A stretch of DNA of 64,000 bases from an uncultured Gemmatimonadaceae bacterium (GTDB taxonomy: Bacteria; Gemmatimonadota; Gemmatimonadetes; Gemmatimonadales; Gemmatimonadaceae), in contig CAWFQK010000006.1 of assembly GCA_963817955.1 (NCBI GenBank), forward strand, positions 1 to 64,000, given 5' to 3'. Shown here one piece after another: positions 1 to 64,000 of the stretch (its first letter is position 1; each line of letters opens with the position of its first letter). Under the pieces are notes generated by a model that was not told the origin of the DNA, made no database searches, and saw nothing but the letters and a program-made list of their open reading frames with translations. Position numbers and translations under genes: made by a program.

Positions 1-35
1 GCCGGTCTCCGGCGAGCCGCTCAACATCCCGATCA

Positions 36-911
36 ATGCCACGCATAGCACTTCCCAACAAAGGACGACTCGCCGACGACACACGGGAGCTGTTCACGGA
101 CGCCGGACTGGACATTCGCCTACGGGGTGATCGTGCACTGTCCGCTTCGCTCGGTGGTAGGTTCGAGGCGATCTTCGTCCGGGCTGCCGACATTCCCGAG
201 TTCGTCGCCGATGGCGCGGCCGACCTCGGCGTCACCGGATGGGATCTCGTGACCGAATCCGGGCGTGCCGTTGAGTCGCTGCTCGATCTCGAGCTCGGCC
301 AATGCCGCCTGAGCGTGGCGGTCACCGACGACAGCACCATCCAGTGCGTCGAGGACATTCCCGCCGGCTCGAGAGTTGCCACCGCGTTTCCCAATCTCAC
401 GGCGCGCTTCTTCAAGGATCTGGGATACGAGATCGGCGTGGTGCCCGTTTCCGGGGCCGCGGAGATCGCCCCGCACCTGGGCATTGCCGACATCATCGTG
501 GATCTGGTATCGACTGGCTCGACGTTGCGTGTGAATGGTCTGCGCGAAATCTCCACCGTCCTCCAATCCACCGCGCGGCTCATCGCTTCTCGGCAAACGG
601 CGGCGGACCTCGCACGCGACGACGAACAGTCGCGCGAGATATGCGGGCTCGTTGCGGCGCTCGAGTCCGTGATCCGCGCCAAGGGACAGCGCTATGTCAT
701 GGCCAATGTGCCGCGCGCGTTGCTCGATGAAGTGAAGCGCGTTCTGCCCGGGCTCGGTGGCCCCACGGTAATCGACGTGCTGAACAGCGGCGACCATGTG
801 GCCGTGCACGCTGTCGTGCCGGCCGCGAGCATCTATCACACCATCGGCAACCTGCGGGCGATCGGGGCTACGGGCATCCTGGTGACACGCATTGAAAGAC
901 TCGTTCCATGA
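36..911 (+). CDS. hisG: ATP phosphoribosyltransferase, long form
   Basis: IALPNKGRL N-terminus, DLGVTGWD, DIIVDLVSTGSTL PRPP motif, C-terminal regulatory domain (PGLGGPTV); first gene of the his operon. Confidence 0.97.
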   Translation: MPRIALPNKGRLADDTRELFTDAGLDIRLRGDRALSASLGGRFEAIFVRAADIPEFVADGAADLGVTGWDLVTESGRAVESLLDLELGQCRLSVAVTDDSTIQCVEDIPAGSRVATAFPNLTARFFKDLGYEIGVVPVSGAAEIAPHLGIADIIVDLVSTGSTLRVNGLREISTVLQSTARLIASRQTAADLARDDEQSREICGLVAALESVIRAKGQRYVMANVPRALLDEVKRVLPGLGGPTVIDVLNSGDHVAVHAVVPAASIYHTIGNLRAIGATGILVTRIERLVP

Positions 912-2206
912 CGAATTGGCTTCGCTATTCGGGCGCAGCCGCGGAGTTGTCGGCGAGTGACCGCCACGCGTTGCTGTCGCGGATCGCGCCGGGCGATGCG
1001 AACATCGCGTCCGCCACCGCCGCGGTCATCGCCGACGTGCGCGCGCGCGGCGACGCGGCACTCTACGACCTGGCGCGCACATTCGACGGCGCTGAACTCG
1101 AATCGCTCGAAGTTCCGCGACTGGCGTTAAGCCGCGCACTCGCGGCGACGCCTCTCCCGCTTCGTCGCGCATTGGAGCGGTCGGCGGCGAACATCGCGAA
1201 GGTGCACCGCGCGTTCATGCCTTCGGCAATGGAAGTGCAATCGGAACCGGGAATCATCATCGGACGACGGCCCGATCCGTTGCAGCGCGTCGGCGTGTAC
1301 GCGCCCGGCGGGCGCGCGAGCTACCCGAGCAGCGTCTTGATGGGCGCCATCCCTGCGCGCGTGGCCGGCGTTGGTGATGTCGTCCTCTGTTCGCCACCCG
1401 ATCGATCGGGGCACCCTCCGCTATCCGTGCTCGCCGCTGCCGCATTGGCCGGTGTCGATCGTGTCTTCGCGATCGGCGGTGCCGGCGCGATCGCCGCGAT
1501 GGCGATTGGAACGGAGTCAGTACCGCGCGTGGATCGCGTCGTCGGGCCGGGGAACGCGTACGTCTCGGCGGCAAAGCTCCAACTCGTCGGGGAGGTGGCC
1601 ATCGATTCGCCCGCTGGTCCCAGTGAATTGCTCGTCATTGCCGACGATTCGGCAAATCCGGATGACGTCGCGTTGGAATTGATCGCACAGGCGGAGCACG
1701 ATCCACGCGGTTGCGTGGTCGCACTCGCCATTGGCAGCGCCGCTGGTGCCATCGAGAGTGCATTGCAGCGCGCCGCGCAGCGCGCCGACCGGCGTGATGT
1801 CGTCGCGTCTGCCCTTGCCGCGCAGGGCGGAGTGCTTCGCGTCGCCACGCTCGCCGAAGCGGTTGCGCTCGCGAACGACTATGCGCCGGAACACCTCCTG
1901 CTATCGCTTCGCCAACCTGACATGGCGCTGTCGCAGGTGCGTGGCGCTGGGACGGTCTTCGTGGGTGCCTCAGCCTCGGTCCCGTTCGGCGATTACATGA
2001 CGGGCGCGAACCACGTCCTGCCCACCGGCGGCCTGGCTCGTGCCTATTCGGGTTTGTCGCCGCTCGACTTCGTGCGATGGACCACGTATCAGCGCATTGA
2101 CGTCAATGCCGCGCGGAGGTTGAGCGAGGACGTCGGCGTCTTCGCCGATGCCGAAGGTCTTCCCGGGCACGCCGCCGCCGCGCGGCGCTGGAGCAACGCG
2201 TCATGA
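908..2206 (+). CDS. hisD: histidinol dehydrogenase
   Basis: VGVYAPGGRASYPSS, GPGNAYV, IDSPAGPSE, AQAEHD, APEHL, GDYMTGANHVLPTGG, AEGLPGHA; ATGA overlap with hisG. Confidence 0.97.
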   Translation: MTNWLRYSGAAAELSASDRHALLSRIAPGDANIASATAAVIADVRARGDAALYDLARTFDGAELESLEVPRLALSRALAATPLPLRRALERSAANIAKVHRAFMPSAMEVQSEPGIIIGRRPDPLQRVGVYAPGGRASYPSSVLMGAIPARVAGVGDVVLCSPPDRSGHPPLSVLAAAALAGVDRVFAIGGAGAIAAMAIGTESVPRVDRVVGPGNAYVSAAKLQLVGEVAIDSPAGPSELLVIADDSANPDDVALELIAQAEHDPRGCVVALAIGSAAGAIESALQRAAQRADRRDVVASALAAQGGVLRVATLAEAVALANDYAPEHLLLSLRQPDMALSQVRGAGTVFVGASASVPFGDYMTGANHVLPTGGLARAYSGLSPLDFVRWTTYQRIDVNAARRLSEDVGVFADAEGLPGHAAAARRWSNAS

Positions 2207-3297
2207 GCGAACTGACGGACACTCATCTACCGCGCACGCGCGCCGCATACCGGGATATCGATCTCTACGCGCCCGATCGGCGTCCATCACCGGTGGACCT
2301 GAGCGACAACACCAATAGATGGGGAGTGCCGCCCGCCGCGTTGCGCGCAGTCCGGGAGGCGCCGGAGGAGGTCACCGCGCGATACCCGGACCTGTATGCA
2401 TCGCCGCTCAAGCACGCCCTGGCCGCGTACGCTGGCGTCGAACCGGAAATGATCGTGACCGGCTGCGGCTCCGACGACGTCCTCGACTCGGCAATCCGCG
2501 CCTTTGCCGAACCGGGCACGCGTATCATGATGCCCGAGCCGTCATTTCCGATGATCCCGATCTTCGCGCGGATGAACGGTCTCGAGCTCGGGTTCACGCC
2601 GCTGACGGTGAACTTTGATGTATCCGTGGAGTCGATAACCGAGGGAGATCCGCGAGTCATATATATCTGTTCACCGAACAATCCCACCGGCACCGTCGCG
2701 CCGCATGCAACGGTCGAGCGTGTGCTGGCGACCACCCAAGCACTGCTGATCGTCGACGAAGCCTACGTGGAATACAGTGGCGAGAGTGTGGTCGACCTGC
2801 TGCCGCGGTATCCGCGACTCCTCATCGTCCGCACCATGTCCAAGGCGTTTGGTCTCGCGGGCATGCGCGTCGGATATGCGCTTGGCACGCCGCGCGTCGT
2901 GGCCGAAGTGGAGAAGTCCCGCGGACCGTACAAGATCAATGCGCTCGCCGAGCGCGCCGCGATTGCCGCGTTGACCCAGGACCGCGAGTGGGTGCGCGAC
3001 CGGATTGCGATGGCCGTGGAAAGCCGGGAGCTGCTGACGCGCCAGCTCACATCGCGCGGGCTTCAGGTGGCGCCGTCGGCGGCGAACTTCGTCTTCGCCC
3101 CCATCGCGAACGCAACGGCGATTGCGCTCACGATGCGCAAGGCCGGCGTGGCCGTGCGGGCGTTCGAAGGATTGCCGGCCATCACCCCTGAGCTCGCGGC
3201 GGCGAACGGCTCGGCCCTTCGTATCACGGCAGGCCCGCGGCCCGACATTGAAACCATGCTCGCCGCACTCGATGAGGCGATACGAGTATGCGCATAA
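2203..3297 (+). CDS. hisC: histidinol-phosphate aminotransferase
   Basis: CSPNNPTG, VDEAYVEY, RTMSKAFGLAGMRVGY PLP-lysine motif; operon context. Confidence 0.95.
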   Translation: MSELTDTHLPRTRAAYRDIDLYAPDRRPSPVDLSDNTNRWGVPPAALRAVREAPEEVTARYPDLYASPLKHALAAYAGVEPEMIVTGCGSDDVLDSAIRAFAEPGTRIMMPEPSFPMIPIFARMNGLELGFTPLTVNFDVSVESITEGDPRVIYICSPNNPTGTVAPHATVERVLATTQALLIVDEAYVEYSGESVVDLLPRYPRLLIVRTMSKAFGLAGMRVGYALGTPRVVAEVEKSRGPYKINALAERAAIAALTQDREWVRDRIAMAVESRELLTRQLTSRGLQVAPSAANFVFAPIANATAIALTMRKAGVAVRAFEGLPAITPELAAANGSALRITAGPRPDIETMLAALDEAIRVCA

Positions 3298-3884
3298 CGA
3301 TGTTCGACTACGGCGCAGGCAACCTACACTCTCTCGGCAAGGCACTCGCGGTGTGTGGCGACGACGTGGTGGCTGACACCGATCCTGTTCGTTGTCTGGA
3401 CACGGACGTTCTCGTGCTTCCTGGCGTCGGCGCGTTCGCGCACGCAGCGGCGCGCCTGGCCCCGGGGCGCGAGGCCATGCGCGAGGCCATGCGCGCCGGC
3501 CTGCCGACGATCGGAATTTGTCTCGGCATGCAGCTCTTTTTCGAAGCGAGCGATGAAGGCTCGGGGTCAGGACTTGGCGTGCTTGCCGGCCGAGTGACTC
3601 GACTGAACGCCAAACGCATTCCGCAAATCGGGTGGAACTCCCTGGAGGATGGTGGCGACTCGTTGCTGCAAGCCGCACCACTCGAGACCGTGTATTACGC
3701 AAACTCATATGTTGCACGGCCGCGTGACGACACGGCGGTCATCGCCTGGACCACCCACGAGACTGATCGCTTCCCGGCCGTCGTGCGCGTGCATCGCGCG
3801 ATAGGCATTCAGTTTCATCCTGAGAAGAGCTCGGCGCCCGGCGTGCGCTTTCTGGCCGCCGCGCTCTCGCAGTGCACGCGATGA
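3288..3884 (+). CDS. hisH: imidazole glycerol phosphate synthase, glutamine amidotransferase subunit
   Basis: DYGAGNL, LPGVGAF, GICLGMQ nucleophile motif, QFHPEKS. Confidence 0.96.
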   Translation: MRITMFDYGAGNLHSLGKALAVCGDDVVADTDPVRCLDTDVLVLPGVGAFAHAAARLAPGREAMREAMRAGLPTIGICLGMQLFFEASDEGSGSGLGVLAGRVTRLNAKRIPQIGWNSLEDGGDSLLQAAPLETVYYANSYVARPRDDTAVIAWTTHETDRFPAVVRVHRAIGIQFHPEKSSAPGVRFLAAALSQCTR

Positions 3885-4594
3885 TTGCCATCCCGGCAGT
3901 GGACCTGCGCGGCGGTGCCTGCGTGCAACTCATCGGCGGCTCGTTCGATGCGGAACGCCTTCGTCTCGACGATCCGGCGGCCGTCGCACGTGGCTGGGTG
4001 GAGATGGGCTTTGCACGCTTGCACGTGGTGGACCTCGACGCGGCGATGGGGACTGCGTCGAACGCGCCAATCGTCGAGGAGATCCTGGCCAGTTCTTCTG
4101 CGCAGGTGCAAGTGGGCGGCGGAGTGCGCTCCTCGGACCGGATCGATGAACTGATCGCCGCCGGCGCGGCTGGCATCATCGTTGGCACCCGAGCCATCGA
4201 GGATCCGGCATGGTTGGCGGAACAGGCAGTCCGCCATCCCAATCGCATCGTCGTCGCAGCGGACGTGCGTGGTCGGAGAGTCTCCGTGCGCGGCTGGACG
4301 CACACGCTGGAGAACGACGTCATCGACGTCGCCCAATCACTCCGCGGGCTCCCGATCGCCGGGTTGCTCGTGACGGCCGTTGATGTGGAGGGGCAGATGC
4401 GCGGTCCGGCACTGGCACTCACAGCAGATGTCGCGAGGGCGACGACTATCCCGGTCATCGCATCTGGCGGCATCGGCAGCTTGGCCGACCTGCGCGCGCT
4501 GGCCGATTGTGGCGCGGCAGCCGCTGTCATCGGCATGGCGCTATACACAAACACCATCGACGCGCGCGAAGTCGCGCGGGAGTTCTCAGCATGA
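3881..4594 (+). CDS. hisA: ProFAR isomerase
   Basis: IPAVDLRGG, LHVVDLDAA, QVGGGVR, ASGGI; ATG 3881 overlaps the hisH stop (ATGA). Confidence 0.95.
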   Translation: MIAIPAVDLRGGACVQLIGGSFDAERLRLDDPAAVARGWVEMGFARLHVVDLDAAMGTASNAPIVEEILASSSAQVQVGGGVRSSDRIDELIAAGAAGIIVGTRAIEDPAWLAEQAVRHPNRIVVAADVRGRRVSVRGWTHTLENDVIDVAQSLRGLPIAGLLVTAVDVEGQMRGPALALTADVARATTIPVIASGGIGSLADLRALADCGAAAAVIGMALYTNTIDAREVAREFSA

Positions 4595-5130
4595 CGGTCA
4601 TCGTTCGCGAGACTCGCGAGACACGCATTCGCGCCGAAAGCGTCGCGGACCCTTCGGCGACAGCAGTCGACACGTCCGTTCCCTTCCTCGATCACATGCT
4701 GATCACACTTGCCCGGTACGCGGGGATCGGCCTTGTTGTGAATGCGCAGGGCGACCTGCGCCACCACATTGTGGAGGACGTGGCGATCTGCACCGGCAAA
4801 GCGCTGGCGCTGTTTGCACCTGAGGCCTGCGCGCGTTACGGTGATCGCACCGTCCCAATGGACGATGCCCTCGTGCAATGCGCGCTCGATATCGGCGGTC
4901 GCCCCTACTACCAAGGGCCGCTGCCAAGCACGCTGTACGACCACTGGATGCGTTCATTCGCTGACAGTGCCGGGGCCGCGTTGCACATTCGCGTGCTGCG
5001 CGGTCGCGACCGGCATCACATTGTGGAAGCCGCATTCAAGGCGCTGGGTCTCGCCATGCGCGACGCGTTGCGTCAGACCGAAGAAGTGTTCAGCACCAAA
5101 GGAGCGGCATCGTTCCGAACGGATCCATGA
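4591..5130 (+). CDS. hisB: imidazoleglycerol-phosphate dehydratase (short, monofunctional)
   Basis: RETRET, FLDHML, HHIVED, PMDDAL, HHIVEAAFKALG, STKG; ATG 4591 overlaps the hisA stop. Confidence 0.93.
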   Translation: MTVIVRETRETRIRAESVADPSATAVDTSVPFLDHMLITLARYAGIGLVVNAQGDLRHHIVEDVAICTGKALALFAPEACARYGDRTVPMDDALVQCALDIGGRPYYQGPLPSTLYDHWMRSFADSAGAALHIRVLRGRDRHHIVEAAFKALGLAMRDALRQTEEVFSTKGAASFRTDP

Positions 5131-5897
5131 CTCTCACGCGCCGGGTCATCGCCTGCTTGGACGTCGCCGGCGGTCGCGTCGTCAAAGGCACCGCCTTTGT
5201 CGATCTGCGCGATGTCGGCGACGCGGTCGAGTTGGCCCAACAATATGAGCGGGATGGCGCCGACGAGATCGTCTTCCTCGACATCTCGGCCAGTCCGGAA
5301 GAGCGTGGCACGCTGCTCGGACTCGTCCTCCGAACCGCCGAATGCCTGTTCATTCCGTTGACGATCGGGGGCGGCGTGCGGAGCGCCGATGATGTGGGGC
5401 GAGTGTTGCGCGCCGGAGCAGATAAGGTCAGCATCAATTCTGCCGCGGTGCAGCGTCCACAGCTGCTCACCGAATCCGCCGAGCGATTTGGCTCGCAATG
5501 CGTTGTGGTGAGCATCGACGCGAAGCGAAGCGTGACTGGAGGTTGGGGGGTGTACGTCCGCGGGGGGCGGCAAGCCACGGGACTGGACGCGGTCGCGTGG
5601 GCCGAAGAGTGCGTCTCGCGGGGGGCCGGCGAAATTCTGCTCACGAGCATCGATCGCGACGGCGCACGTTCGGGGTATGACATCGAGTTGACGCGTACGA
5701 TCGCCACCGCCGTACACGTACCCGTGGTCGCGTCTGGAGGCGCAGGCAGCCCGGCAGACGTCGCCGACGTGCTGATGCAATCGTCGGCCGACGCGGCGCT
5801 CGTCGCGGGCATCTTGCACGACCGCACCACATCGGTGGGAGCAATCAAGGCGCTGCTCGAGGGCGAGGGTATTCCGATTCGCCGGAGGGTCGCATGA
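5127..5897 (+). CDS. hisF: imidazole glycerol phosphate synthase, cyclase subunit
   Basis: RRVIACLDV, GADEIVFLDISAS, GADKVSINSAA, GEILLTSIDRDG, ASGGAG. Confidence 0.97.
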   Translation: MTLTRRVIACLDVAGGRVVKGTAFVDLRDVGDAVELAQQYERDGADEIVFLDISASPEERGTLLGLVLRTAECLFIPLTIGGGVRSADDVGRVLRAGADKVSINSAAVQRPQLLTESAERFGSQCVVVSIDAKRSVTGGWGVYVRGGRQATGLDAVAWAEECVSRGAGEILLTSIDRDGARSGYDIELTRTIATAVHVPVVASGGAGSPADVADVLMQSSADAALVAGILHDRTTSVGAIKALLEGEGIPIRRRVA

Positions 5898-6688
5898 GTG
5901 AACGCGCACAGTTGCTAGAGGCAGTCGCTGATGTCGCGAAGCTTACCGGCGATACGGCCAACGGATACTTCAGGTCATCAGTCACCGTTGAGGAGAAGGC
6001 CGACGGCTCGCCGGTGACCATCGCCGACCGGTCCGCCGAGCAGGCGGCGCGCGACTGGATCGCGCGGCGCTTTCCGTCCGACGGTATCGTCGGTGAAGAG
6101 ATGGGCACGCGCGGCGAGGCCGGGGCGCGCCGCTGGATCATCGATCCCATCGATGGCACGAAGAGTTTCATTCATGGCGTGCCGTTGTGGGGCACGCTGA
6201 TCGCCGTGGCACAGGGCAACGACATTCTCGCCGGCGCGGCATATCTTCCGGCCCTCGGCGAGCTGCTCTGCGCCGCTCCAGAGCTGGGTTGCTGGTGGAA
6301 CGGAACACGCGCCCGAGTTTCAACTGTCTCGCGCGTCGCCCAGTCAACGGTGTTGACGACCGACGAGACGTTCGCGGCCGCGCCCACGCGGCGGGACGCG
6401 TGGCGCCGGCTCAGCCATACGGCACGTCTCGCCCGATCGTGGGGCGACTGCTACGGCTACCTCCTCGTGGCCACTGGCCGCGCCGAGGTAATGGTCGATG
6501 GAATTCTGGCCGATTGGGATGCGGCCGCTCTGTTGCCAGCGATCAGCGAAGCCGGCGGTGTCTTCACCGATTGGTCCGGCAAGGCAACTGCGTTCGGCCA
6601 CAGTGCCATTGCGACCAACATGGCCGTGGCCGCGGAAGCGCGCGCCCTGCTCGCCAATGACAATGACAAATCACTCACCGACTCATGA
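5894..6688 (+). CDS. hisN: histidinol-phosphatase, inositol monophosphatase family
   Basis: [39 protein letters not shown]; lies inside the his operon. Confidence 0.9.
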
Positions 6689-7314
6689 CCACGTTGCGCG
6701 CGCGCCAGGACCTCGACGCACTGAATTTCACCAAGGGCGGCGGATTGGTGACCGTCGTCGCGCAGGACGCCAGATCGCGAGAGGTACTCATGGTAGCGCA
6801 CGCCGATCGGGAGGCGCTGGAGCGCACACTGGCAACCGGTGAAATGCACTATCGGTCACGCTCCCGCGGCCTGTGGCACAAGGGCGAAACGAGCGGCAAC
6901 GTGCAACGTGTGATCGCGCTCCACTTCGATTGCGACGCCGACGCCGTCCTCGCGCTCATCGAACCGGGGGGACCAGCATGTCATACCGGCGATCGAAGCT
7001 GCTTTGGTGATGCCGCGACCGCGCCCATCATGGAGACGCTCGATCGCCTCGACACCACCATCCAGGCTCGCGCGGCCGACGACTCGGACGCGCACGCCAA
7101 CAGTTACACGCGGCGGCTGCTCGGCGACCGCAACCTGCGCCTCAAGAAGCTCGGCGAAGAGGCAGTCGAGTTGGCTGTTGCCTGCGCCGATGGATCGGCC
7201 GAGCGCGCCGCGAGCGAGGCGGCGGACCTCCTATATCACATGCTCGTAGCGCTGCGTGCCGTCGGCGTCGGATTGAACGAGGTGCGCATGGTGCTCGAGC
7301 AACGGGCGCGGTAA
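6685..7314 (+). CDS. hisIE: bifunctional phosphoribosyl-AMP cyclohydrolase / phosphoribosyl-ATP pyrophosphatase
   Basis: [31 protein letters not shown], then KKLGEEAVE and EAADLLYH. Confidence 0.96.
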
Positions 7315-7347
7315 GTCCGCGGGCAGAAGGGCAGGCGCGCGGGACCG

Positions 7348-7513
7348 CTGGCTCGCAAGCTACTCTCGCCGGCCGGTGCAGCGTGGATTGGACTCCGCGT
7401 CGTGGACCGGCTGGATGTCGCTGGCTGCTCCGTAGCGGTCAGCCCACCGGTCGGCGAGTTCCGAGTTGCCAGTTGTGAGTTGTGCGTTGTGAGTTTCTCG
7501 TGTCTCGTGTCTC
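7348..7513. repeat. composite dispersed intergenic repeat (modules C-A-B) ending in eight 7-bp units
   Basis: 7376-7438 matches the reverse complement of 26881-26943 at 59/63 nt; 7447-7493 matches 26781-26827 at 41/47; 7348-7376 matches 26760-26788 at 23/29; heptamers GTTCCGA GTTGCCA GTTGTGA GTTGTGC GTTGTGA GTTTCTC GTGTCTC GTGTCTC at 7458-7513. Confidence 0.9.
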
Positions 7514-8869
7514 TTACGCCACCGCGCGCTTTCGCCAGAACTGGAACACGATCACTCCGAGTGCGAGAATCGCCACTCCGATACCGGCATTGCGCGGGTA
7601 CTGGACGACGGTCGTCAGCGACACGCTCCAGCAGGCGATCACGAAGACGAGGGTCGTCAACGGGTGCCAGGGAACGCGCACCACGTCCTTCTCCTCTGTG
7701 CCCGCCCGCCGTTCGCGCGCACGGAACACGAGCAGCGATGCACCGGTGAGACCGAAGAACAACACGTCGATCGCCACGACGTAGTTCAGAATCTGATCGT
7801 ACTTGCCGGTGAGCGCGATGACTGCCGCCCACACTCCTTGCAGCACGATGGCGACGATCGGCACGCGTGTCCGGGCATTCAGCGTCCCCACAGCCTTGAA
7901 GAAGACGCCGTCGCGCGCCATCGCGTAGTAGACGCGCGGCGCCGTGAGAATGCTCTGGCTCAAAAACCCCACGGTGGAGATCGCGATACCGAGCGCGATG
8001 AGCCGCGCTCCACGCTCACCGAGTGCCCGCCGCATGACTTCGGAGGCGGGTGTGTTCGTGTTCGCGAGACCGTCGACGCCGAGCACGCGCAGACAGACGA
8101 ACGTCACCGCGAGATAGAGGACGATCACGCCCACGACACCGATCAACAATCCGCGCGGCAGATCGCGACGCGGATTGCGCATCTCGCCGCTCACGAAGCT
8201 CGCCGTCTGCCAGCCACCGTATGCGAAGAGCACCGGCACCATTGCAGTCGCCAGACCCACGGCGCCACCGGACGGTGCCGGCGCAGCCGCGGCAATCATC
8301 GGAGCGGGCCTCACGAGAATCACGCCGACTCCGATCAGCAGCGCGATCGCCGCGAGCTTGGTGAGCATCAGGGCGCTCTGTACGTTGCTCCCCGCGCGAA
8401 CGCCAAGGCAGTTCACGATCGTGAGCGTCGCGAGCGTGACGGCGGCGACCAGTTGTTCGGGAACACCGAAACCGGTCAGTTCGCGGAAGTACCGTCCGAA
8501 GATGATTGCCGCTCCGGCCATGCCTCCTGTCTGGACGACGAGCAGCAGCGTCCATCCGTACAGGAAGGCGACGATCGGGTGATACGCGTCGCGCAAGTAC
8601 GCATACTGTCCGCCCGCCCGTGGCCGCAGCACGGCGAGCTCGGCGTACACGAACGCGCCGATCAGCGCGATCGCTCCGCCAATGCACCATGCGCCGAGCA
8701 CGAGACCGGGGGTATGGACCTGCCGGGCGACGACGCTCGGGTTGACGAAAATGCCGGCGCCAATGATGCCGCCCATCACGATCATCGTCGCATCGAATGG
8801 ACCGAGGCGACGGGCGAGGGTGGGCTGGTCGGTGACCGCTACGGCGTCGTCTCCGGCAAGGCTGCGCAT
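7514..8869 (-). CDS. APC-family amino acid permease
   Basis: GGIIGAGIF TM1 motif, YAELA..P.AGGQY, FAYGGW, EMRNP.R.LPR, about 12 hydrophobic segments; exact start uncertain. Confidence 0.9.
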   Translation of the reverse strand: MRSLAGDDAVAVTDQPTLARRLGPFDATMIVMGGIIGAGIFVNPSVVARQVHTPGLVLGAWCIGGAIALIGAFVYAELAVLRPRAGGQYAYLRDAYHPIVAFLYGWTLLLVVQTGGMAGAAIIFGRYFRELTGFGVPEQLVAAVTLATLTIVNCLGVRAGSNVQSALMLTKLAAIALLIGVGVILVRPAPMIAAAAPAPSGGAVGLATAMVPVLFAYGGWQTASFVSGEMRNPRRDLPRGLLIGVVGVIVLYLAVTFVCLRVLGVDGLANTNTPASEVMRRALGERGARLIALGIAISTVGFLSQSILTAPRVYYAMARDGVFFKAVGTLNARTRVPIVAIVLQGVWAAVIALTGKYDQILNYVVAIDVLFFGLTGASLLVFRARERRAGTEEKDVVRVPWHPLTTLVFVIACWSVSLTTVVQYPRNAGIGVAILALGVIVFQFWRKRAVA

Positions 8870-8921
8870 CGCACCATATTACAGCGCCAGGCCCCCGCGC
8901 GCAGGCATTTGAGAGCGCTCC

Positions 8922-8949
8922 GAACCCTTTTCGGGATCGTCGCATCTAA
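8922..8949 (+). promoter_or_regulatory. putative ECF sigma-dependent (autoregulatory) promoter
   Basis: GAACCC-N17-TCTAA, resembling sigmaE-type -35 GAAC / -10 TCTRA, 10 nt upstream of the ECF sigma start GTG. Confidence 0.55.
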
Positions 8950-8959
8950 CCAGCAACAC

Positions 8960-9541
8960 GTGACCAAATCAGTTGCTGCCCTCCCGACCACCTACGGGGT
9001 GAGCGAACCCGATCTCATCCATCGGGTCCTTGCCGGAGACCGGATCGCCGCGCGCGAGCTGTACGACGCGCACGCGCCCCGGGTCTATCGCCTCGCCTTT
9101 CGGTTGACGGGAGATGCTGATCTGGCGCGGGAGTTCACACAGGACACGTTCGTGCGCGCTTTCAGTCAGTTGTCCCGCTTTCGCGGGGACTCGGCGCTCT
9201 CCACCTGGCTGCATCGCATCACCATCACCGTGGTGGCGAACGCAATGCGCAAGGTGAAGCGGTTCAGGGAACGGGAGACGGACCTCGAGGACGTCCACCC
9301 CGTTCGTTCGGACGGCACGGGCGCAGATCCCGTGTTGCGCGAGCGCCTGCACCGGGCGATCGACGGCCTGACGGAGATTTATCGCACCACCCTGATCATG
9401 CACGACGTGGAAGGCTATACCCATACCGAGATCGCTGAAGTGCTTGGCGTGGCGGAAGGAACCTGCAAGAGCCGTCTGTCGCAGGCGCGCGCCCAGTTGC
9501 GGGCCGTGCTCGCCGACCTGGCACCGGAGTTGGAATCATGA
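8960..9541 (+). CDS. ECF-type RNA polymerase sigma factor
   Basis: Region 2 (DLAREFTQDTFVRAF...FRGDSALSTWLHRI) and region 4 (HDVEGYTHTEIAEVLGVAEGTCKSRLSQAR); start GTG 8960 or 8999, being the 3' part of ORF 7664..9541. Confidence 0.93.
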   Translation: MTKSVAALPTTYGVSEPDLIHRVLAGDRIAARELYDAHAPRVYRLAFRLTGDADLAREFTQDTFVRAFSQLSRFRGDSALSTWLHRITITVVANAMRKVKRFRERETDLEDVHPVRSDGTGADPVLRERLHRAIDGLTEIYRTTLIMHDVEGYTHTEIAEVLGVAEGTCKSRLSQARAQLRAVLADLAPELES

Positions 9542-10179
9542 CCGACGATCGCTTTGACGAATTGATGCGTGATGCACGGGAGACCTATCGGCCCGTGCCG
9601 GAGCCGCCCCTCGATGAGATGTGGAAGGAAATCGAGGTGGCGACGCGGGGGCATGAGACGCGGGACACAGGACACGGGACACGCCGTTTCCGAGTCGTAT
9701 TCTCCCGCATCGCCGGCCTGGCGGCCACGCTCATCGTTGGGGTAGGGATTGGCCGTGCGTCGATCTCAATGGGAGTCGCGCATCCGGACGCCGCCCCGGT
9801 GGCGACGACCGTGGCTGCGGCACATCCCGACAGTTCGCTGGCGCTGCCGTATGAAGTGGAAACGTCCAAGTATCTGGGGCAGACGGCGGCGCTGCTGATT
9901 GCGCTTCCGTCGGAAATGAAAGCGGGACGCGCCGACCAGCGCTTTTTGGGTCGGGCCGGCGATCTGCTGACCACCACGCGACTCTTGCTCGACTCGCCGG
10001 CGTCGAGCGACCCGGCAATGCGCAATCTGCTCGAGGATCTCGAGCTGGTGCTCGCGCAGGTCGTGCACCTCCAGAACAACCAGAGTCGTACCGAATTGGA
10101 TCTCATCAAGCGCGCGCTCGAACAGCGCGACGTTCTTCCGCGACTGCGCACTGCGGTCGCTGACATTTCTGCTGATTGA
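9538..10179 (+). CDS. putative membrane-anchored anti-sigma factor
   Basis: ATGA-coupled to the ECF sigma; short N-terminal domain (PPLDEMWKEI), one TM helix (IAGLAATLIVGVGIG), helical C-terminal domain. Confidence 0.7.
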   Translation: MTDDRFDELMRDARETYRPVPEPPLDEMWKEIEVATRGHETRDTGHGTRRFRVVFSRIAGLAATLIVGVGIGRASISMGVAHPDAAPVATTVAAAHPDSSLALPYEVETSKYLGQTAALLIALPSEMKAGRADQRFLGRAGDLLTTTRLLLDSPASSDPAMRNLLEDLELVLAQVVHLQNNQSRTELDLIKRALEQRDVLPRLRTAVADISAD

Positions 10180-10190
10180 GGAGAAGAGCG

Positions 10191-11777
10191 ATGAAACGCA
10201 TCACGCTCGCCACATTGTTCACGATCACCGTTGCCGCGGCGCCGGTTGCCGTAGCGCAGGATCCCACACCGCCCCCCCGTCCCGCGACGCCCGCGGCGCC
10301 GATGCCCGCGCCACGCCGAGCGATGGCCCCGATGGCCCCGATCGCCCCGCAATGGGTTGACGACGTATCGCGCTCGGCGGCCGAGGCAGCACGCTCGGCG
10401 ATCGACGCGGCGCGCTTCAATTTCGACTGGGCTGGGATGTCGTTCGGCCGCGCCGCGGACGCGTTGTATGGCTCGCCACCGGCCGCCTGGGCACAGGGCG
10501 ATCCAGCGGATTCCGTGTATCGCGTTGCTCGCGACGCGCTGAACCGTGGTGACTACGGACGAGCCGCTCGTTTGTTCGCCAACATCACGCAGACATTCCC
10601 AAAGTCGGCGTATCAAACCGAGGCGCAATACTACGAAGCGTACGCGAGATACAAGATCGGCACGACCGAAGAACTGCGAGCGGCCGCGAAGCTCCTGGAG
10701 CCGCTCGCCACCCGCACGCCCCAGCCGACGACGAGTCGGTCCTATCGGGTCGACTCGTCCCGCCGCTCCGCGGGCGACTCGGAAGTTGCTTCGCTCTACG
10801 CGCGCATCAATGGCGTGCTGGCTCAGCGCGGAGACCGCGACGCCGCGGCGAAGGTCGCACAGGCCGCCGCTCACACCGGCGCGTCGTCGTGTGATCGCGA
10901 AGAGGTCCAGGTCCGTGTCGAGGCGTTGAACGCACTGAGCCAGATGGATCCGCCGTCGGCACTGCCAATGCTCCGGCGCGTCCTCGATAGCAAGGACGAG
11001 TGCTCGAGCGAGCTGCGTCAGCGTGCCGTGTTCATGCTCGGCCGGCGCGGCGATGCGGATGCGGCCACACTGCTCATTGGCACAGCGAAGTCAGATCCTG
11101 CGGCCTCCGTGCGCACGGAGGCCATCAATTGGCTGCCGCGTCTCCAGGGCGACGTCGGCGTGACCGCGCTCGAGGACCTGCTGCGCACCGAGCAGGACGA
11201 GCGGATTCAACGCGCCGTCGTGCGCGCCCTCGTATCGAGCGACAATCAGCGCGCCCGGTCGAGCATGCGTGCGCTGATCGATCGCAAGGACGCGCCTCTC
11301 AACCTGCGCGTCGAGGCGATCAGCAGCTACAACAGCGAGCATGCAACGACCGAAGACGCGGCATACCTGCGTCAGCTTTTCACACGCGCCGACGACGATC
11401 GTATCAAGGAAGCGGTCGTCAGCGCCCTGTCACGCATGGGCGGCCCAGAGAACGATCAGTGGGTGGTTGGTCTGGCGCGCAACAGCAATGAGTCGAGCCA
11501 GGTGCGTGCGATGGCGTTGTCGCGGCTGTCGCGCTCGAACATCCCGGTGAGCGAGCTGGCGAAGCTGTACGACGATGCGGACTCATTCAACGTCCGCCAG
11601 CAAGTGATCAACATTCTGTCGAGTCGCAAGGAGCCGGAGGCGACGGACAAGTTGATCGATATCGTGAAGAACAGCACCGTCATCTCACTGCGCACGCAGG
11701 CAATCAACGCGCTGGCGCGCAAGAAGGATCCGCGCACCACGCAACTTCTCATGGACCTCCTGGACAAGAAACCATGA
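10191..11777 (+). CDS. exported TPR + HEAT-repeat protein
   Basis: GAGGAG RBS, signal peptide (MKRITLATL...AVA-Q), Pro/Ala linker, BamD/YfiO-like TPR (YRVARDALNRGDYGRAARLF...FPKS), multiple HEAT repeats (VRVEALNAL, LRQRAVFML, VRTEAINWL, LRTQAINAL). Confidence 0.8.
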   Translation: MKRITLATLFTITVAAAPVAVAQDPTPPPRPATPAAPMPAPRRAMAPMAPIAPQWVDDVSRSAAEAARSAIDAARFNFDWAGMSFGRAADALYGSPPAAWAQGDPADSVYRVARDALNRGDYGRAARLFANITQTFPKSAYQTEAQYYEAYARYKIGTTEELRAAAKLLEPLATRTPQPTTSRSYRVDSSRRSAGDSEVASLYARINGVLAQRGDRDAAAKVAQAAAHTGASSCDREEVQVRVEALNALSQMDPPSALPMLRRVLDSKDECSSELRQRAVFMLGRRGDADAATLLIGTAKSDPAASVRTEAINWLPRLQGDVGVTALEDLLRTEQDERIQRAVVRALVSSDNQRARSSMRALIDRKDAPLNLRVEAISSYNSEHATTEDAAYLRQLFTRADDDRIKEAVVSALSRMGGPENDQWVVGLARNSNESSQVRAMALSRLSRSNIPVSELAKLYDDADSFNVRQQVINILSSRKEPEATDKLIDIVKNSTVISLRTQAINALARKKDPRTTQLLMDLLDKKP

Positions 11778-13060
11778 ACCGCGCATTCCAGCTCATCTCC
11801 GCCACGGCCCTCGTCGTCGTGGCCGGCCCGGCCGCTCGCGGTCAGTCGATCGGGGACCGGGTCGACGCGGCGCCCGACGGTCGCGTCCAATTCACCTTCG
11901 CCGCGCGCCCTGGCGTTTGTGGTAACGGACGCACGTTCATTCAGACCGGCCCAAACAGCTATTCCGGCGTGTTCTACAATGGCGAAGGCGTGCGCGCCGA
12001 GCCGTGCCTATCCGGACCCGTGCGCGTGGTCATCGACCGGGCGGGCAAGCTCCCGCTGTCGGTGCAGACATACGTCGGACCGGCGGATTCCACGCTGCGT
12101 GCGGTGACGGATCTCGGCCGCGTGCGTAGCCAGGAAGCCGCGGACTATCTGTTGTCGCTCGCGACAAAGATCGACGGCCGAGCAGGACGCGACGCAATTT
12201 TTCCCGCCATGCTCGCCGACAGCGCCAATACCACCCTGACGTTGGTGAGCCTTGCGCGAAACACCGCGCTCCCGCGCGAGACTCGGCGAAGCGCGCTGTC
12301 ATCCATGGGACGTTCGACCGACGGCCTACAAACAATTCCCCAGAGCATCACCGATCCCATTCTTGCAATCGCACACGATGAGAGCGACAACCAGTCCGTG
12401 CGGCAGCAAGCGCTCTCGGTGCTCGCGCGCCTCGATCATGGCGCGGGCATTCCGCCGCTCGTCGAGCTCTCGCGTCAGACACAGAGCACGTGGTTGGCGA
12501 AGGAGTCGATGTCGGCGCTGGCGCGCTCCGGCGACCCGCGCGCTCGACAGTATCTCCGTACCGCGGTTCGGCGCACCGATCTGCCTGACGAGGTACTCAC
12601 CGTTGCCCTGCGCGCGCTCGGCCAGGACTACGCAACCGCGCAGGATGCGGCGCTCCTTCGTACGGTCTATCCCACACTCAAAAGCGACCGCTCGCGCGAA
12701 GCCGTGTTCTCCGCACTAGGCGACATTGGCGGCGCCGAGAATACGAAGTGGCTGTTGGGCGTGGCACAGAACGGAGACGAACCCCTGCAGACCCGTCGCC
12801 GCGCTCTGGAGTCGGCAAACCGCACCGGTGCACCGATCGTGGATCTCGTCAAGCTGTATGACACAACGACCGATCCGTCGATGAAGCAGTCGTTGATCGG
12901 CATGTACATCCGGAACGGCGAGACGCCGGCGGTGGACAAGCTGCTGGCCATTGTGAAGGGTGAGGCAAATCTCAGCGTGCGGCGCAGCGCAATTTCGCAG
13001 TTGTCGCGGTCGGACGACCCGCGTGTCAAGACGGCCCTGCAGGAGCTGGTGGTCAAGTAG
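11774..13060 (+). CDS. exported HEAT-repeat protein
   Basis: Signal peptide, N-terminal beta domain with Cys (RPGVCGNG), HEAT repeats (TRRSALSSM, VRQQALSVL, VRRSAISQL); ATGA-coupled. Confidence 0.8.
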   Translation: MNRAFQLISATALVVVAGPAARGQSIGDRVDAAPDGRVQFTFAARPGVCGNGRTFIQTGPNSYSGVFYNGEGVRAEPCLSGPVRVVIDRAGKLPLSVQTYVGPADSTLRAVTDLGRVRSQEAADYLLSLATKIDGRAGRDAIFPAMLADSANTTLTLVSLARNTALPRETRRSALSSMGRSTDGLQTIPQSITDPILAIAHDESDNQSVRQQALSVLARLDHGAGIPPLVELSRQTQSTWLAKESMSALARSGDPRARQYLRTAVRRTDLPDEVLTVALRALGQDYATAQDAALLRTVYPTLKSDRSREAVFSALGDIGGAENTKWLLGVAQNGDEPLQTRRRALESANRTGAPIVDLVKLYDTTTDPSMKQSLIGMYIRNGETPAVDKLLAIVKGEANLSVRRSAISQLSRSDDPRVKTALQELVVK

Positions 13061-13076
13061 ATCGACGTCCACTCGC

Positions 13077-13105
13077 TTGCGATTGTAGCTACAGTCTGGT
13101 ACACT
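13077..13105 (+). promoter_or_regulatory. sigma70-type promoter with a palindrome in the spacer
   Basis: TTGCGA-N17-TACACT; perfect palindrome TGTAGCTACA at 13084-13093. Confidence 0.5.
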
Positions 13106-13134
13106 GGACCCGCAAATTCCCCTGCCGACGGATC

Positions 13135-13896
13135 ATGAGCGAACCCACTGTACCCACCGTGACTTCCGCGCCTACAGCCCCTACCGCGCCCAAAGCAGCA
13201 CAACCGTCTTTCTTCGAGGACGTAATCGGCATTTTTCTCTCGCCGGCAGACGTATTTCGCCGTCGAGAGAACAGGAGCGTGTGGCCGCCGCTGCTGTTTG
13301 TATCGCTGACGATGGGGGTGATCTTCTTCGCCACTTACAACGTGCTGCAGCCGGTGTTCGACGCCGAATTCACGCGCGGCGCGGCCAAGGCGATAGCAAA
13401 GAATCCGCAGATCACGCAAGAAATGATGGAGAAGACGCGTGGCATGTCCGAAGCGGTCACCAAATGGGGCTTCGGCGTGGTGATGCTCGTTACCATGTTC
13501 ATCCTCGGAAGCGTGGCCTGGTTAGTCGGCAAGGTGGTGGGCGGACGACAGACCTATCAAGCGGCGCTCGTCGTGGCTGCCTGGTCGTATATGCCTCGCG
13601 TTCTCGGCACGGTGCTTTCCGCCGTACAGGGTCTGCTCATGGATCCGGCGAAGCTCACGGGAGCGGCGGCGATATCGCTCAGCCCGGCGCGTTTCATGGA
13701 CCCGGAAACGGGCAACCAACTGTTGATCCAGTTGCTCATGCGCCTGGACCTCATCACGCTCTGGGTGACGGTTCTGCTCGCGATTGGCTACTACGTCACC
13801 GCGAAGGTCTCTAAGAAGCAAGCGATCGTCTTCGGTATTCTGATCTGGATCGTAGGAAGCCTGCCGGCCCTGCGCGCGGGATACATGGCGTCTTGA
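13135..13896 (+). CDS. Yip1-family membrane protein
   Basis: IFLSPADVF N-terminal motif, about 5 TM segments, GG..Y..AL.V.AWSY.P pattern. Confidence 0.75.
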   Translation: MSEPTVPTVTSAPTAPTAPKAAQPSFFEDVIGIFLSPADVFRRRENRSVWPPLLFVSLTMGVIFFATYNVLQPVFDAEFTRGAAKAIAKNPQITQEMMEKTRGMSEAVTKWGFGVVMLVTMFILGSVAWLVGKVVGGRQTYQAALVVAAWSYMPRVLGTVLSAVQGLLMDPAKLTGAAAISLSPARFMDPETGNQLLIQLLMRLDLITLWVTVLLAIGYYVTAKVSKKQAIVFGILIWIVGSLPALRAGYMAS

Positions 13897-13906
13897 CGGA
13901 GTACCG

Positions 13907-15013
13907 CTAAGCGGTGCTGGACGTCCCATTCGGCATGATGATGGCCTTGATCGCCGTGCGATCCTCCACTGCTTTCAAGGCTTCATCCGCTTGGCCAAGC
14001 TCGTAGCGGCCGCTCACCATCTCCTTCCAAGGCTTGAGGTTGCCGTACTTGGCGGTGAGCCCCACCGCGCGGTAGAAATGGTCGTATCGCGACCCCCAGC
14101 AGCCTTTGATTTCGATGTGCTTGCGGTTGAGCTGCCAGTGCGGGTTCAGATCGAATGAGCCGTTGTCCGTGTACTGACCGCAGACGATGACGCGACCTCC
14201 GTCGCGCACCATATCGAGCGCCTGTTTCACCGCATCTGGCGCGCCGCTCGCCTCGATCACTACGTCGGCACCGCGGCCCCCCGTGAGACCGCGCACTCCC
14301 TCCACGCGCGCGCTCGCCGGGAGATCCAGCCCCAGCGTCGCCGTCGCACCCATTCGCCGCGCAAAATCGAGACGGGGGCGCGGCGCGCCAATGGCGATCA
14401 CATCGCTCGCGCCGGATAGCGATGCGAAAGCAACAATGGATTGTCCTACTGGACCTACGCCGAGCACCACGACCGACTCACCGAGCCGGATTTCGGCCAT
14501 GTCTACGGCGTGCAGCGCGGTAACGAGCCCGCAGCCGCCGCCAATGAACGTTTCAGGCGAGAGCTCCTTGGGCAGCTTGATGATCTTCACGCCCGGCTTC
14601 AACCAGATCGCCTCCGACCAGCCGCCAAGGAGACCGTCCTTCGCGCTGTACGTGATGCCGTACACCTTGCGATGCGGACACTTTGTCGGCTGCCGTGCCA
14701 CGAGGCAGTAGTAGCAGTTGTTGCACGTCTCGTGGACGTCGAGGAACGTGACGACGTCCCCTTCTTTTATGGTGTTGCCGTCGATGTCCCGAAGTTTGCC
14801 CCCCGACGCCTCCACGACACCGACCGACACGTGCCCGGGGATGATCGGAAACGGGACGTCGAGCTTTCCATGATAGATGTGCACGTCCGTGCCGCAGACC
14901 TCTGAGTAGAGGGTGTGCAGCAGCGCGGCTCCCGGCTCCAGGTACGGCGTTGGGAACTCCTCCAGGCGAAGCGGCTCATTCGGTCCCGGCATGACCACAG
15001 CGACGTGCATCAT
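13907..15013 (-). CDS. zinc-dependent alcohol dehydrogenase (MDR superfamily)
   Basis: VCGTDVH, PGH, CNNCYYC..C structural Zn site, GVGPVG NAD motif, DVVIEASG. Confidence 0.9.
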   Translation of the reverse strand: MMHVAVVMPGPNEPLRLEEFPTPYLEPGAALLHTLYSEVCGTDVHIYHGKLDVPFPIIPGHVSVGVVEASGGKLRDIDGNTIKEGDVVTFLDVHETCNNCYYCLVARQPTKCPHRKVYGITYSAKDGLLGGWSEAIWLKPGVKIIKLPKELSPETFIGGGCGLVTALHAVDMAEIRLGESVVVLGVGPVGQSIVAFASLSGASDVIAIGAPRPRLDFARRMGATATLGLDLPASARVEGVRGLTGGRGADVVIEASGAPDAVKQALDMVRDGGRVIVCGQYTDNGSFDLNPHWQLNRKHIEIKGCWGSRYDHFYRAVGLTAKYGNLKPWKEMVSGRYELGQADEALKAVEDRTAIKAIIMPNGTSSTA

Positions 15014-15216
15014 TGGCGTAGGGTGTTAGGAGGTCGGGTATGGGGATGGTGGGGACCGACAGGGTCTGACATCGAGGGGGGGCACAGCCGAAATGCTCTT
15101 ACCCTACCCTATACGTATAGACTCTGGGCACAACCAGAATCAACATTTACTTTGACGCCCTCGTATCTGTAGTGTTGTACTCCAGCCACTTCGTCCCTCC
15201 CTCAGCAGGATTCGTC

Positions 15217-18200
15217 ATGCAACGAACCCGTTTGCTCACCGCTCTCGCCGGTGCTGCAGCTGCCATATCGCTGTCTGCACCGGTGTCGGCTCAAACGCTG
15301 GATTCCTCTGTCGTTAGCGCATTCCGCTGGCGCAACGTCGGGCCATCGAACTTCATGGGCCGTCTATCGGACGTCCAGGGCATTCCTGGCCCGTCCAAGA
15401 CGCTCTTCGTGGCCGCGGCCGGCGGCGGAATCTGGAAGTACCTAATAACGGCATCACCTGGCGTCCGCTGTTCGACGACAAGGAAGTCGTCTCCATGGGC
15501 ATGCTCGCGATCGCGCCAAGCGACACGAACATGGTGTGGGCGGGCACGGGTGAGCCAAACTCGCGCAATACTATCGAGCCTGGCGCCGGCGTCTATAAGT
15601 CCACGGACGGCGGTGCGCATTGGTCGTTCATGGGGCTGCGAGAAACGCAGCACATCGGCCGCATTCAGATCGATCCGCGCAACGCGAACGTCGTGTACGT
15701 CGCCGCGCTCGGTCCGGCGTGGAAGTCGGGCGGCGACCGCGGTCTCTACAAGACGACCGACGGTGGCCAGACCTGGAAGCTGATCAAGTGCACCAGCGAA
15801 CACAAAGACCGGCTTCATCGACGTCCAGATCGATCCATCGAACCCGGACGTGCTGTATCTGTCGATGTGGGAGCGCTACCGCACGCCGTACTCGCTCATT
15901 AGCGGCGGCTTCGGTTCCGGCCTCTGGAAGTCTACGGACGCCGGCGCGACCTGGACGGAGATCAAGGGCGGCGGGTATCCCGAAGGCCTGAAGGGCCGTA
16001 TCGGCATCGCGGTCGCACCGAGCAACCCGCAGATCGTCTACGCACTCACCGAAGCAGCGTCGATCGCGCCAGGCCGGATGCAGTTCCAGCGCAATCCCGC
16101 AGGCGAATGGTCTCTACCGCTCGGCGGACGGCGGCAAGACCTGGGCTCGCATGAACACCATCGACACGCGCCCGTTCTACTACTCGCAGGTGCGCGTCGA
16201 TCCAAAGAACCCGGATCGCGTCTACTTCTCGTCCACGGAGCTCCAGGTATCGAACGACGGCGGCAAGACGAACATGAACGCCGCGCAGAGGTGCACGTGG
16301 ACGATCACGGCCTGTGGATCGACCCGAATGATCCGGAGCGCTGGGTGATCGCCAACGACGGCGGCATCGCGATCACGTTCGACCGCGGCGGCAACTTCTG
16401 TATCCGACGCAATCTGCCGATCGGACAGTTCTACGAGATCAGCTACGACTACGCCGTTCCGTACAACATCTGCTCCGGCGCACAGGACAACGGCGCCTGG
16501 TGCGGACCGAGCAAGCGCCGCACCACACCGTCCACGAACACGTACTGGTGCACGATCTCCGGCGGCGACGGCTTCTACACGGCGCAGGATCCTACAGACC
16601 CCGATATGGTATAGGGCGAGTCGCAGGGCGCCGGCGTCCAGCAGACTGAATCTCAAGACCGGCGAGCGCGGCCGCGTGAATAAGCCAACGTGGCAGGAGC
16701 GCTACCGGATGTGGGAGGACTCGATCGCCATCGTCCGCGGCGATCCGCTCGTAGCGGCGGACAAGGCAACGCAAGCGAAGATCGACGCCTATCGCGCGCA
16801 GCAGAAGAAGGATTCTGCGGACATGCAGCTCCGCTTCAACTGGAACTCGCCGTACTTCATCTCGCCGCACAATCCGCCGGTGTTCTACTTCGGCGGCAAC
16901 AAGGTGCTGAAGTCGACGAAGCGCGGCGAGGATCTTTCAGCTCATCTCGCCGGACCTGTCGAAGAAGACCGATCCGGCGCAAGAACGTGAGCGTCTCGCT
17001 CGTTTGGACACGGTGGAGAAATAACCGGCGGCATCACGATCGACGTGACCGGCGCCGAAGCATACGGCACGGTGGTGGCGTTGCAGGAGTCGTACATGAA
17101 GCCCGGGCTGCTCTTTGCGGGCACCGATGACGGCAACATATGGATGTCGCACAACGACGGCGGAAACTGGGAGAACCTCACGCCCAAATTCGTGTCGCTC
17201 GGTGTGCCGCATGACGCATACGTCTTGCGCCTCGAGCCGTCGCACTTCGACACGCTCACGTTCTACGTGGCGTTCGAGAACCATCGCTGGAACGACTTCA
17301 CGCCGTACCTGTTCGCGACGAACGACGGTGGCAGAAGCTTCCACTCGATGGTCAACAACCTGCCGAAGTCGAGCCCGCAGGATTACCTGCACGTGATTCG
17401 CGAGGATCCGCACAACCAGGATCTGCTGTTCGTCGGCAGCTCGCTCAGCGTGTATGCGTCGATCGATCGCGGGCGGACTGGACGAAGTTCGCGACGAACT
17501 TGCCGACGGTGCCGGTGTACGACCTCCAGATTCATCCGCGCGACCACGAACTGATCGCGGCGACGCACGGGCGCAGTCTCTGGATCACGGACATCGCGGC
17601 GCTCGAACAAGTGACACCCAAGGTTGTGGCGCAAGGCACGTATCTCTTCGCGCCGAAGGTAGCGTACGCGTGGGGCGAGCCGCCGCAGATGGCGCTGCCG
17701 GGCAACGGCTATGGACAGAGCGAAATGACGTATGCGAACCCGCCCTACGGCGCGGACATCGTATACCGTTTGGCCTCGGCCGCGCCAGCGAATGTGGCGC
17801 TCATCGTGAGCAACGTCGCCGGCGACACGCTGGCGCGCCTCAGCGGACCGGGCGCCGCTGGCGTGCATCACGTGACATGGAACTTCATGAGCGCGGTACG
17901 TCGGAATGCGGTGCTGTCGCCGAGTCAGCGGCGTGACAGCATCTTGTTGGCGGTTCGCGCGCCAATGGTGCTCGATTCGCTGGCGAAGGCTGGCTATGAC
18001 AGCAATGCCATCAACACAGTGCGCACGCAGGTCCGGGTGCTCACCAACCCGGGCGGACTGGGCGGTGCGTTGGGTGGTCGTGGCGGTGGTGGTGGTCGCG
18101 GCGGCGCGCCTGGCGTTCAGGCATGCGAACATCCGACGACGCAGTGGGAGCAGTTCTGCGCGCGTCCGGCGGAACGCGCCGCTGGTCGTGGTGGTCCAGG

Positions 18201-18558
18201 GGCGCAATTCGGCGTCGACTCGGCCACGGCGGCAGCGTTTGGGGTTGGCGGCAACGCTCCAGCTCCGGCAGCAGCGCCCGCACGCGGAGGCCGTGGCGCA
18301 CGCCAGGCCGCGACGGGTGAACCCATCGATCCCATTGGGCGCATCTGGACGCTCATCGGTATGCCGGCTCCGGCAACGGGTGGTCGTGGCGGTGGTGGTG
18401 GTGGTGGATTTGGTGGTGGCGCCGGCCAGGCACAGGCAAATACCGGCGATTATCTCGTGACCATGACCGTGAACGGACAGACCTACAAGCAGACCTTCCG
18501 AGTCGAGAAGATCAGCGGCGACGGAGACACTGGTTTCTCGTTCGGCCAGAAGAAGTAG
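15217..18558 (+). pseudogene. large exported BNR/Asp-box (VPS10/sortilin-like) beta-propeller glycosyl-hydrolase-like protein, interrupted by several frameshifts and one in-frame TAG (may be sequencing error)
   Basis: Signal peptide, WRNVGP..GR start, repeated SxDGGxTW boxes (KSTDGGAHW, KTTDGGQTW, KSTDAGATW, ATNDGGRSF), GAQDNG, THGR; pieces spread over ORFs 15172, 15495, 15850, 16151, 16676, 17045, 17500. Confidence 0.85.
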
Positions 18559-18568
18559 TACCTCGGGC

Positions 18569-18612
18569 AAGACAAAAGCGGGCCGCGCTATTGCGCGGCC
18601 CGCTTTTGTCTT
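18569..18612. terminator. intrinsic terminator, potentially bidirectional
   Basis: Perfect 20-bp stem AAGACAAAAGCGGGCCGCGC-TATT-GCGCGGCCCGCTTTTGTCTT, 10 nt after the stop. Confidence 0.9.
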
Positions 18613-18730
18613 CCGGTAAGGGTTTCGGCCATTGCCTCCAGAATGCCGAGGCCGCAGCGTATTGTGTGAATGGCTATCTATTGCTTCGCGAAGAAGGTTG
18701 CCGGTCCGGTCAATGCAATCGCGAGGAGGC

Positions 18731-19990
18731 ATGAGCGACCGCAGCAACGACCGCCCGCAGCGGCCCGAGAGTCTGATGATGAGCCACGGCTACGATCCGC
18801 GGCTCTCCGAAGGCGCCATCAAGCCGCCAATCTTCCAGAGCTCGACGTTCGTCTTCGAGAGCGCCGAAGAGGGCAAGGATTTCTTCGCGCTCGCATATGG
18901 CCTCCGCGAGGCGCGGCCGGGTGAAGAGCCAGGGCTCATATACAGCCGGCTGAACAATCCCGATCTCGAGATCCTGGAGGACCGGCTCACGTTGTGGGAC
19001 CGCGCCGAGGCGTGTGCCGTCTTCGAGAGCGGCATGGCAGCCATCACGACCATGTTGCTGGAATTCCTCAAGCCAGGCGACGTGCTCGTGCACAGCGAAC
19101 CGATCTACGGCGGAAGTGACCATTTCATCAAGCACGTACTTCCGCGGTTCGGCATTACTCCGGTTGGCTTCGTGGCGGGTGCTACGCGCGAAGAGATCGG
19201 GGCGACACTCGCATCCGCCGCTGAACTGGGCCGCGTCGGAATGATCTTCCTCGAGACACCGGCCAACCCGACAAACGCGCTCGTGGACATTGCATTGTGC
19301 GCAACGCTCGCCGCGGAGCATGCGACCGGCGATACGCGACCGGTGGTCGCTGTGGACAATACGTTCCTCGGCCCGGTCTTTCAGCACCCGATCGAGCACG
19401 GCGCCGACCTCGTGCTGTATTCGGCGACGAAGTACATCGGTGGCCACAGCGACGTCATTGCCGGCGCGTGCCTCGGGTCGCGCGAACTCGTGGGCCGCGT
19501 GCGCGTGATGCGCACCTTTCTCGGTACCATGGCCAGTCCGTGGACTGGCTGGCTCCTGCTCCGGTCCCTCGAGACGCTGAAGATGCGGATGACCGCACAG
19601 GTGAAGAACGCGCGCTACGTTGCCGACTTCTTAGCTGAGCATCCGAAGGTGGAGCGCGTATACTACCTGGGCCATCTCACGGAAGATGACCCTTCGTTCG
19701 CTCTCTACCGCCGCCAATGTCTCGCGCCCGGTGCGATGATCTCGTTCGACATGGTCGGTGGCGAAGCGCAGGCGTTTCGCTTTCTCAACGCCTTGCGGCT
19801 CGTGAAGCTCGCGGTGAGTCTTGGCGGCACCGAGTCCCTCGCAGAGCATCCGGCGACGATGACGCATTCCGACATTCCGCCTGACGCGCAGGCACGCATG
19901 GGCATCAGCGAGAAGATGGTGCGCCTATCGGTAGGCGTCGAGCATCCCGACGACCTGATCGCCGACCTCGCGCAAGCGTTGGACGCGTAA
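18731..19990 (+). CDS. Cys/Met metabolism PLP enzyme (methionine gamma-lyase / cystathionine gamma-synthase family)
   Basis: GAGGAGG RBS; PPIFQSSTF, YSRLNNP, FESGMAAI, ETPANPT, DNTF, SATKYIGGHSD, AVSLGGTESL. Confidence 0.9.
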   Translation: MSDRSNDRPQRPESLMMSHGYDPRLSEGAIKPPIFQSSTFVFESAEEGKDFFALAYGLREARPGEEPGLIYSRLNNPDLEILEDRLTLWDRAEACAVFESGMAAITTMLLEFLKPGDVLVHSEPIYGGSDHFIKHVLPRFGITPVGFVAGATREEIGATLASAAELGRVGMIFLETPANPTNALVDIALCATLAAEHATGDTRPVVAVDNTFLGPVFQHPIEHGADLVLYSATKYIGGHSDVIAGACLGSRELVGRVRVMRTFLGTMASPWTGWLLLRSLETLKMRMTAQVKNARYVADFLAEHPKVERVYYLGHLTEDDPSFALYRRQCLAPGAMISFDMVGGEAQAFRFLNALRLVKLAVSLGGTESLAEHPATMTHSDIPPDAQARMGISEKMVRLSVGVEHPDDLIADLAQALDA

Positions 19991-20011
19991 GACCCGTTAT
20001 TGCGACGGCTG

Positions 20012-20818
20012 CTATCGCACGATCGAATACATCAACATCATGCCGCCATGTCCGTCGGGCATGGCCGATGTACCGAGGAGAAAGCGATCGATCTTCGATC
20101 GACGGTGGCTGTGGGCGTAACTCACCACCCGCGAGCCGAGGAGCGTTCCCATGAACGCACCGGCAGCCACGTCACTCGCCCAATGCTGGCCGAGGTACAT
20201 CCGTGCAATACCCGGCGCCGCCGCGGCGCCGTAGAGTACGGGCGCGACGTACCATACCGCAGCGGGTTGCCGCTCGTGTACTTCTTCGGTGAGCGCCGAA
20301 GCAAGAATGAACGACGCCGCCGAGTGCAGCGATGGAAAGGCACGAAAGTCGAAATGCGTGAACCCTTTGCCCCAGTGAAAGGAGTATTGATCGTCGGGAC
20401 TCGCGCTGGGCCGTGCGCGGCCGAGGACGCCGCGCACTGATTGTCCGATGACCGTCGAGATCACCAACGCTTCGCCGACGTGCGTGGAAACCTCGGTCAC
20501 AGTGCTCGAATGGCTGAGGCGTCCAACGCCATAAGCGGCGACCGCGGCCCAACTGACCGTTGTTTCGCTCACATTGTTGAACGGCCGAACGATGCTGTGG
20601 AAGGTGCCGGCCTGTTGAGCGGGCTGCTGTGTCCAGTTTGCGATGCGCTTGTCGAAGCGGCTGAGCACCGCGGTACCGAGCACCGCGGCGCCCGTATAGG
20701 CGAGGTCGCGTCGCGTGAAGAATGTCTTGGCGGCCGCGCTGTCGGCCGCGTGTTGGGCGGCGAGCGGAGCGGCTGTCAGCAGCAGACAGAGCGGAACCAC
20801 GAGCGGGCGCGTTTGCAT
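20012..20818 (-). CDS. PAP2-family phosphatase
   Basis: GRARP, FPSLH, ARMYLGQHWASDV motifs; N-terminal signal peptide. Confidence 0.85.
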   Translation of the reverse strand: MQTRPLVVPLCLLLTAAPLAAQHAADSAAAKTFFTRRDLAYTGAAVLGTAVLSRFDKRIANWTQQPAQQAGTFHSIVRPFNNVSETTVSWAAVAAYGVGRLSHSSTVTEVSTHVGEALVISTVIGQSVRGVLGRARPSASPDDQYSFHWGKGFTHFDFRAFPSLHSAASFILASALTEEVHERQPAAVWYVAPVLYGAAAAPGIARMYLGQHWASDVAAGAFMGTLLGSRVVSYAHSHRRSKIDRFLLGTSAMPDGHGGMMLMYSIVR

Positions 20819-20878
20819 TTGCCGGCGCTTCGGGTGCAACTACGCGGCCAGCGTAACCTCGCGCGGCGAAAACCAGGC

Positions 20879-20913
20879 AAAAGGAAACCCCCGGACAAAC
20901 AAGGTCCGGGGGT
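20879..20913 (-). terminator. intrinsic terminator of the M13 peptidase gene
   Basis: 10-bp stem ACCCCCGGAC/GTCCGGGGGT followed by UUCCUUUU on the minus strand. Confidence 0.7.
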
Positions 20914-20961
20914 CATCACTTGCCTGTTCGTTCAGGCGGTCACTGCCCAGTGCGCATACCA

Positions 20962-23007
20962 CTACCAGATCTTCACCCGCTCAGCCGGCGCGCGATACAT
21001 CTTGTCGCTCGGCTGCACGTTGAACGCCTTCAGGAACGCATCGTTATTCGTCAACGGTACGAACGCGCGCGCCATGCCTGGCGAATGGGGATTGGTCAAC
21101 AGCTGATTTCGCAGGGCGGCATCGCGGAACTTCGTTCTCCAGATCTGCGCGAAGCCGAGGAAGAACCGCTGGTCACCCGTGAAGCCGCCAATCACTGGCG
21201 CTTCCTTCCCGTTCAGCGAGATGCGATACGCGCGGTACGCCTGCGCCAGTCCGCTCAGGTCACCGATATTCTCGCCCATCGTGAGCCCGGGATTGATGTG
21301 CAGGTCGTCGATTGGGTTGAGCGCCGCGTACTGCGCACCGAGCTTCGTTGTGCGCTCCTGAAACGCCTTGGCGTCGGCCGGCGTCCACCAGTCGCGGAGG
21401 TTACCGGCTCCGTCAGACTTGCGCCCCTGATCATCGAATCCGTGGCCGATCTCGTGACCGATGACGGCGCCGATGGCGCCGTAATTCGTCGCATCGTCGG
21501 CGTTCACATTGAAGAAGGGCGGCTGGAGAATGGCGGCGGGAAAGACGATCTCGTTATTGACAGAATTATAATAAGCATTGACTGTCTGGGGCGTCATGCC
21601 CCAGCGCGTACGATCGATGGGCTTGCCAAGCTGGCTCGCCATGTCATCGTACTGGAATTCGGCGGAGCGGATCGAGTTGCCGAACAGGTCGTCGCGCTTG
21701 ATGACCAGCTTGGAGTAGTCGCGCCACTTGTCGGGGTAGCCGATCTTCACGGTAAAGTGCGCCAGCTTGTCCTGCGCCTGCGCTTTGGTCTCGGGGCTCA
21801 TCCACTCCAGGCTGTCGATGCCCACCTTGTACGCGGCGCGGATGTTCTTCACCAACGCATCCATGCGCGCCTTTGCCGTGGGCGTGAAATAGCGCTCGAC
21901 GTACAGCTTGCCTGCGGCCTCGCCAAGCTCTCCTTCCACCTGATTCACCCCACGTTTCCAGCGCGGGCTCATCTCAGCCTGCCCGCTCATCGTCTTGTCA
22001 CGGAACTCGAAGCGCGCCTGCTGGAACGCCGCGGGGAGCTCGTCGGCATAGCGGTCGAGGAGCTTGAACGTGAGATACTCGCGCCATGTTTGCGCGGGTG
22101 TCTTGGCAACGATGTCGTTCATCGCCGTGATGTAGTCCGGCTGCCGAACGACCACATCGGTCGCTTTCGCCATGCCGGCGGCCTTGAGGTACGCGTGCCA
22201 GTCATAGGATGGCGTCGCCGACGCGAGTTGGGCCACCGTCATCTTGTGGTAGGTGAGATCGCGATCACGATTCTTGGCGCGGTCCCACTGCGGCGTGGCA
22301 ATCATCGTCTCGAGCGCCACGACACGCGACGCGGCTCCGGATGGGTCGGGCAGGTTGGCCAACGTGAACAGCTGCGTGATGTACGCGGCATATGCGGTCC
22401 GCGTCTCGGCAGTCTTCGCGTCCTGGCGCAAGTAGTAGTCGCGGTCGGGCATGCCGAGGCCGGACTGGCCCACCTGGACGATATTGACGGTCGAGTTCTT
22501 TGGGTCCTGCCCCACGTTGACACCGAACGGGCTCTGTAGCCCCAGGCGCGCGAAGTGAGCGAAGGTGACGGGGAGCTGCGATGACGACTTGAGCGCGGCG
22601 ATCGCATTCAGCTCACTCTTTAGCGGCGTGAGCCCAAGCTTCTCGACACGCGCCGAGTCCATGTAGCTGGCGTAGAGGTCGCCGACCTTGCGGCGCTCGG
22701 TGCCGACCGGGGCGGGGGTCTTCGCCGCGTCCTCGAGAATCTGATGCAGTGCCGTGCGACTCTTCTCGGTCAGTTCGTTGAACGCGCCCCAGCTCGACGC
22801 GTCGGACGGGATGTCGGTCTTCTTGAGCCAGGTGCCGTTGACGAACCGGAAGAAATCGTCCTGCGGGCGGACGGAGCGGTCAAAGTTGGTGGTGTCGATG
22901 CCGAGGGCGCGTGTCGCACCTTGCTGTTGCTGGGCGGAGGTGACGGCTGGAATCGCCAGCAGCACGCCCGTGGCGAGCGCCAGAGGATAGCGGAAAGAAT
23001 GATTCAT
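20962..23007 (-). CDS. M13 family (neprilysin/PepO-like) zinc metallopeptidase
   Basis: Signal peptide, DFFRFVNGTW, VNAYY, FPAAILQPPFF, HEIGHGFD, GENIGD. Confidence 0.96.
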   Translation of the reverse strand: MNHSFRYPLALATGVLLAIPAVTSAQQQQGATRALGIDTTNFDRSVRPQDDFFRFVNGTWLKKTDIPSDASSWGAFNELTEKSRTALHQILEDAAKTPAPVGTERRKVGDLYASYMDSARVEKLGLTPLKSELNAIAALKSSSQLPVTFAHFARLGLQSPFGVNVGQDPKNSTVNIVQVGQSGLGMPDRDYYLRQDAKTAETRTAYAAYITQLFTLANLPDPSGAASRVVALETMIATPQWDRAKNRDRDLTYHKMTVAQLASATPSYDWHAYLKAAGMAKATDVVVRQPDYITAMNDIVAKTPAQTWREYLTFKLLDRYADELPAAFQQARFEFRDKTMSGQAEMSPRWKRGVNQVEGELGEAAGKLYVERYFTPTAKARMDALVKNIRAAYKVGIDSLEWMSPETKAQAQDKLAHFTVKIGYPDKWRDYSKLVIKRDDLFGNSIRSAEFQYDDMASQLGKPIDRTRWGMTPQTVNAYYNSVNNEIVFPAAILQPPFFNVNADDATNYGAIGAVIGHEIGHGFDDQGRKSDGAGNLRDWWTPADAKAFQERTTKLGAQYAALNPIDDLHINPGLTMGENIGDLSGLAQAYRAYRISLNGKEAPVIGGFTGDQRFFLGFAQIWRTKFRDAALRNQLLTNPHSPGMARAFVPLTNNDAFLKAFNVQPSDKMYRAPAERVKIW

Positions 23008-23121
23008 AGGATGGGTGATGAGCGGGGGACCATGAGACTACCACGGAGTGTACACCCGGGGGTACGTGCCGTGTCCAGGGGGGCAGCCATCACGAACGCC
23101 GCGTTGGCGTTCAGGCGATCG

Positions 23122-23670
23122 TCACACCGATTGCCCAGGTCGATGCCACGGCGTTCCGAGCTTTGGCAACAGCAAGCGATCCGCTCCCCACCAGCCTGCG
23201 TTCCGCCACGCCAAGACGAGCAGGAGCTCGAGCAGGAGCAGCAGCGGATTGGTACTCACCGTCCCGGCGAACAGGTAGTTGACGTTCATGAAGGCGCCAA
23301 AAAACGCGGCGATGCCGGTAAAAGCGCCGAGAATGAGTGCGATGCCGACCAGGAGCTCCCCGAACGCAACGACATGCGAGAATGCAGCGGCGTGCGGGCT
23401 CGCGACATTCGTGAGGAAGGCCGCGTACCACCCTGAGACGTCAGCATGCGGTCCATTTGCCTTCTGTAGGGCCCCGGCAATGAATCCGCGCAGTGCCGTG
23501 CCTGCATTGGCACCGACCCAGGCCGGACTGTGGACCTTTGCCCACCCTGCGTTGATCCACGCCCAGCCGACATATACCCGGACGATGAGCCACAGCCAGG
23601 CCATTCTGGTGTCGGCAAAGAGGAAGCGAGACACTGCCGGCTCCGGGATTTGCATCGATTTGTTCATCAC
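23122..23670 (-). CDS. DoxX/DoxD-family membrane protein
   Basis: RVYVGWAWINAGWAK, GELLVGIALILG, AG.WGAD C-terminal motif. Confidence 0.8.
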   Translation of the reverse strand: MMNKSMQIPEPAVSRFLFADTRMAWLWLIVRVYVGWAWINAGWAKVHSPAWVGANAGTALRGFIAGALQKANGPHADVSGWYAAFLTNVASPHAAAFSHVVAFGELLVGIALILGAFTGIAAFFGAFMNVNYLFAGTVSTNPLLLLLELLLVLAWRNAGWWGADRLLLPKLGTPWHRPGQSV

Positions 23671-23768
23671 GCATCGCTCCGGGGTCTGGGGTTGTCACCT
23701 CACCCGCATTGGACGGCGCACGAACCGGACCAGTCACGGAACAGCTCGCTCACGTAAAGTGGCGGAGG

Positions 23769-25247
23769 CTACGTCACCGGCGTGATCTGCGCCTTCCAGG
23801 CTTCGAACTCGCTCGGCCAGAGATCGTAACGAGCGATGGAACCATCATGGAGATTGACCAATACATCGAGAGCGATCTCGGCGAATCGATCTCGATCTTC
23901 GGGCGCGACGGCCGGATCAGCGCGCGACTCCGCCCAAATACGCAGTTCGCCGATCCGCGGCGCCTTCCCAGCAAGCACCGTCTCGCGCACGAGCGTAGCG
24001 ATCTGCGGTCGGTAGCGAAGGCGTATCGGGTCCGGTTGCCCCATCGCTTCGCGGACCGCTCGGTATTGCGCACACGATCGTTCGTAGGCGAACAGAAAGA
24101 CGTCGCGTAACAGGTCGATGCGTGTGTACTCGTAGACACCGAGCGTGCCTTCGACGTACGCCCGTTCGGGCACGCCGACGAAGGAGAGGGGACACAGATT
24201 CGCCTTGATCAGCGGAATGTTGGCCGCCAGGCGCGACGTCCGCTTGTTCACGTCAATGAACGGCTGGAGGTAGGGGATGTGCACCATCACGAAGAACGCC
24301 TGCTCGAACGGATCGGTGATGGCCCCCGCGTTCTGCAGGAACAGATCGAAGAGCTCCGCAATGCGGTGCGGGATCCCGATGGGTTCGTACGTCGTGCCAG
24401 TGATATGCACGACACGAGTGCGAGGAACACGGCCTTCGTCGGCGGGATCATCGAGCAAGTTTTCCGACAGCGCCGCGTGCAGGTTCGACAGCGTGTAGCG
24501 ATTGAATCCGATCTCTTCGGCTTGATCGACCAATAGCTCGATCGCCTGCTTGTGATTGAGGATCATCTGGGCGTCCGTCGCGTCTTTGCCTTCAGCACGC
24601 ACGCCGTAATCGAGCAGGTTTTTGGTATCGAGACGCGAATAGGTGTTGCCTTCGAGGCGACTCGACGCCCAAGCAAGATCGATGAGGAGCCGCTCGAAGA
24701 TCTCGTGGGCGAACGTCCCCGCCGGCCGGTCCGCGCCTGGCGTGCGGCCGCGGTCGTGCAGCTGACGTCGCATTGCCTCGGTCAGATACCACGTCGTGCC
24801 GGGCTCGTACTCGTGAAGGAACTCTTCCTGGTACGAGACGGGTGGGCGATTGGCGATGGGCTGCCGAATGAGGCGTTGCACTTCCGAGCCGCCCTTGGAG
24901 AGTGGGACATCGTCTTCGGGCTGTGCGCGCCCTTCCGCAGTCGCCTCTGTGCCGCGCGCGCGCGCGTCTGCCGGCGGTGGAGTCGGGGGTGGAGTCGGCG
25001 GGGCCGACGGTTGCTGCTCGGCGAGGTTATAGATGCGGCTTCGGCCGCGGCCACTAGGGCTGACGCGGCCTTCTTCCGTCAGGCCTTCGAGGCGACGGAG
25101 CAGGGTTCGGTAGTTGATCGATGTGCCGGATCGCCGCTCGTATTCCTGCGCGATCGCCTCGCGGCCGAGACCACCGGGATGGTAATGGAGGATCGCGAGG
25201 ACGAGCTTGGCCTGTTCGGTAACGGCGGCGGCGGATGCGCGAGGCAT
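23769..25247 (-). CDS. Fic-family protein with N-terminal winged-HTH
   Basis: WASSRLEGN, NHKQA, variant FIC motif YLQPFIDVNKRTSR; N-terminal RTLLRRLEGLTEEGRV..GRGRSRIY. Confidence 0.88.
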   Translation of the reverse strand: MPRASAAAVTEQAKLVLAILHYHPGGLGREAIAQEYERRSGTSINYRTLLRRLEGLTEEGRVSPSGRGRSRIYNLAEQQPSAPPTPPPTPPPADARARGTEATAEGRAQPEDDVPLSKGGSEVQRLIRQPIANRPPVSYQEEFLHEYEPGTTWYLTEAMRRQLHDRGRTPGADRPAGTFAHEIFERLLIDLAWASSRLEGNTYSRLDTKNLLDYGVRAEGKDATDAQMILNHKQAIELLVDQAEEIGFNRYTLSNLHAALSENLLDDPADEGRVPRTRVVHITGTTYEPIGIPHRIAELFDLFLQNAGAITDPFEQAFFVMVHIPYLQPFIDVNKRTSRLAANIPLIKANLCPLSFVGVPERAYVEGTLGVYEYTRIDLLRDVFLFAYERSCAQYRAVREAMGQPDPIRLRYRPQIATLVRETVLAGKAPRIGELRIWAESRADPAVAPEDRDRFAEIALDVLVNLHDGSIARYDLWPSEFEAWKAQITPVT

Positions 25248-25262
25248 GGTTATGCGAACGTC

Positions 25263-25366
25263 GGTGTCTAGAAGCTGGATCTTTATGTCAAGTTAGCCAA
25301 CATCTGGACATAAAAACATCGCCTTCTTGACACAAAGATTGCATCTTGACATAAAATATGTCCAGA
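25263..25366. promoter_or_regulatory. array of six TCT(T/G/A)GACA(T/C)AAA-like boxes upstream of the Fic gene
   Basis: Minus-strand copies near 25263-25272, 25279-25292 and 25356-25366; plus-strand copies starting 25303, 25325 and 25344; AT-rich patch. Confidence 0.7.
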
Positions 25367-25466
25367 GGAGGGGCCGCCACAACTATCTTAGGTCGTCGCC
25401 TGCCGATACTGCATGGTCGCAGGCCACGCTGCAGCAAAGTTCACCCCACCCGAATGAGGCCCGGCC

Positions 25467-26702
25467 GTGTCGCGACGCACATCGTCAGCGCTTTACCCAG
25501 CGCGCCCCGTACGGACCGTGCCGTGGGGGCTTGCCCTCACGCTCGTATTCGCCTCTGTACTCGCCGCCGTACTCGTACTCGCTGCGTGTTCCAGTTCCAG
25601 CCCCACAGGGCCGTCGGGTGAACTGAAGCCGCCTTCAAACATGTCCTCGTGCCCGAGCGGCGCGTTCCTGACGACTTCTCCGGTGCCCGTCAACGTTCTC
25701 GGGTCGATCGCTCCGCTGGGCAACCTCAATCCGTCCGGACACGTCTTCCCGAGCGACCACACGTATTGGGGAATGCCTAGCGGGTATCACGGCACGTTGC
25801 CAACGATCGTCGCGCCCGGCAACATCACCATCGTGCAAGCAGGACGGCAGAGCAACCAGACTGGCGGCCAACCGGTGGTCTACGATTACACGCTGAGGTT
25901 CTATGCCTGTAGCGACGTGATGTTCTACTTCTATCACATGTCGGCGCTGTCATCGGCGTTGCTCAGCCAGATCGGCAGCTTCGACAAGAGTTGCGACACG
26001 CCGTATTCGACGGGCGGTACCAACTTCCAGCAGTGCAACGCCGACGTGGCGATCCCGGTGGCCGCAGGTGCGGCACTCGGCGTGCTCGGGACAGGAGCGG
26101 GCAGCGGCATTTCGGACTTCGGCGCCTACGACACACGTGTCGCGCCCCTTTCGTTCGTGGATCCGGGCCGCGTCATCGGACAATCCCTCCAGACGGTCTG
26201 CCCGATTGACTACTTCGTGCCGGCGGTCGCCGATTCGCTGCGTGCGCTGCTTTCCGGTTACAGCGGCAATCGCCGCACGGTCGCCCCACTCTGCGGCACC
26301 ATCATGCAGGACGTCCCGAATACAGCGCAGGGACGGTGGTATTTCGACCAAACGACGATGGAAGATCATCACCTTGCCCTGGTGCACGACAACGCCGACC
26401 CGACAGTGGGCGTCATATCGATGGGCACGTCGGTGCCAAGCGTTCCTGTTTCCACGTATCCGTTCACGCCACTTCCCACGGGTAAGGTGAACGCCGATTT
26501 CAACCGCGTGACCGCCGACGGCTCCATCTACTGTTACCAGAACAGCAGCCAACTCGGCTTGATGTATTGGCAGAACAGCATTCATGTGCTCGTGCAGATG
26601 CCTACGGCGACGACGATCAAGATCGTGGGGATGCCAGGCCCGACATGCGGCAGTGATCCAGCGGCATGGAGCATGACGGGCGCGGTGACGTTTCAGCGGT
26701 AG
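25467..26702 (+). CDS. hypothetical Cys-rich lipoprotein, possible degenerate M23/LytM-like fold
   Basis: Hydrophobic stretch with lipobox LAA-C; protein-like composition; no clear family recognised. Confidence 0.7.
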   Translation: MSRRTSSALYPARPVRTVPWGLALTLVFASVLAAVLVLAACSSSSPTGPSGELKPPSNMSSCPSGAFLTTSPVPVNVLGSIAPLGNLNPSGHVFPSDHTYWGMPSGYHGTLPTIVAPGNITIVQAGRQSNQTGGQPVVYDYTLRFYACSDVMFYFYHMSALSSALLSQIGSFDKSCDTPYSTGGTNFQQCNADVAIPVAAGAALGVLGTGAGSGISDFGAYDTRVAPLSFVDPGRVIGQSLQTVCPIDYFVPAVADSLRALLSGYSGNRRTVAPLCGTIMQDVPNTAQGRWYFDQTTMEDHHLALVHDNADPTVGVISMGTSVPSVPVSTYPFTPLPTGKVNADFNRVTADGSIYCYQNSSQLGLMYWQNSIHVLVQMPTATTIKIVGMPGPTCGSDPAAWSMTGAVTFQR

Positions 26703-26704
26703 GC

Positions 26705-26950
26705 GTGATCAGTGATCAGTGATCAGTTGTCAGTGTACGGGTCATGCGCACCAGGGTGCCTGGCTCGCGGGCCATTATCGCCGGTCGGCGAGGTTCGGGT
26801 GTCCAGTTGTGAGTTGTGAGTTGTGAGCTTTTAACAACGCACCAATCACAACTCACCACTGAAAACTCGAACCTCGCCGCCCGCTACGGAGCAGCCAGCG
26901 ACATCCAGCCAGTCAACGACCCGGAGCCCAATCCACGCTGCACGACCGGC
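26705..26950. repeat. composite intergenic repeat: (GTGATCA)3, module C, inverted pair of module B forming a hairpin, module A on the minus strand
   Basis: Perfect 12-bp inverted repeat CGGCGAGGTTCG 26786-26797 / CGAACCTCGCCG 26868-26879 enclosing GTTGTGA and TCACAAC heptamers; homology to 7348-7513. Confidence 0.9.
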
Positions 26951-26993
26951 GCGCGACGCACGACTCCGTCTCACCTGACCCGCGCCAAGGTCA

Positions 26994-27849
26994 TCACACA
27001 TCGCAGATCTCGTACGCCTGCCGCATCGACGGGACAGGGGCGCGTTTCGGCACGAACTCCTGGCCCACGAAACCGGTGTACCCCGTGTCGGCAATCGCCT
27101 GCATCATGCGGCGGTAGTTGAGCTCCTGCGTGTCGTCGATCTCGTTGCGCCCCGGGCACACCGCCCGTGTGATAGTGCGCGATGTGCGGCGCATTCGCCC
27201 GAATGGTCGCGATCACATTGCCTTCCATGATCTGCATATGATAGATGTCATAGAACAGCTTCAGGCGCGGCGATCCGACGCCCTCGACCACCTGTACGGC
27301 CCATGCCGTATGGTCGGCATGGTAGTCCTGGTGGTCGACCTTGCTGTTCAGCATTTCCAGGCAGAGGGTGACGCCGTGGCGCTCGGCACTCGGGGTGATG
27401 CGCTTGAACCCGGCAATGCAGTTGGCGATCCCTTCGCCATCCGACAGCCCGGCACGATTGCCACTGAAGCACACGATATTCGGCACGCCCGCCGCCGCGG
27501 CTTTCGGCATCAATCGTTCGGCGTCAGCGACGAGCTGGTCGTGATTGTCCGGCCGGTTGAATCCCCTGGGATGGAGCCGAACCCGTTCGCCATCGCGCAC
27601 GCCAGCCCGAGCTGCTTCGCGACCGCCCAGTCCTGCTCGTCGAGCAGGTCGATCGCGCGATAGCCCGATGGATTTCGCCGCCGCGCAGAACTCGCTCGAG
27701 CGAGAGCGGCCGTAACACCAGCGGCTGACAGATTGTTTGAACTGAGACGCGAGATGGGTGACGGACAATCGCGATGGGCGAACGGTGCGAGTCGACGCCG
27801 AGCGAGCGCCGCGGCGGCGAGGGCACGCACGCGAATCACGGCGGTTCAC
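26994..27849 (-). pseudogene. hydroxypyruvate isomerase / xylose-isomerase-like TIM-barrel protein with Tat-like signal, frameshifted
   Basis: KQSVSRWCY, CFSGNR, EMLNSKVDH, YDIYHMQIMEG, HYHTGGVPGRNEID..QELNY, GQEFVP; GTG 27849 overlaps the GMC stop; several frame changes. Confidence 0.8.
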
Positions 27850-29555
27850 AGTGCGCCTCGCTTCGTGACGTCGACCGCGTGGGCCGCCGCGCGCGCCGTG
27901 AGCGCCATGTAGGTGATCGACTGGATTCTGGCAGCCGAACTGACGCCATGCATGATGCCGTCGGTCACGAACAGGTTCTTCACGTCCCACGCCTGGTTCC
28001 AGCTTGATTCAGCACGCCGTCCTTCGGCGTGATGCTCATGCGCGCACCGCCCATCTCGTGGATGCAGTGGCCCGGCGGGTTGGTCGAGCCATGCGTGCCG
28101 GATGTCGTGGCAGCCCGCGGCGTCGAGCATCTCCGCCATCGCGGACATGCATGTCCTTGTCCATCGCGCGCTCGTTGTCGCGCCAGCGCACCTCGATGCG
28201 CGCCGCGGGGATTCCCCACTTGTCCTTCGCACTGGGATCGAGCGTGACACGATTGTCCTCGTGGGGCAGCGTTTCGCCCCAGCCCGACGCGGAGAGGGTC
28301 CACGGGCCGAGATCGTCGATCAGCGAATGCTTTGAACGCCGCGCCGGCACCAGGCAGGTCGCGCCGCGGCCCCAACCGTGCGACCCGATCCGCCCTGCAT
28401 GCCGTAGCCGCGGAGGAAATCCGGATGCGCGTCCTTCACGTTCCGGAATCGCGGGATGTAAATGCCGTTGGGCCGATGGCCGGTCGTCCGCTTGTCGGTG
28501 AACCCCGGCAGCGACCCGACGCGCCGGAGCCGTAGTGATGGTCCATCACATAGCGCCCCAGCGTACCACTCGAATTGGCGAGTCCGTCCGGGAAACGCGC
28601 GCTCTTCGAGTTGAGCAGCAGGCGCACCGACTCGATCGTCGACGCGCAGAGGAAGACGATGCGCGCGGTGTACTCGTGCGTCTGCATCGTATTCGCGTCG
28701 ATGACGCGCACGCCGCGCGCGCGCGCCGCGCTTGGGATCGTACAGCACTTCGGCGACCACGCTGTGCGGACGCAGCGTGAGTCTTTCCGTGCTTCGCGCG
28801 GAGGGGAGGGTCGAGCCAATGCTGTTGAAGTACGAGTCCGTGATGCACCCGCGCTCACACGGACCGCAGTAATGGCAGGCGAGCCGCCCCTTGTGGTTCT
28901 TGCGTGAGAACCGCCGCACGCCCGATCGTCATCACCCGCTCGCCGCCGAACCCATGGAGGATCTTTCCGCGCGCGTCCTCCTCGACACAGGTCATCGGCA
29001 TGGGCGGCATGAAATTGCCGTCAGGCAGCTGCGACAAGTTCTCGTGCGCGCCGGTCACGCCAATGAACTGCTCGACGTACGTGTACCAGGGCGCAATGTC
29101 CTCATAGCGAATGGGCCAATCATTGCCATGGCCATCTTTGGCATTGGCCGTGAAGTCGAGGTTGCTCCACCGATAGACCTGCCGGCCCCACGTGATCGAA
29201 CGACCGCCCACCTGGCGTCCGCGAAACCAGCTGAACGGCGCATCTCCCGGGTTGCGTATACGGATTTTCTGTGTCTTTCACAAAGAATTTGTGTCCCAGC
29301 TTCGTCGCACGCGTAGCAGTCGCGCTGGACGGGGTAATCGCGCTCGAGTGCATGACGGTCGCCGAGACCGCGAAAGTGCATTTCCTAAGGCTGGATATGT
29401 TCGCCAAAGTCCGTGCTGGGATCGATCGGCCCGCCCGCCTCGAGGACAAGGGTATGCAGGCCGCGCTCGGTGAGTTCCTTGGCGGCCCAACCACCACTGA
29501 TGCCCGAGCCAACGACGATCGCGTCGAAGTGGGTCCGTTCGGTGAGGTCACGCAT
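27846..29555 (-). pseudogene. GMC-family flavoprotein oxidoreductase, multiple frameshifts and one in-frame TAG
   Basis: [22 protein letters not shown] motif, GGRSITWGR, DWPIRYEDIAPWY, CHYCGPCERGC Fe-S motif, HEMGGARM, NLFVTDG. Confidence 0.85.
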
Positions 29556-30024
29556 GGGACATGGGGGCGGCGCCCTCGAACTTGCCGGGCATGACCTGCA
29601 CCTTGAGCACGTCTTTCATCACCGGCTCGCTGGTGAAGTACCCGTGCACGATCAGTCCCTTTAATCGCCAGTAGGTGCGGGCCGGCTCGGCGCGCCGGTC
29701 GCCCAGGCCCTCGATGCCGGCGATCGCGGCGGGATCGATGCCGGCGAGTCCGGCGACGAACGCGTCACGGTCGGCGGCGCTGTAGTTCTCGCTGACGATC
29801 ACATTGACGAATGCAGGCACTCCGACATCGGTCGCACTGGGCGTGTCGGTGCGTGGGAGCAAGACATCGGCAATCGCGCCGATCTTGGCGAGTTGCGCGT
29901 CCGTGAGTCCGCTCGATGGACGCAACCCGGCAGCGACGTGAGCCCACGCGGCTACCGCGTCGTGGGGCAAGAGTGCAAAGGCTACGGTTGCGCTCAGTGA
30001 CCTGAACAGATCTCGACGCTGCAC
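29548..30024 (-). CDS. gluconate 2-dehydrogenase subunit 3-family protein (Tat carrier subunit)
   Basis: GGAG RBS then GTG; twin-Arg [24 protein letters not shown]. Confidence 0.85.
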
Positions 30025-30163
30025 GTTGGCTGCTCCAGGAATTGACGTTCGGCGGGGGGCCTTGGCTCGGTGGGGCTCCGCTATGCGGCGATATCGTAAT
30101 GCCGGGACAGTCGGGCCGCCATCGCGCTGCTCCATCCTTGGATTCCGATAGGCTCGAGCAACC

Positions 30164-30180
30164 GGGCCCAACGTTTGCAA
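30164..30180 (+). promoter_or_regulatory. possible sigma54 (-24/-12) promoter
   Basis: GG-N10-GC spacing with TTGCAA (GGCCCAACGTTTGCAA), about 170 nt upstream of the GNAT gene. Confidence 0.35.
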
Positions 30181-30350
30181 TAAGCCGGCTACTAGGCTGC
30201 GCTGGGTCGACGTGGTGTCAGGGTTCGCCGGACTGCTCGAGCGGATTGTGCCCATCATTGCGCCAATGCAACGTCAGCTACCGATCAAAGTGACGGACGC
30301 TACAGTCACTTGTATCGGGGGACAGCATTCTCGAGGACGCAGAGGCCGCC

Positions 30351-31535
30351 ATGACTCTTCATATGGAAACCCTCACGCTCGGTAGCGGCTGGCGAGCGCG
30401 GATTTACCGAGATTGGGAGTTCTCGCCCGACGTGCTCGCCGCGTGGGATGCGTTGGCCAGAGGATACGGCGACACCGGCATCTTTCTGGGGCCCGGTTGG
30501 TACGAGCAATGGTGGACGGCGTTCGGCGTACCGGGCGAGCTGTGCACGGTCGTTCTCGAAGAGTATGGTGAAGTGCGGGGAGTGTTCCCCTGTGGCGCCG
30601 GCACCGAACCCGCGAGCCGGACCACTGTGAATTCTCTGACCAACGATCACTCGTTCTACTTCGATTTCCTGGTGCAGCCCGAGTCGCGCGACCGAGTGAT
30701 GGCGATGTTTGTGCGGCTCTTGCAGGTGCGCAAATCGAAGTCGATCATGCGGTTCGACGAGTTGGCGAACGACGGTGCGAACGGCGCGCTCTTCAGCAAG
30801 ACGTTACGGCGCCGAGGATATCCGGTTCATGATTATGCCGAGCCGTGGGCACCATGGGTGGATCTGCAATCGAGCTGGGAAACCTACGAGTCCGGGTTGC
30901 ATTCCAAGCTACGGAATAACCTGAAGAAGGGGCGACGGCGGGCAGAGCGGGAAGGAACGCTCGCCTTCGAGGTAGTGCAGGACAGCCCGCGCCTCGAAGA
31001 GCTGCTGTCGCAGGCGTTCGATGTCGAGGACAAGAGCTGGAAGGGAGAAGAAGGCACCTCCATGAAGTCGGACGCTCGCGTGGAACAGTTTTATCGCCGC
31101 GTGGCGCGCTGGGGCATTAGAGAGGGGAAATTCTATCTCTTTACATTGCGAATGAACGGCCAACTGATCGCGTTCGATTTTTGCCTGACGGGCGACAGAA
31201 CCATGTTCGCGCTCAAGACGGGCTACGATCAGTCGGTTGCCGCGCGTTTCTCACCCGGCAACCTGATGCGACACGAGGTGCTCCGTTTCCTGTTCAGCCG
31301 GCGCGAATTCGATCGCTACAATTTTCTGGGGCCGTGTTATCCGTGGAAGCTGGAGTGGAATGCCGTGAGCGCCACACACCGATCACTCAAGGTGTTTCCG
31401 CGCAATCTGGGCGGATGGTCTCGCTACGGGTACCAGTTCGGATTCAAGTCGGCATTGAAGCGTGTCCTGGTAGCGGGTGAACGAATCCCCGGTTTCCCAA
31501 AGTTGTCGTCCCGCGAGCTCGCGAAGGGCGCGTAG
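30351..31535 (+). CDS. CelD/BcsL-like GNAT acetyltransferase (polysaccharide-associated)
   Basis: W..L....FL.P.W..WW N-terminus, SWETYESGL..KLR.NLKK, E..SWKG, KTGYD...RFSPG, WKLEW. Confidence 0.8.
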   Translation: MTLHMETLTLGSGWRARIYRDWEFSPDVLAAWDALARGYGDTGIFLGPGWYEQWWTAFGVPGELCTVVLEEYGEVRGVFPCGAGTEPASRTTVNSLTNDHSFYFDFLVQPESRDRVMAMFVRLLQVRKSKSIMRFDELANDGANGALFSKTLRRRGYPVHDYAEPWAPWVDLQSSWETYESGLHSKLRNNLKKGRRRAEREGTLAFEVVQDSPRLEELLSQAFDVEDKSWKGEEGTSMKSDARVEQFYRRVARWGIREGKFYLFTLRMNGQLIAFDFCLTGDRTMFALKTGYDQSVAARFSPGNLMRHEVLRFLFSRREFDRYNFLGPCYPWKLEWNAVSATHRSLKVFPRNLGGWSRYGYQFGFKSALKRVLVAGERIPGFPKLSSRELAKGA

Positions 31536-31543
31536 GAGCCGTC

Positions 31544-32563
31544 ATGTCCAGCGCGCGGGTATCCGTCATCATACCCACATACAACCGAGCGGGTCTGGTG
31601 GGGCGCGCCGTGAATAGTGCGCTGGCGTCCTGCCGCGCCTCGGACGAAATCATCGTCATCGATGACGGATCCACCGACGACACCGAAGAACGCCTACGGG
31701 TGTTCGGCGATCGCATCGTGTACGTGCGTACAGCCAACGGCGGCGCGGGCCGCGCGCGCAACTTCGGCGTGCACGCGGCAAGCAATCCGCTCGTGGCATT
31801 CCTCGATTCCGATGACGAGTGGATTCCCGGCGGCCTCGAACGCAAGCGCGCCCTGATGCAGTCGCGCGCCGACGTGTTGTTCTGCTTCAGTAACTTTGCC
31901 GTTCGTGACGAGCGAGGAGTGGAGCACCACGACTATCTCGTGAATTGGCATCAGGATCGGCGCGACTGGAACGAGATTCTTGGCCCCGGTGCGCCACTCT
32001 CCACGCTCACGCCACTGACCGACGGACAGGAAAAGGTCTCCGTCCATATTGGAGACCTCTATCTGCAGGAGATGTCCGCCAACTACATCTTCACGAGCAC
32101 GCTGGTCGTGCGCCGCGAGGCCGCTGGCGACGCACTGCACTTTGCCGACGATCTTCGGACCTACGAAGATTGGGAATGTTATGGCCGATTGGCGCGCGCG
32201 GGGACCGCGGCGTACCTGGATTGTGAGACGGCGTGGCAACATGGTCACGAGGGACCCCGGTTGACCGTTGCACCCACGTTGACGAGCCTCTCAGCGCGAA
32301 TCGCCGTGCTGGAGCGCGTGTGGGGTAGCGATGCCGTATTTCTCACGAAGCACAGCGATCGCTACCACCACCTGCTGGAACAGGTGCGCCTGGAGAAGGT
32401 CCGCAACCTGATTTCCGAGGGAAAGACGCCGGAGGCCCGGCGTGAAGTTCATCTCACTCCACACGCACCACTGCTCTATCGCGTCCTCGCTCGGGTTCCG
32501 GGACCAGTGACGCTACGGTTGCTGCACGCACGATCGCTGTTGCGCCGGCGTGCTGGCGCATAG
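31544..32563 (+). CDS. family 2 glycosyltransferase
   Basis: VSVIIPTYNR, IIVIDDGSTD, ARNFG, AFLDSDD, EDWE. Confidence 0.92.
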   Translation: MSSARVSVIIPTYNRAGLVGRAVNSALASCRASDEIIVIDDGSTDDTEERLRVFGDRIVYVRTANGGAGRARNFGVHAASNPLVAFLDSDDEWIPGGLERKRALMQSRADVLFCFSNFAVRDERGVEHHDYLVNWHQDRRDWNEILGPGAPLSTLTPLTDGQEKVSVHIGDLYLQEMSANYIFTSTLVVRREAAGDALHFADDLRTYEDWECYGRLARAGTAAYLDCETAWQHGHEGPRLTVAPTLTSLSARIAVLERVWGSDAVFLTKHSDRYHHLLEQVRLEKVRNLISEGKTPEARREVHLTPHAPLLYRVLARVPGPVTLRLLHARSLLRRRAGA

Positions 32564-32564
32564 C

Positions 32565-32918
32565 CTACAGAGGACGCTGTCGCAAATGGGTTCGATCCAC
32601 GACCGTCAACCGGCGCTCGAAAGCGAGATCCGCTCGCGCAAGTAACTCGACGAGCAATCCCGATACCTCATCGGCGCTTCGTGGAATGAAACGCAACAGC
32701 AGGACTCCCGCCGCGGCGGCTCGTTTGTGACGCGTGACCAACTCGCCAAAGTCACGATCGAATGTGACGACGAGTCGCTCGTCGACGCTGGCGCGAGAGA
32801 GAAGGATCTCGTCGTCTTCGCCAGCCGACGACTCACTCGCTGAAAACACATCGTGCCCTGCGGCGCGCAGGGCACGAACGGTATCAAGCGGGACGTTCTC
32901 GTCGACGAGCAAGCGCAT
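32565..32918 (-). CDS. DUF5615 PIN-like (VapC45-type) toxin
   Basis: LLVDENVP, GHDV, D..IL..A...RLVVTFDRDFG; TGATG-coupled to the DUF433 gene. Confidence 0.88.
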   Translation of the reverse strand: MRLLVDENVPLDTVRALRAAGHDVFSASESSAGEDDEILLSRASVDERLVVTFDRDFGELVTRHKRAAAAGVLLLRFIPRSADEVSGLLVELLARADLAFERRLTVVDRTHLRQRPL

Positions 32919-33172
32919 CACGCGGCGCCGGGATGCATTGGTAGCAGCGTTTGATCATGCAGCACGTCCGCGGCATAGGCGAACACGGCGCGCAAACCGT
33001 CATCGGTCAGTTGGGGATAGTTAGCGCGCAACTGCTCGCGCGACCAACCTTCAGCAAGCAGGCCAAGCACGAAATCGACCGTAAGCCGCGTGCCTTTGAT
33101 CACTGGCTTGCCGGCCGCGACGCGCGGATCAGCGTGAATGTGGTTAGTCCAGTTGGGCATGGTTCCATTCAT
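32918..33172 (-). CDS. DUF433 antitoxin
   Basis: DPRVAAGKPVIKGTRLTV..VL..LAEG....L..NYPQL; start ATG 33172 or 33160. Confidence 0.9.
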   Translation of the reverse strand: MNGTMPNWTNHIHADPRVAAGKPVIKGTRLTVDFVLGLLAEGWSREQLRANYPQLTDDGLRAVFAYAADVLHDQTLLPMHPGAA

Positions 33173-33282
33173 GTGCTGAAGCATAAGGATTCCGCGAATG
33201 GCTTGCTAGCGCGGCAATTCGCACACATGAGCCAGCCGTCACCGAGGTCGGAGATCACTAGCCGAGGATGACGCGAGAACTA

Positions 33283-35202
33283 TTACTTCCCCGCTGACCA
33301 CTTGTTATTCGACGGGTCCGCATCCATCCAGATGCGACCGTCGAGCTCGAGCGACGTGACTGCCTTCGTCACAGGCAGCGCAACCGTCGCCTGTCGCTGA
33401 TTCGCCGCCCAGACCGCGGGTGTCTCGTGGACTACCTGGCTGCTGCCGTCAGCGAAATGCAAGCGCACGTCGAATGGAGCCGCCATGCCGCCGACGTTGC
33501 CCACGACGAGCGTGTAGCGGTTGCCGGCCTTTGTCACGCGCTCGACGGCGAGGTCGATGTAGTCGTTGCTGAAGAACCAGTTGCTCCAGAACCAGTTGAG
33601 ATCTTTTCCCGACACGTCGTTGAACGTGTTGAAGAAATCCCACGGTGTGGGATGCTTGCCATGCCAGCGGTCGATGTAAGCGTGCAGACATCGTTTGAAC
33701 TCCGCGTCGCCGAGCAAGTCCTTCACGGCGAGATAGCCGAGCGCCGGCTTGCCGTAGGCGTTGATTCCATACGCGGGCCCTTTCAGCATGTCAGCGGGGG
33801 TGACGATGGGCAGATCCTCGAGCGGCGAAGGATCGCGAGTCCATGAGGCCACCCGGAACTGCTTGAAGAACTGGTCGGCATGCTCCCGTCCGGTGTCAGC
33901 CTGGTTGATGAGATACTCGAACGTGGTGGCCCACCCTTCGTCCATGAAGGCGTACCGCGTTTCGTTCGTTCCCATGTAGAACGGGAAATAGGTGTGCGCG
34001 ATTTCGTGCTCGGCGACGAAGCGCGAAAAAGTCGTGTCGGCGTTGGACCCGTCGTTGACCATCATGGGGTACTCCATGTCGGCACTGCCCTGCACGATCG
34101 TCGACTTTTCGTATGGGTAGGGCACGCCCGGCCAGTTGCGCGACAACCAGCCGACCGCATGACGACCGAACTGCACCATGTGATGAAAATCGGCAGCCGT
34201 GTCGTTGTATGCCGCCTGCACGCTCGCGCGCCGGTGCGTTGCATCATCCACGACGACACTGCCGCCGTCCCAGTCGTAGTGATTGCTGAGCGCGAACGTC
34301 ATGTCGGGAACGTTGGTCGCGGTAAAGTGCCAGGCATTCACGCCGTTCTGTTGTGTCACACGCGCCGCCGCCATGTCGGCATTCGTGGCAATGCGAACTG
34401 TTTCGTCGGACGTGAGCGACGACTCGAATCGGCGCAGAATGTCCTGCTGCAGCACGGCCGATGCGTTCACCAATGTTCCCGTGCCCCACACGACGTAGTT
34501 CGCCGGCACACGCACCGTCACGTCATAATCGTTGAAGTCGCTGTAGAACTCCTGCTGATCGGTAAAGTCCATCGTGTCCCAGCCGTTGTAGTCGTCATAC
34601 ACGGCGACACGCGGATAGAAATACGCCAGGTAATACGTCGTGGAGTCGAGCATTCCTTCCCGACCGGCCTCGCGCGAGATCTCATAATGCCAATCAAATG
34701 AGAGGTGCACGGAATCGTGCGGGGTCAGCGCGGCCGGGAGCGTGACGGGTCGCCAGGTATAGGAACGCGGATCGTCGCGCCACTGCGCCGGCGCGCCGTT
34801 CACCGCGAAGGCGTCGATGTGAACGCCCGACGTCAGGTACGCGTCCGCCGCTCCGTCGCTCCGCGGCGCTCCTGGACGATGAATGTTCAGGAAGAGTTTG
34901 ACCATCAGGCGCCGCAGTGTGTCTGGGCTGTTGTTCAGATAGGTGATCTGCTCGGTGCCCTTCACGGTGCGATCCGGCGGCGCAGCCGTGACGGTCATGG
35001 AGTACCGCGCGCGGTTCTGCCAGTACCGAGGTCCAGGGCGCCCATCGGCCGACCGTGTTCCCTTCTTGTATGCCTGCTGGACAGCGCGCGGCATGTAGAG
35101 CGGGTGTTCGGTAGGCACCGGGAACAGCGGCGACCAGAGCAGGGCGAGCAGCCAGGGCTTGGCAGCGAGCGTCTTCACCGTCACGAGCAGCGGATTGGTC
35201 AT
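33283..35202 (-). CDS. M1 family (gluzincin) metalloaminopeptidase
   Basis: GRPGPRYWQNRARY, MEYPM, HEIAH-x18-E (MDEG), AYGKP. Confidence 0.92.
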   Translation of the reverse strand: MTNPLLVTVKTLAAKPWLLALLWSPLFPVPTEHPLYMPRAVQQAYKKGTRSADGRPGPRYWQNRARYSMTVTAAPPDRTVKGTEQITYLNNSPDTLRRLMVKLFLNIHRPGAPRSDGAADAYLTSGVHIDAFAVNGAPAQWRDDPRSYTWRPVTLPAALTPHDSVHLSFDWHYEISREAGREGMLDSTTYYLAYFYPRVAVYDDYNGWDTMDFTDQQEFYSDFNDYDVTVRVPANYVVWGTGTLVNASAVLQQDILRRFESSLTSDETVRIATNADMAAARVTQQNGVNAWHFTATNVPDMTFALSNHYDWDGGSVVVDDATHRRASVQAAYNDTAADFHHMVQFGRHAVGWLSRNWPGVPYPYEKSTIVQGSADMEYPMMVNDGSNADTTFSRFVAEHEIAHTYFPFYMGTNETRYAFMDEGWATTFEYLINQADTGREHADQFFKQFRVASWTRDPSPLEDLPIVTPADMLKGPAYGINAYGKPALGYLAVKDLLGDAEFKRCLHAYIDRWHGKHPTPWDFFNTFNDVSGKDLNWFWSNWFFSNDYIDLAVERVTKAGNRYTLVVGNVGGMAAPFDVRLHFADGSSQVVHETPAVWAANQRQATVALPVTKAVTSLELDGRIWMDADPSNNKWSAGK

Positions 35203-37037
35203 GGAACATTCCGGTTAGGGGCGGGCGGGCGAGGCACGTGCGCTGTGTCCCTGAGTTGTATGTAGAACGCGGCGAGCAATTGCCGGTTCATTGGGCGGTC
35301 GGCATTGTATTCCTGGCTGTCGATGAACTCCGAGGCGGCCCGTTCGAAGGCTCGTCGATCGGCGCCGGCAATCGATGCGGAGACTGGCGCAAGCACCCAG
35401 GCCGCGCTTTGTCGCACAGTGCGCAGGGAGTCGCGCAGGAGTGGGATCGCAACCATGCGCGCTGACGGAGCAACGGTCTCGAGCACCTGCAACGCGGCGA
35501 GGCGCATGAGGGGATGTGAGTCGTTGATCCTCGCCCGCGCGTGCTCCAACGCGATGGGGCCGGGGTGGCCAGCGAGGCGCGCCAGCGCAGAGGCCCGCAC
35601 GAAGGGAGGCTGCGTGGAGTCGTCGAGCACGCGGACCAGGGAATCTGCGGCGTGCGGATCGCCACGGTCGTCCGCGGCGAACGCGGTGGCGAAGTGCTGG
35701 TAGCCGGACGGCACATGCCCATACCACGTCCGCACTTTCGCCGCCGCCCAACCGGCGTCGCGATCCGAGTGACAACGGGTACACGGATTTGGCACGCCGA
35801 GCGTGACGGACAGGTCGGGGCGCGGCACGCGCATGCTGTGGTCATGCCGTCGATCGATCAGCATGAATGCGCTGTCAGGCATGTGGCAGGAGACGCACGT
35901 CGATCCCGTGCTCCCCACTTTATGAAAGTGATGCTCAGGCGTGTCGTACTTCGCGGAACGATGGCATTGCGCGCACACAGCGTTGCCCGAAAGACGGAGC
36001 TTTCCGCTGTGCGGATCATGGCAATCGCTACACGTCACGCCAGCCGCGTACATCTTGCTCTGCAGGAACGAGCCGTACGTGAACACTTCATCTTCCTGCT
36101 GGCCGTCGGAGTGATACAACCCGTTGAACAGCAGCAGTGGCAAGTAGTAATCGAGCAGCGGTGCGCCGGCGGTATACCCGTCGGCAATATGGGACCGTCG
36201 CGCGTGGCATTGTGCGCACGTCTCGATTTCGCGATCGGTCGCGCGCGGCGTACTGCGATAGGCCGTTGGGGCAGCGGAATCACGGATCCACCGCACACCT
36301 TGGCGCTCTGTCAGGCGGTTGCGCACGCCATCATCCGCTCCACGCCACCAGCGCGACCCGTCTGCCCACCGCACGTGCTCGGACGCCGGACCATGGCAGG
36401 ATTCGCACGCAACATCGATTTCAGCGTACGTCGTGTGATACGTGCTGTCACGCGCATCATATCCCTTTCGCACGGCTGTCGAATGACAGTCGGCGCACAT
36501 GTAGTTCCAATTGTTCTCGGGTCCGGTCCAGTGGAACTGGTCATTCGGGCCAACGCGCACCCCGAGGTCGAGCGAGAACCACCGCTGGCCGCCATCCACC
36601 GCGGCACGCGCATCCCATGCCAACCGCAGCGCCTGCACTCGACCGCGCGTGAGTTCCACCAGATACTGCTGTAGCGGCCACACGCCGAACGTGTATCGAA
36701 TCTCGTAGTCGTGGGGCAGACCGTCCTCGCCCTCCGTATTCACGACGTAGCGGTCGCCGCGCCGGAAGAAGACGGACGTGATTCCAGCGCTGGTGAATCG
36801 CGTGCTATCGAATTGGCCGAGCACCGCGGTACCGCGCGCGTCCTGCATCGCCACCGCCTGCTGCGATGCTCGCCACGACTGGTACTGGGCCGCATGGCAG
36901 CGTGCGCAGGCACGGGCGCCGACGAACGTGGCCGCCGTTGCACGAGGACGGCTCGCCACAAACCGTACGGAGACAACGGCAGCAAGCACCATCAGGCCAC
37001 CGAGGCCCGCGAGCAGGAGCGTTCGTCGTCGCATCAT
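35199..37037 (-). CDS. octaheme c-type cytochrome with C-terminal HEAT repeats
   Basis: Eight CxxCH motifs (CARCH, CADCH, CESCH, CAQCH, CSDCH, CAQCH, CVSCH, CTRCH), N-terminal TM/signal, FGVWPLQQY, VRASALARL and MRLAALQVL HEAT units. Confidence 0.9.
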   Translation of the reverse strand: MMRRRTLLLAGLGGLMVLAAVVSVRFVASRPRATAATFVGARACARCHAAQYQSWRASQQAVAMQDARGTAVLGQFDSTRFTSAGITSVFFRRGDRYVVNTEGEDGLPHDYEIRYTFGVWPLQQYLVELTRGRVQALRLAWDARAAVDGGQRWFSLDLGVRVGPNDQFHWTGPENNWNYMCADCHSTAVRKGYDARDSTYHTTYAEIDVACESCHGPASEHVRWADGSRWWRGADDGVRNRLTERQGVRWIRDSAAPTAYRSTPRATDREIETCAQCHARRSHIADGYTAGAPLLDYYLPLLLFNGLYHSDGQQEDEVFTYGSFLQSKMYAAGVTCSDCHDPHSGKLRLSGNAVCAQCHRSAKYDTPEHHFHKVGSTGSTCVSCHMPDSAFMLIDRRHDHSMRVPRPDLSVTLGVPNPCTRCHSDRDAGWAAAKVRTWYGHVPSGYQHFATAFAADDRGDPHAADSLVRVLDDSTQPPFVRASALARLAGHPGPIALEHARARINDSHPLMRLAALQVLETVAPSARMVAIPLLRDSLRTVRQSAAWVLAPVSASIAGADRRAFERAASEFIDSQEYNADRPMNRQLLAAFYIQLRDTAHVPRPPAPNRNVP

Positions 37038-37062
37038 TGAGGGGTAAAGATCGCCTGAACAG

Positions 37063-37088
37063 TAGATGGGCACCATAGATGGGCACCA
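37063..37088. repeat. 13-bp tandem duplication (TAGATGGGCACCA)2
   Basis: Exact tandem copy in the divergent intergenic region upstream of the cytochrome. Confidence 0.85.
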
Positions 37089-37208
37089 TCGGCCGCCGTG
37101 AGGTTGTACCCCACTACCAGCGAATCCCTCAACGCCGGCAGCGGTGGGACGTGTAACTTTCGCTACCGATTTCTGTCGCCGATCGCCCCTCGCTCTCGCT
37201 CCTCGACC

Positions 37209-39107
37209 ATGGCCCTACTTGCGATGCAAGACGTCAGCATCGCCTTCGGCGGTCCGCTGATTCTCGACCAGGCGAGCTTTGCGATCGAGCGCGGCGAGCG
37301 TGTGTGTCTCCTCGGCCGCAACGGCGCGGGCAAGAGCACGCTCATGAAACTGCTCGACGGCACGATGGCGCCCGATTCGGGAGCGATCGTGCGACAGACC
37401 GGCGTCTCGGTTGCGCGCCTGGAGCAGGAAGTTCCCGACGACGTGGAGGGCAGCACGTTCGATGTCGTCGCCGCCGGCCTTGGCGATGCCGGCCGCCTGC
37501 TCACGCGATATCACGCCGCAAGTCACCGCGTTGCTGCCGGCGGCGGTGAGGCTGCGTTGCGAGAGTTGGATCGATTGCATCACGCGCTCGAGGCGGCCAA
37601 TGCCTGGGAAATGCAAACGCGGGTGGACACGGCGCTGTCGCACCTCGGACTCGATCCGAACGCGCCATTCACCAAGGCATCGGGCGGGCGCAAGCGACAG
37701 ACATTGCTCGCACGGGCGCTGGTGCGAAACCCCGACGTGCTCCTGCTCGACGAGCCGACGAACCACCTCGATGTCGCGGCCATCGAATGGATGGAAGACT
37801 TTCTCATCGATCGCGGCACGACGCTGCTGTTCGTGACGCACGACCGTGCATTCCTGCGCCGTCTCGCAACGCGGATCATCGAGCTCGATCGCGGGCGACT
37901 GCGCGACTGGGGAACGGATTACGACACCTATCTCCAGCGCAAAGACGAGGCGCTGTCCGCGGAAGAGAAGGCGTGGGAGGATTTCGACAAGAAGCTGGCC
38001 AAGGAAGAAGTGTGGATCCGAACCGGCATTCAGGCGCGTCGTACACGCAACGAAGGACGTGTGCGGGCGCTCGAGGCGTTGCGTCGCGAGCGCGAGGCGC
38101 GCCGCGAACGCACTGGTGCCGTGCGGCTGCAGACGCAGGATGCCGAGCGTAGCGGCAAACTCGTCATCGAGGCGAAACACGTGAGCTTCGGCTATGGCGA
38201 TCGCGTCATCGCACGCGACTTCAGCACGATGATCACGCGCGGCGATCGGGTCGGTTTGATCGGCCCGAACGGATCGGGCAAGACGACACTCATCCGCTTG
38301 TTGCTCGGCGAGCTCACACCCGATAGCGGCACGGTCCGGTTGGGAACCAACCTGCAGACTGCGTATTTCGACCAACTGCGGGAGCAACTCGATCCGGAGC
38401 GCAGCGTCTTCGACAGCATCGCCGACGGCGCCGAATTCGTCGATGTACGCGGGTCGCGGCGCCACGTGCTCGGGTATCTACAGGATTTTCTTTTTTCGGC
38501 CGATCGGTCGCGTACGCCTGTACGAGCCCTGTCAGGCGGTGAACGCAATCGCTTGCTGCTCGCGCGGCTGTTCACGCGCTCGTTCAACCTGCTGGTGCTC
38601 GACGAACCGACGAACGATCTCGATATCGAGACGTTGGATCTCCTCGAGGACCTCCTCCTCGAGTTTGCCGGCACGTTGATCTTGGTGAGTCACGATCGCG
38701 CATTCATCGATAATGTGGTCACCAGCACGCTCGTGCTCGAGGGCGGGGGTCATGTGGGCGATTACGCCGGCGGCTATTCCGATTGGGTACGCCAGCGAAA
38801 AGTGCCTGTCTTGCCGACGAAAGCCAGCGTACCAAAGCGTGAGCCGGAGCCGGCAACGAAAGCACGGGACAAGAGAAAGGGATTGGGTTTCAAGGAAGCA
38901 CGAGAGCTCGAACTGCTTCCCGATCGCATCGAGGCGGCGGAGAAGGAGCGCGAGCGACTCTATGCGTCGCTCGCCGATCCTGTATTACTCCGCGACGGCG
39001 CCGCCGTTGTCGAGGCGAAGATGCGGCTGGTCGCGACCGAGGCCGAACTGGAGGTGCTCATTCAGCGGTGGGAGGAACTGGAGACGATCGCCACCGGGAC
39101 CGCGTAG
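37209..39107 (+). CDS. uup: ABC-F family ATPase Uup
   Basis: Two ABC domains (GRNGAGKS, GPNGSGKT, LDEPTN), WIRTGIQARRTRNEGRVRAL linker, C-terminal coiled-coil domain ending RWEELE. Confidence 0.93.
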   Translation: MALLAMQDVSIAFGGPLILDQASFAIERGERVCLLGRNGAGKSTLMKLLDGTMAPDSGAIVRQTGVSVARLEQEVPDDVEGSTFDVVAAGLGDAGRLLTRYHAASHRVAAGGGEAALRELDRLHHALEAANAWEMQTRVDTALSHLGLDPNAPFTKASGGRKRQTLLARALVRNPDVLLLDEPTNHLDVAAIEWMEDFLIDRGTTLLFVTHDRAFLRRLATRIIELDRGRLRDWGTDYDTYLQRKDEALSAEEKAWEDFDKKLAKEEVWIRTGIQARRTRNEGRVRALEALRREREARRERTGAVRLQTQDAERSGKLVIEAKHVSFGYGDRVIARDFSTMITRGDRVGLIGPNGSGKTTLIRLLLGELTPDSGTVRLGTNLQTAYFDQLREQLDPERSVFDSIADGAEFVDVRGSRRHVLGYLQDFLFSADRSRTPVRALSGGERNRLLLARLFTRSFNLLVLDEPTNDLDIETLDLLEDLLLEFAGTLILVSHDRAFIDNVVTSTLVLEGGGHVGDYAGGYSDWVRQRKVPVLPTKASVPKREPEPATKARDKRKGLGFKEARELELLPDRIEAAEKERERLYASLADPVLLRDGAAVVEAKMRLVATEAELEVLIQRWEELETIATGTA

Positions 39108-39870
39108 CGTTCCACCCACCGGGAACCGCCAAGATCGAGCATAATGCCGTTCCCAGTAACGGTTCGGCCAGGTTCGGCAGAAAGGTCCGCTCAACGCCAG
39201 GCTCTCCCTGGAGCGGTATGGCGATCAGGTCAGCGTGCACGTCCTCGGCGAGATTGAGAGTTCCTGTCAGCATGTCATCGTCGATTTCAACGCGGCGCAC
39301 GTCGAGTGTGCTCACGTGCGCATCGTGCCCGATGGCGTGCTCGACAATTTCGGGCGCCGAGCGCAGCGCTTCCTCATCCGCTGGAACGGACGTTCGGTCT
39401 GGAAACGCCAGCCACACGGATGCTCCAGCAGCGACGCATCTGAGTGCCACGGCGAGCGTCGGGCCATGAACATTGCCGTTCGGAAAGACGACGACGCAAC
39501 GCGATGCCGGGGCGTGCGACGAACGCGCCGCGACGTAGAGCGGCACGTTGGTGAGGCGGGCGATCGACGGCGCGATGCCGTCGCCAAGCCTCCGGTACTC
39601 GGGTGACGGGCGGCCAACGCCCACGACGATGATATCCGCGTTACAGTCTGCCGCAGCGATCAGAATTGCCGTCACGGGATCGCCGATCTCGAATTGCACG
39701 ACCGTGCCGGGGCGATCGGCAAACGTTTGTGCGACAGACACCGCCGCGTCGGCCGACGGGCCGCCATGTGTTCCAACGACTACCCGCCTCGGCCAGGACG
39801 AATCGAGTGCCGCGGCCGACCACGGCGCAGGCAGGGTAGCTCGGTCCGGAGTGTTCGCTGATTTCCTCAT
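39058..39870 (-). CDS. degenerate tandem universal stress protein (USP)
   Basis: AAGGAG RBS; VVVGTHG, GDPVTAIL..A...ADIIVVG, second ADLIAI...LL....CSILAVP. Confidence 0.65.
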   Translation of the reverse strand: MRKSANTPDRATLPAPWSAAALDSSWPRRVVVGTHGGPSADAAVSVAQTFADRPGTVVQFEIGDPVTAILIAAADCNADIIVVGVGRPSPEYRRLGDGIAPSIARLTNVPLYVAARSSHAPASRCVVVFPNGNVHGPTLAVALRCVAAGASVWLAFPDRTSVPADEEALRSAPEIVEHAIGHDAHVSTLDVRRVEIDDDMLTGTLNLAEDVHADLIAIPLQGEPGVERTFLPNLAEPLLGTALCSILAVPGGWNATRSRWRSSPVPPTAE

Positions 39871-40075
39871 GACGACTCCTTGGACAACCTTCTACAATCG
39901 TGCTCTCTCAGCAATCCGGAAGTCGGTGAGTTACCCTACTTGTGTCAGGGAACGGGGTAGGCGATACGCCGGATGTTTGTGGTGACTGCAGGTTCACACT
40001 CTCGACGTACATCCATGGCGCCCCTGCGCAAAATCGTCTATCCTCCGCAAACGGCGGCCTGGTTGAGGACTTCTC

Positions 40076-41566
40076 ATGGAAAACCCGCTCCGAGCGGCGG
40101 ATGGAAGATCGGCCCGCGTAGTTCACCTGGTGGGCGAGCTGGCGCCCTTCGCGAGAAGCGGTGGGCTCGGCGAAGCCGTCAATAGCCTCGCGCGCTTTCA
40201 GGCTGCCTCGGGGTTGGCGACGTCGATTGTCATGCCGCTCTATGATCAGGCGCGCGAGAACGCGGGCGACATCGAGCCCGTCGGCCCGCCCTTCCGTGTG
40301 CAGGTGGGGAAACGTTCGGAGCGCGTGCGACTCTGGAAGTACAATCCTGCGCCCGCCGATCCACTCGCGGACATCGATGTGTATTTCATCGAGAGCGAAG
40401 ATTACTTCTCGCGCTCGTTCATCTACGGGCCTCCTGGCGGCGACTACCTGGATAACGACCGGCGCTACGCCTGCTTCGCCATGGCCGCCCTGACGTCGCT
40501 CGAGACGATCGCGGGAGATGCGCCAGTGCTCTTGCACGTTCACGACTGGCACACGGCGCTCGCCCCCGTATACCTGCGCACGACGCTGGCACACGACTCA
40601 CGCTTCGCGGGCGTGCAAGTGGTCCTCACGGTCCATAACGCCGGCTATCAGGGCCACTTCCCGTTCGATGTCATGGAGCAGCTCGGGCTACCGCCGTCAC
40701 TCTACAACTGGAGGCAGCTCGAATGGCACGGGCGGGTGAACGTGCTCAAAGGCGGGCTGGTCTTTGCCGACGCGGTCACCACCGTCAGCCCCACGCATGC
40801 GCACGAACTGCGCACTGCGGCAGGCGGCTTTGGGCTCGAGGGTGTATTCGTTGCCCTGCGCGACCGATTCGTGGGCATCACCAACGGCATCGACCAGCAG
40901 ATCTGGGATCCGGTCACCGATCCGCTCATTCCGGCCAACTACTCCCTCCATTCGCTCGCTGGAAAGCTCCAGTGCCGCGAAGACCTGCAGCGCGAAACGG
41001 GGCTTCGGCCCACCGACGAGATGCCGATCGTGGCCATGAGCGCACGGCTCGTATCGCAAAAGGGGCTCGACCTCATCCTCGGTGACGCGGGCTATTTCGC
41101 GTTCGACGCCCAGTATCTCTTCCTCGGCGCCGGCGAGCCGCGCTACGAGGACGCTTTGCACGCCATTGCCGGCCGCGCACCGAACCGCATCGTCGTAGAG
41201 ACACGATTCACCGAAGAGCGCGAACATCGTCTGCTCGCCGGTGCCGACATGTGCCTCATGCCCTCCCTGTATGAACCGTGCGGCCTCACGCAGATGCGCG
41301 CCCAACGGTACGGCACACTGCCCGTCGCGCGTCGTGTCGGTGGTCTTGCCGACACCATCGAAGATGGCGTGACCGGCTTTCTATTCGATGACTACACGCC
41401 GGCGGATTTCATGCGCGCCATGGCGCGTGCCTTCGATCAGTTCGAGCAGCCCGATGGTTGGCTGGCGATGATGCGCTCGGCGATGGCGCGCGATTTCGGT
41501 TGGGAGCAATCGGCGCAGAAGTATCTGGCGCTGTATCGCCGAGTGATGGGCTCGCCTACACTCTGA
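40076..41566 (+). CDS. glgA: glycogen synthase (GT5)
   Basis: ELAPFARSGGL, HVHDWH, TVHNAGYQG, TVSPTHA.E, NGID, RLVSQKG, PSLYEPCGLTQM, GGLADT. Confidence 0.93.
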   Translation: MENPLRAADGRSARVVHLVGELAPFARSGGLGEAVNSLARFQAASGLATSIVMPLYDQARENAGDIEPVGPPFRVQVGKRSERVRLWKYNPAPADPLADIDVYFIESEDYFSRSFIYGPPGGDYLDNDRRYACFAMAALTSLETIAGDAPVLLHVHDWHTALAPVYLRTTLAHDSRFAGVQVVLTVHNAGYQGHFPFDVMEQLGLPPSLYNWRQLEWHGRVNVLKGGLVFADAVTTVSPTHAHELRTAAGGFGLEGVFVALRDRFVGITNGIDQQIWDPVTDPLIPANYSLHSLAGKLQCREDLQRETGLRPTDEMPIVAMSARLVSQKGLDLILGDAGYFAFDAQYLFLGAGEPRYEDALHAIAGRAPNRIVVETRFTEEREHRLLAGADMCLMPSLYEPCGLTQMRAQRYGTLPVARRVGGLADTIEDGVTGFLFDDYTPADFMRAMARAFDQFEQPDGWLAMMRSAMARDFGWEQSAQKYLALYRRVMGSPTL

Positions 41567-42689
41567 CCAGGCGCCGCCGCTCGGCGAGCTCGGCGATGGC
41601 GTTGTCGCACGCATGCAGACACCGCCGCAGACCCTCGACGGTGTGATCGCCCATGTGGCCAATACGGATGGTCGTTTCGGCGAGCTGGCCGTAGCCGCCA
41701 CCCACGGTATAACCACGCGTCAGGATCTTCTCGCGCAGTTCTTTGACGGACATTCCGGCTGGCAACGAAACGGCGGTCACGGTTGGCGAGCGTGATCCTT
41801 CGGGCGCGATGATGCCGATGTCCACACCACGCCGGCGCGCGACGTCTTGGACCCAGTCAATGGTCGCGTCGCGCATGGTGAGATGGCGCTCCCACCGCCG
41901 CTCGATACCCTCGCGGCCGATGTTCCCCATCTGCGCTTCGACCGCGTACAGCAGCGAGGTCGCGGGGGTACTCGGCGTCTGGTTCTTCTGCGCGAAGGCG
42001 TCATACAACAAGACGTCGAAGTAGAATCCGCGGTTCCGTACCTTTTTCGCGCGTTCCACGTAATCCGCGGACGCCACGGCAAACGCGAGACCGGGTGGCA
42101 GCGCGAGCGCCTTCTGCGAACCGGTGAGAACGAAATCGAGCCCCCACCCATCGACGGTCAACTCCACGCCGCCGAGCGCGGAGACGCTGTCGACGATCGC
42201 GATCGCGCCATGGCGGTGGGCCACCTCGGCGACGGCAGCTACATCTGTCAGCACGCCGGTGGACGTCTCGCAATGTGCGACGGTGACCGCGACGAAATCC
42301 GTCTTGGACAGCGCGTCCTCCACGACATTCAGATCGAAGGTGCCGCCCCACGGCACAATGATTCGTTCGACGCGCCGCTCGCATGATTCGGCCACCCTGG
42401 CGAACCGCTCCGAGAAGCCGCCGTTCACCAAGGCGAGGATTGGCCCCTCGGCCGTATTGCGAATGGCCATTTCCATGAACCCGGTCGCCGAAGCCGCTCC
42501 GATGTACACGGGTCGCGCCGTGAGAAACACGTCGCGGAGTCCCGCCTCGATGCGCGCAAACATGGCCTCGAACGCTTTGCCGCGGTGTCCCATCATGGGC
42601 CGCGTCATCTGCTCGAGTATTTCCGGCCGGACCTCTGTGGGGCCCGGAATGAAGAACGTTCCGAACGGAGCGGTGGACGCGTCAGCCAT
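41556..42689 (-). CDS. class V aminotransferase, alanine-glyoxylate / serine-pyruvate type
   Basis: FIPGPTEV, HR, HCETSTG, DSVSALG, GSQKALALPPG, RIGHMG. Confidence 0.92.
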   Translation of the reverse strand: MADASTAPFGTFFIPGPTEVRPEILEQMTRPMMGHRGKAFEAMFARIEAGLRDVFLTARPVYIGAASATGFMEMAIRNTAEGPILALVNGGFSERFARVAESCERRVERIIVPWGGTFDLNVVEDALSKTDFVAVTVAHCETSTGVLTDVAAVAEVAHRHGAIAIVDSVSALGGVELTVDGWGLDFVLTGSQKALALPPGLAFAVASADYVERAKKVRNRGFYFDVLLYDAFAQKNQTPSTPATSLLYAVEAQMGNIGREGIERRWERHLTMRDATIDWVQDVARRRGVDIGIIAPEGSRSPTVTAVSLPAGMSVKELREKILTRGYTVGGGYGQLAETTIRIGHMGDHTVEGLRRCLHACDNAIAELAERRRLVRV

Positions 42690-42794
42690 ACGTCGTAATC
42701 TAGCGGCGGCCTTCACGCTCGACACGCCGCACGATAGGGACGATACTTCCCGCGGGGCGATTGACCTTTTCCCCGTAATTCTTCGGCTCACGCG

Positions 42795-43304
42795 ATGACC
42801 GTCTCGTACGAAAACAGCAAGATCATCTTCGAGGGAATCAAGGCCGCGGGCATCAAATCCGTGTCGGCCCTTCCCGAAACCTGGCTCGGCCTTCTCCTCC
42901 AGCGCGCCGAGGACGACCCCGACGTCCAACTCGTGCAAGTCGCCAGGGAGGAGGAAGCGGTCGGCATCGCCGCCGGTGCGTACTTCGCCGGCACACCGCA
43001 TGTCCTCCTCATGCAGAACCACGGCTTCTTCGGCGCGATCAACGGCATCGTCTCGCTTGCCCAGCTCTATCACATTCCGCTGTGCATGCTGATCGCGTTC
43101 CGTGGCCACTGGGGGGAACCATACCCGTGGCACACACGTGGAGGCATCGTCACGGAAGGCCTGCTCCGCGCCCTCGACATTCCCTTCGAGTACGCGCGTG
43201 ATCCGCAGAAGGTCGCCAAGCAGATTCGCGAGGCGTGGACGTTCTCGCAGAGTTCTCTCTCTCCGGTTGCGCTCCTGCTCACCCGCGACCTGATGGAGGA
43301 CTGA
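42795..43304 (+). CDS. ThDP-dependent decarboxylase alpha subunit (sulfopyruvate decarboxylase ComD-like)
   Basis: ALPETWL, VAREEEAVGIAAGAY, MQNHG, IPL.MLI..RG..GE. Confidence 0.85.
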   Translation: MTVSYENSKIIFEGIKAAGIKSVSALPETWLGLLLQRAEDDPDVQLVQVAREEEAVGIAAGAYFAGTPHVLLMQNHGFFGAINGIVSLAQLYHIPLCMLIAFRGHWGEPYPWHTRGGIVTEGLLRALDIPFEYARDPQKVAKQIREAWTFSQSSLSPVALLLTRDLMED

Positions 43305-43894
43305 TGGAACGCGCCGGCTGTCTCGAGATGATCTGCCCCGAGCTGCAGGACAAGCTCGTCGTCACGATCATGGGTGCGTGTGCCCAGGAGCTCTACAACC
43401 TCGGCCATCGCGACAACTACTTCTATCTCCAGCACGCAATGGGGCTCGCGTCGTCCATTGGGCTCGGGCTGGCAACGCACCTTCCCGACGAACGGGTGGT
43501 TGTGCTCGACGGTGACGGCTCGGTGCTGATGAACCTGGGAACTTTCGCTACACTCGCCCGCTACCGGCCCAAGAATTTGATACATGTGGTTTTCGACAAC
43601 GGAAGTCTCCTCTCTACCGGCGGCTTCGACTCGCAGACAACCTCCGGGGTGACTGATATCGCGGCGATCGCGCGCGGCGCGGGGATCGAGCACGTCGCGT
43701 CGGCTGCCACCACGGTCGAATTTGGCGAGGCGTTCATGGCGGCGCTCGAGCGCGAGGCACTGAGCGTGATCGTCGCCAGCGTCGCCGCCGTCGGCCCCGA
43801 GCACTACGGAATGGACCTGCAGTTGCCCGAGAACGCCTTCCGCTTCCGGCGTTGGATCCTCGACCGAAAGCGTTCGACGCGAGTGGTCTCTTGA
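43304..43894 (+). CDS. ThDP-dependent decarboxylase beta subunit (ComE-like)
   Basis: MGLASSIGLGLA, LDGDGSVLMNLG...FDNG ThDP motif, STGG; TGATG-coupled. Confidence 0.85.
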   Translation: MERAGCLEMICPELQDKLVVTIMGACAQELYNLGHRDNYFYLQHAMGLASSIGLGLATHLPDERVVVLDGDGSVLMNLGTFATLARYRPKNLIHVVFDNGSLLSTGGFDSQTTSGVTDIAAIARGAGIEHVASAATTVEFGEAFMAALEREALSVIVASVAAVGPEHYGMDLQLPENAFRFRRWILDRKRSTRVVS

Positions 43895-45045
43895 CCGGCG
43901 CCATCCCCGGATACGATCTCGACGCGTGGCGGCGCCAGATCCCGCTGCTCGGATGGTGCATTCCGATGAACAATTGCTCGCAGGCGCCTCAGACAGACGC
44001 CACCCGCGCGGCCGCCGAGCGGTATCTCGAGTCGTGGAACCACATCGGGATGGACTGGGATGCCTGGATGTCCGAGGTGGCGCTCGCGAAGATCGAGTTC
44101 GCGAGGCTGATCGGCGCGTCGGCGCACGACATTGCCGTATTCAGCTCCGTATCGGAGGCGACGAGCGCGGTCGCCAGCGCGATCGACTTCGGCCGCGGAC
44201 GCGCGAAGATCGTCGTGAGCGAGGCCGAATTTCCGAGCATTGCACAGGTGTGGCTCGCACAGGAACCGCGTGGCGCGCACGTATCCTGGGCGCCGGTGCG
44301 AGAGGAGATGATCGATCCGGGCGTGTACGATACGCTGATCGACGAGCGCACCGCGGTTGTCTCGGCATGCCACGGCTACTACTTGAACGGATTCATTCAG
44401 GACACGGCGCGCATCGCCGCACGGGCGCACGAAGCCGGCGCACTCTCGTTCGTGGACGTGTATCAGACGCTGGGCACGGTGCCGGTCGATGTGCGCGCCC
44501 TTGGAATTGACTTTCTCGCCTCGGGGAATCTCAAATTCCTCATGGGCATTCCCGGGATCGCCTTCCTGTACGTGCGACCGGAGATCGTCGAATCGCTACA
44601 CCCGAGCGTGACGGGCTGGTTCGGTCGCGCCAATCCATTCGCGTTCGACGCCAAGTCACTCGACTGGTCGCCGACGGCGAGCCGGTTCGACAGCGGCACA
44701 CCGCCGGTGATCAACGCATACGTGGCGCGCGCGGGAATGGAGATGATCAATGCCATCGGGCCCGCGAAGATCCGGGCCTGGCTCGAAGTTCTTGGTCGGC
44801 GCTTGATCGAGGGCGGCCGTTCGCGAGGTCTCACGCTGCACGGTTCGGACGACATCAGTCGCAAGACCGCGACGACGGCGTTCGTCGTGGGCAATTCGCA
44901 CGCGGTGGAGTCGGCGATGCGTGCGCGCGGCGTCATCCCTTCGGCGCGCGGCAGCGTGATCCGACTGGCTCCTCATTTTTATACGATGCTTGAAGATATC
45001 GATCGCGCGTTGGATGTTCTCGCCGACGTGGAACACGCCACGTGA
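43891..45045 (+). CDS. class V PLP enzyme, kynureninase-like
   Basis: EFPS, DVYQTLG, SGNLKFLMGIPGIAFLY, GWF, RFDSGTPP, IRLAPHFY; TTG start overlaps the upstream stop. Confidence 0.75.
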   Translation: MTGAIPGYDLDAWRRQIPLLGWCIPMNNCSQAPQTDATRAAAERYLESWNHIGMDWDAWMSEVALAKIEFARLIGASAHDIAVFSSVSEATSAVASAIDFGRGRAKIVVSEAEFPSIAQVWLAQEPRGAHVSWAPVREEMIDPGVYDTLIDERTAVVSACHGYYLNGFIQDTARIAARAHEAGALSFVDVYQTLGTVPVDVRALGIDFLASGNLKFLMGIPGIAFLYVRPEIVESLHPSVTGWFGRANPFAFDAKSLDWSPTASRFDSGTPPVINAYVARAGMEMINAIGPAKIRAWLEVLGRRLIEGGRSRGLTLHGSDDISRKTATTAFVVGNSHAVESAMRARGVIPSARGSVIRLAPHFYTMLEDIDRALDVLADVEHAT

Positions 45046-46379
45046 ACGAAGCTCGAGAAACGTTCGGGTCTCGCTTCGGCGGCCTGATGACGATCGTCGG
45101 CGTATCCATCGGGCTGGGCCACGTGTGGCGCTTTCCGTACATGGTCGGGAAGTTCGGCGGCGCCGCATTCGTGCTTTTCTATACGTTGGTGTCGGTCGTC
45201 ATTGGCGTGCCGGCGTTGATGGCCGAGTTTGCGCTCGGCCGCCACACGCGTCGCGGACCGGTAGGTGCCTTCCAACTCGGCGGGTTTCCGTTCGGCCGCT
45301 ACGTCGGCTGGTTCTTCTTTTTCGTCGTCACTGCGGCCACTGGTTATTACTCGGCGGTCATTGGTTGGGTGCTCTACTACGCGGTCGGTCAAGTGGCGAC
45401 GGTCGCGCACATCCCGTTCGACGCTGCGGCCATTCTGCCGCCAGATCACGGCTTTGTGCTCAAGTCGTTCCTGCTGCAGCTCGTCTTCACGGGCATTGTG
45501 CTCCTCGCCTGCGCGCTCGTGGTGCTCAAAGGCGTGCGCAAGGGGATCGAGGTCGTGAGCATGATCGTGCTGCCGGCAATGACGATCATAACCATCCTGG
45601 TCATGATCCGGTCGCTGACACTGCCCGGCGCCATGGCTGGTGTGCGCTGGTATCTGCTCGAATTCCGTTTTGCCGATTTGACTGCCAACGTGATGGCGGC
45701 GGCCATTGGCCACGCCATCTTTGCCCTGTCGCTCGGCGGCACATTCATGGTGGTGTACGGGTCGTACCTGCACGCCGATGAGCCGCTCGCGCGTCCGGCC
45801 CTCTGGACGGTGATCGGTGACACCGGCTCATCGCTGATTGCGGGACTCGCGGTGATTCCGGCGGTGTTTGCGTTCGGTCTCGAGCCGGCATCGGGACCGG
45901 GGCTCATCTTCACCACCTTGCCGAGAGTGTTCGCGGCGATGCCGGCGGGATGGCTGTTCGGTGCGCTCTTCTTCATCAGCCTGTTCGGGGCCGGTTATCT
46001 GTCCGACATTGGCGCAGTGGAAGTGCTGGTTGCGGGGCTCACCGACAACACGCGGTTCACGCGCAAGCGCGCGGTGTGGGTGATGTCTGCGGCCTGCTTC
46101 GTCCTCGCGATTCCACCGAGCATCAACAACGCGATCTTCGTTCCCTGGGACCTGACGTTTGGCTCGGGAATGCAGACGCTCGGATCGCTGCTCGCCGTGG
46201 TCACGATTGGATGGTGCTTGCACCGCGCCGCGGCGCTGAAGGAGTTGTTCGGTGCGGGCGAGAAACCCGTGCCGATGTGGATCTTCAACTGGATCCGGTT
46301 CGGCATTCCGGTGATCATCCTCGGCGTTGGTGTGTACTGGCTGCTGACGCAGGTATTCCGCACCTTTAGCGGCGTTTGA
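45042..46379 (+). CDS. neurotransmitter:sodium symporter (NSS/SNF) family transporter
   Basis: RETFGSRFG, IGLGHVWRFPY...GGAAF..Y, EFALGR, GVRKGIE, GPGLIF.TLP. Confidence 0.92.
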   Translation: MNEARETFGSRFGGLMTIVGVSIGLGHVWRFPYMVGKFGGAAFVLFYTLVSVVIGVPALMAEFALGRHTRRGPVGAFQLGGFPFGRYVGWFFFFVVTAATGYYSAVIGWVLYYAVGQVATVAHIPFDAAAILPPDHGFVLKSFLLQLVFTGIVLLACALVVLKGVRKGIEVVSMIVLPAMTIITILVMIRSLTLPGAMAGVRWYLLEFRFADLTANVMAAAIGHAIFALSLGGTFMVVYGSYLHADEPLARPALWTVIGDTGSSLIAGLAVIPAVFAFGLEPASGPGLIFTTLPRVFAAMPAGWLFGALFFISLFGAGYLSDIGAVEVLVAGLTDNTRFTRKRAVWVMSAACFVLAIPPSINNAIFVPWDLTFGSGMQTLGSLLAVVTIGWCLHRAAALKELFGAGEKPVPMWIFNWIRFGIPVIILGVGVYWLLTQVFRTFSGV

Positions 46380-46429
46380 CACACACCGCGGTCTTCTTGC
46401 GGTCAACTCTTCACTTCAGGAATTGATCA

Positions 46430-47206
46430 ATGTCGGTTCTCGCCGATCTCGTCGCCGCTCTTGATTCGGGCGAATTGAACGTTGTGGATCTCACACAGCC
46501 GCTCGGACCCGATACGCCGGTGATCGGGTTGCCACCAATCTTTGCGTCATCGCCTGGCGTCTCGATGGACGTCATCTCACGCTACGACGCGCAGGGACCG
46601 GGGTGGTACTGGAAGACCATTCGGATGGGTGAGCATACCGGAACACACTTCGACGCTCCGGTGCACTGGATCACCGGCAAAGATCTTCCCGACAATCGGT
46701 GCGACACGATTCCGGCGCGCCGCTTCGTCGGCCCCGCCTGCGTGATCGACGTGACGGCCGAGGTTGCGAAGAATGAGGATTTCTTGCTGATGCCGGAGCA
46801 CGTGACGGCATGGGAGCAGGCACACGGCCGGATTCCTCGCGGCGCATGGGTGCTGTTGCGCACCGGCTGGAGCAAGCGAACCGACCCGTCAGAGTTCCTC
46901 AACGTGAAGGCCGACGGCCCGCACAGCCCCGGATTCCACAGGAGCACGTCCGAACTGTTGGCGAGGGACCGCGACATTCTCGGTGTGGGCGTCGAGACGG
47001 TAGGCACTGACGCCGGGCAGGCAGGCACGTTCGATCCCCCGTTCCCGAATCACACGACGATGCACGGCAACGGCAAGTTCGGGTTGGCGAGCCTGTGCAA
47101 CCTCGACCGACTCCCAGCGACCGGCGCGGTGGTGATTGCGGCACCGCTCAAGCTCGTACAGGGAAGCGGCAGTCCGCTACGTGTGCTGGCCCTTGCGCCG
47201 GTGTAG
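46430..47206 (+). CDS. cyclase-family metallohydrolase (isatin hydrolase / kynurenine formamidase-like)
   Basis: EHTGTHFDAPVHWITG metal motif, GPHSPG, GTDAGQA, GLASL.NLD.LP, APLK...GSGSP.R. Confidence 0.9.
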   Translation: MSVLADLVAALDSGELNVVDLTQPLGPDTPVIGLPPIFASSPGVSMDVISRYDAQGPGWYWKTIRMGEHTGTHFDAPVHWITGKDLPDNRCDTIPARRFVGPACVIDVTAEVAKNEDFLLMPEHVTAWEQAHGRIPRGAWVLLRTGWSKRTDPSEFLNVKADGPHSPGFHRSTSELLARDRDILGVGVETVGTDAGQAGTFDPPFPNHTTMHGNGKFGLASLCNLDRLPATGAVVIAAPLKLVQGSGSPLRVLALAPV

Positions 47207-47343
47207 AAGGCAGAAGGCGGTTGAGGCAGCAGCCGGCGGCGCGTCGTGGCCATTCATGCGAATCTGGCCTGGCGCGCACGCCGGTACAATGCCTGAGTCT
47301 GGCCTTCAGCCGCGGTTCTGACGAACCTCCGACAGAGCGTGAC

Positions 47344-47952
47344 TCAGCGTGGTGGTGGCTTCAGGCCGGCTTTCACCGAGTCCGCTGCGGCGCGATTGCC
47401 CTTGCCCTTGTTGATGCGATGCTCGGCGCTTTCCCGTACCCACCCGGCGACGCCGCGCAGACCTCCGAATTGCTTCGACGATATCACAGCTCCGGAATTG
47501 GCGTCAACGATCACTTTCGTGTGCGTCTTCATCTTGTTGGGTATCACGTCGATTGCGTACTCCACTATGCCGTTGTCGTTGTTCATCTCACCCGATCCCA
47601 CCTGGCCTGGTACGGCACAGAGCGCGAGCGCTTTCGCGGAGTCTGGAGAGATCATTCCCGAGCCCGGCACGTAGAGATCAGTCTTGATGGCGACACGGCG
47701 GACTTCCAGTGTGTCGTAGCTGGGACAACTCGTGGCGCGATACCACTCGGGCAAGGGCGCGACGGTCGGTGACACGCTCATGGTCGTCGTGTCCATTGCG
47801 CTCATCGTGTCGGGTGTCGTGGGCGTCGCAGCCGGTAACTCCTTGTGGATTCGGATGCGCTGGCTGGACGCGGCCGGCTCCTGCGCCTGCACGCCGGCGG
47901 CGGCGACGAGGAGCACGGCGGCGGCGGCTGTGGTGATAACGGTAATTCTCAT
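47344..47952 (-). CDS. exported PepSY-domain protein
   Basis: Signal peptide; ISPDSAKALAL..VPGQV...E.....Y.IDV.......V.VDANSGAVI. Confidence 0.75.
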   Translation of the reverse strand: MRITVITTAAAAVLLVAAAGVQAQEPAASSQRIRIHKELPAATPTTPDTMSAMDTTTMSVSPTVAPLPEWYRATSCPSYDTLEVRRVAIKTDLYVPGSGMISPDSAKALALCAVPGQVGSGEMNNDNGIVEYAIDVIPNKMKTHTKVIVDANSGAVISSKQFGGLRGVAGWVRESAEHRINKGKGNRAAADSVKAGLKPPPR

Positions 47953-48070
47953 TGCATGCACCTCTGCTGCGGTTGCGTGGTCGGGCTCGCCGGCGTGGCG
48001 AGCCGCGCCCGGATATAAAGGCAACCTGCGTGCACGTACGGAATCGGAGCGGCGATTCCGCGCAACGACC

Positions 48071-49612
48071 TCAGGCGCGTGCGACGCGCAGCACCTCGTC
48101 GAGTGTGGTCACACCGGCGCGCGCGGCGCGTACGCCATCGTCAAGCAACGTGCGCATGCCCTTGGCGATCGCCATGCTCCGCAGCTCTTCCGATCCGCGC
48201 CGTCGCTGTACTTCGAGCCGGAGCTCGTTGTCCATCACGAATAGCTCATACACGCCAGTGCGACCGCGGTATCCGGTGCCGCGACAGTCATCGCAGCCAG
48301 CGCCCTTCCACACACGCATCAGGCCGTACCGTTCCACATCAATGCGGCGTGCCGCCGCCTTGTCGGGTACCGTCTCCATCTTGCAGTTGGAGCAGATGAC
48401 GCGAACGAGCCGTTGCGCGAGTACGGCGTCCACCGTGCTCGCCACGAGATATGCCGCCACCTCGAGATCGAGGAGACGCGTAATGGCGGTGGGCGCATCG
48501 TTGGTGTGCAACGTTGACAGCACGAGGTGCCCCGTCAACGATGCCTGCGTGGCGACTTGCGCCGTCTCGGCGTCGCGGATTTCGCCGACGAGAATGATGT
48601 CGGGATCCTGACGGAGCAGCGCACGCAGTGCACCGGCGAAGGTCATGCCGACCTTCTCATTCACCGGCACCTGCGGCACACCAGGAAGCTCGTACTCCAC
48701 CGGGTCTTCGACCGTGAGAATTTTCTCTCTCCCCGTTCGAATCATCTCCACCGCGGCGTAGAGCGTGGTCGTCTTGCCGGATCCAGTGGGACCCGTGACG
48801 AGCACGATGCCGTGTGGACGAGACACGACTTCGGTGAACAGCTCCAGCGTATCGGGCGCCATGCCCAGCTCGAGCAGCGAGATCCGGCCGCGCTCCTTGT
48901 CGAGGAGACGTAGCACGACACTCTCGCCGTGCAATGTCGGCACGGTCGACACGCGCACGTCCACCTGCCGGTTTTGCAGACGCAGGCGAATTCGTCCATC
49001 CTGCGGCAGCCGGCGCTCGGCGATGTCGAGCTCCGCCATGATCTTGAGACGGCTGATGATCGCCGCCGTAAGGTGCGGCGGTGGCGACGGCGCCGGCTGC
49101 AGCACACCGTCCACTCGATAGCGTACGCGCAGGCCGTCCTGGTATCCCTCCAGGTGCACGTCCGATGCGCGGGCGTCGAGCGCCTCGATCAGCAGCAGGT
49201 TGACGAGCCGGACGACCGGCGCCTCGTTCGCGAGGTGCAGCAGATCGTCGAGGGGAATGGAGTCGCCGCCTCCGCCGAACGTCATCGACCCGTCGATCCC
49301 CTTCGCGTCGCCACTCATGCCGGCGATCACGCCCTCGGCGGTCGCCGCCTCCGGCGCGTACACACGACGAATGGCCGCCCGGAGATCGTGCTCCTCGAAT
49401 CGCTCGAGCACAATGGGCGCCCTGAACAGCAGGCGGAGATCGTCGAGCGCCAGCGGGTCTACGCCGTCGAGCCACGTTCCCACGGATATCGCATTGTTAC
49501 CGGCACGCAGCGGCAGCACGCCATATTGCTCGAGCCAGTCGGCGGATAGGTCGGTCGTGAGCCGCTCGACGTCGAGCAACTCGCTCGCGGAGTGCTGTTG
49601 CGCGGTTTCCAT
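48071..49612 (-). CDS. gspE: type II secretion ATPase
   Basis: ASDVHLE, LDIAERRLPQDG, GPTGSGKTTTLY, LRQDPDIILVGEIRD, CxxC...GCxxC. Confidence 0.95.
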   Translation of the reverse strand: METAQQHSASELLDVERLTTDLSADWLEQYGVLPLRAGNNAISVGTWLDGVDPLALDDLRLLFRAPIVLERFEEHDLRAAIRRVYAPEAATAEGVIAGMSGDAKGIDGSMTFGGGGDSIPLDDLLHLANEAPVVRLVNLLLIEALDARASDVHLEGYQDGLRVRYRVDGVLQPAPSPPPHLTAAIISRLKIMAELDIAERRLPQDGRIRLRLQNRQVDVRVSTVPTLHGESVVLRLLDKERGRISLLELGMAPDTLELFTEVVSRPHGIVLVTGPTGSGKTTTLYAAVEMIRTGREKILTVEDPVEYELPGVPQVPVNEKVGMTFAGALRALLRQDPDIILVGEIRDAETAQVATQASLTGHLVLSTLHTNDAPTAITRLLDLEVAAYLVASTVDAVLAQRLVRVICSNCKMETVPDKAAARRIDVERYGLMRVWKGAGCDDCRGTGYRGRTGVYELFVMDNELRLEVQRRRGSEELRSMAIAKGMRTLLDDGVRAARAGVTTLDEVLRVARA

Positions 49613-51420
49613 CAGCGTGGCGGACGGCGCCGCATGGTGGTGAGCGAATCCGTTCGCGCCGTGTCGGGCTTGATCCGCAGGCTGTCTCGCGCGGGAACGA
49701 TGCGTGGGCCGACATCGATCTCCTTGAGCAGATCGCTCCCGTCCTTCACTGCCTCGCGCAGCTTGTCGATGTCCTCGTCACTCGAGATGATGTGCGGCGT
49801 GAGGAAGAGGAACAACTCGCTCGTGTCCTCGTTGTGCGTCGTACTACCGAATATGAGCGGTCCGATGATCGGAATTCGGCTGAGCAACGGGATGCCTGAG
49901 ATATCTGTGCTGTGCGTGTTGCCGGCCAGCCCGCCGATCACCGTCGTCTGCCCGTCACGAATGAATATCTGCGTCGTGGCTTCGCGCGTATTGATGACCG
50001 GTGCGTCGAACTGCACCTCGTTCGTTGCGCTGTTGTCGGTCTGCGACACCTGCAGGTTGACGTACCCGTCGGGATTGATCGTCGGCGTAATCGTCAGCAC
50101 GGTGCCCACGTTCACATACTGTACGGTCTGCACGCGCCCAGTGGGATCGTTCGCCACCGTCTGCGATACCTGAACGAACGGCCGCTGGGAGCCCACGTTC
50201 AACGTTGCCTGCCGATTGTTCTGTGCAATGATCACGGGAAGCGACAAGACGCGTACATTCCCGCGCTCCTGCAGCGCCGAGATCGCCACGTCATAATTGA
50301 TCGTCCCCTTGCCCCCGGTGAGCTCGAGAATGAAGTCTCGTGCGCTCGCCGGCGACGGCGCGGTGGCCGTAGCGTCAGCAGCGGTTTTCCCCTTCGGAAT
50401 GCGTTTGGCACTGCCCGATACTCCGAGGTCGAGCGCGTGCGTGCGCTCGACTTCGGCGATCGTCACCTCGATGAGCACCTGCAGGGGACGAAGATCCACG
50501 TTCTGGATGACTTGCTGCACCAGCGGCCAGTCGGTGTCGCTGGCGCGGACGAGCAAAGAATTCGTGGATTCTTCTGGAATGATGCGGATGTCAGACGCCT
50601 GGCCCGAGAGGGCACCGCTGACCTGCTGAAAGGCCGTGCTGAGCTGCGCGAGCGCGCCGGCGCCCACTCCGCCTCCACCGCCTCCGCCTCCACCGCCACC
50701 GGCATTACCCCGACCGCCACGGCCGCCAAAGGGCGTCGCAATGTTGGTGGTATTCCCTGTGATCCCCGCAGCGGCGTTGCCGGGCGGCGGCGAACTGATC
50801 GTGAACGGGCCCGTGTTGATCGTCGAGAATCCGCCGTTGGCATTGGGTATTACTGTCGTGCCGCCGAAGCGCGTGCTGTTCGAGGTGCCGCTGAACAGAT
50901 TGGTCAGCACCGGAGCAAGCTGCACCGCGCTGGCATGTTTCAGCCGATAGGTGAACAGCCGCGTCGGCTGCGGCTGGTTCGCCTGCATCAATTGCTGGGC
51001 GAACGTCTGTGCCGGCGTCTGTGTCGTGCGCGGCACGTCGGGTCCAGCGATCTGAATGAGCGACGCCGTCTGCGTCACCTTCAAACCATTCTGTTCGGCG
51101 ACGCTCTTCACCAGCTCCACCATGCCGTCTCGCGTCACCGGGCGCCCCATGTGCAGCGTGATGTGCTGAGACGGGATGTTGGACATCGAGGCATTCAGGT
51201 CACCGGCGGCAACGAGCGCGTCGAGCACCACGCGCAGTTCCTGATCCTGGAAGTCGAGCACAACGCCGGAAGGCACTTTCTTCGTCGTGTCGGCTGCCGC
51301 TTTCGGCGGCACGGCCGGAATGCGTGTGGCCCGGCTTGAGGCGCCGCCCTGCGCAATCATCGGACGCGCGAGTATTACGGCGCCCACGCTCAACAACACG
51401 GTGTATCGTGCGATAGACAT
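49612..51420 (-). CDS. gspD: type II secretion secretin
   Basis: Signal peptide, LDFQD.EL N0-like domain, YRLKHASA N3-like domain, D.RPLQVLIEVTIAEV, GQTTVIGGL, GIPLLSRIPIIG.LFG, ELFLFLTPHI. Confidence 0.9.
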   Translation of the reverse strand: MSIARYTVLLSVGAVILARPMIAQGGASSRATRIPAVPPKAAADTTKKVPSGVVLDFQDQELRVVLDALVAAGDLNASMSNIPSQHITLHMGRPVTRDGMVELVKSVAEQNGLKVTQTASLIQIAGPDVPRTTQTPAQTFAQQLMQANQPQPTRLFTYRLKHASAVQLAPVLTNLFSGTSNSTRFGGTTVIPNANGGFSTINTGPFTISSPPPGNAAAGITGNTTNIATPFGGRGGRGNAGGGGGGGGGGGVGAGALAQLSTAFQQVSGALSGQASDIRIIPEESTNSLLVRASDTDWPLVQQVIQNVDLRPLQVLIEVTIAEVERTHALDLGVSGSAKRIPKGKTAADATATAPSPASARDFILELTGGKGTINYDVAISALQERGNVRVLSLPVIIAQNNRQATLNVGSQRPFVQVSQTVANDPTGRVQTVQYVNVGTVLTITPTINPDGYVNLQVSQTDNSATNEVQFDAPVINTREATTQIFIRDGQTTVIGGLAGNTHSTDISGIPLLSRIPIIGPLIFGSTTHNEDTSELFLFLTPHIISSDEDIDKLREAVKDGSDLLKEIDVGPRIVPARDSLRIKPDTARTDSLTTMRRRPPR

Positions 51421-51422
51421 TG

Positions 51423-51929
51423 TCAGATTCCTGGCTTGGGCACAACAACGTCCACACGGACGCCGCCGGTACTCACGAGCGTTACCTTGCCGCGTTCGAT
51501 TATTCGAACCGTCCACGCTCCGATCCGATCGCCGACATGCACGAGCGTCGGTTTCGCACCGCCGAGCTGCACCGTCGCGAAACTGCGACCATCGGTCGCC
51601 ACGACGGTGCCAAGTACCGCCGGCTTGTCCGGTACGACAGCAGGCGCGTCGGAGTCGGCGGTCTCGCCCGGCATTCGATAGGGCACCGACGACGCAGCGC
51701 GATCGGATGCGAAGACGTCGTGTTCTACCGCCGCGTCGACGTCCGCGACCGGTGCCGGTTGGGGCCGCACAATTGACGATAGGCTCACGAGCGTCGTCGC
51801 CGGCGTCGGTGGCAGCGGTTCCGGACGCACGGCACGAACGATCGCCCAGAGCAGGACGAGCATCGACAGCGTCAACGCCCCGAGAGCGATGCGTCCCGCC
51901 GACGTGCGACTCACAGCGCGCAGAGTCAT
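51423..51929 (-). CDS. T2SS-associated single-pass protein (GspC/PilP-like)
   Basis: N-terminal TM; F...R motif, VLGTV, VGDRIGAWTVRII...V HR-like domain; lies just before gspD. Confidence 0.55.
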   Translation of the reverse strand: MTLRAVSRTSAGRIALGALTLSMLVLLWAIVRAVRPEPLPPTPATTLVSLSSIVRPQPAPVADVDAAVEHDVFASDRAASSVPYRMPGETADSDAPAVVPDKPAVLGTVVATDGRSFATVQLGGAKPTLVHVGDRIGAWTVRIIERGKVTLVSTGGVRVDVVVPKPGI

Positions 51930-52501
51930 GGCTGCCCCGTCGCGAAGCCAGAGACGATCGCCGCGATCGACAAGGTCTCGGCTTCTTTTTCATCAGCACG
52001 CGGCGATCGAGAAATGTCGAGCCGTTCTATACGGACCAGTTTGTCGCCACGCTCGAGGCTCTGCAAGAACATGAGCGTACCGAGCAAGTCCGATTCGGCG
52101 CGAATCTCCACGTGGAGTTGACGCACGCCGTCGCTGCCGCGTGTCGCGGGACGAGTCCCGGCGTCCTGTAGCCACACGCGTGTTCGATGGGCCACGTCGC
52201 CAACGTACGACGCGAGCTCCGCGCTCGCCATGACGTCGTCCTTGCCTTCGAACAGGCGTGGTCGCATCGCGCGCATGGCGGAATCGGCGACGCGTTGGAG
52301 TTGTGGATTCCGGTTCGCTGCCGCGACAGCGGCCCGTTCGCGCACCAACGTTGCCTGTTCCGTTGCCAGCTGATCGCGTGCCTCGCCAAGTGCGGCTTGA
52401 TAGGGCCGAACGCCCCAAATGAAGAGCACGCCTGGAAGCAACACGATCGCCCCAGTGATCACGGCGCGCCGATCGCGCGCATTCATCGTATGCCACTTCA
52501 T
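51926..52501 (-). CDS. gspM: T2SS GspM/PilO-like protein
   Basis: RDRR followed by TM, coiled coil, ferredoxin-like FLQSLE...VRIERLDI. Confidence 0.7.
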   Translation of the reverse strand: MKWHTMNARDRRAVITGAIVLLPGVLFIWGVRPYQAALGEARDQLATEQATLVRERAAVAAANRNPQLQRVADSAMRAMRPRLFEGKDDVMASAELASYVGDVAHRTRVWLQDAGTRPATRGSDGVRQLHVEIRAESDLLGTLMFLQSLERGDKLVRIERLDISRSPRADEKEAETLSIAAIVSGFATGQP

Positions 52502-53907
52502 GGGATCGACCTCGGCGCAACCGGATTGGAGGCCGGCGTCGGCAGCACATGTCCGTTCGTGCCAACGACGCGAGCGGCGATGGTGAAGTGCTCGAGCGCC
52601 GCGCCATCTTGTTGCAGCTCGCGGCGCACGGGTGACGCGGATTGCACGTTCGCCAATCCGGCCGTCTTCTCCAGAGCGTCGAAGACGCGTGCGGCGTGAG
52701 CGGCCAGGCCATCGACGATCAGCGAATCCTGACGCGCGCGAATGGCCGTGAGATAGGCGTCGTCCGGTATCGATTCGCTCAGTTTGGCGATCAACGAGGA
52801 CCACTGCGCCGACTGACGCTCGGCTGCGGTGAGCGATGCGAGACTTCTATAGGCTGCGTCTACCGTGGTGCGGCCGACGAGTGTCGACGCGATCTGCGGC
52901 CGAAGCTTTGCGCGTTCGGCGCGGACCACGCTCAATTGATGACGCACGCCCCAGAGCTGGACGGTCGCGGCAAGCACCAGTATGACTGCCGCGGCGGCAC
53001 CGAGCGTCCAGGTTGCGCGGCGGACCTGCGCCCGGTCGAGCGCGAGGTTTTCCTCGCCGCGAAGCACCGGCCCACTGCCGCTGCCGGCGAAGTGCGCCGC
53101 CAGCACATCGGTCGTTTCTGTAGAGGACGACCACTCTCCGACGGGCGCGGTCACGCTTACTCCGCGTGCCGCAAGAGCGGCAGACAGCACGCGGCGCTGT
53201 GGGGTGCCCCCCTCGATACCGAGGCGAGCATTCGGGCCGACGGCATCGATGATCGTGTCGGCATCGAATGCACCTGGTCCGAGGCGCCGCACACCAGCGA
53301 GGCGCCCATCGTCCAGTTGGAGCAGGTCCGTGTGGCCGGCATGTGCAACGAGTACGCAAGAAGCTTTTCGTGCGAACGACGGCCACAACGACGTTCCCGC
53401 CGCCGCCCATGCAGCTTCGGCCGGCGCAATGGTCTCGATCGTCCACCCGGATTGCTGTGCCGCTACGTGAATGGCCGCCACGAGACGAGCCGATGCGGCG
53501 GCGGCCACCACACCGCCAGTTGCACCGCGCGCACCTCGCACGGTTCGCGACGTACCGATGAGTTGTTGCGATTTCGCCCCAACGAAGTACTTCGCGGCGT
53601 TCCGCGACAGCAGCCGGTGCAGATCCTCGTCGCCGAGCGGAGGCAAGTCGAGACGGCGCACCTCGCTCAGCGGCGGCAGCAGCGACACGGCGAGCGTGCC
53701 ATTCGTGACGCCAAGCGTCTCCGCCAACGCACGCAATGCCGCTGCGAGCGACGGCCACGCGCCGCCGTCGAGTGGCGGCAGCTCGAGTGGCGCACGGAAC
53801 GCGCCTTCTATCCGCAGGCGGACGTCGACGGCGATCAGCTCGGCCGGCCCAATCGCGATGCCCGTGCGGATTCGCTTGCTCGATTGCTTGCCCCTGCGAG
53901 TCACCAT
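52498..53907 (-). CDS. gspL: T2SS GspL / PilM-PilN-like protein
   Basis: Cytoplasmic actin-like N-terminal region, TM, PilN-type LSESIPDDAYLT...VDGLA...LEK...NVQ...F.I. Confidence 0.7.
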   Translation of the reverse strand: MVTRRGKQSSKRIRTGIAIGPAELIAVDVRLRIEGAFRAPLELPPLDGGAWPSLAAALRALAETLGVTNGTLAVSLLPPLSEVRRLDLPPLGDEDLHRLLSRNAAKYFVGAKSQQLIGTSRTVRGARGATGGVVAAAASARLVAAIHVAAQQSGWTIETIAPAEAAWAAAGTSLWPSFARKASCVLVAHAGHTDLLQLDDGRLAGVRRLGPGAFDADTIIDAVGPNARLGIEGGTPQRRVLSAALAARGVSVTAPVGEWSSSTETTDVLAAHFAGSGSGPVLRGEENLALDRAQVRRATWTLGAAAAVILVLAATVQLWGVRHQLSVVRAERAKLRPQIASTLVGRTTVDAAYRSLASLTAAERQSAQWSSLIAKLSESIPDDAYLTAIRARQDSLIVDGLAAHAARVFDALEKTAGLANVQSASPVRRELQQDGAALEHFTIAARVVGTNGHVLPTPASNPVAPRSIP

Positions 53908-54863
53908 TGGCGATACGAGATGGTGGCCCGATTGCCGGTACGTTGCACGATGGCCGTGAGTTTGGTTGGAGCAGCCTGCGGACCGGCTCGCGATGTGATC
54001 GTGAGCTCGATTTCCGTTGTCGTCGTGGTTGTCCGCCCCCTCAGCGCGCCGACAGCTGCCTGGCTCGACAACTGGCCGGGAACGCGACGACCGCCAGTTT
54101 GTCCCGGGAAGAGATCCGTGATGTTGTTGATACGCCGCCCCTGTGACCGAAGTTGTAGGATCATGTTGATCGTCGCGTCGGTCATGCCAGGCAAGGCGCG
54201 CAGCACCGGGACCGGGGCCGTGTTGACGTTGATGGTGCCCGAGCCGCGCGTCGTCAGATACGGCGAAGCCGCGGCATAGATCTCTGGCGTCATGCCCATC
54301 ACGTTCTGCAGCTCCTCTACGTCTCGAAAGGGCGCGTTCGTCGGCAACGCCAACATCTCAGCTTTGATATAGTCGTCGCGCTCAGCACCGTTCGGGCGCG
54401 CGATGCTGTCGGCGTCGCGCCAATCGAGAATGGTCTGCGCCAATTGCTGCGACTTACTGAAGTCGTGCAGCAAGAAGCTGAAGAAGGTCTGGATCTCGGT
54501 CTCACCGAGTTGATTGATGTTCAGCTTTTCACCGAGGTCCTGCGCCTGAACGTCCACTTCCATGCTGTCGACGAGGACCGGCCCGGAATACGACGAATCG
54601 ACACCGAGCCACGGATCGCCCACCCGCAGACGGCTGACGGCCATGTTGCTCGTGCTCGGCGCCACGCGGAGCGCCTGTTCGAGTCTGGCCTGCATGAGCG
54701 CCAGCGCTCCCGCCGCCGCGGCGCGCTGAATGCCGCGCTCGGAGGCCAGTATCCCGATGGTCCGCCGCTCATGTGCCTCGAGGCTGAATTGCAATGCAAC
54801 CGTCGCAATGGCGACGACCAGCCATAGAGCGGCGAGCAACGCGACTCCGCGGCGCGGTCTCAT
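53901..54863 (-). CDS. gspK: T2SS minor pseudopilin GspK
   Basis: RRG/VALLAALW, KLNIN, ILDWRD.D, GAE..Y, F..VEEL..V.G, INVNTAP..VL.ALPG. Confidence 0.92.
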   Translation of the reverse strand: MRPRRGVALLAALWLVVAIATVALQFSLEAHERRTIGILASERGIQRAAAAGALALMQARLEQALRVAPSTSNMAVSRLRVGDPWLGVDSSYSGPVLVDSMEVDVQAQDLGEKLNINQLGETEIQTFFSFLLHDFSKSQQLAQTILDWRDADSIARPNGAERDDYIKAEMLALPTNAPFRDVEELQNVMGMTPEIYAAASPYLTTRGSGTINVNTAPVPVLRALPGMTDATINMILQLRSQGRRINNITDLFPGQTGGRRVPGQLSSQAAVGALRGRTTTTTTEIELTITSRAGPQAAPTKLTAIVQRTGNRATISYRQW

Positions 54864-55531
54864 CGGCCAGCCTGCCCTACGCCGACGCTTCCAATGGGCC
54901 AGATCATGGGCAGTGTGAGGATCCGTGGAAGCTGGACAAGACTCGATCCGAGCGTCACGCGCACAGCCTTTGGAACAACCGTCGAAACTTGCGACGCGGC
55001 GAACCAGCGGTTCGTGCGCGTATCGAGGAATTCCACTTTCAACGAATCGATCGTCGAATCGAGCATCCGTCGCACGAGCGGTGTCTGCACGTTCGGCTGA
55101 TACTCGATACAGAGTCCCGTTTCCGACGTGTTGTTGTCGGCGTCCACGTACAAGCGAATGCGCACGTCCGCCAGCAGCGATGGATTGAGCGCAGACGTCG
55201 TGAACGTGAGCTCGTCGCCGCTTGCCTGCGCTGCGGACACCGCCGCGACGTTCGTTCCGCCGGTAGACGGCGCTGCGGCTCCGCGGCCGGCACGTGAGAG
55301 TCCACGCGGACCTCCGCCGAGCTGGATCTGCACCTGGCCGGCGTCGATCCATCCGTGCAGCATCTCGCGCAACGCCGCCGCTCGCTCGGTGGACACCGAG
55401 GCGTCGCGGATGATCTGGCGGTGATCGATGATCGAACCGAAGGCTGCCGCACCGGCAGCGGCCATCATGCCCGTGATCGCCAGTCCGATCACGAGCTCCA
55501 TGAGGGTCATTCCGCGGCGCGCATGCATCAT
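54860..55531 (-). CDS. gspJ: T2SS minor pseudopilin (GspJ-like)
   Basis: Class III signal RRG/MTLMEL; gene order. Confidence 0.7.
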   Translation of the reverse strand: MMHARRGMTLMELVIGLAITGMMAAAGAAAFGSIIDHRQIIRDASVSTERAAALREMLHGWIDAGQVQIQLGGGPRGLSRAGRGAAAPSTGGTNVAAVSAAQASGDELTFTTSALNPSLLADVRIRLYVDADNNTSETGLCIEYQPNVQTPLVRRMLDSTIDSLKVEFLDTRTNRWFAASQVSTVVPKAVRVTLGSSLVQLPRILTLPMIWPIGSVGVGQAGR

Positions 55532-55932
55532 TGGCGCGTCACCAACGGAGGAGTGCGGTACTGGTACGTCCGCACGGTGTATGAACCGGCTGGCCACTCG
55601 ACAGTGACCCGTATGTCATACACGCCAGCCTGCGCCGACAGCGCGGTGCTCGTCGCTGTCCAGGAGTACTCGTCGAGAGGCGGCAGGAAGTTGCCTTTCG
55701 CCACGGAATCGGCCAGCGACTGGAGCTCGACGTCGCTCAACAGATTCATGAATTCCAGGCGGGAGCCGGCAAGGGCCTCGAGCTCCATGGCACGACGAGC
55801 CCGCTCCGCGGTCCGCATGTCTGAGCCGACAGCTTCGAGCGCGCCCACCGCCGTCATGCCGACGATGGCGACCGCCACCACGGCCTCGAACAACGAGATG
55901 CCGCGCCGGCGGCGGTCAGCGGGAATCGGCAC
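55528..55932 (-). CDS. gspI: T2SS minor pseudopilin (GspI-like)
   Basis: RRG/ISLFEAVVA, YSW, V.V.W; gene order. Confidence 0.7.
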   Translation of the reverse strand: MPIPADRRRRGISLFEAVVAVAIVGMTAVGALEAVGSDMRTAERARRAMELEALAGSRLEFMNLLSDVELQSLADSVAKGNFLPPLDEYSWTATSTALSAQAGVYDIRVTVEWPAGSYTVRTYQYRTPPLVTRQ

Positions 55933-56374
55933 GGGCTATTCCGCTCCACGCGTCCACGCGGACAATCAGCGGTACGTCGCCGCCGCGAATGACCGCCGTG
56001 TCGGCGAAGGCCGCTCCCGTGGACCGAAAGACGTACTGCAACCGCGGTTGATCGGTGGCGAGCGTCCGCGTCATGCCCAGGTCCAGCACACCGGTCGCCA
56101 ACGTGCCGAACCCGTTCACGCCGGAGGTATCGAGCTGGTACTTGAGCGTCTTGGGATCGACGCGCAACGTGGACGTGCCGTTGAAGGTGATGGCAGCCTT
56201 GCGCGCATCGTGCAGCAGTCCGAGCAGCGCGTCGGCGCCACCAGCGGGCTGCTCGCTTCCCAAACGTGCGAACGCGGGCACAGCGAGCGTGGCGGCGATG
56301 GACATCACGAGGAGAACCATCGTGAGCTCCCACAGCGTGAAGCCGGAACGAGTACCGCGGGCGCCGGTGGTCAC
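55916..56374 (-). CDS. gspH: T2SS minor pseudopilin (GspH-like)
   Basis: SG/FTLWEL, AR..A, F.STG; gene order. Confidence 0.7.
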   Translation of the reverse strand: MTTGARGTRSGFTLWELTMVLLVMSIAATLAVPAFARLGSEQPAGGADALLGLLHDARKAAITFNGTSTLRVDPKTLKYQLDTSGVNGFGTLATGVLDLGMTRTLATDQPRLQYVFRSTGAAFADTAVIRGGDVPLIVRVDAWSGIARADSR

Positions 56375-57573
56375 TTGAACGAGTTCGCGTTGATGCCGTA
56401 GATCGCCTGCAGCAGCGAGAGCGCGACGAAAGCAACGATCGCCCCGAACATCACGATCATGGCGGGTTCGGCAAGCGTGGCCAAACGCTGCGTCGCGCGT
56501 TCCGTTCGTTCCTCGAAAATGTCCGCCGCCTTCATGAGGAACACTCGCAACTGCCCAGCTTCCTCTCCAACACCGACGAGTTGCGCGAGCAGCGGCGGGA
56601 AGATCGAACTGTCACTGACCGCTGCCCGAAGCGAACTCCCTTCGCGGACGCGAGTGCGAATGCGCACCGCATCGTCTCGAGCGACGGGGTCTCCGATCGA
56701 TTCTATGGTGTCGTCGAGTGCGACGAGCAATGGCGCGCCGCCGCCGAGCAGCACGCCGACCAGACGTGCGAAGCGCCCCGCCAACGCATACCGCCGCAAC
56801 ATGCTCACGCCAGGCAGCGTGAGCAGAATCTTCGACCAGGCCCGCCGGCCATCGTCCGTGTTCGTGGCCCACGCGGCAAACGCGGCGACCCCGAACGGAA
56901 TGAGCAGGAGAACCGGCCAGAAGCGATGCAGCAGGGCGGAAAATGCAAGCAACATTGACGTTGACGTCGGCAGCTTTGCTCCGCTTCCCTCGAGCAGCGT
57001 CACGAACCGCGGCAGCACGAAGAGCAGAAGGACGGTCACGGCGATGGCGCCGGCGGTGGCGAGCAACAAGGGATAGATTGCCGCCGAAAGCACCTTACCA
57101 CGCAGTTGTTCGTCGCGATCGAGCTGGTCCGCCAGGCGTGCGAACGCCGCGTCGATGTCGCCACTTCGCTCGCCGGCACGCACGAGGCCTACGTAGAGCG
57201 GTGGGAATAGCTGGCGATGCTCGGCCAGCGCTGAACTCAGCGTGTCGCCGCGTTCCACGCGCGCCCGCACTTCCTGCATTGCACTTTTCACATCGCCCGA
57301 TGCAACGCCCGACGCAGCCTGCAGCGCCTGGGCCAGCGGCATGCCAACCGGCAGCAGCGCAGCCATGGCACGCGTGACTTCGAGTACCTCGCGCCGTCGC
57401 CCAAAGCGGAACCCACGCTGTGACGACTCGGCCTCAGCCGACTCCGCGACGTCGAGTACGAGCAGCCCGCGCTGTTCGAGTGTACGCGCCAGCGCGCCCG
57501 AACTCACCGCCTGCGCGTGGCCACGCAGGCGTTTGCCCGATCCGTCCACGGCTTGATACGCGTAGGTAGGCAT
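56371..57573 (-). CDS. gspF: T2SS inner-membrane platform protein
   Basis: MPTYAYQAVD, GMPL..AL, GERSG, AAIYP, VLPRF, GEEAGQL, EP.MI. Confidence 0.93.
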   Translation of the reverse strand: MPTYAYQAVDGSGKRLRGHAQAVSSGALARTLEQRGLLVLDVAESAEAESSQRGFRFGRRREVLEVTRAMAALLPVGMPLAQALQAASGVASGDVKSAMQEVRARVERGDTLSSALAEHRQLFPPLYVGLVRAGERSGDIDAAFARLADQLDRDEQLRGKVLSAAIYPLLLATAGAIAVTVLLLFVLPRFVTLLEGSGAKLPTSTSMLLAFSALLHRFWPVLLLIPFGVAAFAAWATNTDDGRRAWSKILLTLPGVSMLRRYALAGRFARLVGVLLGGGAPLLVALDDTIESIGDPVARDDAVRIRTRVREGSSLRAAVSDSSIFPPLLAQLVGVGEEAGQLRVFLMKAADIFEERTERATQRLATLAEPAMIVMFGAIVAFVALSLLQAIYGINANSFK

Positions 57574-57618
57574 GAGTGAGGCTGAGGATGACATCGCGGC
57601 GGCTGCGCCGACGCGATG

Positions 57619-58089
57619 TCACTTCCAACTGGTGATATCTGCGTCTTCGCCCTCGCCGCCCGGCGTGCCATCGCGGCCGTACGACAACAGGTCGTATCCC
57701 TGCAGGTTCACCTGCCCAGGGAACAGATAGACATACGGTCGTCCCCAGGGGTCGGGAGGAACGGGCTTCCGGAGGTATGGCGCGCGCCAGTTCGGCGGCG
57801 GGTCGACCGTCGGCTTTTCCCACAGGGCATTCAGCCCCTGTTCGGTGCTCGGATATCGTCCGTTATCCAGACGATATGCGTCGAGCGCGGCGCCGAGCAT
57901 CTCGATCTGAGACTTGGCCGTGGCGTCTTTCGCTGCACCAACGTGCTGAAAGATGTTTGGCGCGACGAGCGTGGCGAGAATCGCGATGACCACGATCACC
58001 ACGAGGATCTCGATGAGCGTGAATCCGGAGCGCCGCCCACCAAGGCTGCGTCGTTGGAGCCGCGCGCGAACGCGTGTGACAGGCATCAT
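57619..58089 (-). CDS. gspG: T2SS major pseudopilin
   Basis: SG/FTLIEIL, ALDAYRLDNGRYPSTEQGL.AL, W..PYL...P.DPWG, SYG.DG..GGEGEDADITSW; start approximate. Confidence 0.96.
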   Translation of the reverse strand: MMPVTRVRARLQRRSLGGRRSGFTLIEILVVIVVIAILATLVAPNIFQHVGAAKDATAKSQIEMLGAALDAYRLDNGRYPSTEQGLNALWEKPTVDPPPNWRAPYLRKPVPPDPWGRPYVYLFPGQVNLQGYDLLSYGRDGTPGGEGEDADITSWK

Positions 58090-58254
58090 CTGGGAGGGAA
58101 AGAGCGAGCACTGCGGACTGTTGGACACATCGAGCGCGGAAACGGTTTTCCTACCATGACTTAGCCGCGCCCTGATATAACTACGCGTGAATGGCAGACG
58201 CCGTTTGACCGGTCGGCGTTAAGATGCCTGAGTGCGCAGGTCTCGGCCAGATGT

Positions 58255-58297
58255 GGGACACGAGACACGAGACACGGGACACGAGACAACGAGACAC
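58255..58297. repeat. heptamer tandem array (G[A/G]GACAC)6
   Basis: GGGACAC GAGACAC GAGACAC GGGACAC GAGACAAC GAGACAC, 4 nt from the FabH-like stop. Confidence 0.9.
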
Positions 58298-58301
58298 GCG
58301 C

Positions 58302-59361
58302 CTACGCCCGATACAGCTCCGCGCCCCAGTGCAATCCCGAGCCAAGCGCGGTGAAGCAAATCAACATGTCGGGCTTGATGAGTCCGTCACGCACACACTC
58401 ATGGTAGAGAATCGGTAGGGTGCCAGCCGTCGTGTTCCCGTATCGCTCGATGTTGTGCGGAACTTTCTCCGGCGGGAAGTCGAGCTGCTTCGCCACCGCT
58501 TCGACGATCCGGAGGTTTGCCTGGTGAATCAACAGCAGGTCGATGTCGGCAACCTCCACCCCGACAGACGCGCAAACCTGCCGAACCGCCTCCGGCATGC
58601 GCGACACCGCCTCCTTGAACACCGAGCGACCTTCCATCATGGGAATCGATTCGCCCGCGTCGAGTTGCTCGTGCGTCACGTACGGACGCCGACGAAACCC
58701 CACCCCCGGCACGTACAAGCGCCTCGATGTTCGATCCGTCGCTGAACAGCTTCGACGCGAAAAATCCATGCCGATCGTCGTCACGCGCCTCGACGACCAT
58801 CGCACCGGCTCCGTCCCCGAACAGGACGGTCCGATCGCGGATCGCCGTGTTTGCTGCGTACTGCTCCGGAGTCACCGTCCCATCGCCACGTCCAATGGTG
58901 ACATCCCATCCATTCTGCCAGGGCATGAATGGAGTGTGGACGTCGGCGCCGACGATGAGGAGGCGCTTGAACTTGCGCGATTGCAGCAGGGAATCGGCAA
59001 GATCGAGCGCGTAGAGGAATCCCGAGCACTGCTGGCGAATATCAAAGGTGGGAATATTCCCAAACCCCATCCGCGCTTGCAGCAGAGGACCGTTGCCGGG
59101 GAAGAAGTAGTTCGGTGTCATCGTCGCGAAGATCAGGCCGTCGACATCGGCGGTCGTCACCCCCGCCGATATCATCGCCTGCTCGGCTGCCATCATCCCC
59201 AGTTCGGCGGACCCTTGCCCCGGATCGGCATAGTGCCGCTGCTCGATGCCGCTCCGGGTGCGGATCCACTCGTCCGACGTATCCATGATCTTCGACAGCA
59301 CGTCGTTCTTCACGACATTCGTCGGAATACCGATTCCAGTCCCGACGATGACGGATCTCAT
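58302..59361 (-). pseudogene. fabH: 3-oxoacyl-ACP synthase III (FabH-like), one apparent +1 frameshift near 58717 (likely sequencing error)
   Basis: DTSDEWIRTRSGIEQR, QCSGF (catalytic Cys), LFGDGAGA in ORF 58399..59361; MEGRSVFK, HQANLRI, YGNT, G.GLHWG in ORF 58302..58805. Confidence 0.8.
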
Positions 59362-59368
59362 GCTTCGA

Positions 59369-62300
59369 TCAGTCCGCTGCGTCGCCGCTCGTGCTCACGG
59401 CCACGCGACCGTCCATCGCCGCCACCGGCAGCACCTCGTGCCGCGGCTGACGGCCGAACGCGCTGGCCCACCGGCCCGATCGCTCACGCAGTGTGTCCAT
59501 GTAGGTATAGACCACCGGCGTCACGTAGAGCGTGATGAGCTGTGAGAACGCGAGGCCACCAACGACGGTCACGCCGAGTGGACGCCGGGACTCTGCGCCC
59601 GCACCCATGGACAGCGCGATGGGCAGAGTTCCCATGAGCGCCGCCATCGTCGTCATCATGATCGGCCGGAAGCGGATGAGGCAAGCGTGCACGATGGCGT
59701 CGGCGGGAGCGCGGCCCTCCGACCGTTCCGCCTCGAGCGCGAAGTCGATCATCATGATCGCGTTCTTCTTGACCAGGCCAACGAGCAGGATGATACCGAC
59801 GAACGCATACACGCTCAGATCGATCTTGAAGATCATCAGCGTCAGGAGCGCACCGAATGCAGCGAACGGAAGTCCCGAAAGAATCGTGATGGGATGGATG
59901 AAGCTCTCGTACAGCACGCCCAGGACCACGTAGATCACAAAGACGGCGATCCCGAGCAGCGCGAGCATGCCGGCCTGCGTGGACTGGAACGCCTGGGCGG
60001 TGCCGGAGAATCCGGTGTTGATGGCGGCCGGCAGCACCTTGGTCGCAATGCGCTGCACCTCGTCGGTCGCCTGTCCAAGGGCGACACCCGGCCGGAGGTT
60101 GAACGACATCGTGACGGACGGGAGCTGACCGGAGTGATTGACCGTCAAAGGTCCGGCACTCTGCGTGACCGATGCGACCGCGCTCAGCGGAACGAGTGCG
60201 CCGGTGTTCGAGCGAACATATAACAGGTCGAGGGCCGCCAGGTCGCGCTGGTACTGAGGCAGTATTTCCATCACGACCCAGTACTCGTTGTTCGGCGTGT
60301 AGATCGTCGATACCTGCCGCGCCCCGTACGCATTGTACAATGCCATTTCGATCTGCTCCGCCGTCACGCCCAGCGACGACGCGCGCTCGCGATCGATCTG
60401 CACACTGGCCTGCGGATTACTGAGCTGCAGATCGCTCGTCACGTCCTGAACCAGATTCGACTGCCGTACCTGGTCGGCGAGCTGCTGCGCCGCCGGATAC
60501 AACTCCGCGATGTCCGAGCTCTGCATAGTGAACTGGTACAGGCTCTTCGAAACGCGGCCGCCGATCTGGATGGCCGGAGGATTCTGCATGTACACGGTGA
60601 TCCCCGGCACCTTTGCCAACTTCGGACGCAGCTCCTTGATGATGTCGTCCACCGACAACCGCTGGTCGCGCGGCTTGAGGCCGATCAGGAACCGCCCCTG
60701 ATTGAGCCCGGTCGTCATGCTGCCGCCACCCGTGGCCGACATGAATCCCGCGACATTGGTGTCTTGCTGCACCACGGCGGCGGCGGCCTGCTGATGGCGC
60801 ACCATGTCTTCGAACGACGTCCCCTGCGCCGCTTCCGTCGTAGCGTAGAGCTGGCCGGTGTCCTGGCTGGGAATGAATCCCTTGGGGATGATGACGAACA
60901 ACACCACGGTACCAACGAGAATCAGACCGGAGAACACGATGGTCGTCCGCCGGTGCTGCATGACCCAGAGAAGACTCGTCCCGTACTTCTGCACGAGCCA
61001 CTCGTATGCGGCTTCGGTGATCTGATAGAGCCGTCCGTGCGTTTGTTCGGTGTGCGGCCGCAGGAACCGGCTCGACAACATCGGCGTCAGCGTGAGCGAG
61101 ACGAAGCCCGACACGAGAATCGACGCAGCAATCGTGACGGCGAACTCGTGGAACAGACGGCCGACGATGCCGCCGAGGAACAGGATCGGGATGAAGACCG
61201 CCGTCAGCGAGATCGTCATCGACATGATCGTGAACCCAACTTCGGCCGCACCGTCCATGGCCGCGCGCATTGGCGGCTTTCCCATCTCCATGTGGCGGAC
61301 GATGTTCTCGAGCATCACGATCGCGTCGTCCACCACGAAACCCACGGCGAGCGTCAGCGCCATGAGCGACAGGTTGTCCAGGCTGTAGTTCAGCGTGTAC
61401 ATCACCGCGAACGTGCCGATCACCGAGATGGGCAGCGCCAGACTCGGGATGAGCGTCGCGGAGACGTTGCGCAGGAACAGGAAGATCACGAGCACGACCA
61501 GCACGAGCGTCAGCACGAGCGTGAACTTCACGTCGGCCACCGATTCGCGAATGGACTGCGTTCGGTCGTACAAGCTCTGGACCGAGATCGACGCCGGAAG
61601 TTGCTTCTCGAGCGACTTCATCAGCTCATTCACGGCGGTGGCGACTTCCACCGTATTGCTGCCCGGCTGTCGCTGAACGGCAAGGACGATGGCGCGGCTG
61701 CTGCCGGACCAACTCGCCGCCTTGTTGTTCTGCACATCGTCGAGGACCAGGCCCAGGTCGCCCAGACGGACAGGCGCGCCGTTGCGATACGTGACGACGA
61801 GCTTGCGGAACCCGGCCGCGTCCTGCAATTGGCCGTTCGCCTGCACGGTATAGGCGCGATTCGGGCCGTTCAGCACACCGGTGGGCAGATTCACGTTCTG
61901 CGCGGCGATCGACGTCGCTACTTCGTCGATCCCGATCTGCCGCTGTGCCATGGCGCTCGGATCGAGCTGCACGCGCACCGCGTACTTCTGCGAGCCAAAC
62001 ACGTTCACCTGTGCGACGCCTGGCACCATCGAAATGCGCTGCGCCATGAGCGTCTCGCCGTATTCGTCGAGCTGCGACAGTGGCATCAACGACGACGTCA
62101 GCGTGAAGTACAGAATGGCCCCGTCGGCCGGATTCACTTTCTGATACGACGGCGGAATGATGCCTGGCGGCAGATCGCGCAACGTCTTAGCGATCATTGC
62201 CTGGACGTCCTGTGCGGCCGCGTCGATGTTCCGTTCCAGGTTGAACTGGATGGTGATCGACGTGACGCCCAGACCGGACGTCGACGTCATGTTGTCGATG

Positions 62301-62527
62301 CCGGCGATCGTCGAGAACTGCTTCTCCAACGGCGTGGCGACGGCAGACGCCATCGTCTCGGGACTCGCGCCGGGCAGACTGGCGCTGACCGTGATGGTCG
62401 GAAAATCGACCGTGGGCAGGTCACTCACCGGCAGACGGCGATACGCCGTGATGCCGAAGAAGAGAATCCCCGCCATCAGAAGGACCGTCGTGACGGGCCG
62501 CCGGATGAACAGGTCGGAGAAGTTCAC
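59369..62527 (-). CDS. RND efflux permease (MdtB/MdtC-like)
   Basis: FIRRPV.T, LPV..LP.VDFPTI, GFVVDDAIV.LEN, KKNAIMMIDFAL, RFRPIMMTTMAA. Confidence 0.96.
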   Translation of the reverse strand: MNFSDLFIRRPVTTVLLMAGILFFGITAYRRLPVSDLPTVDFPTITVSASLPGASPETMASAVATPLEKQFSTIAGIDNMTSTSGLGVTSITIQFNLERNIDAAAQDVQAMIAKTLRDLPPGIIPPSYQKVNPADGAILYFTLTSSLMPLSQLDEYGETLMAQRISMVPGVAQVNVFGSQKYAVRVQLDPSAMAQRQIGIDEVATSIAAQNVNLPTGVLNGPNRAYTVQANGQLQDAAGFRKLVVTYRNGAPVRLGDLGLVLDDVQNNKAASWSGSSRAIVLAVQRQPGSNTVEVATAVNELMKSLEKQLPASISVQSLYDRTQSIRESVADVKFTLVLTLVLVVLVIFLFLRNVSATLIPSLALPISVIGTFAVMYTLNYSLDNLSLMALTLAVGFVVDDAIVMLENIVRHMEMGKPPMRAAMDGAAEVGFTIMSMTISLTAVFIPILFLGGIVGRLFHEFAVTIAASILVSGFVSLTLTPMLSSRFLRPHTEQTHGRLYQITEAAYEWLVQKYGTSLLWVMQHRRTTIVFSGLILVGTVVLFVIIPKGFIPSQDTGQLYATTEAAQGTSFEDMVRHQQAAAAVVQQDTNVAGFMSATGGGSMTTGLNQGRFLIGLKPRDQRLSVDDIIKELRPKLAKVPGITVYMQNPPAIQIGGRVSKSLYQFTMQSSDIAELYPAAQQLADQVRQSNLVQDVTSDLQLSNPQASVQIDRERASSLGVTAEQIEMALYNAYGARQVSTIYTPNNEYWVVMEILPQYQRDLAALDLLYVRSNTGALVPLSAVASVTQSAGPLTVNHSGQLPSVTMSFNLRPGVALGQATDEVQRIATKVLPAAINTGFSGTAQAFQSTQAGMLALLGIAVFVIYVVLGVLYESFIHPITILSGLPFAAFGALLTLMIFKIDLSVYAFVGIILLVGLVKKNAIMMIDFALEAERSEGRAPADAIVHACLIRFRPIMMTTMAALMGTLPIALSMGAGAESRRPLGVTVVGGLAFSQLITLYVTPVVYTYMDTLRERSGRWASAFGRQPRHEVLPVAAMDGRVAVSTSGDAAD

Positions 62528-63645
62528 TTCGACGCCTGCTTCACGGCCGGTTGTGCTGTCGATGTCTTCACGTCGACCTTGATGTTGGGAGTCAACCGCG
62601 ACTGCCCGTCGACGACGATCTGTTCTCCCATTGCGAGTCCTTTGTCAATCGTCGTGAGCTCGCCAACGGCCCGTCCGACGGTCACCGGGCGTACCTGCGC
62701 TGTCTTGTCGGCGCCCACGACGAACACGTAGCTGCCTTGTTGCCCCGATTGCACGGCGCGCGTCGGCACGGCGATCGCATTGAGCTCAACGCTGAGTTCG
62801 ACGCTCACCCGGACATACTCGCCGGGCCACAAGGTGTTCAGGTGATTCTCAAATCGCGACTTGGCCGTCACCGTTCCGGTCAGCGAATCCACCGCGTTGT
62901 CGAGAAATGCGAGCGCACCGACCTCTCCCACCTTGCCACTGTCCGCCATTACGACGCGGACCGGCACCGGGCCGCGCGCGTTGCGCCGCTGCAGTGCGGG
63001 AAAGTCATGCTGCGCCACCGGAAAGCGGACGAGAATGGGATGCAACTGGTTGATGACGACCAGCGGATCCGAGCCCGGCTTGACGAGATTCCCCTGCCGC
63101 ACGAGCAGGCGCCCGGTGCGACCGGCGATCGGCGCGCGGATCGTGGTGTAATTCAAATTGAGTCGGGCGTTGTCGACGGTGGCCTTGTCTGCCTGCACCG
63201 TGGCGCTGGTGGCCGTCGCGGCAGACGCCACCTGATCGGCTTGCGACTTGGTGACATAGTCCTTCTCCACGAGCGCCTTGTAGCGATCCGCGTCGCGCTG
63301 TGCGTTCTGTGCCTGCGCTTCGTCGCGTGCCAACGTGGCTTGTGCCTGCCGCAGCGCCGCTTCAAAAGGACGTGGATCAAGACGGAACAGCACTTGGCCG
63401 GCCTGCACGTCATCGCCTTCGCGGAACGACACGGCATCGAGTGTTCCGCCCACCTGGGCTTGCACGGCCACCGTTTGCATGGGCTCGACGATGCCGTTCT
63501 CTTCGAGCGTCAGTGGCGCGGAGATCGTCGAGGCCTGCGCGACCTGGACGGGAATGGTTGGCGTTTTCTGGACGGGCGGCGTGGCGCACGCGGCCAAGGC
63601 GATCGCAGAGAGGGCTACAGGAATTCGATATGAATGGATACTCAT
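62524..63645 (-). CDS. RND periplasmic adaptor (MdtA-like), lipoprotein
   Basis: LAA-C lipobox, V.AQVGG.L..V.F.EG..V..GQ.LF.LDPRPF, IRAPIAGRTG, DNAVD..TGT, LWPGEYV. Confidence 0.95.
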   Translation of the reverse strand: MSIHSYRIPVALSAIALAACATPPVQKTPTIPVQVAQASTISAPLTLEENGIVEPMQTVAVQAQVGGTLDAVSFREGDDVQAGQVLFRLDPRPFEAALRQAQATLARDEAQAQNAQRDADRYKALVEKDYVTKSQADQVASAATATSATVQADKATVDNARLNLNYTTIRAPIAGRTGRLLVRQGNLVKPGSDPLVVINQLHPILVRFPVAQHDFPALQRRNARGPVPVRVVMADSGKVGEVGALAFLDNAVDSLTGTVTAKSRFENHLNTLWPGEYVRVSVELSVELNAIAVPTRAVQSGQQGSYVFVVGADKTAQVRPVTVGRAVGELTTIDKGLAMGEQIVVDGQSRLTPNIKVDVKTSTAQPAVKQASK

Positions 63646-64000
63646 CGGCCGGGTCTCGCGTCCGGTGCCGGTGTCACGGGCATGAAGGTGGTGTCGCCGC
63701 GCGCGTCGAGCACGCCGGCGTCATGGGCGAGCTGGGCCAGGGCCGTGCGCCACTGCCAGCGCGCATCGACCGCTTGGGCGCTGGCGGTCGCGAGCGCGCT
63801 CTGCGCCACGAGGAGATCGACGATACTGCCGACCCCTTCGCGGTAGCGCTCGCGTGCCACCTGCTCCGATTGCGTGGCGCTCGCCAGAAGGTCCCGCGAC
63901 GTCCGCACCTGATCGGTGGCTGTCCGCAGCGTGTAGTACGCGTTGAATACCTGCTGCACGATCTGCTGCCGCGTCAACTCGGTACGGGCGAGCGCCGCCT
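63642..64000 (-). CDS. TolC-family outer-membrane efflux protein (3' end; runs off the window)
   Basis: V..AY..L, ARERYREGVGSIVDLLVAQ..L..A, ALAQL...G C-terminal OEP repeat. Confidence 0.88.
   Translation of the reverse strand, partial: AALARTELTRQQIVQQVFNAYYTLRTATDQVRTSRDLLASATQSEQVARERYREGVGSIVDLLVAQSALATASAQAVDARWQWRTALAQLAHDAGVLDARGDTTFMPVTPAPDARPGR

Follow-up and report, generated by a model that had tools for sequence, protein, structure and literature searches.

Within the window (the whole stretch of 64,000 nucleotides analysed here, from contig CAWFQK010000006.1 of an uncultured Gemmatimonadaceae bacterium), the open reading frames and their translations reveal five co-directional genes on the + strand at 42795–47206. 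Overlapping stop and start codons couple the first four genes, and a 50-nt gap precedes the fifth. A sequence-only reading had described this arrangement, and all five reading frames and their domains are confirmed. The features are as follows.

42719–42747, + strand: weak sigma-70-like promoter match (TCGACA-17-GATACT) upstream of ThDPa, a possible operon promoter
42795–43304, + strand: ThDPa, pyrimidine-binding (alpha) subunit of a split ThDP-dependent 2-oxo-acid decarboxylase, 169 aa (PF02776); predicted isatinate decarboxylase subunit
43304–43894, + strand: ThDPb, diphosphate-binding (beta) subunit, 196 aa (PF02775), with the ThDP motif GDG-X25-DN at 43511–43600
43891–45045, + strand: kynureninase-like class-V PLP enzyme, 384 aa, or 397 aa from TTG 43852 (PF00266); predicted C–C lyase acting on an imported amino acid
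45042–46379, + strand: NSS-family Na+-coupled amino-acid transporter, MhsT-like, 445 aa (PF00209, NF037979)
46430–47206, + strand: isatin hydrolase of the cyclase family (PF04199), isatin hydrolase (IH) clade, 258 aa, assigned from structure-chain matches and motifs

Start codons were corrected: ThDPb begins at ATG 43304, where TGATG overlaps the ThDPa stop by 1 nt; TTG 43891 (TTGA overlap), rather than TTG 43852, is the most likely start of the PLP gene; and the NSS gene begins at GTG 45042 (GTGA overlap). The hydrolase, which follows the gap, has its start at ATG 46430 and AGGA 8 nt before it. The promoter scan returned 2 sites against 0.8 expected from shuffles, and the match is to a sigma-70-like consensus only, not to a Gemmatimonadota promoter model. 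Pfam and NCBIfam assign TPP_enzyme_N, TPP_enzyme_C, Aminotran_5 with a weak KYNU_C, SNF and Cyclase domains to the operon. Its neighbours are glgA, a divergent class-V aminotransferase, a PepSY protein and secretion genes; their reading frames and Pfam/NCBIfam annotation include no coenzyme M (CoM), sulfonate or phosphonate genes, in agreement with the earlier statement that CoM and sulfonate genes are not found nearby.

Compared with solved structure chains, the hydrolase matches the isatin hydrolases LaIHA (5nnb, E = 7.8e-94), RsIHA (5nmp, E = 7.4e-87) and LaIHB (4j0n, E = 2.7e-81), and in the same comparison it matches kynurenine formamidases at 1.7e-4 or weaker. Against the arylformamidase profile TIGR03035 it scores 34 bits, under the cut-off of 223. 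Signature motifs of isatin hydrolases, among them GLQC or GLAS where KynB has I(L/I)E, are defined in the relevant part of PMC6117287, and all are present here: the Mn-site motif HTGTHFDAPVH at residues 69–79; the WxW/FxW motif of the aromatic pocket, contributed by the swapped hairpin, as WYW at residues 59–61 (identical in numbering to Trp59/Trp61 of LaIHA); TDAGQ at residues 193–197; and GLAS at residues 218–221, which is the LaIHB type. The proton relay His79/His207/Asp193 (LaIHA numbering) aligns with H79, H208 and D194. The translation also contains HFDAPVHWITG, GPHSPG and GTDAGQA, the motifs that the sequence-only reading had likened to isatin hydrolase, and that assignment is supported. 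Judged by its sequence, the last gene of the operon is an isatin hydrolase, which would open isatin to isatinate (2-aminophenylglyoxylate), an aryl 2-oxo acid.

The gene arrangement is not a product of chance: of the 80 related loci found with the PLP enzyme as query, 46 have all five genes together, which also supplies the neighbourhood conservation that had been proposed as a check. Three gene orders occur, A (19 loci), B (24) and C (3), and ThDPa, ThDPb and the hydrolase are directly adjacent in orders B and C. Orthologs of ThDPa, 53–93% identical, are present in 54 of the related loci. The NSS gene directly follows the PLP gene in every related locus whose contig continues there, and the two always adjoin. 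Beyond these five, every other gene, aldehyde dehydrogenases and regulators included, is shared by at most 10 of the 46 loci.

Across a draw of 301 Gemmatimonadota genomes, a hydrolase ortholog is found in 35 and ThDPb in 31; 29 encode both, six the hydrolase alone and two ThDPb alone. The pair is directly adjacent in 13 of the 29, lies within about 6 kb in five and is unlinked in 11. ThDPab and the hydrolase are present in 14 genomes without a PLP ortholog. In the genus g79 (11 genomes in the draw) megabases separate the two and the search returned no PLP ortholog, and therefore the PLP step is not obligatory for that pair. PLP–NSS likewise occurs without a ThDP or hydrolase partner (loci L096, L109 and L116); two genomes of type E, which have PLP–NSS only, are without the hydrolase and without ThDPb, and in two of the three type-D genomes ThDPb is on another contig.

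Replacement and fusion extend this pattern. In three of the six hydrolase-only genomes (G311, G097 and G120), the hydrolase adjoins an alpha/beta ThDP pair resembling indolepyruvate:ferredoxin oxidoreductase (IOR). A salicylyl-CoA 5-hydroxylase/oxidoreductase comes next in G311 and G120, and the G097 contig ends soon after the beta subunit. A Burkholderia plasmid carries the same IOR-like/hydroxylase gene set beside a hydrolase homolog, and IOR-like IadA/IadB are present in the iad loci, where indole-3-acetate (IAA) is degraded via isatin and isatinic acid to anthranilate, as the part of PMC9613470 on this route describes. Among the best 120 of 286 matches, the hydrolase is fused to ThDP domains in four, to a class-V PLP domain in six and to an HpcH/HpaI aldolase, a retro-aldol enzyme, in 90; one protein, P0232, is a complete long-form ThDP enzyme fused to the hydrolase. 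Each ThDP–hydrolase fusion is the sole member of its cluster, and P0229 is probably artefactual.

The ThDP enzyme is tied to the hydrolase by adjacency and co-occurrence, and also by analogous replacement and by fusion proteins, as would be expected of an isatinate decarboxylase. The sequence-only reading had made the ThDP pair an isatinate decarboxylase alongside a separate kynurenine branch; the tie to the hydrolase stands, and the parallel branch is not supported (see below). On balance, we favor, at slightly better than even chances, a reading in which the operon of five genes serves one pathway, through isatin, with predicted substrates. One pathway, rather than two, is indicated because kynureninase-like domains occur fused to isatin hydrolase.

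A different reading, improbable in our view and still the best of the alternatives, is an Ehrlich-type route, in which the PLP enzyme would turn the imported amino acid into its 2-oxo acid by transamination or elimination/deamination and ThDPab would decarboxylate that acid to an aldehyde; the hydrolase would be peripheral, its substrate a related lactam or anilide such as N-formylkynurenine or a substituted isatin, and would not feed the ThDP enzyme. ThDPab does stand directly before PLP–NSS in this operon, a Ppd-type decarboxylase beside a class-V transaminase is known from 2-aminoethylphosphonate synthesis (plasmid loci), RidA follows a PLP ortholog in Actinomycetota, and the isatinate reading can fail without any aldehyde dehydrogenase being needed. 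However, ThDPab travels with the hydrolase and not with the PLP enzyme (orders B and C, and the 14 genomes above), another ThDP enzyme of aryl 2-oxo acids adjoins the hydrolase where ThDPab is missing, and the motifs of the isatin pocket and of the metal site are complete in the hydrolase.

Under the single-pathway reading, the PLP enzyme would act ahead of the hydrolase. Its best sequence match among solved structures is the kynureninase 1qz9 (E = 6.5e-24), which is also the lowest-rmsd fold match of its AF2 model (pLDDT 92) in Foldseek (rmsd 2.4, TM 0.86), and in the alignment the two enzymes have GWFG(R/H) and the carboxylate Arg in common. It scores 137 bits against PF00266, 22.9 against KYNU_C (under the cut-off of 27) and 65 against the kynureninase profile TIGR01814 (cut-off 246). 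The PLP lysine lies in NLKF (44527–44538), which aligns to TYKY of 1qz9 with Leu in place of Tyr; in kynureninase, the Tyr before the PLP lysine has a role in the enzyme. Moreover, the enzyme has DxxQ, as in SufS, where kynureninase has DxxH. A better kynureninase-like paralog (143 bits), adjoining its own permease, is encoded elsewhere in the genome, and this 94%-complete genome returned no match to TIGR03036 for tryptophan 2,3-dioxygenase. The profile score, the Leu–Lys site, the better paralog and the missing dioxygenase match rule against a true kynureninase. Assignment as a SufS/NifS cysteine desulfurase was also rejected: the SufS profile gives 99 bits against a cut-off of 475, and the catalytic cysteine of the C-terminal active-site loop is absent, with Cys only at residues 23, 29 and 160 of 384. 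The enzyme is not a true kynureninase; it is kynureninase-like, a predicted lyase, and lacks the SufS cysteine.

In a tree, the PLP enzymes associated with isatin hydrolase fall into more than one clade, and in other clusters adjacent to an isatin hydrolase a class-V enzyme is again paired with an amino-acid permease. Orthologs 63% identical to the PLP enzyme occur in six Actinomycetota loci from which the hydrolase is absent; their partners are an aldehyde:ferredoxin oxidoreductase, a threonine-aldolase-like enzyme, RidA and an ABC importer, and RidA beside these orthologs hints that the reaction is an elimination that sets free an enamine, and not one that yields alanine. The transporter scores 157.6 bits against PF00209 (cut-off 27) and 112 against NF037979 (cut-off 50), and its nearest solved chain is 4us3 (MhsT; E = 7.2e-47, aligned residues 4–429). 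MhsT carries tryptophan and other hydrophobic amino acids.

These results tell against the earlier claim of a kynureninase acting in parallel, an account to which we give little credence. It would have the NSS transporter import kynurenine or tryptophan and a working kynureninase yield anthranilate and alanine, while the hydrolase and ThDP enzyme handle free isatin separately, the branches sharing an operon only through their common end, anthranilate. The 1qz9 matches, GWFG and the carboxylate Arg suit it, and the PLP–NSS and ThDPab–hydrolase modules do occur apart. Nevertheless, the TIGR01814 score, Leu for Tyr, DxxQ for DxxH, the closer paralog with its own permease and the dioxygenase result all oppose it, and fusions of kynureninase-like and bona fide isatin-hydrolase domains are more easily explained by consecutive steps.

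The split ThDP enzyme has a ComDE-like architecture, with pyrimidine-binding and diphosphate-binding subunits on two overlapping genes and GDG-X25-DN present. ThDPa scores 34 bits against PF02776 and 119 against TIGR03845 (under the cut-off of 148), its residues 51–52 are the conserved R-E of the cofactor-activating motif, and its nearest solved chain is RhiE (9iz3_A, E = 4.9e-14). ThDPb scores 66.6 bits against PF02775 and 140 against TIGR03846 (under the cut-off of 221.5), with RhiF as nearest solved chain (9iz3_B, E = 1.8e-25). The pair reaches 85 and 134 bits (the latter ThDPb) against the Ppd profile TIGR03297, whose cut-off is 312. A phylogeny against ComDE and Ppd, which had been called for, places ThDPb in its own clade (support 100/99), in a tree with long branches whose references are two bacterial ComDE and three Ppd, with no archaeal ComDE. 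Neither PEP mutase (best TIGR02320 match 20 bits against 320) nor Xsc (212 bits against 676) was found in the 94%-complete genome, and sulfonate, CoM or phosphonate partners appear neither in the operon nor among the conserved neighbours of related loci. On its scores and tree position, the split ThDP enzyme is neither ComDE nor Ppd, and forms a distinct clade of the ComDE/Ppd superfamily, as had been anticipated when the pair was proposed to act on something other than sulfopyruvate or phosphonopyruvate.

It is very improbable that the database label holds, with a sulfopyruvate or phosphonopyruvate decarboxylase serving the breakdown of an imported sulfonated or phosphonated amino acid such as cysteate or phosphonoalanine: JGI names many close homologs 'sulfopyruvate decarboxylase subunit beta', the best NCBIfam matches are TIGR03845/TIGR03846 and TIGR03297, and bacterial ComDE works in sulfonate catabolism (Leisingera locus), but every score is under the equivalog cut-offs, the clade stands apart, the partner genes named above are missing, and the persistent isatin hydrolase partnership is left unexplained.

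Returning to the single pathway through isatin, its upstream steps are the more weakly inferred. The MhsT-like transporter may import a tryptophan-derived amino acid, whose C-beta/C-gamma bond the PLP enzyme may cleave to give isatin and alanine. Kynureninase performs retro-aldol cleavage of gamma-hydroxy amino acids, and a candidate substrate is dioxindolylalanine (3-hydroxy-oxindolylalanine), from which retro-aldol cleavage would give exactly isatin. This compound, which arises by abiotic tryptophan oxidation, is listed among the major tryptophan oxidation products in the part of PMC8228365 that covers them. Isatin hydrolase would then convert isatin to isatinate, and comparative genomics suggests that ThDPab would release CO2 from isatinate and presumably yield 2-aminobenzaldehyde, much as the mandelate pathway uses benzoylformate decarboxylase; a dehydrogenase encoded elsewhere would oxidise the aldehyde to anthranilate. 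The predicted pathway is modular, with PLP–NSS and ThDPab–hydrolase as two units that are merged into one operon in this genome.

As a whole, a complete and previously undescribed scavenging route for oxidised tryptophan (dioxindolylalanine uptake by the MhsT-like transporter, a new kynureninase-like retro-aldol lyase, hydrolase and a new-clade isatinate decarboxylase leading through 2-aminobenzaldehyde to anthranilate), with parts swapped across phyla, is a tentative proposal that we rate below even chances. In the swapped versions, isatin release would fall to an HpaI-type aldolase or a fused PLP domain and decarboxylation to an IOR-like or long-form ThDP enzyme.

Bacteria are known to degrade indole and the plant hormone auxin by way of isatin and isatinic acid to anthranilate, and we found no enzyme assigned in the searchable literature to the step after isatin hydrolase, for which the operon offers a concrete, clonable candidate. 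If true, the ComDE/Ppd fold would gain isatinate as a third class of substrate, a fold to which the label sulfopyruvate decarboxylase is routinely given in soil metagenomes, in thousands of proteins; correcting the annotation would by itself alter how sulfur metabolism is read from these genomes. The data further suggest that a family of kynureninase-like enzymes releases isatin from an amino acid; in that case, soil Gemmatimonadota, which are abundant, would be able to draw on oxidatively damaged tryptophan as a nutrient or for salvage.

Among known systems, the nearest relatives of the hydrolase are LaIHA and LaIHB (Labrenzia/Roseibium aggregata) and RsIHA (Ralstonia solanacearum), EC 3.5.2.20 (PDB 5NNA/5NNB, 4J0N/4M8D and 5NMP), which it matches over its full length, at the same length, and in the Mn-site motif, WxW pocket, GLAS and His/His/Asp relay. 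Proteobacterial homologs lie in iad-like IAA clusters or indole-monooxygenase clusters, whereas the partners in this operon are the split ThDP decarboxylase, kynureninase-like enzyme and NSS transporter, with no oxygenase. The iad loci (Variovorax, Bradyrhizobium) and the cluster of isatin hydrolase, IOR and aryl-CoA hydroxylase also use an isatin/isatinic acid route with a ThDP 2-oxo-acid enzyme clustered with the hydrolase. The iad ThDP enzyme, however, is an oxidative, CoA-forming ferredoxin oxidoreductase, and in iad loci isatin comes from IAA through dioxygenases; the operon described here is without oxygenase, CoA ligase or IOR. MhsT (PDB 4US3), an NSS transporter of hydrophobic and aromatic amino acids, is the best solved match of the transporter over nearly its full length. 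Kynureninase (EC 3.7.1.3; Pseudomonas fluorescens, 1QZ9) shares with the PLP enzyme the class-V fold, GWFG, the PLP lysine and aspartate and the carboxylate arginine, with a C-terminal domain that matches KYNU_C below its cut-off, but the PLP enzyme differs in Leu–Lys for Tyr–Lys, in DxxQ and in a tree branch separate from kynU.

The mandelate-pathway enzyme benzoylformate decarboxylase, in which one long chain comprises N, middle and C domains, is a functional analogue of ThDPab: the reaction predicted for ThDPab likewise converts an arylglyoxylate to an aryl aldehyde by non-oxidative, ThDP-dependent loss of CO2, but ThDPab is a two-gene short form of marginal sequence similarity to it (NF005485, 23 bits). 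ComDE and Ppd, including the split RhiEF (PDB 9IZ3/9IZ4), belong to the same superfamily as ThDPab and share its split alpha/beta architecture and ThDP-binding motif; RhiEF, a split phosphonopyruvate decarboxylase described in the part of PMC12141560 devoted to it, is the nearest solved structure. Whereas their substrates are small and anionic, that predicted for ThDPab is an aromatic 2-oxo acid, in a locus with no sulfonate or phosphonate context.

The region at 42795–47206 is filled by five ORFs, all on the + strand, and a DNA check of the junctions confirmed the arrangement described in the sequence-only reading, in which the first four genes overlap and a 50-nt gap precedes the fifth. The first two genes encode the alpha and beta subunits (ThDPa and ThDPb) of a split ThDP-dependent enzyme, followed by a kynureninase-like class-V PLP enzyme (PLP), an NSS transporter and a hydrolase (IH).

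Features of the five-gene unit and its downstream neighbour
42795–47206, +, five ORFs
ATG 43304, +, ThDPb start, overlapping the ThDPa stop (TGATG)
TTG 43891, +, probable PLP start, overlapping the ThDPb stop (TTGA)
GTG 45042, +, NSS start, overlapping the PLP stop (GTGA)
ATG 46430, +, hydrolase start, after a 50-nt spacer, with AGGA 8 nt upstream
47344–48024, −, PepSY gene, convergent, next downstream

The TTG start at 43891 is favoured because the alignment of most PLP-protein homologs begins only near residue 15–19 of the longer ORF. Since the downstream PepSY gene is convergent, the unit ends at the hydrolase. A promoter scan gave a single promoter-like site upstream of ThDPa, a weak match, and a terminator scan gave none convincing within the unit, where terminator-like sites were no more frequent than chance and all fell inside the NSS gene. 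The G+C content of the window is 64%. Small shares of it occur in four soil DNA runs of one study, and no RNA run was listed for it.

As the sequence-only reading had suggested, the fifth gene encodes an isatin hydrolase, an identity that is secure at the level of sequence comparison. The protein matches the solved isatin hydrolases LaIHA (E 7.8e-94), RsIHA (E 7.4e-87) and LaIHB (E 2.7e-81); kynurenine formamidases match it only at E 1.7e-4 or weaker, and it scores 34 bits against 223 in the arylformamidase model. The marks of isatin hydrolases given in PMC6117287 (HxG[T/A]HxDxPxH, a WxW/FxW pocket, GLQC/GLAS and a His79/His207/Asp193 relay) are all found in the protein, as WYW 59–61, HTGTHFDAPVH 69–79, D194, H208 and GLAS 218–221.

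The cluster is conserved within the genus and beyond it. ThDPb orthologs (at least 53% identity) occur in 19 of 24 other genomes of the genus, and 14 of 16 ortholog regions hold all five genes (one hydrolase being cut by a contig end), the remaining two being cut short. Species-representative genomes scanned with a PLP alignment yielded 80 loci, 74 in Gemmatimonadota or unnamed-bacteria MAGs and six in Actinomycetota or Thermoleophilia. The neighbourhood comparison proposed in the sequence-only reading bore out the unit, with the full set recurring in 46 of these 80 loci in three orders.

Gene orders of the full five-gene cluster
Order A, ThDPa-ThDPb-PLP-NSS-IH, 19 loci
Order B, PLP-NSS-ThDPa-ThDPb-IH, 24 loci
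Order C, two halves divergent, 3 loci

A majority of the 28 partial loci stop at a contig edge. Genuine exceptions are PLP-NSS-IH loci without ThDP genes (L052, L094 and probably L054) and loci with PLP-NSS only (L096, L109, L116 and probably L115). Of the three genomes whose locus lacks ThDP genes, two have a ThDPb ortholog elsewhere, on a different contig; orthologs of ThDPb and of the hydrolase were both missing from two PLP-NSS-only genomes. Broken genes, which could be cluster decay or assembly errors, were seen in G019 (L025; PLP, ThDPb and hydrolase genes matching as two pieces or in part only) and in G163 (L157; hydrolase broken over two frames).

Clustering of all ORFs up to 6 kb from the 46 full loci revealed no further gene present in more than 10 loci. 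The divergent class-V aminotransferase gene at 41556–42698 (−), 97 nt from ThDPa, was rejected as a sixth member: relatives do not have it beside the cluster and give only weak PLP cross-matches. It belongs to the AGXT/BhcA/PhnW-AepZ type, at sub-cut-off scores of 181 and 170 bits. Genes for DUF7790, a 346-aa protein, an APC permease and Amidohydro_2, found upstream in 4 to 11 type-B loci, were likewise rejected and are local neighbours, not members; the last three lie on another contig in the window's genome, where DUF7790 was not found.

The association of the hydrolase with the ThDP enzyme extends across the phylum. In one draw of 301 phylum genomes searched with hydrolase, ThDPb and PLP, hydrolase orthologs (at least 57% identity) occurred in 35 and ThDPb in 31, with both in 29, the hydrolase alone in six and ThDPb alone in two. 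Because these genomes are related to each other, the counts are to be read as a pattern and not as a statistical test. Where both were present they were directly adjacent in 13 genomes, within about 6 kb in five and unlinked in 11, all 11 from a single genus, g79. The PLP ortholog (E ≤ 1e-80) was found in 19 of the 301, 15 of which also had hydrolase and ThDPb. At the g79 loci L142, L144, L151 and L156, the hydrolase gene is flanked on one side by a sodium:solute symporter (SSF, PutP/PanF-like) and on the other by a conserved 271-aa protein without a Pfam match; ThDPab sits at a different site there, with an Amidohydro_1 gene on one side and genes for nitrile hydratase on the other.

The ThDP pair, with TPP_enzyme_N and TPP_enzyme_C domains, scores below the cut-offs for ComD (119 vs 148 bits), ComE (140 vs 221.5) and Ppd (85 and 134 vs 312), and neither PEP mutase nor Xsc was found in the window's genome. 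Its closest solved structure is RhiEF, a split phosphonopyruvate decarboxylase (PMC12141560); PDB 9U8Q/9U8R/9U8S is another split ThDP enzyme. The sequence-only reading had also called for a phylogeny against ComDE and Ppd. We built a tree of 29 rows from concatenated subunits, with several long branches and with references that are few, drawn from annotated plasmid loci and exclusive of archaeal ComDE. On this thin reference set, the cluster enzymes form a single clade (100/99), apart from two bacterial ComDE (DHPS-type clusters), from three AepY/Ppd adjoining PEP mutase and from an unnamed split clade adjoining aldehyde dehydrogenases. The clade divides into sublineages A (99/98) and B+C (99/98). 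Orders A and B share only 53–58% identity in their ThDP subunits, against 66–86% in PLP, NSS and hydrolase, and order-A enzymes are nested within order B in the PLP tree; the order-A operon thus seems to have acquired the other ThDP lineage.

A further split ThDP pair, highly divergent from the first (C4:1020028-1023313, L027; about 40% identity to ThDPb; closest model PRK06163), is encoded in the genome of the window (G000) directly downstream of an S9-type peptidase gene, and in relatives this paralog lies 25–40 kb away from a type-B cluster. The separate unnamed split clade comprises L040, L041, L042 and L138, from Sphingobium, Burkholderia, Deinococcus and Salinigranum plasmids, with aldehyde dehydrogenase, MmgE/PrpD and CoA-transferase genes as neighbours; one member is misannotated as an aldehyde dehydrogenase.

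Fusion proteins join the hydrolase to several partners. Among the best 120 of 286 hydrolase-matching proteins longer than 452 aa, 90 are HpcH/HpaI aldolase-hydrolase fusions, 11 carry dienelactone-hydrolase and ABC domains, six a class-V PLP domain (about 660 aa), four ThDP domains, three SDRs and one an AMP-binding domain; of the last five, one has only an ABC-transporter domain and four lack a second Pfam domain. P0232 is a full long-form ThDP enzyme with the hydrolase C-terminal to the ThDP part. P0229 was discarded as a ThDP fusion and is probably a gene-calling artefact, because just 57 residues match ThDPb. In the PLP fusions, the hydrolase part retains WAW, HSGTHFDAPHH and GLAS. The aldolase-hydrolase fusions (P0121-P0220; about 526 aa, one cluster having 162 members), named kynurenine formamidase/RhmA aldolase by JGI, may release isatin via retro-aldol cleavage. 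Proteins of about 1006 aa (P0122, P0123, P0125, P0126, P0128-P0131, P0133, P0136 and P0144) unite ABC-ATPase, dienelactone hydrolase and isatin hydrolase domains, in some cases with SnoaL as well, and may be true fusions or merged gene calls.

In the sequence-only reading the kynureninase-like PLP enzyme would cleave kynurenine. As a family assignment, kynureninase is wrong (the protein falls below every equivalog model), although kynureninase-like chemistry is still the best guess. The fold is class V (AF2 model pLDDT 92), and the best Foldseek matches are a Thermococcus cysteine desulfurase, kynureninase 1qz9 (rmsd 2.4, TM 0.86) and SufS proteins. The protein lacks any cysteine beyond residue 160 and so can be no SufS-type desulfurase. 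Aligned with 1qz9, it shares GWFG, the PLP lysine and aspartate and the carboxylate arginine, whereas it has Leu in place of the kynureninase Tyr before the PLP lysine and a DxxQ motif of SufS type. An ESM Atlas query gave generic class-V names only, and the contexts examined for plasmid homologs (28–38% identity) offered no consistent clue. A housekeeping kynureninase role is unlikely, since tryptophan 2,3-dioxygenase was not found in the window's genome, which has a closer kynureninase-like gene (C5:74213-76707, L123; 143 bits vs a 246 cut-off) and a KynB-like gene on C7 (163 bits vs 223). An APC amino-acid permease gene directly follows the C5 gene, a second pairing of PLP lyase and transporter in G000.

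The operon transporter belongs to the NSS family, with MhsT as its nearest solved match (E 7e-47), and an amino-acid transporter adjoins the PLP gene in all cases. Isatin hydrolase is partnered with at least three kynureninase-like lineages (the window type, the type of genomes G311 and G097, and a fused type grouping with kynU) and also with a retro-aldol aldolase. C-C cleavage of a 3-substituted 3-hydroxy-oxindole to isatin by the PLP enzyme would fit these transporter, lineage and aldolase associations. Kynureninase cleaves gamma-hydroxy analogues via retro-aldol chemistry. An amino-acid substrate of the proposed kind would be dioxindolylalanine, which PMC8228365 lists with kynurenine, N-formylkynurenine and oxindolylalanine as major tryptophan oxidation products. 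Counting against this step, genus g79 has hydrolase and ThDPab without a PLP ortholog, PLP-NSS is also found on its own, and Actinomycetota PLP orthologs (63% identity) have no hydrolase alongside.

Around those orthologs, L087, L088, L090, L093, L095 and L120 (Actinomycetota/Thermoleophilia MAGs) share a conserved block of aldehyde:ferredoxin oxidoreductase, threonine-aldolase-like lyase, PLP ortholog, RidA, branched-chain-type ABC importer and GntR genes; in one genome there are two copies, separated by 12 kb, as well as a tryptophanase/TPL-like gene. The nesting of the Actinomycetota genes within the Gemmatimonadota clade suggests cross-phylum transfer. Some type-B clusters (L021, L022, L061, L067 and others) have a 540-aa Ser/Thr protein kinase gene between PLP and NSS.

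Half of the six hydrolase-only genomes (G311, L150; G097, L149; G120, L154) have alpha and beta genes resembling indolepyruvate:ferredoxin oxidoreductase (IOR) next to the hydrolase (alpha: TIGR03336 286–291 bits, below the 651 cut-off; beta: NF006179 688 bits, above 348). A salicylyl-CoA 5-hydroxylase/oxidoreductase gene (NF006101 1293 bits, above 1078) comes next in G311 and G120; the G097 contig stops soon after the beta subunit. A more distant class-V enzyme (38–41% identity) and a cupin are present in both G311 and G097, and an APC permease in G311. The same set, 56–69% identical to G311, lies on the Burkholderia sp. SFA1 plasmid AP022309.1 (L153): IOR alpha and beta, thioesterase, hydroxylase, gentisate dioxygenases, MarR and hydrolase. 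This cluster looks like a route from isatinate through an aryl-CoA to gentisate.

The analogous replacement and the fusion proteins are two independent lines that tie a ThDP enzyme to the hydrolase, and the ComDE-like pair is a predicted isatinate decarboxylase, well supported by context but unproven. The literature searched, covering few subscription journals, gave no enzyme assigned to the isatinate step; the accessible parts of PMC8383072, PMC12538310, PMC6221969 and PMC9613470 describe intermediates only. The iad auxin-degradation loci, too, contain IOR-like proteins, IadA/IadB, and metabolomics showed that they take IAA to anthranilate by way of isatin and isatinic acid (PMC9613470). We infer that the non-oxidative decarboxylation proposed for this operon would have its oxidative equivalent in a conversion of isatinate to 2-aminobenzoyl-CoA.
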